Source: Octopus bimaculoides (Eukaryota). Taken from it: DNA of 64,000 bases. Position numbers and translations under genes: made by a program. Below are positions 1-64,000 of this stretch, one piece after another; positions within the stretch are counted from its first letter, which is position 1; each line of letters opens with the position of its first letter. The notes beneath the pieces were generated by a model, which saw nothing but the letters and a program-made list of their open reading frames with translations, was not told where the DNA came from and made no database searches. The stretch is from positions 26,044,103 to 26,108,102 of the forward strand of contig NC_069006.1 of NCBI RefSeq assembly GCF_001194135.2. The letters run 5' to 3'.

Positions 1-25
1 CACTATCACCACCACAACTACTATC

Positions 26-57
<32 letters not shown>

Positions 58-230
58 AACCACTACTACACCACCAGAAGCAGCATTAACTCCATCACCA
101 CTTCTGCCACAGCCACCCCACCACTACCACCACCACCATCGCTGCCGCCACAGTCATCACCACATTGCTGGTGCCTCTATCACACCACCACCATCACCAC
201 CATCTTCTCAGTGTCTCCCACACTCTACTC
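1..230. repeat. (CAC/CTA)n low-complexity tract; one example of the abundant microsatellites ((CA)n, (TA)n, (GA)n, (CAT)n, (AAT)n) across the window
   Basis: Visible directly in the sequence. Confidence 0.9.
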
Positions 231-560
231 CTCTCTCCTCCCCCACTTCTGTACTCTCTCAGCAATCCTTTATCCCTGCAATCCCCTACCCTCCCACTAC
301 CACTGTTCTAACTCTGCCACCCACCCAACCACACACACACATAATGGCCCTTTACACTCACACACACACACACCCAACACCCATCTTCATCACCACCCCC
401 AGCACAAAGGACATGGATTTATAGGACAAGGAAGTCTTGACCTGCCAAAATTAGCAGCTAGGTCTTCTTTAATTCCACACCCATCTTAGTGTTGTCCCCA
501 ATAAACATACATACATACACACATACATATATACATACAAGACAGAAATATATATACATA

Positions 561-604
<44 letters not shown>

Positions 605-1100
605 TCAGACTGAAACATGTCTTGCTGTGGGGTTTGCTTGATGGAGGCTGACCTGGGGCTAAACAACAACGCCCCCCCCTCATAACACCCTGATATGATT
701 GCCATTGCCTATCACCTTCTGACACTTTCATATTGTCACTGATGCCCCCAAACCCCTACTCTTCTTTTGTTGCAGTCCCTTTCTCAAAAACGACACACTG
801 TCAGGAGATGTGAGCCTGCAGCCAAAGCCATCACTTTTAGTTATGTTGTTTAACCCCAGGTGGATTCTGATCCTGTAGAAGATGTGTCATTAAAGCTGTC
901 CAACTCATGACCATCATGCCTGATTTCGTCAGTAGTATTCCTCAGACTACATTTCCATGTGTCTTGTTTAAAAAAAAAATACTGTGGTTTGAGGAAGTTT
1001 GTGCTGTTATTTCTAGGAGATTTATTTATCATGAAGAATCCCCTTGCTGGCTTATGATTGTTAAGGATCTAATTTATTAACAAAAACTTGAAAAGAATAA

Positions 1101-1222
1101 TAGCCACAGCATCAATTGATATCAATGCCTGAGTTCTTGTCCGGTCACTGAAGTTAAGTAACGTTGAGCTTAGTGAGTATATAGGTGGGTGACCGCTCGG
1201 GAAACCTAGGTGCTGTAAGCAT
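1101..1222 (+). pseudogene. 5S rRNA-derived sequence (degenerate; head of a chimeric retroposon)
   Basis: gagttcttgtccggtcactgaagttaagtaacgttgagcttagtgagtatataggtgggtgaccgctcgggaaacctaggtgctgtaagc aligns by eye with invertebrate 5S rRNA (GGTTCTCGTCCGATCACCGAAGTTAAGCAACG...GGATGGGTGACCGC...GGTG..GTA). Box A and box C are recognisable, with many substitutions. Confidence 0.8.
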
Positions 1223-1234
1223 CTCACACAAAGC

Positions 1235-1288
1235 GGTGCCCCAGCATGGCCACAGTCTATTGACTGAAAGAAGTAAATAAGAAAAAAA
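1235..1288 (+). mobile_element. SINE family A 3' tail fused to the 5S-derived head
   Basis: ggtgccccagcatggccacagtc..tgactgaaa.aagtaaa is nearly identical to the tails at 3566-3612 and 47660-47708. Confidence 0.8.
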
Positions 1289-2721
1289 TTGGTCTGGAAT
1301 CTGACTGTGTTGAAGCTCAGGTTGAGTGTTACATTGAAAATATCCTGTCTTTCTACTCTCCTGGGACCTTGTGTGTGTGTGTGTGAGAGCACATTAAGAT
1401 AAAAGTGTTGGACGAAGGATGAAAGAAGCCTAATTTCAGCAATTAGGAGACCCCTTGTCCTCAACCCAGAGAATCACTTACGAGTGTGTGCGCGCGCGCG
1501 CGCGTATTGGAGGGGGTGGAGGTGGGGGATAATTGACGGTGCTAATATCCAATTCTGAAAAGGGCTTGTATGGTTGTAACATCTGGGTTTTGCTTAGAGT
1601 TGGGAGCAGCTGAGTAACTTTAGACAAATTACTGTCAGGTATAATTTTGTTCGTTAACAAACGAACTGGATTACTTATTTTACTTGTGAACTATATAATC
1701 AAATAATGAAAAACATGATGCAATTATAAGGAGGAGAAGGACAGCACAAAGGTTTGAGCGTGGGAGGGAAGAACGCGATAAAATAGTCATTAAATTGCTT
1801 GGAATCATGGCTTTTATAATTAGGGATTTTACCACAGAGAAGAAATTTTTAGAAAGCAGAACTCAAGGGGAAAGGCTGCATTGCTTCATTTTAGAAATTA
1901 GGCTGGAGACTAAATATGTAGAAAAATTTGAGATTCCAATTCTCATTGAAAATTAGTGATGCTGTTAATTGGGCAAAATTAAAATCCATTGCAAATGTTA
2001 GCACTTTATTTATTTTATTTTTTATTCTATAAAAACATTTTCCTGAACTTTTCTGTGAACCAATTCCTTAAGAAATATACAGTTCTAAGTTTCAGTTAAT
2101 ATTGAAAATGATCAAAAAATTGGAAGAATTTTTATTAGTTTTTTTTAAGCTGATGTTTTTTGGATGTTTTAAGCATGGCAAAAAGTTCACACACATTAAT
2201 TTTATGATGGAATTCTTTCGATGAAATCTGAATATTTTTAGAACAGCTGGTTTATATCATGGAACCAGAAACAGTCAGAGTTATTCTCATATGCAAATGG
2301 TTAAATAATATCTCTGTTCCTAGAACTGACTTGCTTGGCTTTGGTTAGGATTGAACCCCGGTCGCTTTGTACAACAGCCATTCACTGGTTCAGTCAACTA
2401 CAGTATAGCCATCAGCCCCGTCCCTACCACCACCACCACCAATACAATCAACAGCAGACCATCAATATCACTTACACCACATCAATAACAGTAATACAAG
2501 TACCGCTAAATTAATGATTATGTATATGCCTGCATGTGTGTGTGTGTGTGTCTGGAATGAACAAAGGGACCCCCTCATGATATTGTAGTAACCCCTCCCT
2601 TCTTATCACCAATAATTTCTGCTCCATGGTGCATGACTGCATTTTACCATTTTTACTTAGTAACATTGCTTTACAATAGGGAACCCGGTCATTTCCTGTT
2701 CCTACCTGAACTAGTTTTTTC

Positions 2722-2802
<81 letters not shown>

Positions 2803-2998
2803 CTTTGGTGTTCAATTTAATCATCATCATCAGCAGCAGCAGCAGCAGCGGGAGTAGAAGTTGTAATAGAAACATCATTGATACCACCACCACCACCACC
2901 ATCAGTAATTAGAATTATTACATGCACATACATGCATATATAATGTAATGAGTATTGTGTGTATGTGTGTGTGTGTGTATGTGTGTTCAATAGATCAA

Positions 2999-3030
<32 letters not shown>

Positions 3031-3033
<3 letters not shown>

Positions 3034-3230
3034 TGTTTGCCTTTCACCACTTGACAATTAATGTGGGTTTGTTTACATCCCCATAACTTAGCAGTTTGTC
3101 AAAAAGGGCCGATAAACTAAGTACCTGACTTAAAATTAGTGGGGTCAATTCGATCAACTAAAAAGCTCCTTTGAAGCAGTGCTCCAGCCTGGTCATAGCC
3201 CAGTGACTGAAACAAGTAAAAGAATAAAAA
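3031..3230 (+). mobile_element. SINE family A, 3' half
   Basis: Body and tail (ccccataacttagcagtt...tgactgaaacaagtaaaaga) are shared with 3245-3612. Confidence 0.75.
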
Positions 3231-3244
3231 TAAATTACAAATGA

Positions 3245-3612
3245 AGGCATGGCTGTGTGGTAAGAAGCTTGAGTTCCAACCACATGGTCCTGGGTTCAGT
3301 CCCACAGCATGGCATCTTGGGTAGTTGTCTTCTACTATAGCCTTGGGAGTGGATCTGGTGGACAGAAACTGAAAGAAGCCTGCTAGATATATGTGTGTGT
3401 GTGTGTTTGTCTTCCATCACTGCTTGACAACAAGTGTTGGTGCATTTATATCCCCACAACTTAGCAGTTCAGCAGTTATTTTATCAGAGACTGATAAAAT
3501 AAGTACCAGGTTAAAAAAAATTAAGCCCTGGGGTTGTTGTATTTGACTAAAAATTCTCCAAGGTGGTGCCCCAGCATGGCCACAGTCTAATGATTGAAAC
3601 AAGTAAAAGATA
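3245..3612 (+). mobile_element. tRNA-derived SINE family A, near full length
   Basis: Pol III-like head (ggcatggctgtgtggtaagaag...gggttcagtccc), internal (TG)n and 3' tail gactgaaacaagtaaaaga. More than 10 related copies occur in the window. Confidence 0.85.
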
Positions 3613-6600
3613 CAAGACCTACCCACCCACCCACACACACAGATATATGCATGCATGAGTGGCTCACAATAGCATGCTCCAAATACACACACACACACAC
3701 ACACTGCTGCAGGTTTGTGTCGAGTGGCTGTGAGGTTGTTATTGCTGTCGGCATAACATTGTCTTCGAACGTTAACTTGTGTTATTTGCAATGAGAAAAC
3801 TACATTAAGACTCTCACACGGCCTAAAATGAATTTTCCATTCTATTTGTATTTCTGTGTGAATTTATTTAATCTGTTATAAATATTGGTTTCTATGGAAA
3901 CCAATAAAATTCTGACCAAAGAAATATGCAAAATAAATGCACAACCATTTTTTTCTTCTTTTTCTTCTGACCTTTTGTTCTTGGCACCACAAACCATTTT
4001 GTTATTTTGCTTTGTTTCTAATAAGCCAACATAATTAAGATTACCACACTCTAATAATTATAGGAACTACTGGATAAAGGAATGGGTTCTTTTTTTTGGG
4101 GGGGGGGGTTGTATCACTTGATGAATCATATCTCTACATGGATGCCTGTCCCAGTTCAGATCTCTGCAAATTCCATTTCAATGTTTATTGAATAATTCCT
4201 GGAACCGTTAACAACTCTAAAACAATTGGTGTTAATTTCTGAGAAAGACATGGTAACTGGATCTATTGTTTCAGTTTTTAATGCAGGATATTTGTTACGA
4301 GAATGTTTGTCTGTACTTGAGCTGTGGTGCCAGAAAGAGAGAAGGACAGAAAGCTGAGAGTAGTGGAAATTGCAGTTTGGATTTGAGCTCTCAGAGAAAT
4401 TATGACCTGGTTTTCATTCCTAGTAAATTTTCTCACATCAAATATCCTTTAAAATAATGATTTTCAACACAGTTCTTTTGGTTGAGAGATTTCTGTGAAT
4501 TACCTAAATCAGTGGTTCCCAAAGTGGGTGGTATCCCCCCCCCCCCNNNNNNNNNNNNNNNNNNNNNNNNNNNNNNNNNNNNNNNNNNNNNNNNNNNNNN
4601 NNNNNNNNNNNNNNNNNNNNNNNNNNNNNNNNNNNNNNNCAGATCGAACTGTCTCAACTGCCTGAAACAGTAGGGACTTCTGGTAACTTGACTGAGGAAA
4701 GAAGGCCACGAATGAACCATCTTTATTTTGCCTTTCCTAATTGTTGTTTCTCCCGTCTGCCTTTGTATCATCTCTCTGTCTGAATATTTTATTGTCCTCT
4801 ATTGCACTTTTGTTCCATTTTATATATATATATATATATATACACACACATACATACACATGTACCCATATGTATATATTTGTGTGTGTGTATGTATTCA
4901 TGTCTATATAAGTAAATGAATGAGGTTAATGACATCCAAACAGATGTTTTAGTCTCATTTCAGCTTAAACTTTTCAAGTCAAGTCGACTATTTTACATCC
5001 CTGTTGAGTTTCATAAACTAAATCTCAGGAAATTGAAGTTGCTGCACTTGTCTCTTATGCCTCCCCCTTTTCCTCATCTCACCTCAAACAGTTCGTTATA
5101 TTACTTAACAGATTGGATAATTTGGCATTAATGAAGCCAGATGTGAAATAAGTATTGACTTTTGGAATTGAGGAAATCATTCCAATTTCCTTTCATTTCT
5201 GTCATTCCATCTCACTCATGTTTCGTGTATCTCTGAAGTAGGTTTAGCTACAGTTGGGTGGCCTACATTTTCTTAGTGCCTTCTCTGTTTATGGAGTGTT
5301 TGAGCTAAATTAGGTCCAGTTTTGAACCTGAACTCTTGTAATATGGTAAGACTCTTGGAATCTAAGGAATCTGAAAATGATGGTCTGCCTTTGTAGCAAC
5401 TGTAGAGATCTTTGGCTTCGTGGTTAGGGTGCTGGTCTCATGATTGTAAGATTGTGATTTCAATTCCTACCATGGCTAGAGTGTGTGCCACCCAGGGTAG
5501 CCCTTCAGTTTTGTGGTCATTGTTCTGCCAACATTTCTTCTCTTTAAGCTTTGCTAATCTACAGAATCCAGCTTCCTGGTAATGAAACATGACATGGTGG
5601 TCGTTGCCGGATTATCTTTGATCAGAGGTCTGTGCAAGCAGGGCTGACCTGAGGCTGGAATGACAACAACAACAAACTCTTCCCAGCAAGAAGAACAAAC
5701 ATTAGGAGAAAAGGGGTTTCATGTTTGTTTTTCTTGGTGGCATAGATTATTGTTGTTGTTGATATTGTTGTTGTTGTTTAGCCCAGGGTCAGCTCTGAAT
5801 GAGCTGATTCATGGAGAGAAAGGATGTTGGCGATGATGACAGCAATGATGGGAGTTGATGGGATTGAAGTTGGTGATGGTGGTGATAGTGGTGGTATGAT
5901 GGTAGTTGTGGTGGTGGTGGTGGTAGTGGTGGTAGTGGTTGTTGTAGTGGTGGTGGTAGTGGTGGTATGATGGTGGTGGTGACACCAACGATGATGATGC
6001 TGATGATAGTAGTGGTGTTTTTTATGATGATGATGATGATGATGATAACAATGGGGGGGGGTAGTGCTGAAAAAAAATCCCCCCCTCCACCGCCGCTGCC
6101 CAATGTTTATGTGATGTGAACATAAACAATAGCCCTGAAGATTGATTATAACAATCTGCTGTGGTATGTCAAAAAAAAACATAAAAAAAGCAAAAGAACA
6201 GTATCCAAAAAAAAAGCAACAAAAATGCCTCTGGACAATAGAATCCCAACAACAACAACAACAACAACAGAAATAATAGTCTTTTTTCATTTCTTTCTTT
6301 TTCTTTCCTGTTCCTTAAAGGCTTTATAGTGTTTTGAACAGGAAATGAGAGGTTGTGACATTGATGCCTTTAGTTAAGAGTATATTGAGGAGGGGGGAGA
6401 TTAAAATAGGACACAGGGGGGAGTGACTAAAGTACTAAACTCAATCCCCCCCCCGGTGGCGGGGTGAGGTGGGGGGTAGGACAAGAGTAGAGTGGGGGTG
6501 GAGGTCGGAGGGTGGAATCAATGAGCTGCCCTCTCTCTCTCTTTTTTTCCCCTGCTGATGGCTTCTTTTAAAAGAAAATAAAAGAACCAAAAAGACAAAA

Positions 6601-6799
6601 AAGAAAATATTTTAAATTAAAAGACAAAAAATGGGAGAAAAAAAATCTCAGTAAAATTGATCATTGTTTATTGAACATGTTACATGTTGTAAGGCATGGG
6701 GGGATGGCGGAGGTTTGGGTGGGTGGGTGGCTTATTGATTTTTCTGTTGGCTGGTCTTACTTAAAAACAACTGCTATTGTTCGGAACGGTCTAACTGGT

Positions 6800-7098
6800 G
6801 TTGCCATAGTAACCATTGATAGTGTTCCGCACTTCCATACACTCCTACCCCACCCTCCTCAGCTGCTTTTACCATAGTAACCAGGTGGGGGGTGGTTTAG
6901 TGGTCGCACTGTTGTTACTATGGTAACCAGTGCGATTGTGCATTGGCGTCCGTTATTGTTGCCATAGTAACTCTTGACAATGTCTAATAGTCCAGCAGTT
7001 GTTACCATAGTAACCAGGGGCAGTATTTAGTGGTCTGTTGTTACCATCGTAACCAGTGCTATTGTCCATTCGCTTCCCCCAGTTGTTACCATAGTAAC
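6800..7098. promoter_or_regulatory. Homotypic cluster of seven RFX X-box-like palindromes
   Basis: GTTGCCATAGTAAC 6800, TTTACCATAGTAAC 6868, GTTACTATGGTAAC 6914, GTTGCCATAGTAAC 6958, GTTACCATAGTAAC 7001, GTTACCATCGTAAC 7040, GTTACCATAGTAAC 7085. Five match the X-box consensus GTHNYY-AT-RRNAAC on one strand; 6868 and 7040 each have one mismatch. Confidence 0.7.
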
Positions 7099-7190
7099 CA
7101 GGGACAGCCTTTCCTTCTTAAATCTACACTAAATCTAATGAGCTAAGACGCTTTTAAACTGGGACACACACACACACACACACACATATA

Positions 7191-7410
7191 CGAGGGGGTC
7201 CTGAAAAGTTCTGGTTTTGGGTAAAAGAAAATACAGGAGGATCAGTTAATTATGATTTTATCCAACATATTCCCCTCCTCTCAGATTCACACACTTATCG
7301 CTGTGGTCCTTCAGTATTTCTAAGACCTGTAAAAGAACTCAGAAGGTTGGGCCTCCAGCCAGGCCTTTCATGAAACCCTTAAAGCTGGGAACTTTTCAGC
7401 TCCCCCCCCA
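7191..7410. mobile_element. mariner-derived MITE (~220 bp)
   Basis: TIRs cgagggggtcctgaaaagttc and gaacttttcagctcccccccc, with TA on both sides (7189-90, 7411-12). Confidence 0.85.
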
Positions 7411-7450
7411 TATATGTATATATATATGTGTGTGTGTGTGTATGTGTGTG

Positions 7451-7483
<33 letters not shown>

Positions 7484-7494
7484 ATATATATATC

Positions 7495-8053
7495 ATTTAA
7501 CTAATAACCTTGTATGAAGTTAGAGGTTTCGATCTGTATCTAGAAATATATTTTTTAATATTTCTGTATAAACACGAAGAAAAAAAAATAAATAAAGACT
7601 CACCTTCTTCCCTCATCCTGACCAGGCTTGAACCCTGGACAGGACAGTTCAGAATGTTCACCTTACCCAGTTCATCTACACTTACCTTTACCTACTAGTC
7701 AACCGAGTGCCCACACAAATTGCTGTCAAAAATGAGATACTTAAATCTATAATAGTGTCCAATCAATAATAAAAATAGATTTAAATATCTCATTTTTGAT
7801 CTGTTTTTCAGGTGTTGGTTTGATGGCCTAGTAGGTAAAGGTGTTAGTAATTTAACTACTAACCTTGGTTGAAGATAGAGGTTTCAATCTCTATCTAGGA
7901 AATATATTTTTTAATATTTTTGCATAAATGAACAAAAAAAAATAAAAGGACTCTCTCCTCCTTCCCTCATCCTGACAAGGCTTGCAACCTGGACAGGTAA
8001 GTTTAGAATGTTCACCTCACCCAGTTCATCTACACTCACCTTTACCTACTAGC
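7495..8053. repeat. Tandem ~200-bp duplication with inverted tRNA-like cassettes
   Basis: 7500-7698 resembles 7856-8053. ctagtaggtaaaggt (7827-7841) is the reverse complement of acctttacctactag (7684-7698 and 8039-8053). The spacer carries a 24-bp inverted repeat (7726-7749 / 7776-7799). Confidence 0.8.
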
Positions 8054-8055
8054 CT

Positions 8056-8372
8056 GACTGGCCTTCGTGGGATTTTCGAGCGAGATCGTTGCCAGTGCCC
8101 CTGGACTGGCTCTTGTGCGGGTGGCACATAAAATGCACCATTTTGAGCGTGGCCGTTGCCAGTACCGCCTGACTGGCGTTTCGTGCGGGTGACACATAAA
8201 AGCACCCACTACACTCTCTGAGTGGTTGGCGTCAGGAAGGGCATCCAGCTGTAGAAACTCTGCCAAATCAGACTGGAGCCTGGTGTTGCCATCCGGTTTC
8301 ACCAGTCCTCAGTCAAATCGTCCAACCCATGCTAGCATGGAAAGCGGACGTTAAACGATGATGATGATGATA
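8056..8372 (+). mobile_element. Retroposon family D (RTE-type 3' tail ending (GAT)n)
   Basis: Internal repeats gccggtggcac.taaaa.gcacc and tail ccaacccatgctagcatggaaagcggacgttaaacgatgatgatg. Related copies at 28147, 47522 and 63322. Confidence 0.8.
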
Positions 8373-8820
8373 CTTTGTACGCAGGTTTTGTGTCTATGTT
8401 ACGACAGCAGCAGCGGCAGCAGCAGCAGCCCCCTGTTATCATCATCATAATGATCATCAGCAACAGAAACAGGTGTGGTGGAGACAAGATCACTGTTAGA
8501 AGCTGTATAAACATCAGATTTACAGAAGCCGTGTTCATTATCACGACAATCTGCATCTTGAACATCTCCAGCTTCCTGACAGATTCCCTACAAAACCGAT
8601 TCCTTTGCTTTTCCTTGCAGACACCCTTCCTCATCCCGTTCTATGAAAGCCAGGTGATGGTCGTTTAAGATGAGATTTTTCACAGCTCAACTTACTAAAC
8701 TGTTCAACAGATTAAGGGATTTCCAGAGAATTTCTTAGATTTCCTGGCTTTTCTTGTGTCATATTGGTTTTTGGTAAACAAAGAACCTTATACATATTCA
8801 TACATACATGCATACATACA

Positions 8821-8854
<34 letters not shown>

Positions 8855-9352
8855 CATATATACATACATATACATGCACATGTACATACACACACACACA
8901 AACATATGCATATATATATGTGTGTGTATATATAAAATATATGTATACACATGTACAAGTACATATATACACGCACTCGCATATGCACATAAATATAATG
9001 CATGTGTGTGTGTGTATATATATATGCGTTATGTATGTATATACATATATATTATGAATGTATATACATGTGTGTGTGAAATATTCTTCATAAGATTCTA
9101 TCAACTTCAAACTTGTTGTATCTCATCTTTAGATAACCGAAAGTGTGGAGGTGAGAAACGGTGGGAGATGATTTGATAGAATCAAACAAATTCTTCCCTT
9201 CTCTGCTATGGAGACAGTGACATAAGGGGGGGGGGCAGTGTAAAAAAGCCCACCAAAATCATGATAGCCTTCTTTATTACTCATTATCTGAAACTGCCTT
9301 TAAATTGTATATTAAAGGGGTCTTAGCCATCCGATGATTTTTCTTGTCTTTT

Positions 9353-9715
9353 TTTTTATGGTTTACTTGCTTCAGTCATTTGACTGCAGCCATACTGGAG
9401 CATTGCTTTGGAGGGGTTTGTTCGAACAAATCAACCCCAGGACTTGTTTTTTTGGTTTCAGTTTTAAGCCTGGTACTTAATCTATCAGTCTCTTCTGATA
9501 GTGGTTAAGTGGTGATGGGGAACAAACACACACACTCACACTCACACTCATATATACACGATGGGCTTCCTTCTGTTTCCATCAACCAAATCCACTCACA
9601 AGTGTTTGGTTGGCCTGCAGTTATAGTAGAAGTCACTTACCCAAGGTGCCACACAGTAGGTCTGAACCCAGAACCATGTGGTTGGGAAACAAGCTCCTTA
9701 CCATGCTGCCCTGCC
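9353..9715 (-). mobile_element. SINE family A, near full length, minus strand
   Basis: Reverse complement of the head, body and tail of 3245-3612. Confidence 0.85.
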
Positions 9716-10854
9716 AGTGCCTATATTAGTAAAACACTTATTCCAACTAGTCAGACAATTAGAAACCTCATACACCACGAATAATTGGTTCAGGGCTGTG
9801 TTTTAAAAGTACAAAACCACTGCAACCTAACAATGCAGATTTGTGGAAGAAATAACATCAGAGGCATGCAGACAGTTTTTGTTTCATTTACAGATTTACA
9901 TCTTTTTTCCTTCCATTTTTCTTTCTTTTGTTTTCCTGTTAAAAGAGAGTTTGATAGGTCTGCAAACTTTGACATTTAAATTGTGTTTTCTGGGCCGATT
10001 TTTTAATTTTTTTTTTTGTCATCTGGTATGGGAATATTGTTTTAAAGCTTGTCTTTCCAATGTGTCTATTCGCTTACCCTGACATGATCTTACATTTGTG
10101 AACTCTTTTCTGAGAACGAGCTGCAATAATTAAATATTACAATTAGAAGGATGAGTGAGGGCTTTTATCATTAATGCTACACTACATCCTTCTCTTTCAA
10201 ATGGGGTACCTAACTCAGACAAAATAGTCTCTGAAGTGGGCCTTTTTTTATGTTTTCATTGTCCTTCCTGTCACTAACCCTTACCTGTTTTTCAAGCAAG
10301 GGATTTCTTATTCCACTCAGACTTCAAGACATGGAGTGGATGATGCAAACTGTCTCATAGGAAGTTGTATTTGATGAGAAACTGGTGATGAGTGGGTTAA
10401 ACTTGAAATCGGGTGGAGAGAAAATAGAATTGCAGAAGCATTTCACAGACTTTCTTAGTTTCAAAGCACAAATCAAGATAAGTAAACAATGAAAGGAATA
10501 AATGAAATAAATAAATATCAACTAAAATATAAATAAATATTGAGTAAAAATATTGACGAAATATCCAGCTTTGAAAGTTTCGAGAAATATCTGGGCAATC
10601 TTTAAATAAAGAGCCATTCCTTAAGTAAATAGAGATAAGTTTGTAGAAGACATTGATGTTGGAAGGTATTTTGGTAACCGGGTAAGGAGAGAGAGAGAGA
10701 GAGAGAGAGATAACCGATAGTGGTGATGATGAAGTGGTGGTGGTGGTGGTGGTGATGGTGCTATGGGCAGAAATACACGCACACATACTGAACAGTGAAT
10801 GTATGTGTATTTTTGTGAATACTTGCATCTGGGCTACTTTATACATCATTGTGT

Positions 10855-11000
10855 CTTGGGGAAATTTCAAACCTGAGTTCTTATTCCTAAGGTATTTTTC
10901 AATGTTATAATTATTATTATTATTATTTAGGTCACTGCTTGGAATCAAACTCGGAATTTTGGGGTTAGTAGCCTGCGCTCTTAACTACTTCGCCATGTGA
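10855..11000 (-). mobile_element. tRNA-headed short retroposon (distinct family)
   Basis: Minus strand reads atggcgaagtagttaaagagcgcaggctactaaccccaaaattccgagtttgattcc (A/B-box-like), followed by (AAT)n. Confidence 0.5.
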
Positions 11001-24545: not shown

Positions 24546-26456
24546 ACCATGTATGTACGAGTCTGCGAAGGCGCATGTGGATGGTTGTTCACCCTGCTAG
24601 AAACAACAGCCACGTTTCTTTCAAATCGCATCCAACTATTATTGCGTTACTTTTTTTTAAATGATAAAACAAACTGGATGGTCGTTGATGGAACGCCTTA
24701 TGTCTTGTTCAGTCAGTCCTGTCCCCGTAGCTAAACAATCACCACATGTGTGTGTGTGTACACACACATACACTTACACACAAGGGTGGAAGCCATGTGC
24801 TGTATGTATATATTAAGTGAATGCAACTTGTCATTCATGTTTAATGAGCGACGAAGAATAGGACAAACACGATTAATGGATAATAATAATGTTAAGAGGA
24901 TTTTTATTATCAAACTTGTTCCCTTTCAGGCATAATTAGTTTCTGATTGCCTTCGTCGAACCATTGTTATCCTCGTGTCGTTTTAATTAACTAAAACTCA
25001 TTAGTTAACTCCATCAACGATGCTTTTCACTCAAACTTTACTTTCGGAGAAATTTGACAGAAGTCGTGGTAGAACAGACAGACCCTTCGTCATAAGCCAA
25101 TCCTGCCGTGACACCTACCCTCTTACTTAGTTGTTGTTTAGCACCAGGTCAGTCCCGATAGGGCTGACAGACTATTGATCACAAGCCAATCCAACGATGG
25201 CCATACCATCTCGTCTAGCTGTTGTTTAGCTTTAAAAAAGTTAGTATCAGACAGCGCTGACAGACCGTTGAGGAATCAAATCTTGTTCCGTCCGTGACCA
25301 CACCGTCTGTTTGTCAGAGATACGGAGACTACGACAACAATAACAACAAAATTATCTATCCGCTGTCCTTTTTTTATGATGACAGTGAGGGGAATACAAC
25401 TGTTATTTCTAGCATAGAGGTTCGTTCAGTGAATGCAAGCATAGGTAAATTAGGACACACACATACAATGTACAATACATAAACACACATACAATAGACA
25501 ATATATACACACACACACACGCACTCAACATTCTTGACATCCAAAAGTAAATATAGATCTTTCCCCCCCCCTCAAATGTGTGTGTGTGTTCGGTGCCAGT
25601 CACTTCTTTGTACAGACATTATCAAAGATAGATAGAGGGTTTGTAACTTCTTAAGGATCCGCTCCCTGATCCCCACACCCACCACACTCACACACAAACC
25701 GTTCTCCGTCTCTGTAGTCGTGGGTATATATATGCGTGTGCGTATGTGTGCTTATATATATATGTGTGTGTGTGTGTGTGTATATATACATGTGTATATA
25801 ATGTGTTGTAGGTTTTTGTTTTTGTTTTTGTTTTCGTTGTATCTAATTATCTGGAGTGTGTTGCCAGATTGATTGGCAGCGACCCACTTACCGTTTCCTG
25901 TAGACAAGAAGCTGCTAGGTTTTCTCGACAAACCCATAGAATTGTCTTCTATTTGTAAACACAAACCGTTTTCTTCTTCCCCTCCTCCCCCATCACTCAC
26001 CAACCTCTCCCGTCTTTCTCACTCAGCTGACATATTTCGCCGCACTCCCCCGATACACACACACACACACTTAAATGCATACACGCACACATACAGATAT
26101 ATACATATATGCTTTTGCCTACATACACAGACATATGTATATACCTAGACATTAGNNNNNNNNNNNNNNNNNNNNNNNNNNNNNNNNNNNNNNNNNNNNN
26201 NNNNNNNNNNNNNNNNNNNNNNNNNNNNNNNNNNNNNNNNNNNNNNNNNNNNNNNNNNNNNNNNNNNNNNNNNNNNNNNNNNNNNNNNNNNNNNNNNNNN
26301 NNNNNNNNNNNNNNNNNNNNNNNNNNNNNNNNNNNNNNNNNNNNNNNNNNNNNNNNNNNNNNTATATATATATACACTTATATACACACACTCGAGTATC
26401 TCTCATTAGTTTTCCATGTCATGTAATGTCGTTTGTAATATATATCTCTATATCTT

Positions 26457-26630
26457 TTATTTGTTTCGTCATTAGACTGCGGCCATTCTGGAGCACCGCT
26501 TTGAAGAATTTTAGTTGGAAAATCGACACCAGTATTTATTTATTTATTAAGCCTGGTACTTATTCTATCGGTATCTTTTGCTGAACTGCTAAGTTACAGA
26601 GATGTAAACACACGGACATCAGTTGTGAAA
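26457..26630 (-). mobile_element. SINE family A, 3' half
   Basis: Reverse complement of the family A tail and body. Confidence 0.75.
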
Positions 26631-26959
26631 CTGTACTACCAGTTGTGTGTGTGTGTGTGGTGCCAGTCTTCCACTGCAAACAGCTGTGATGAAGAAATTA
26701 CCCCACCCTCCCAGCTGATTGCTGGTCTACTGTCCAGATTTCAATACCTGCGTGTGACGAAGGACATGAAGATTGTAATACTTTAGGGCTCCTAGATTAG
26801 GGACCACTGTTTTGGAGGGAATAAATTGTATGTCTGTATCTTGTCGTACAACTCTACATTAAAACATGAAATTTAGATCTTCCCATCTCGTATGAAAAAT
26901 ATCTGTTTGTTCATCAATCACTGTTTATTCACCAGTCATTGGTGAAAGCCTTCACTTCA

Positions 26960-27265
26960 CCTGTGTAGTTGTCTGGGGTTCATGTGACTGTAGATATCTG
27001 ATGAGACCAATTCTGGTGCAAAAATAACAGCTGCATGTGAAGGACACATACAGTCTGTGGCCTCATTTCTCCCTACTGACCTGGTTTAACAGATTACAAT
27101 GTTTTGGTGTCTGCTGCCTGAATGTGTGTTCCTTGTGAGGATTTCATACCTTTTTAATGGGGTGCGAGGGCTGTCACAAAGGTTCCACCCTGATGAAGCT
27201 GTTCCCAGGATTCTCTGATAATGCCCCTGACCTTTGATACTAACTTTCAGATTAAAATTCTGATT
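26960..27265 (-). mobile_element. RTE (BovB-like) LINE 3' ORF remnant
   Basis: Minus-strand translation includes SWEQL... and VSFTCSCYFCTRIGLIRYLQSH, resembling the RTE C-terminal C..C...RIGL.SH motif. Frameshifted. Confidence 0.6.
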
Positions 27266-28064
27266 ATATGACATTATGTAACACTATGGATTAACTTCTA
27301 TTCACCTAGTATTAAATAGGGGATAACCTGGTATAAAGGGATCATTTTTAGGAATCAGTTTAGATTAATAGCCATATTTGACCCTTCAGCACTCAGATTA
27401 ATCATTCAAAATGTAATGTTTACTTATTCACAATTTTTTTAATTAATCATGGATTATCTCACGGCTTTAAGATGATGGTTAATGGCCTAAACAACTACTG
27501 CTATTATTTGCCTCATTTTTGTATTTGGTCTGCAAGATTCTTGATGTAAATTTGTGCATTAAAACAAATCCTATTGTGTCTTGGAGGGGTCATTACGCCA
27601 ATAAAAGTAAACACATACACTGGTTCAATATCACTTCTTTATTGTCAGTCAGTCAGTTAAATATCTAACCAACTAACTAATTGATTGTTTGCTTAATGTG
27701 TTGGTTAAACAATCAATCAATTGTTTGGTAGTCAAAGTCCTTTCTTCGCTATTCATGACATTTTCAGAGACTTGCCCTCTGATATTTGTAAATTTTTATT
27801 GGTGTTTATTTGATCAACTGAATCAACAATTGAATGTTTATCCTCTTAATACGAATCCACCTGAAATCACTCCTGCTTCCATGAAGTAACTTTAAGCAAA
27901 AATTTGTTGAACCAACGTGGGTGTGTTTCAACAAAAATATGCTGATGAAAGGGGTGATTTTGGGTTTAAGTAATCTTGCTATATTTGCCTTTAAGAAGAG
28001 GAAAGATACCACCGGAATCCATGAACCTATGGCCAAGCTGTTTGTCTTCATCTCTTAACACTAA

Positions 28065-28320
28065 CATCACTGGAGCCACGTGAAATAAAGTGTCTTGCTC
28101 AAGGACGCAGCATGCCAACAGAAATCCAGTTCATAACCTTACACTCTTGGAAGAGCATCCAACCACAGAGAAATCTTGCTAAATCAAATTGGAATCTGGT
28201 GCAGCTCCCCACCAGCTCACCTGTCCAACCCATGCCAGTATGGGAAACAGATGTTAAAGGATGATGATGATCCTTACAATCATGCACCAAAATCCCTCAC
28301 CACTAAGCCATGTACCTTCA
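28065..28320 (-). mobile_element. SINE family C head interrupted by a family D tail (28147-28271, +)
   Basis: gtgaaataaagtgtcttgctcaagga...taaccttac / ccttacaatc...ccactaagccatg flanks the insert. 10-bp TSD ccttacactc / ccttacaatc. Confidence 0.7.
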
Positions 28321-29059
28321 CCAACTAAGCTATGAAAATATTTAAAATATATTTAAGGCCCTAAAACACCAAAGCCCACTCATTAAATGATATAAAAAAA
28401 AAAATACATAAAGCCTCCCTTCTTCCAAAACTCTGCCCCATATTTGCAGCTGAACACCATTACAGTCCCCGCTTTCTGTATAATGACTTTGCTGTCAACC
28501 TTATTGACATTATATCACCTAAATTTGCCATTTTTTTAGCTCCGGAATATTGTGAATGTTGTAGTTGTAGACACGACTGCTATTGTGGTTTGTGTATCGA
28601 TGCTAGGGAACAACTTGCAGTTTCCCTGAGACATGTTTTTGCACATATTTATGGTTGCCTGTAATTATTGTGTTGGTGTGCGATGAAGGAAACTCTCTCT
28701 CTTAAACATCAGGGAACATGAAAAAAATAAAAATCCCAAAAAACTGTGGCTGATCCTAATTTTTTTTTTTTTATGGTTACCTTATTTTCCTTCTAATATT
28801 GATCTCTTTGAAAACATCTGGGTTTTTTGGGGTTTTTTTAGTTTTTTTTGGGGGGGGGGCTCCTTTTGATTTTTCCCTTTTTTTTTTCTGTTCCCAATTT
28901 TCCCTGATTTGCACTTTCTCATTCTCTCATCCTACCAGTCTCTCTCCCTCCATCCAAAAGGATGAAAGGCAAAGTCAATTTGAACTCAAAACGTACAGAA
29001 TAGTGATATCTGGTAAAGTAACGGCTACCATTTAAAACCAACATGTATGGTTATTCTTA

Positions 29060-29422
29060 TATTTGTTTCAGGCATTTGACTGCTGCCATGCTGGAGCACT
29101 GCCTTTAGTCAAACAAATCGACCCCATGACTTTTTGTAAGCCTAGTTCTTATTCTATTGGTTTTTTTTGCTGAACTGCTAAGTTACAGGGAGGTAAACAC
29201 ACCAAAATCGGTTGTCAAGTGATGGTAGGGGGACAAGGACAGACAGACACACACACATTTATACAATAAGCTTCTTTCAGTTTCCGTCTACCAAATCCAC
29301 ACACAAGGCTTTGGTTGGCCCAGGGCTATAGTAGAAGACATTTGTCCAAGGTGCCATGCAGTGGGACTGAACTTGGAACCATGGGGTTGGGAAGCAAGCT
29401 TCTTACCACACAGCTACGCTTG
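29060..29422 (-). mobile_element. SINE family A, near full length
   Basis: Head, body and tail are all present in reverse complement. Confidence 0.85.
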
Positions 29423-29903
29423 CATTATGTTTACAATTTTTAAAATGATTTTCTCTTAGAAATATATGTTACCAAATTTCAAAGTCTTTTGTTTCTGTAG
29501 TGTGGTCACTTTTAATCCATTCCTCACTGGTATGGAATAGGTTATTAGTGACCAAGCTGTAAAAGTTCAACAAAAGGCTTTGACACAATTGCAAAGTTAG
29601 ATATAATGGTACGAACATGTTTCCAATATCTATTGACGCCCTCCCATGAGGAAAATACAATTGTTTCTATTTTAACATGCAGGGTCACGCTATCAGATTG
29701 GAATCTCTTGTCAAATAATTACAACTCTACACAAGGCTATACATGTGTGTGTGTGTATGTGTGCATATGTGTGTGTGTGTGTGTGCCTGTAAATTTATAT
29801 ATATGTTTGTGTGTGCATACATATATATCTGTGCATATATATAGGTATATATATATGTATAAATTTTCAATTATATATATAAAATCTTTTTCTATATATA
29901 AAT

Positions 29904-29951
<48 letters not shown>

Positions 29952-31319
29952 TGACATATGTATGCAAAATTATTCATATATCAGTCTATATACGTATATA
30001 TATATATATATNNNNNNNNNNNNNNNNNNNNNNNNNNNNNNNNNNNNNNNNNNNNNNNNNNNNNNNNNNNNNNNNNNNNNNNNNNNNNNNNNNNNNNNNN
30101 NNNNNNNNNNNNNNNNNNNNNNNNNNNNNNNNNNNNNNNNNNNNNNNNNNNNNNNNNNNNNNNNNNNNNNNNNNNNNNNNNNNNNNNNNNNNNNNNNNNN
30201 NNNNNNNNNNNNNNNNNNNNNNNNNNNNNNNNNNNNNNNNNNNNNNNNNNNNNNNNNNNNNNNNNNNNNNNNNNNNNNNNNNNNNNNNNNNNNNNNNNNN
30301 NNNNNNNNNNNNNNNNNNNNNNNNNNNNNNNNNNNNNNNNNNNNNNNNNNNNNNNNNNNNNNNNNNNNNNNNNNNNNNNNNNNNNNNNNNNNNNNNNNNN
30401 NNNNNNNNNNNNNNNNNNNNNNNNNCCCTCCCTCCCTCTCTCTCTCTCTCAACCCTTCCTCCCTTATCCCACCCCTCCCTCTGCTTTCCCTATAAATCAA
30501 CCTACCTTTACTAGGTCAATCTTGCTGTAAGGAAATGGTTATAACTGATGAAAGAACTCTTATATTAGAGTAGGGAGTCACAGACTTTGTTGCCATGGTT
30601 ACTTGCCTGCAATTGCATTATATTGTGTTGTTTGTATTTTTTTTTTGTTTTTTCTTTGTATTTTTGTTTCATTTTTTTTTTAATTCTAATTTTTCACCTC
30701 TCCCGTCTGGCACCCCACCCACATCTTATTTGTACCCTTTCAACACTTATTGCAGGTATTTTACACCCCATATCTTTCCTGTGTTCCTTTTGTCTTCCCT
30801 GACAACATAAAAGAGATGAGTATCTACGTATGCATGCGTGTGTACACGTGTGTGTGCATTTGTGTGGGTGCAAGACTTATGATGCCTTGCTCCCCGCACT
30901 GTCAAACCTTAATGCAATGGTTATGCAATTTACGTAATTTATCCTTCTCTCGCTCTCCTCATCTCATACAACGATACAATTAAATTAAAATCCATTTCCT
31001 CCATCCCTTCATATTCTCCCGTTGGAAACGGGTGACAATAAAAAGCCAAATTATATTTTGAAATCCAAAGACAGTTTGTAAGACGTCTGTTAGTTTGGTT
31101 ATGGTGTAGAATCAATATTTATTCTTCGTGTCAAGCAAACTTACTAAAATCACCGACAGACTTCTCTTTGCATTCTATTATGATTGTTACTTGCTAAGTT
31201 CCTTAGATTCAGATTTTGTTAAGGTTATTTCTACAGATATTCTACAGAAACCATAGAAAGTGCTACTGACTTATAAAAACGGTGTACTTCATAGGATATC
31301 AAGCTTGCATAATGAAGTA

Positions 31320-31680
31320 CCACATACCAAACCATTTATGTGTACTTCTTTGTCTTCTGTGTCCTTGCCCCCTACTAAGAACTCGGCCATTAGCATCTCT
31401 ATCTTCTCCTGTCCAGTGCCATGGTCTCTAGTTCTTCCCAGGTGAGCTTTATCTCTGTGACAATCCCCTGAAAGACCCTACACCAGGAAACTTAGGACCA
31501 GCTTCTCTATTTTCGCTGAGGGTTCTGTAAAGGGGCCTGTCTATTAATGTTTCTCGTTGACCTGCATAGTGGTCTACCCAAGCCATGTCCACTTCATTCT
31601 CTGCCTCTCGTGTCTGGCTGGTGGTTGACAAATTCTCACCCAAACCTCCATCTTGCTGATCTTGTCTGCTATTGGTCCAT
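31320..31680 (-). mobile_element. RTE LINE 3' ORF remnant
   Basis: Minus strand reads RMKWTWLG*, QNPQRK and LTWEELETMALDRRR*R, matching the RTE C-terminal KWxWIGH...WNPQGKR...TWxELE.IAQDR..WR pattern. Stops and frameshifts are present. Confidence 0.7.
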
Positions 31681-31774
31681 TTTGCCAAACCGCTAAGTTA
31701 CAGGGATTTAAAAACACCAACAACCCATGTCTTTACATCTCCAATATACATTGCAAGGTCAGCAGGATGGGATT

Positions 31775-31892
31775 GTATATTTTTAGAATGACATTGTAGG
31801 GTAGGTGTGAGAGGCTGGATCTCTCTGGTTTGAACATAGAACAGGTAAGATATTTGAGCCAGTTATAGCCAGTTTAAAGGCTGAAGGGTTAA
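31775..31892 (+). mobile_element. TTAA-ended MITE family, right part
   Basis: Ends gctgaagggttaa; shares a core with 17270-17385. Confidence 0.65.
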
Positions 31893-33891
31893 AGTTGTTA
31901 TGCAAAGTAATGGTTGAATATTTTAATTCCTGTGTAACAGACACTTTAAAACAGGTCGGTTGATATCAAAGAACTTTGAGACTTTTGTCAGACGAAGTTA
32001 ATATGAAATGAGTGAAAATGAACTCTGATCTGTAATGGCTTTTCTCTAACATTTCAAGAATAAGAATTGGTTTGATTGAAAATGGAGAGAATCTGTTTAA
32101 TGACCTGTGGCAGTAATATTTTAGTCTTCCTCTCCACAGCTGACCACCACCACCTCCTCTGCCATTTTACTGACTTTTAAATCGTTTTATCAATCAATAA
32201 TTCAATTTTATTTCTAATTTGTCACTTCCATTTTTCATTTTCGCCATCTTGTTGGTTATATTTGTCTTTGATAATTCTTAGAAACGAATGCCAACAAGAA
32301 AACCTGTCTGATAGAAAAGAAATACATTTAAATGCAAAATTTTCTTGCAACATTTAGACTCCTCTCCACCCCCACCCTCACCTTTTTTTATATTTAGCTA
32401 CCAGCTGTATTGTTTGACTGACAAGGAGAATTTTACTTCAATAAACCAAAATATTTTCGGTTAGGGGTGGGAACAGGTCTAACTATATCCACCCCCCACC
32501 CCTAGCTTACACATTTTTTTTTCTTCTTCTGAGACAAAAAAAAAATGGTTTCTAGCTACTTTCTTCCATCATTTGGAATAATTGCTAATTGGCCAACACA
32601 ATAGAATTCAAAAGATGCCAGAGAATCTAGTTTCTTCTTCATTTTATCTAAATTATTACTACAATGTGTAACTCACAACTTCCTCGTTGCTATTTTTGTG
32701 GTGAGTGGCAAGGGAGGAGTGGTGGAGTTGCCTGTTTGTTGGTGGTTGTTCCACTCCTTCTCAACATGAATTCTTCTGGGTATAACATCCCTTCTTCATA
32801 CCATTTCCTTCTCCTTTGCTTATTCACCTCTGATCTCCTATTTCTTCACTATTTTCTTTATCATTTTTCATTTCCACTTATTTTGCTGTATTTTTTTTTT
32901 TTTTCTTGAGATAAAAATCTATAATTCCGTTTTTTTTATTATTATTATTATTATTATTTAGTGAATCTGACACAATTATTTCTCTTCCTCTCAGAACCTT
33001 CCCCTGTATCTCTTGTAATAAATGCTAGCATTTCATTTTCGGTGGGATTTCCTGCCAAGTTTTTGAGGTGAGTAAATGATACGTAGTATGACTTAGATAC
33101 ACAGAGACGATGAGGAGGAAAACGAGGGGGAGAGAGAAGAGGATTGACGGTTATTTAGTACGCTATTAGCATTAGTAACCTCAATGTTACTCTCCTCCCA
33201 AACAAGGTAAACTTATTCTTTCATTACCTTAATCTGTTGGTCCAGCAGTACGAGCGTAGCTAGAATGTGTGCCCTTCTGGAGCAGCCCTTCTGTTTGCTG
33301 CCCCTGGAGCCACAAAAAACACATATTGCCTGCAGCAGACCCAAAAGTGTGGACTGCCCCTACTGCTCCCCTCCCCTCCACTACGCTAGTGTCCAGCAGG
33401 CATGTGGCTTCGTGGTTAGAGTATTTGGCTTAAGATTGTAAAATCATGAGTTCAATTCCTGGCAGCATGTTGTCTCTTTGAGCAAGATACATTATTTCAC
33501 ATTGCTTTGGCCATAGATCTGCTCAGTCTTGGCAGACCCAGGGCTAAACAACAACAACAGCTGCTAATTATGTAATCAAGCTGTAGAGGTTTCTAATTAG
33601 TGATGTGAACCTTGGTATGATTTGAACCCTGTTAGACAGAAGTCTAGTGTAAACATTGAAGTGTGTCTACATTCTTGCCGGTGCCGTCTCCACCGTCTCC
33701 CTTCTCGAGCTGCAGCAGTGACTGTGCGTTACTTCCAGTTGAGTGTTTCGCTTAAGTATCTCGTATCAAATTAGTTGCTCATCTTGGTAGAACCAATTAT
33801 TCAGGTTCTAGGACAGTTTGTTTTGAAATTTCACACTGCTCTGCTACTAATGGTAAACCAGATGCAATTTGTGGGATATTATTTATGAAGG

Positions 33892-33925
<34 letters not shown>

Positions 33926-35499
33926 CTACAGGTAATATTACTATTTGACAGAATTTCTAATAACAATAACATACCAGTAGTATCAATTTTCTAAAAGATA
34001 TTTGAATGCCTAGGGTTGTGCTGGGCCAAATAAAATAGAGCTAGCATTAAAAAAAAAAGCTCATAGCCAGCAATGAAATCTAAACTAGAAATAACTCCCT
34101 TAGCTAAGAAAAGGCTTTATTTTACATAAGCAGTTCCTCAGACATTTTAAAAGGGACAAGTATGATTGACTGAATTGACCCTCCCAATATCTTACCGGTA
34201 GTTGTTTGTTTTTGCTTTACGTCTGTTTTTCCATGTTAGCATGGGTTAGATGGATGCATGTTCGTGGGGTGTCGTTGTTTTGTAGTCAGATGCCCTTCCT
34301 GCTGCTAAGAAATTCTAATTTTAGTGTGTATCCTTTAAAACATTAGTTTTTGTGTTATAGAAATAGAAGTGGTCATGCATGGGTTGACAGTAAAAGGGTT
34401 AAGAGATGAAAATCAAATTGGAAGGTAAAAATTCATGGAATGGTGAGTGACAGTGATGAAAGACTAATGATAAATATGACTAAAGACTAAAGATAAGGGT
34501 CTGTGCGGGATTAAGTTCAGTTCCATTCTGTGGCACCTTTGGTTTTTTTTAATATTAGACCGACTAATGTCTTGTTAATGGAATTTGGTGGAGAAAAGGT
34601 GTGCAGAAGAAGAAGAAGCCTATTAGACACACACACACACACACACACATGCTATTAAAGAAACTACAAAATGGTCATGGTTAGAATGCCTATGATCAAA
34701 GACCATTCAATCAGTACTGACCTGGGGTTAAACACCAGCAGCAATCACTCCAAAGGATCACATTATAAAATATCATTTATGTAGATTCAAGGGTTTAGTT
34801 CACACCATCGTCAGACGGTTAACATAATAATTACATAATTTTGTGCTACCAAAATAAACAAAAGATAAAAAGATCTAGAACTTTCTGCAGATTATCTTTG
34901 AGAGAAGTTGTTTATTTTTAGTCAGCCACTTCACTTGGCTTTGCTCTCGGTTCGTAAAGTTTCAATTCTAGTCCCAGCCTCTGCCTTTCCAGATAAAAAT
35001 GGCTTGGCGTTTCTAAAAGAGTAGTTAAGGAACAGGGCTTTGATATTTTAGCTTCATCATTCTAGATATACGAGTACCGAGCTGTGTATCAATTTAAGCT
35101 TGCAATGGTTTTTATTTCGTCGGAGGTTATATTTTAAGCGTGAATCTTTTATGGAGAGGAATGTAAGTAACAATGTTATTTTCTGCAACATTATATCTTT
35201 GTGCCGAAAATATTTCTTATGAAAATAAATAAATATACGAATACTAAATACTACCACCTCTACTGCTACTACTACTACTACTATTACTACTACTATTATT
35301 ACTAAATAAGAAAAATAAAGATGTCGCAAATGGGATAAAATTTTCTTTTTTTTTTTTACACCACCAAGGTAGTTTTTTGTATTTTTATGGTGAAGAAGAA
35401 AAACGGGGAGATTGCTTTAGAGGTAAGGGAGTAATTGTTGCATAGGTTTATAGACTTCTGATTTAAGAAATACCAACTTGTAAAGATTAATGGGATCTG

Positions 35500-35700
35500 T
35501 CACTGATAGTTGGATGTTCTAATAATTTCTGGATGGGTGATCACATAATTTCTGGATGGGTGGTCACCTATTTCTAGATGTACGATTAAGTATTTTTGGA
35601 AGAGCGGTCATCTATTTTTAGGTAGGGATCTTATCAATTGCTAGATATGTAATCAAGTATTTCAAGATGGGTGCTCAACGGTTTCAGGAGGGGTGGTCTC
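35500..35700. repeat. Degenerate ~22-bp minisatellite
   Basis: ataatttctggatgggtgatcac / ataatttctggatgggtggtcac, followed by decayed units. Confidence 0.55.
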
Positions 35701-35892
35701 TTTTTGTTCATTTGTTTTACTTCTGTTTAACCATGCTGGTATGGGTTGGAGCAATGTTCAGATACAGAGTGAAAAATTACATCGATATACAAAATTTGAA
35801 GATTTTTTATTTGATTTTAAAATTTCCTAATCTGTGACGGCAACCGAAAAGATTGCAGAACATTACATCCTTGTTGTGACTTTTGAGTAGCC

Positions 35893-36180
35893 GTCTGATA
35901 AGAAGTTTGCTTCCAAACCACATGGTTCCAGGTTCAGTCCCACTGTGTGCCCACTTCCATCAATTGACAACCGATGCTGGTGTGTTTATGTTCCTGTAAC
36001 CTAGCAATTTGGCAAAAGAGACCAATAGAATAAGTACTAGGCATACAAATTATATTATATTAGCCCTGGGGTCAATGTAATCGACTATCTACCCCTACCA
36101 GTTTAACCCTGGGGTTAATCTAATCAACTTTCTACCTCTCCCACCAAAATTTCAGGCCTTCTCCCTTTAGTAAGAAGGAT
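35893..36180 (+). mobile_element. Internally deleted SINE A followed by SINE B tail
   Basis: Family A head and body, then ccctggggtcaatgtaatcgact (duplicated) and aaaatttcaggcctt. Confidence 0.65.
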
Positions 36181-37252
36181 AATTACATTTACTTATTAGA
36201 ATATCTTCCAGAAAGTTTTTAAAAAAATGTCCTGCTTTTCCTAATTGCTGCTCTCAATATAGTCTTTAGATTAGATTAGTTTGTTTCTTCTCATTGACAC
36301 ATTTAAGATTTTTTTTCTTTTTTATGGAGGAAAGGGACTTTTTTTTAATATGTAGTTTTCTTCATATCTTATCATATCTTGATATTTAATATGTCATTCT
36401 ATCATAGTCCCCCACCCATCCACCCACTCACCAAGCCATTTACTTAATCAGTTCCATGGCTATCGCGTAAATACCAACTCCCATTTCTGATAACCAGGAT
36501 TTTGTCCTCTCCATCTTGTTTGCTTACAACAAATTTATACTTAACTCATTCTTTCCAAATTGCAACACGTTTGCACTACTTTTCTTAACAACAGATGCAA
36601 ACATGCACACACACACACACACACACACATATTTAGATAGATAGATAGATGTATGTATGTATGGGTATATATATATGAACCATATGTAGCATCATATTAT
36701 TTTCTATTTCTGCAGATTGCAAAAACCCTTCGTTATTAACACTAACAGCCGACGTTAAATTGTGAAACTTCAAACCCACTTTCATACGCATCTCATCAAC
36801 AATACACTGCTAAACTCATTAGATTCTCACCTATTACGGTAACCATGTGTGTGTGTGTGTATACTTTTAGATGTGTGTGTGTGTGTTGTATTGTATATCC
36901 AAGATTACATCACAAAGGCTGGGTTTTATTTCTACAACCCAAAATGCTTCAGTCCCAAACATTAATAAATAGCCCCAGATTGACTCCGCTGTACAATAAC
37001 TGTTCACACAGCTGGAATCGTAGATAACCTATCGTATATATTATACACTTAGACATATTATATATACCTATCATGTATACACGCTGACATGTTGCATATG
37101 CCTGCCACATATGCACATACAGTCATGCTGTGTACATTTATCATATACACACACATACTGGCATATTATATACACCTATCATATATACACACATGTATAG
37201 TGTACACCTATCATATATAGACATATGATATACACCTATTATATGTATATAC

Positions 37253-37294
<42 letters not shown>

Positions 37295-38724
37295 TGTAGA
37301 TTGATGTTAATCGAGGCAGCAAACCTGAAACCTAACCATTCTGTTGCAGGTTCCACTCTCAAGATGTCTCGTTTCTCTCTCTTATTCTGCATCTTGCTGC
37401 TAAAATTGTCTTTTGGTGCTTCTCATCTCTTGTTCGTTCTGCACCTTGCCATTTAAACCCATTCTGTCTGTCTGTTTTCCCCTCACCCTTGTCTTCTCTT
37501 GCCCCTATCCACTTTCCCTGTCTCGAACACCAAATGCAGTTTCTTTCTTTCACAACTGTTTCATCTTAGAAACACCCACATCTCACTCTCTCTCTCTCTC
37601 TCTCTCTCAATATATATCACACACACACACACACACACACGCGCGCACCAGCTCTTGCAATATTAACTAACTTCGACAGAAGAGACCGATAAAATAAGCA
37701 CTCAGCTTAAAAACCAAATCCTGGGTTCGGTCTGCTCAACTAAAACCCTTCATGGCAGTGCTCCGGCATGGCCGCAGTCAACTGACTAAAACCAGTAAAT
37801 GATTATCATGGCATAATGACTGTACCGTTTCAAACCTAATTTCTTGTTAAAGTTCTTCCAACCCCCATCTTTGTTGCTGAAAAAAGATGGAATCTCTTAC
37901 AGCATCGACTGAGAAAAATGCATCGTTAATTCCCAGAGGATGAACTAATTTTTTTTCTCTATTGCAATTTGATATATTGGCATTTGATTGATGATCAAGC
38001 TTGATGTGCACTCTGTGGCCATTAGGGTCTCTACCCACCATTCCTCAGAGATTTATCCTCGAAAAGTATATTTTTTTCCCAGCAACATGCTTCCTGATGC
38101 TTCATCTGCCATATATCCATTTTCATGTTAACCATTATTTACACTGAACCAGAATCGCAGAATTATATTTTCCCTTTAACTGTATTTCCTAACAAAATTA
38201 CATAAAATACTTGCAACACTTTTATGTTGAGAATATAAATTCTTCAAATATGTACATTGCTTAAGGACAGGGTGGAGACGATCTTAATAAGTTTCCTCTT
38301 AATTAATTAAAATTTCAATTTAATTTGGAGTATTGTTAAAGTACCATCTTACTATTAATTTAGATTTGAAGCAGCGATAGTTCTTTTCTTTAAGAATTCG
38401 TTTTCTTTTTCTTCTTCTTCTGTTTCTTTCTTTCTTTCATTCATTTCATTCATTCATATTCTACTGCATTTCATTTGCACTTTTCTTGAATTTCTTGTCT
38501 TGAAGCAGTGTCANNNNNNNNNNNNNNNNNNNNNNNNNNNNNNNNNNNNNNNNNNNNNNNNNNNNNNNNNNNNNNNNCCCCCCTTACCCCGCCACCTGAC
38601 CTCCCCCCCGTCACCTCATTCAGTCCAACTCTTCATCTTTATTTCCCTCCAAATTCTCATCTTTTCTGATTAGACTTAATTGGTTTTTAATGTTATCCGA
38701 TTTTATATCATTTCGTTTGAGATG

Positions 38725-38950
38725 TTCTTTAGACTTAATCTAAGGAGATTACGAGCGGCTGATACCAATAGCCCTGCCGGAGGCGGCTGGCATCAACCAT
38801 TGGCACGGGTGTTATTATTTCTCTGCGGTTCTATCGGTATTGGCAGTTAAGTTATAAGAAACATGTGTTACTGGCAAACTCGACCGAAAATTCTTTCTCG
38901 AGTTTCAACTGCTCGACCAGTAAATGAGAACTAATTTCATGAAAGTGCTA
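38725..38950. promoter_or_regulatory. CpG-rich patch with three CCAAT boxes
   Basis: CCAAT 38765, ATTGG 38800, ATTGG 38839 within GC/CpG-rich unique sequence. Confidence 0.3.
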
Positions 38951-53345: not shown

Positions 53346-54289
53346 TCTATAATGTCCACAATGACCCTCTTACATTTCACCCGCAACTACACCTTCCTAA
53401 TAAATTTTGCTCACATCAACAACAATAACACCTTTATTGGTGATTTTGATTTCACATTTCAACCTCCGCCTCCTCCACTGCTCCTCCCCTCCAAAGATAC
53501 TGGTCATAGTACAAACATCAGCCCATCTGTTGGCATTTATTGACCAAAAACTCAGCAGGTTTTAGCATTCGATCGAATATTAAAATCACAACAACAACCA
53601 TAATAATAATAATAATAATAATAATATTTTAAAAAGGATTGACGTAACTCTTCACAAAGGTAAACAGTCAAGATGAAGGGCGCGATTCGACTGTAAGCTA
53701 TTTTATTGGTTATAGAAAATCTATAGATTATCACTTCAAATGTGTGTGTGTGTGTGTGTGTGTGTAATAGAAACTACAATTTGTGGTTTCTTAATGCCAT
53801 TCTGCATTTGGCCTACAATCAAGATAACCATCTTTGAGACGATGTCGAAATTTTGAGTCTTCTACAAGCGATTCCACTCTGTTGTTCACCAAGTGAACAG
53901 AGAGATAATATCTCTTAAGACTGGTTTGTATTGTATAATGAGTTTTAATTACTCTGAATTGCTTAATTAGTATCTGCTTAGTGGTTAGAAGGAAGTGAAT
54001 ATGATAGGTGTGGGTTTGCGTGGTGGTAGTAGTGGTGGTGGTGGTGGTGGTGGTAGCAGTAGTAATTAGCCAAAGTAGGGTGACTTCCAATTGCTCTGAA
54101 TAAATTAACTGAGATGCTATTAGACACATCTAAATGTCTAAACTAAACTGTTGACATAATAGGAGGGAAATTACTCAGGAATGCCATCTGTAGAGAGATA
54201 TATAGTTAAGTGCATGCTAACATTTGCTGTTAGTGTGCCTTGTATTTTTTTAAAGATAATACATACAAAATGGGGGGGGGTGAGCTGTT

Positions 54290-54464
54290 TTATGTTCAGA
54301 GTGGCCAGATCCAGCCTCTCACACCTGCCCTGCAATGTCATTCTAAAAATAAACAGTTACATCATTGAAATCTCAAAACTGTGAGATAATGCAAGATTAA
54401 TTAAAAACAATGTGAATAAATAAGTTTTACATTTGAACGAGAAATCAGAATGCTAAAGGGATAA
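54290..54464 (-). mobile_element. TTAA-ended MITE family copy
   Basis: Near-duplicate of 52845-52975; ends aatgctaaaggg. Confidence 0.7.
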
Positions 54465-56379
54465 AAAAAAAAGATAAATTTGTTGAAGAATTTTATGATA
54501 CAATAAAAAAAATAAAAATTTAGTTAAAAATAAACCAGAATCTAGGGTCAGTCAGTTTCTAATTGAGCCGTTCCTTTCTGAAGTGTGTGTCACAATTGAA
54601 TCCAGTTCTTTGAAATGGTAAAAATGAAAGGAATCCATTCAAGTGCTTTTAACAATAGCTGTTTGTAAATGTTAAGTAGCACCTGTTGTTTTTGTTGTTT
54701 TAATCTCATCATGATAAGAGAAACTTGGAGAATCATTTGAATCATTTCAAATGAGATTAAATGTTTTGCACTTCACACATTCTCTATACATTATCAGGAA
54801 AAATACAGCAACTCAACACAATTAATCAATTGATTTTTACATGAATTTCATTTTAAAACTGTTTGATGCTTTGCAAAATTATGCAATTAACCAAATAAAA
54901 AACAATTATCTGGTATGCAATTAAGTAGAGTCAAATGATATATGTACGGAGACATAAGCTTTTAACGGTTCCAGCCAGTGGACTGTTAACCACACTGGTT
55001 AGGTTTCAGGACCTCTTCACCTGCTAGAAATGGCAGCCAAATCTCCCTTATCTCTCTCTCTCTCGCTCTGACATACACACACACACACACACATATAAAA
55101 GTAAGATTGGTCATGATTGGAACGCTTTTGATCATTGGTTGTTCAACCTTGCCTAAAATAGAGGCAATGGTCAAAGCTAAATACTAATGACTGTGTGTGT
55201 GTGTGTAAGCGTTTGTATGTATGTAAGTGGTGGTTATTTGTTAATTAGAACAGGGGGCTCCAACCACCAGAAAAAGCTTGGTGACTTCTGACTTAGAGAA
55301 CCACTACCATGGCATACACAGTATGGTCATCTGGGTATTTTAGTGTCCAGGCAGTTCCTGTGTACCTGCTATTGTTTGACCATAGGTCAGTTTCATCAAA
55401 GCAGACTTATGGTCAAACACATTCCATGTGTGACCAGAATACGAGGTGATTTGGCTGCTCTGCCTAGCAAGGCCAAGTGACCTTGTAAGGTACAAAAACC
55501 ATAACTGCAGTCCAAGGCCCAGTGAATGAAATGGAGTTTAGGAGACATACCATACTTGGGCTCCTGGTGACAATACATCTTGCTTGTATTTAATGGTTTA
55601 GAAAAAGGGCTTGGAAGAAGTAATACACCCCCCCCCCCCATCCTGCATCATCTTAAGGTATGGATACACTGGACAGTTGTTGCCACAGGTCCAAGGACAC
55701 CACAAATCTAAGCGCCAATTCTGATCTATGTATACCATGGTTTGCTATCAATAAATAAATACTAGAGGGCTCAGAGCATTGATTTGCTTGGGAGCCTCGT
55801 GTGTCTCAGGGCCTAATCAGACCTATGTATGCTGTAATTTGTTGCCAATAAATAAATACTATAGGACTGAGTATATTGGGAACCTCACAGGTGTAGGGGC
55901 GTACTTCAAATCGATGAAGGGCCCAGTGCATTGAGTTGTCTGGAGGCCAATAATATGGCTAAGATGGCCCTAACCCCATCCCTGATAAAACTCTCTCTGA
56001 GGATACCCTGCCTAATGCATTCTGAATACAGTACTTGGATCTGATGAAATGATTGTATAGGCTGGGCAGGCCATAATGTTGTTGTTATTTGTGTGTGTTT
56101 AATGGAGCCTGTGTGGGAGTGGTAGCGAGATATGCTTGATGTTTTGTATGTGTAGTTGTCTATCGGACGGCGGCGGTGGTGATGGTGGTGGTGGTGGTTG
56201 TAGTAGTAGTAGGCAACACCAGCAGTATATTACAGTCACTAAACTAAATTTGTCTACTCATTATTGACAATACAAAAGTCACTGGAAATATTTGGACAAG
56301 AAAAAAGAAAGACTACGGTTGACAGGAAGTAGATTCCACTTGTTAAACACTCAACATACGTATACATACCTATACACAC

Positions 56380-56878
56380 ACACACACACACACACAGAGA
56401 CAGACGTCAGAATGACATATCTGTCGTGATCCTGAGAAACTGGCTTCTGAGCGCTCTTCTTCTTCTTCTTCAAATGGTGGTGGTTGTTGGTTCTTAAAGG
56501 AAATAATTATTAAAACATTGCAGTCGCTCATAAAAGCATGTCAAGTATTTCTCTACGATGTTATGAAGCTATTTGGCAAGGAAATCATCCAGCCCTTTAT
56601 TATAACATTAGCAACCTGGACTTCGTAGCACTGGGTTCATTTATCGGATTTTCTTATTCGGGAAATTTTTACCGATTGCAAACAACAAGTCTTCGAGTTT
56701 GGTGACGTCCACAGGAACGTTACAAGGAAACACACACTCAAACGCATACACACTCTTCACACACACAACAAACACACACACGTGTTAGCAAGTTAATCGT
56801 CAGAAAACGTTTTGATCTTATAAGATTTTTGCTGGTTTCAAAACCTTTTCTTTTAATTCTCTTGTCTCTAATCTGAAC

Positions 56879-56912
<34 letters not shown>

Positions 56913-56998
56913 TGTATGATTAATGTAAACATTTAGGTGTGTAAACTGCGATTCGTAACAGCTGACTTGAAGAGGAAGTGTGTGCACACACATACATC

Positions 56999-57034
<36 letters not shown>

Positions 57035-57196
57035 CTGTTGCTCCTTCCAGCAGTTGTCATAAGAACTTGCAGCAGGTAAAACATTTGAAACTGGTCAAAA
57101 CCACCGGTCCTTAACCGCTAATCAAGATCTTTCTAAACATATATACTTATGTAGATATAATATCTATATCTGTGTATATACTAATTGTATTTCGAC
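56380..57196 (+). promoter_or_regulatory. Candidate promoter/5' UTR of the 57197 exon, with CRE-like sites
   Basis: CpG-enriched and TE-poor; GACGTCA 56403 and TGACGTC 56703. Confidence 0.35.
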
Positions 57197-57375
57197 ATGT
57201 CTTTGGAGGACAAATATTTACCGGCCGAAACCTGGTCCCTGTCGTCGTCGTCCAGCGAGGACCTTCACGGCGCAGGCGAGGACGACGGCGGCGGCGGCGG
57301 CGCCGATCAGCGACGATCCAAAAAGAAAATGTCGCGGATTAAAAGACATTCGTCCCTCTTGAAGAAACTACTCAG
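57197..57375 (+). CDS. Candidate alternative first coding exon (MSLEDKYLPAETWSLSSSSSEDLHGAGEDDGGGGGADQRRSKKKMSRIKRHSSLLKKLL, phase 2), unidentified gene
   Basis: GC/CpG-rich open frame with an upstream in-frame TAA (57182) and purine at -3. Donor AG|GTAGGT at 57376 sits just before the stop; the peptide is protein-like. Confidence 0.6.
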
Positions 57376-57875
57376 GTAGGTACCAATCCCAACCATGACC
57401 ATCACCCCCCACCGACTACTATTTTTACAACTTTAATTTACTTCGAATAAGTTTCTTTTTTGTGACTTTCTACTTTCTCTTCGCCTCTCCACGTTTTATG
57501 ACTAATTCATTCACCTGTCCAGGTGTACCCATGCTTTATTTCTCTCTCTCTCTCTCACGCACGCTGCTAAAAATAACAGCTAAATCTCCCTCGGATGATC
57601 TCACTGTACCGCCGTCAGTTAAGGACAGTTTCCAGCCCGTCGCTGAGGGGGTTCACTGGACGGCACTGTACCCAACGCTCCTCATTATTCAATGGTACAC
57701 CCTTACATCTATTGTGATACACTGATTTCGAAACTCCGCAGCAAAGTCTGGGGACCGACCCGGACGGTTTCCATAATGTAGGCCTCAGTCCGACTCCCTC
57801 GCACAGTGGAGGCGCATGGAATGTCACTGTTGGAATGTCTTGCTTTGTTCGACCACGACTGACCTGGGGCTAAGC

Positions 57876-57925
<50 letters not shown>

Positions 57926-58225
57926 ATATATATATATATATAAATATATACATATATATATATATACATATGTAATATATATAAAATCTTCCCTTTTAAG
58001 GTCACCATATTTCTTTCGCTTCCTTTTCCTCACTTTTCTTTTCCTTTAAAATAGATACGGTATGTTGACAAATATGTTGTGTCTATATAAGTATGTGTGT
58101 GTATAAAAAACACCGACATTGTGTGTTTAAATTCGTTCGTGTTTGTTATGATGTATATAAGTTGCCCACGCATAAACATTCATTTCTAGTGTATAATGTG
58201 TTTAATACACGCATTCCTAATGCGT

Positions 58226-58320
58226 GTGTGTGTATACACATGCATATACATACGTGTGTGTGTATACACATGCATATACATACGTGTGTGTGTGTATATA
58301 TATACATGCATACGCGTGTA
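58226..58320. repeat. 30-bp tandem repeat x3
   Basis: gtgtgtgtatacacatgcatatacatacgt units. Confidence 0.7.
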
Positions 58321-58506
58321 TGTGGATGTAATCTGTCAATTATGTAACCCTACAAGTCGTCTAAGAAAGTTCCACATTTTTATTTGTTCCATTTTGTCTG
58401 GATTTGTTTGGTTCAGGGTGTGTTTTGTTTGTTTTGTTTGTGTATGTGTGTGGTGCTTATTATGTGTATGCATGTATGTAATGTGTGTGTGTGTGTGTTG
58501 TTTGTC

Positions 58507-58547
<41 letters not shown>

Positions 58548-59956
58548 TCCCTTCTTTCTGTTATGTCCCACCAAAAGAAATAAAACCAATTATTTTTCTC
58601 CCTCACACCTTAAAAGCCACGCTTCGCTGACCTTGAATCGATTTCAGCAAATAATATTTAACAAACAATATTAAAGAAATGAAAAAAAGAAAGAGAGAGA
58701 AAGATGGGGGGAGGGGATACGTTTTACACAGGACTTCTGTTGATTCTTTTAAATTTTTGACGTGAATCAAAAATAAAATACAATTTTCTGATAAAACCAA
58801 AAATATTATNNNNNNNNNNNNNNNNNNNNNNNNNNNNNNNNNNNNNNNNNNNNNNNNNNNNNNNNNNNNNNNNNNNNNNNNNNNNNNNNNNNNNNNNNNN
58901 NNNNNNNNNNNNNNNNNNNNNNNNNNNNNNNNNNNNNNNNNNNNNNNNNNNNNNNNNNNNNNNNNNNNNNNNNNNNNNNNNNNNNNNNNNNNNNNNNNNN
59001 NNNNNNNNNNNNNNNNNNNNNNNNNNNNNNNNNNNNNNNNNNNNNNNNNNNNNNNNNNNNNNNNNNGTGAGCGCAAAAAGGCCGAGAGAGGATCTTTATC
59101 TGTATATTTACAACTTTCACATCCTCCTTGTTTGTCTTGACAAAGCGACTTGTTTAAATTGTATTTACAAAACATTATTCGTTGTATTCCTCTCCACCGT
59201 CCCCCCGCTCTGTCCCTCTTTTGTCAAAGCCTGAACTTCAAGCTGACCAACCAGCGTGCCTCCACGTAGTCATTTGATCTGCTAGAAATAACAGTCGAGT
59301 TTCCCTTAAATCACACTTTACTCTCAGTGTCAGATTTAGATGAAGAGAGATTCCATCTTAACGGTCTACGACAGTCTCACAGCTATTAGCAGTTTAGCAT
59401 TCAGCATATTCTGTCAAATGTTATGCTTATTTATTCACATTGTTCAATGTGACACAATATACTTAGCGCTCATCCTAACTCAATAGATTGGCGTCACACA
59501 TGTTCACTTTTATCTCTGAAAGATTACCAAGAATTATTATTAACTGGAAATTATCTTCCATTTTACAGTTTTTCATTTTATTTTTATCTGTTCACTCAGG
59601 AAGAGGAGTTACGATAGCACTGTGGACCATTTTCGGTGGGGATGGGGGCAGATTTGGATATGATAAGAGGAAAGGGGGAAGTTTTTTGACCTGAATGTTT
59701 CCTAGAGAGTGGGCCTTGTTAAAGGCACCCAAGGCCCAGGAGGGGAGATGTCGTTGAATTGGGGGAACAGCTTGAGTCTTCCAAGAATCAGACCATCCCC
59801 TCTTACAATCTTCCTCACAGTTTCCCTCTACATGATTATAACTAACAAGGCATTGGTCAAATGAACCCTAACCCAAGGGGACACACAGGTTGAGATTGAA
59901 CTCTAAATCCGGTGGCTGCAAAGGAAGCTCCTTAAATGCACAGCCCCGACATTTTA

Positions 59957-60283
59957 GTTGGCATTCCCTTGTTTGCGACGACGAGGGTTCCAGTTGATCC
60001 AATCAATGGAACAGCCTGCTCATGAAATTAACATGCAAGTGGCTGAATACTCCACAGACACACATACCCTTAATGTAGTTCTTAGGGAGATTCAGTGAGA
60101 CACAGCATGTGACAAGGCTTGTCCCTGTGAATTACAGGTACAACTCATTTTTGACAGCTGAGTAGACTGGAGCAGCGTGAAATAAAGGGTCTTGCTCAAG
60201 GACACAGTGCTTTGCTAGGAATTGAACTCATGACCTTGCAATTGTGAGTTGAATACCCCTAACCACTAAGCCATGCACCTTCA
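59957..60283 (-). mobile_element. tRNA-derived SINE family C, near full length
   Basis: Minus strand: A/B boxes (gcatggcttagtggttagg...gagttcaattcc), central core and tail ggaaccctcgtcgtcgc...gccaac. Confidence 0.85.
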
Positions 60284-61797
60284 CACTATATTTTAGTATA
60301 AACAATCTCGTTAGTCAGTTTGATTAATGACTGGTGATAATTAAGAGCATAGCTTTTTCAGACTCTACTTGAGAATCCTAAAATTTGTTATGGTTCTGTA
60401 AATAAAAACAGCAGAATGTGAAGTTATGGGCCNNNNNNNNNNAGAAAAATTGAAGAGGAAGAAGAGGAGTACAAGAGGTGGAAGTAATAAGTAAATTAAA
60501 ACTGAATTATCCCCAAAGTAGAGGGTCGTAAAATGTTGTTTAGACACACATAAACAGACATTCCATTCTCGTTAGTTAACGAGGTGGTTCTGTATGAGAA
60601 TTTATTCTTATTTTCGTAACCACTTTTCAAAAATTGCTTGTATTTGTGGTTTGTTGTTTTAGATTTTGTTTAAGAATGGATAATTGGTGCGCACATGTGA
60701 AAGTGCATCTCCCAGTGTGCACATTTGTATCTGGAGATGGCCAACACATCAAAAAGAAAAACAAACAAAAAAACCCAAACAAACGAGTGTATTTAATTGT
60801 CCTGATTAGTATATCCACTAGATTCAATATGTAACAGGGTGTTCCTTTGTTTGGTGAATCATTTAGAGTTAATTACACCACAATTAAATGGGCTGTCATT
60901 TCTGAATCCAAATAAATTTGTGTGTCTGACTCACTCTGGACTGTGAAAGAATTCATATTTTGCTGATGAATACGTTTTTTTTTTTGTCTTTTTTTTGTTA
61001 TTTTATTCCTTTTAAAAATATATTTCATATATTTTTTAATGGTTTTTATAACTAGTAAATATTGCTGAATAAATTCTTTCTAAAGGCCGCTACAAGAAAT
61101 GCATTTATGCATTTCTCCCAGCAATTATATCCACGTACACATGCATAATAAGAGTTTGGTTAATACTGAATTTTTCATACCAATCTACCCAAAACTGCCT
61201 CTGGTTCTATGAATGCTCCAAAATATCTGCTTAATAATAACTAAGTTATTTTATTATGCATGAAGGTGCATGGTTCACCCCCAACATCACTTGACAACCA
61301 ATGTTGGTGTGTTTACGTCCCCATAACTCCAGTTGTCTGCTGAGCAGAAATTAGTGTACTGACTGAGTACAAGATTACTCCGGATGATATGGAAGTGAGA
61401 AACCCTAAATGTGGAATGTGTGTGTGTTGGGATGAGGACCATAACCAGTTATTAGAATGTGCTGTGGCCATCATCACTTCCCTGGTTCACCACTAACTAT
61501 TTTGTCTCAGGTCTTTCTTTCAAGAATGTTGACCTTCTTCAATAATTTTCCAACAATTCATCTGTTTCCTGCAGCTGTTCATGAACTAGATTAACCATGT
61601 TGATCTCAACAGTCCCTTGGAGGCCCGGCCATTAGCATAGTTTATTCCACTTATACATTGTCTTGCACCATTCCTTGGTCTCCAGCTGCACACATCTATC
61701 TTTTGAATTTACAAAAAAAAAAGAAAAGAAAAAAGGCGTCTACCACAGATGGACAAAGCTATTATGTAGCATACGACGATGATGATGATGATGATGA

Positions 61798-61900
61798 TGG
61801 GCCTTTCTACTATAGTCTCCAGGCCTGAAATTTTGTGGGAGGAGACTAGTCGATTACATTGACCCCAGTGTTTCACTGGTACTTAATTTATCTCATTCGA
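61798..61900 (-). mobile_element. SINE family B, 3' part
   Basis: ggcctgaaattt...gtcgattacattgaccccagtg...ggtacttaattta. Confidence 0.75.
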
Positions 61901-61910
61901 AGGTGGAACA

Positions 61911-62024
61911 GACTGTCATCTCTTCGGCCCCATGAAAGAGGGTTTGAGAGGCAAACATTATTCCAGTGACGAGGAAGTGAAAACTGTAGTGAATAAGTGG
62001 CTGAAAGAACAGTCAACAGAATTT
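61911..62024 (+). mobile_element. mariner transposase C-terminal fragment
   Basis: Translates DCHLFGPMKEGLRGKHYSSDEEVKTVVNKWLKEQSTEF, matching the region after the mariner YSPDLAPSD motif (D.HLF..MK..L.G..F...EEV...V..W). Confidence 0.85.
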
Positions 62025-62664
62025 GCAATATAATGAATATAAAATATCTATAGTAATGATTGATAATAATAATAATAATAAAATTTACTTAATATATTAA
62101 ATTTATATTCTATACATAAAGAATATACATCCCATGTGGTATATATATGTGGTGTGTGTAGAGATCACCTGTGATTGTAGGTGATAATTATTGGATTCTT
62201 ACGGTACATGTGAGAAATGTGAGTTATCAGTTCTTCTGATAGTCATAACCTATTTTCTTGTAAAAGGAAATGTAGGTAAGACTGGTTTCTTGATAATGTC
62301 TTCTAACAGAATAGGGGGAAGTAGTTAGGGGTTAAGAAAGAACTAGTGGTACACCAAAAATAGTTGCTGTTCCCAAAGCCTTATTCTCTTATTATCTATA
62401 ATATCTGATATCAAAGATGTACAACCGTTCTCATATTCACTCCACCCCTCATAAGATCCCTGTTTAAAATCCAATCTTTTATCTCTTAAGATGCAAACTA
62501 TTCAACATTTTTCAGATTTTTCTCTCAGAAATAATGCCACGTAAGGAATTCATTCTTTGTTTTCTTTGATGTAAATCTAATTTTTGCTTTGCACAACAAT
62601 CTATTTATGTTGGACAAGAATTTCTAATAACACATATTCACACACGTATACATATATACATTCA

Positions 62665-62699
<35 letters not shown>

Positions 62700-63321
62700 G
62701 CATGCATTCAGTGAACTTATCTCATTGCTCTTCTTGGGTGGTAAATTTGAGCTGTTGCCAAGTGTGGCACTGTCAAGTAACCCTTACGTGCCTCTTACAG
62801 ATTTTTCTGTGCTGATTGAGTCTCACCTGAACCCTTAATAGAGTCCACACTCTGCATCTTTTGTTTTTGGAAGATAGGGCATCATTAAGCTTTAACTGCT
62901 TGGTCGTTGGGAACCCCTAGGAGAGACCCCCACTCTCTTGTCCACATTGAGATCAAGTCTCCAGTTGAAGGGTCACCCCTAAGTACCATGCTGGTGCAAC
63001 ACCAACAAGCATATTTATTCTGCTACTTTATTGGAGTTTATTTGTTGAACTGCTCAGTTAGGGAATATAAAAAGACATAACACAAACACACACACACATA
63101 CATATTTACACACACACACACACACATATATATATTTATACATAATTAGGATAAAGTCATTAATTAATGATTTATCCAGTGGCCAGTGTACAAAAAACCA
63201 TATGGGTTAAATTATTTAAAGTATGGGATGAATATTTTTATAATTATATTTTTATATATTCATAATTATACTTTAAATATTTATTTTTATTTTTATTTTT
63301 TATAATTATGCTATATGTATA

Positions 63322-63520
63322 TCATCATCATTATCGTTTAATGCCTGTTTTCCATGCTGGCATGGGTTGGGCATTTTAACAGGATCCAGCAAGCCACAGG
63401 ACTGCACCAAGCTCCACTTTCTGCTCTTTGGCATGGTTTCTCTGGCTGGCTGCCCTTCCTGATGCCAACCACTTTACAGTGTGGACTGGGTGCGTTTTAC
63501 ATGACACCAGCACCTGTGAG
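63322..63520 (-). mobile_element. Retroposon family D, 3' part
   Basis: Reverse complement of the tail (catcatc...tttccatgctggcatgggttgg) and ggcatcaggaagggcagcc. Confidence 0.8.
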
Positions 63521-64000
63521 AGGTCATCAAGTAGTTTATATCCCTGACCCTGCTGTGATGTGCCTAGATTTCTAATGAACACTGTAACTAATCTATATAT
63601 TTGTAGATATATGTGCACAGGCCATAGAGAAATCATATTTGATAATGGATATAAGACTGTTAATGTGAGGCCTTTTGTGTTGTTGAGTCATTCACCTTCC
63701 TCTGAGACTCCATAAAAACTGACTGCATTAGCACAGTTTAAAACACTACTGTCCATCCTACATTCTGAGCATTTCCACTCTTCTCCACCCCTATTTCTTA
63801 TCCCTCTACAACTTGTTCTATGAAATAGGTGCAGGCATGGCTGTGCAGTTTAAGAGTTTACTTTTTTGCAGCCCCATGGTTTCGTGTTCAATTCCACTGC
63901 ATGTCACATTGTGTCACTGACTTTTACTATACAGAAGCCCATTGTTTGTGTGTGTGTGTATACATATGTATGTATATATGCTTTATGTATGTGTATGTAT

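What the first reader, a model, noticed from the sequence alone, without database searches (positions are those of the whole stretch)
6800..7098. Phased array of seven RFX X-box palindromes in 300 bp
Seen: seven 14-mers of the form GTT(A/G)C(C/T)AT(A/G/C)GTAAC (one starts with T) at 6800, 6868, 6914, 6958, 7001, 7040 and 7085. The last five spacings are 46, 44, 43, 39 and 45 bp, about four helical turns. The spacers show the array arose by tandem duplication (6861-6957 resembles 6995-7084), yet spacers diverged with indels while the 14-mers stayed nearly intact; site 3 is the exact reverse complement of site 5. Established: GTHNYY-AT-RRNAAC is the X-box bound by RFX/DAF-19 dimers, which control ciliary and neural genes and usually act through one or two sites. 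Inference: a repeat-born, high-avidity RFX enhancer under selection, upstream of the CpG island at 21-23 kb.
Basis: partly seen in the sequence, partly recalled or inferred. Interest (0 to 1): 0.75.

Follow-up and report, generated by a model that had tools for sequence, protein, structure and literature searches.

The report
Tandem array of seven RFX X-boxes
A 300-bp stretch of this (apparently cephalopod) genome carries seven copies of a 14-base palindrome identical to proven binding sites of the cilia-gene regulator RFX; local duplication made it, and it may be a multi-site RFX docking platform, but whether it regulates a gene or is just a repeat could not be tested.

Summary
Seven X-box-like 14-mers lie at the stated coordinates (chance expectation 0.23 matches in 64 kb). 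The spacings are 68/46/44/43/39/45 bp, and a three-unit block duplication is visible (6860-6971 vs 6993-7098, 78.8% identity).

Five sites match GTHNYYATRRNAAC perfectly. They are letter-for-letter the validated C. elegans osm-6, bbs-7 and osm-5 X-boxes and score near the median of validated sites.

Cores are 79-100% identical pairwise, while most spacers are no more alike than random sequence. The few core substitutions fall where RFX tolerates them (P=0.011-0.054). This points to core-specific constraint, but for the two clearly homologous spacer pairs the contrast is not significant (p=0.10).

"Helical phasing" is not supported (p=0.18).

A rival reading was tested and rejected: minus-strand GYYGNN peptide repeats. 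The frame breaks and there are no homologues among 1.84 billion proteins.

No gene, transposon hallmark or RNA family was found at the array. It sits in CpG-depleted, SINE-rich DNA.

Copy number in the genome and conservation at orthologous loci could not be tested. Tandem arrays built on the same palindrome occur in other eukaryotic contigs, some clearly dispersed repeats, so a neutral or transposon-derived minisatellite remains a serious rival.

Verdict: a credible candidate, function unproven.

The parts
6790..7112 (.). Whole array: seven units of a conserved ~24-nt block (CWGTT-GTTRCYATRGTAAC-CAGKG) separated by diverged spacers of two alternating types. Type A follows sites 2, 5 and possibly 7. 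Type B follows sites 1, 3 and 6.
6800..6813 (.). X-box 1, GTTGCCATAGTAAC. Identical to the C. elegans bbs-7 X-box; its reverse complement is the osm-5 X-box. 19.4 bits.
6868..6881 (.). X-box 2, TTTACCATAGTAAC. G1 is lost; this is the weakest site (11.4 bits).
6914..6927 (.). X-box 3, GTTACTATGGTAAC. Exact reverse complement of sites 5 and 7 (the osm-6 X-box on the other strand). 17.8 bits.
6958..6971 (.). X-box 4, GTTGCCATAGTAAC. Same sequence as site 1. 19.4 bits.
7001..7014 (.). X-box 5, GTTACCATAGTAAC. Identical to the validated osm-6 X-box. 17.8 bits.
7040..7053 (.). X-box 6, GTTACCATCGTAAC. Position 9 is C, one mismatch to the consensus. 14.6 bits.
7085..7098 (.). X-box 7, GTTACCATAGTAAC. 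Identical to the osm-6 X-box. 17.8 bits.
6860..6971 (.). Older copy of the three-unit block (sites 2-4). It is duplicated as 6993-7098 (sites 5-7) at 78.8% identity.
6993..7098 (.). Younger copy of the three-unit block (sites 5-7).
6745..6794 (.). Probable decayed edge unit ('unit 0'). The B-type spacer is still recognisable: 6766-6780 AACAACTGCTATTGT is 87% identical to 7051-7065. The X-box core is lost.
   Evidence: (family D8)

Best explanation
The array is a locally amplified, minisatellite-like run of units whose only well-kept part is a canonical RFX X-box.

Shown:
- There are seven sites in 300 bp. Five are identical to X-boxes that drive DAF-19/RFX-dependent expression in C. elegans.
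- The array grew by tandem duplication, most recently of a ~130-bp three-unit block.
- Cores stayed about 89% identical, while most spacers drifted to random-level similarity.

Inferred:
- Each core is bound by a dimer of the winged-helix factor RFX.
- The ~44-bp centre-to-centre spacing lets up to seven dimers sit side by side without clashing.
- The array would therefore act as a high-occupancy (homotypic-cluster) RFX-responsive cis-element. It is most likely a distal enhancer active in ciliated or neuronal cells, and it could equally be a repressive RFX platform.
- Possible targets are the CpG-rich promoters at about 21.5-26 kb or 57 kb.
For: - Enrichment: 15 strand-matches against 0.23 expected. 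Five sites match GTHNYYATRRNAAC perfectly, against 0.52 strand-matches expected.
- Sequence identity to the validated osm-6, bbs-7 and osm-5 X-boxes (PMC3245922).
- PWM scores of 14.6-19.4 bits for six sites, against a training median of 18.4. Seven of the 13 window positions scoring at least 10 bits lie in these 300 bp.
- Core versus spacer: pairwise core identity is 11-14 of 14. Spacer identity is 0.31-0.58 for all pairs except 2/5 and 3/6; random sequence gives 0.47 +/- 0.05.
- Spacers are not decayed cores.
- Core substitutions cost only 3.2 bits in total on a PWM built without the identical sites. Random placement costs 19.6 bits on average (P=0.011).
- The double change in site 3 merely flips the site.
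- Multimerised X-boxes (3x) are sufficient for reporter expression in ciliated neurons (bioRxiv 10.1101/2021.02.03.429678). Multiple X-boxes tune expression level (PMC3245922).
- The window contains an independent, classically placed X-box (57053), 144 bp upstream of an ATG exon in a CpG island.
Against: - There is no evidence of binding, chromatin accessibility or conservation in other species. None of these is testable here.
- No gene or exon was found within 1-13 kb. Known functional X-boxes lie 60-300 bp from the ATG.
- The array is CpG-depleted (o/e 0.40) inside a CpG-depleted, probably germline-methylated region (o/e 0.25-0.32). It does not show the signature of an unmethylated regulatory island.
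- It is flanked by an A-rich tail (6560-6650) and a SINE-type (TG)n tail (7164-7198).
- For the clearly homologous unit pairs the core/spacer contrast is not significant (p=0.10).
- Conservation extends asymmetrically 5 nt beyond the X-box on each side. A symmetric RFX dimer does not explain this.
- X-box positions 3 and 11, which carry little information for RFX, are nevertheless invariant.
- Arrays built on the same palindrome occur as ordinary minisatellites or dispersed repeats in other eukaryotic contigs.
Confidence: 0.42

Rival explanations
1. Neutral or transposon-derived minisatellite. On this reading the array is a fragment of a repeat: for example the internal tandem 'monomers' or promoter region of a mobile element, or a plain local minisatellite. 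Its core resembles an X-box either incidentally or because the element once used RFX for its own expression. It would have no present function for the host. The apparent core conservation would reflect the element's past life, or the small sample.
For: - A metagenome scan for two such 14-mers 20-50 nt apart returned 24 loci.
- Many are tandem arrays with one X-box per unit: L010/L018/L005 (44-bp unit), L008 (47 bp, 11 units), L017/L007 (53 bp), L004 (23 and 31 bp), and L003/L016/L022 (18 bp).
- L005/L010/L018 share flanks, as do L007/L017, so they are dispersed repeats.
- L002 looks like a MITE with terminal inverted repeats and two X-boxes.
- Homologous contigs L003/L016/L022 differ in unit number, which is typical minisatellite behaviour.
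- The octopus-type array lies in SINE- and microsatellite-rich, CpG-depleted DNA with no gene nearby.
- The core/spacer contrast for unambiguous homologues is not significant.
Against: - Unlike those other arrays, which are homogeneous across the whole unit, only the core is kept here.
- No second copy of the array or its flanks exists in the 64-kb window.
- No TIR, LTR or bracketing direct repeat was found in 4640-10400.
- No transposase or reverse-transcriptase-like ORF was found in 1-13 kb.
- Core substitutions are biased towards RFX-tolerated changes.
- The metagenome result has no control pattern, so enrichment of this palindrome in repeats is not established.
Confidence: 0.4
2. Binding platform for a factor other than RFX. 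The kept block is about 24 nt and asymmetric (CWGTT-core-CAGKG). The selected feature could therefore be a longer site for another sequence-specific protein, for example a multi-zinc-finger protein, or a composite of RFX plus a partner. Candidate partner motifs are a Myb-like CAACTG on the minus strand of units 5 and 7, and SOX-like YATTGT in the B spacers.
For: - Flank positions -5, -3, -1, +15, +16 and +19 are kept in 6-7 of 7 units, and the flanks are not palindromic.
- X-box positions 3 and 11, which carry little information for RFX (0.54 and 0.51 bits), are invariant.
- YATTGT recurs in the B-type spacers.
Against: - Flank conservation can be residual identity from recent duplication.
- The 14-mers are exact copies of functional X-boxes.
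- The variable core positions (4, 6, 9) are those that the X-box consensus leaves degenerate.
- No alternative factor was tested. The partner motifs are short and were recalled from general knowledge.
Confidence: 0.1
3. Decayed coding repeat. On the minus strand the conserved 21 nt read P-G-Y-Y-G-N-N. The array could therefore be the remnant or terminal exon of a gene for a Gly/Tyr/Asn-rich repetitive protein, with an AATAAA on the minus strand at 6668-6673.
For: - The minus-strand frame reads EGKAVPGYYGNNWGKRMDNSTGYDGNNRPLNTAPGYYGNNCWTIRHCQELLWQQ*. Units 7, 6 and 5 are in one frame, with spacings of 45 and 39 nt.
- The conserved block equals 7 codons.
Against: - The other four units need frameshifts and run into stops.
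- Most core and flank substitutions would be non-synonymous (read directly from the sequence).
- There is no protein homologue. The k-mer/phmmer search of 5.8 billion proteins gave none at E<=0.01. The exhaustive phmmer search of 1.84 billion representatives gave 0 hits at E<=0.001.
- The local ORFs are not in the protein collection.
- Comparable arrays in other contigs are not spanned by long ORFs either.
Confidence: 0.03
4. Structured RNA or small-RNA locus. The repeated palindromes would form hairpins in a transcript, as in a miRNA or piRNA-like cluster.
For: Predicted folding is more stable than that of shuffles: z=-4.4 on the plus strand and -2.6 on the minus strand.
Against: - Low folding energy is the automatic consequence of seven mutually complementary palindromes.
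- Individual hairpins have only 5-bp stems and 4-nt loops.
- Positions 6 and 9 are never complementary.
- There is no Rfam match in the array, even at E<=1.
- The 44-nt units are too short for pre-miRNAs.
Confidence: 0.02

Closest known systems
Promoter X-boxes of C. elegans ciliary genes (osm-6, bbs-7, osm-5; DAF-19/RFX targets; PMC3245922 Table 1)
   Same: The 14-mer sequences are identical (GTTACCATAGTAAC, GTTGCCATAGTAAC and its reverse complement). They are imperfect inverted repeats matching GTHNYYATRRNAAC.
   Different: The known sites are single copies 60-285 bp upstream of the ATG of a ciliary gene. Here there are seven copies in tandem, with no gene detectable within several kb, in a different phylum, and binding has not been tested.
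Promoters with several X-boxes that fine-tune DAF-19 output (PMC3245922), and synthetic 3x tandem X-box reporters (bioRxiv 10.1101/2021.02.03.429678)
   Same: Several RFX sites act on one target. Multimerised X-boxes are sufficient for expression in ciliated neurons.
   Different: The natural cases have two or three sites of unequal strength near the promoter, and the 3x array is man-made. The present array is natural, has 7 sites, arose by duplication and lies away from any recognisable promoter.
Tandem-repeat-born homotypic clusters of transcription-factor sites ('tandem repeat enhancers', e.g. the MORC3-repressed repeat enhancer, PMC13373173; only the abstract was seen)
   Same: Unit duplication multiplies one factor's binding site into a high-avidity element.
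   Different: The factor and the organism differ. Function has been shown for those cases but not here.
X-box-core minisatellites and dispersed repeats in other eukaryotic contigs found here (L005/L010/L018 with a 44-bp unit; L008 with 47 bp; L017/L007 with 53 bp; L002, MITE-like)
   Same: They carry the same palindromic 14-mer once per unit and have similar periods (44-53 bp).
   Different: Those arrays are homogeneous over the whole unit, and several are multi-copy. There is no sequence similarity to the window array beyond the 14-mer. In the window array only the core is kept.

Membership tests
RFX/DAF-19 X-box binding site | A 13-15-bp imperfect inverted repeat matching GTHNYY-AT-RRNAAC (GTNRCC N0-3 RGYAAC) | tested here: met
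   Five of seven sites match perfectly and two have one mismatch. PWM scores are 11.4-19.4 bits, against a range of 6.3-23.1 for validated sites.
RFX/DAF-19 X-box binding site | Sequence shown experimentally to confer RFX-dependent expression | tested here: met
   The sequences are identical to the osm-6, bbs-7 and osm-5 X-boxes listed as validated in PMC3245922 Table 1. That validation was done in C. elegans, not in this species.
RFX/DAF-19 X-box binding site | Occupied by RFX protein in this organism (ChIP, CUT&Tag or EMSA) | not testable with these tools
   No binding or chromatin data are available.
RFX/DAF-19 X-box binding site | Promoter-proximal position (about 60-300 bp upstream of the ATG) of a ciliary or neuronal gene | tested here: not met
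   No protein match was found for any non-repeated ORF of at least 38 aa in 1-13.1 kb. There is no CpG island at the array. By contrast, the isolated X-box at 57053 does have this layout.
Homotypic TF-site cluster / tandem-repeat enhancer | At least 3 sites for one factor within a few hundred bp, generated by unit duplication | tested here: met
   Seven sites lie in 299 bp. A block duplication at 78.8% identity is visible, and spacers 2/5 and 3/6 are homologous.
Homotypic TF-site cluster / tandem-repeat enhancer | Sites preferentially conserved relative to spacers | tested here: inconclusive
   Cores average 0.89 identity against random-level spacers. With the 4/7 pair included, p=5e-4; for the two unambiguous homologous pairs, p=0.10. 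Substitutions are biased towards RFX-tolerated changes, P=0.011-0.054.
Homotypic TF-site cluster / tandem-repeat enhancer | Enhancer activity, open chromatin, or cross-species conservation | not testable with these tools
   No cephalopod genomes or functional data are reachable. The route to an orthologous locus is closed because no annotated protein maps to the window.
Helically phased binding-site array | Site centres fall on one face of the helix (spacing an integer multiple of ~10.5 bp) | tested here: not met
   R=0.50 and p=0.18 at 10.5 bp per turn. 90% of null arrays do as well after scanning 10-11 bp per turn.
Minisatellite / transposon-internal tandem repeat | Head-to-tail units that are homogeneous over their whole length | tested here: not met
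   Only the ~24-nt block is shared and most spacers are at random-level identity. TRF does not call the array.
Minisatellite / transposon-internal tandem repeat | Many dispersed copies in the genome, and TE hallmarks (TIR, LTR, TSD, TE ORFs) | tested here: inconclusive
   Within the 64-kb window there is no second copy, no bracketing repeats and no TE protein. Genome-wide copy number is not testable here.
Protein-coding tandem repeat (GYYGNN units, minus strand) | An open frame through the units, and homologous proteins | tested here: not met
   The frame breaks between units 5/4, 4/3, 3/2 and 2/1. Protein searches gave 0 hits.
Known RNA family | Match to an Rfam covariance model | tested here: not met
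   No match at the gathering threshold in the window, and none in the array at E<=1.

The most novel reading that the evidence does not exclude
X-box-core tandem arrays may be a recurrent, so far undescribed class of RFX-recruiting repeats in animal genomes. They could be spread by local duplication and by mobile elements, and sometimes sit next to forkhead genes (L020, L021). On this reading the array here would be a domesticated example, in which purifying selection keeps only the RFX cores while the spacers drift. That would make it a natural 7x multivalent RFX enhancer acting at a distance.
Probability: 0.15. Interest if true: 0.65.

Novelty: new member of a known kind. Interest (0 to 1): 0.4.

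Why it matters
RFX factors are the conserved master regulators of cilia genes and also act in neurons and the germline. As far as the papers I could search describe, their natural sites occur singly or in pairs close to promoters.

A natural seven-site array that keeps its cores while its spacers decay would show how simple tandem duplication can build a high-avidity regulatory element. It would be an easy test bed for dose-response of RFX occupancy (1-7 sites) in a cephalopod.

If it instead proves to be one copy of a repeat family, it would be an example of mobile or satellite DNA carrying ready-made RFX sites around a genome. This matters for how ciliary and neuronal gene networks get rewired.

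Either outcome can be decided with one genome-wide BLAST and one accessibility track.

Tried and rejected
1. Coding repeat on the minus strand (PGYYGNN): rejected. The frame breaks. There were no homologues. The local ORFs are absent from the protein collection.

2. Structured RNA: rejected. The low folding energy is a trivial effect of repeated palindromes, and there is no Rfam match.

3. Spacers as decayed cores, i.e. an ancestral ~22-bp satellite: rejected. No spacer resembles the core more than shuffles do (all p>0.17).

4. Helical phasing: rejected.

5. Transposon hallmarks around the array: none found. There is no TIR, LTR or direct repeat in 4640-10400 and no second copy in the window.

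6. Gene hunt, intended to reach orthologous loci. Two 5,000-aa pseudo-proteins were built from non-repeated ORFs of 1-13.1 kb and 20.3-23.4 kb, and of 56.8-64 kb, 23.3-27 kb, 13-20 kb and part of 27-29 kb. Neither gave a hit, so the look-up of encoding contigs could not be used. A first attempt failed on the 5,000-aa length limit.

7. Literature searches for X-box arrays in cephalopods, X-boxes in repeats, and octopus ATAC-seq motifs found nothing on point.

8. The viral-contig scan for paired X-boxes gave 0 hits.

9. The bacterial promoter/terminator scan was uninformative.

10. PAR-bZIP (GTTAC|GTAAC abutting) and HNF1 (GTTAATNATTAAC) were considered from memory as alternative readers of the half-sites. 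They were set aside because the half-site spacing or sequence does not fit. Neither was tested.

Full report
**1. The observation**

- With one mismatch allowed, the pattern gives 15 strand-matches in the 64-kb window. Dinucleotide-preserving shuffles give 0.23 (maximum 2).
- Only one match lies outside the array (30589).
- Spacings are 68, 46, 44, 43, 39 and 45 bp.
- Site 3 is the exact reverse complement of sites 5 and 7.
- A self-BLAST shows that 6993-7098 aligns with 6860-6971 at 78.8% over 113 columns (E=9e-19). No copy of the array exists elsewhere in the window.
- Tandem Repeats Finder misses the array because the units are too diverged overall.

**2. Anatomy**

- Aligning the units (A1) and tabulating positions shows that the kept block is about 24 nt: CWGTT + 14-mer + CAGKG. 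The flanks are not palindromic.
- Spacers come in two alternating kinds. Type A follows sites 2, 5 and possibly 7 (CAGGGG..TTTAGTGGTC..TGTT). Type B follows sites 1, 3 and 6 (CAGTGCKATTGTSCATTSGC).
- A B-type remnant at 6766-6780 (family D8) marks a decayed edge unit whose core is lost.
- The last growth step duplicated a three-unit block of about 130 bp.
- Pairwise, cores are 11-14 of 14 identical (mean 0.89). Among spacers, only pairs 2/5 (0.69) and 3/6 (0.74) exceed what random sequences of the same composition give with the same aligner (0.47 +/- 0.05; 99th percentile 0.59).
- Spacers are not decayed cores.

**3. Is the core an RFX X-box?**

- Five sites match the C. elegans consensus GTHNYYATRRNAAC exactly. 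The expectation is 0.52 strand-matches per window.
- A full-text search for the literal 14-mers found them in Table 1 of PMC3245922. GTTACCATAGTAAC is the validated osm-6 X-box. GTTGCCATAGTAAC is the bbs-7 X-box, and its reverse complement is the osm-5 X-box.
- A PWM built from the 30 validated 14-mers of that table scores the array sites at 19.4, 11.4, 17.8, 19.4, 17.8, 14.6 and 17.8 bits. The training median is 18.4 and the minimum is 6.3.
- Seven of the 13 window positions scoring at least 10 bits lie in these 300 bp. The ranking holds when osm-6, bbs-7 and osm-5 are left out of the PWM.
- From established knowledge, the RFX winged-helix DNA-binding domain and its X-box are conserved across animals. 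Binding by this animal's RFX is therefore very likely, but it is an inference.

**4. Is the core under selection?**

The evidence is mixed.

For selection:
- There is a strong contrast between cores and most spacers.
- The six substitutions that did occur in cores cost only 3.2 bits in total on a PWM built without the identical sites. Random placement costs 19.6 +/- 6.4 bits (P=0.011, or P=0.054 if the A4G shared by sites 1 and 4 is one event).
- The double change in site 3 simply flips the site.

Against selection, or limiting the claim:
- For the two spacer pairs whose homology is beyond doubt, the core/spacer contrast is not significant (25/28 vs 45/63, p=0.10).
- Conservation spills asymmetrically into the flanks.
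- X-box positions 3 and 11, which carry little information for RFX, are invariant.

I read this as suggestive, not demonstrated.

**5. Phasing**

Spacings of 39-46 bp equal 3.7-4.4 helical turns. A Rayleigh-type test gives R=0.50, p=0.18 at 10.5 bp per turn. After scanning 10-11 bp per turn, 90% of null arrays with spacings of 39-46 bp do at least as well. The regular spacing is a legacy of tandem duplication, not helical phasing. It does leave room for seven dimers side by side (inference).

**6. Rival: coding repeat**

- On the minus strand the conserved 21 nt read PGYYGNN. Units 7-6-5 are in one frame: EGKAVPGYYGNNWGKRMDNSTGYDGNNRPLNTAPGYYGNNCWTIRHCQELLWQQ*.
- The other units require frameshifts and hit stops.
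- A frame-corrected 89-aa peptide found nothing at E<=0.01 among 5.8 billion proteins.
- The 53-aa ORF found nothing at E<=0.001 in an exhaustive phmmer search of 1.84 billion representatives.
- Ten local ORFs are not in the collection.

This rival is rejected.

**7. Rival: RNA**

There is no Rfam or tRNA hit. The favourable folding z-scores follow automatically from repeated palindromes. Positions 6 and 9 are never complementary, so a perfect hairpin is not being preserved.

**8. Context**

- The window is draft eukaryotic DNA with 11 N gaps and abundant TG/TA microsatellites and SINE-like repeats. I could not verify the species.
- It is CpG-depleted (o/e about 0.2-0.3), with CpG-rich domains at about 21.5-26 kb (0.56-0.97) and 56-58.5 kb (up to 1.08).
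- The array's own CpG o/e is 0.40.
- It lies between an A-rich tail (6560-6650) and a SINE-type (TG)n tail (7164-7198).
- No TIR, LTR or direct repeat brackets it.
- Two 5,000-aa pseudo-protein queries built from non-repeated ORFs of most of the window found no protein at all.
- As a result, no target gene can be named, and the route to orthologous loci through an encoded protein was closed.

**9. Related sequences elsewhere**

A scan of metagenome contigs for GTTACCATAGTAAC-N20-50-GTTRCYATRGTAAC returned 24 loci. Viral contigs returned none.

Several loci are eukaryotic or animal DNA:
- L017 carries a GT43 glucuronyltransferase exon.
- L021 carries a FOXP-like ORF, with X-box trios just 3' of the ORF.
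- L020 carries a forkhead ORF, also with X-box trios just 3' of the ORF.

Many loci are tandem arrays with one X-box per unit:
- L010/L018/L005 have a 44-bp unit. They share flanks, so they are a dispersed repeat, and they carry a YY1-like AAGATGGCGG.
- L008 has a 47-bp unit in 11 copies.
- L017/L007 have a 53-bp unit.
- L004 has 23- and 31-bp satellites.
- L003/L016/L022 have an 18-bp unit whose copy number varies between homologous contigs (A2).
- L002 looks like a MITE with two X-boxes.

None shares similarity with the window array beyond the 14-mer. No long ORF spans these arrays. These arrays are homogeneous over the whole unit, unlike the window array. Even so, the result shows that X-box-core arrays can be ordinary repeats, which keeps the neutral or transposon-derived rival alive.

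**10. Mechanism and verdict**

Most likely (0.42), this is a duplication-born homotypic cluster of RFX sites that works as a multivalent RFX platform, either an enhancer or a repressive element. Precedents are multi-X-box tuning (PMC3245922) and the sufficiency of 3x synthetic X-boxes (bioRxiv 10.1101/2021.02.03.429678).

Almost as likely (0.40), it is a neutral or transposon-derived minisatellite carrying RFX-like cores. Minor rivals are another factor reading the 24-nt block (0.10), a coding remnant (0.03) and an RNA locus (0.02).

If functional, it is a new member of a known kind (X-box sites; tandem-repeat-born site clusters). Its unusual features are the copy number and the distance from any promoter.

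The deciding data are simple: genome-wide copy number, synteny in related species, and one accessibility or RFX-occupancy track.

Noticed in passing
window 57053-57376: An isolated perfect X-box (GTTGTCATAAGAAC, 12.8 bits) lies 144 bp upstream of a clean ATG-initiated exon. The exon runs 57197-57375 (MSLEDKYLPAETWSLSSSSSEDLHGAGEDDGGGGGADQRRSKKKMSRIKRHSSLLKKLL...) and ends at a CAG|GTAGGT donor. It sits inside the CpG island at 57-58 kb (o/e 1.08). This is the classic promoter-proximal layout of an RFX target gene. The exon found no protein match.
   Followed up: partly
window 3883-3906: A strong isolated X-box (GTTTCTATGGAAAC, 17.8 bits) sits at the centre of a 24-bp near-perfect palindrome, TATTGGTTTCTATGGAAACCAATA. 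The X-box is thus flanked by inverted CCAAT/ATTGG boxes. It lies 2.9 kb from the array.
   Followed up: no
window 30589-30602: This is the highest-scoring X-box of the window (GTAACCATGGCAAC on the minus strand, 20.3 bits). It lies next to an assembly gap (30012-30425) and a T-rich tract. No exon is evident nearby.
   Followed up: no
L001-L024 (metagenome contigs): Tandem arrays built on the same X-box palindrome occur in many unrelated contigs, with periods of 18, 22, 23, 25, 31, 44, 47 and 53 bp. L005/L010/L018 share flanks, as do L007/L017, so they are dispersed repeats. L002 looks like a MITE. No control pattern could be run, so enrichment is unproven.
   Followed up: partly
L021 1975-2059; L020 13-214: Two contigs encoding forkhead-family proteins carry trios of X-box palindromes immediately 3' of the ORF. 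L021 has FOXP-CC and Forkhead domains; L020 has a Forkhead domain. Fox and RFX factors are known partners in cilia programmes. This may be coincidence.
   Followed up: no
L012 2130-2487 (also L009 1577-1874): In GC-rich, prokaryote-like contigs (prephenate dehydratase on L012; TyrRS on the similar contig L011), seven copies of the perfect palindrome TGTTACTATAGTAACA are spaced 52-64 bp apart, with unrelated spacers, in an intergenic stretch. The architecture looks like the window array: conserved palindrome, variable spacers. It presumably serves a different DNA-binding protein.
   Followed up: no
window 21500-26000 and 56000-58500: Two CpG-rich domains (o/e up to 0.97 and 1.08) stand out in an otherwise strongly CpG-depleted window (o/e 0.1-0.4). 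This is the pattern expected of unmethylated promoter regions in a mosaically methylated genome. No coding exon could be matched in the first domain.
   Followed up: partly
window 3120-3416, 9509-9781, 44227-44448, 46777-47118; 7548-7698 / 7902-8052: Several copies of SINE-like elements are present, recognisable by shared pseudo-ORF strings such as YPRCH(A/T)VGLNPEPCGW. They usually end in (TA)n(TG)n microsatellites. There is also a pair of 151-nt direct repeats (81% identical) just right of the array.
   Followed up: no
window 5780-6300: A trinucleotide low-complexity block, (GGT/GAT/AGT)n, gives a 170-aa minus-strand ORF rich in poly-Thr and poly-His. It is probably not coding and is not in the protein collection.
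   Followed up: partly
window 7405-7488: Sub-threshold Rfam hits to mir-297 and mir-1277 (44.6 and 37 bits, far below their gathering scores) are caused by the TG/TA microsatellite. They are not miRNA genes.
   Followed up: yes
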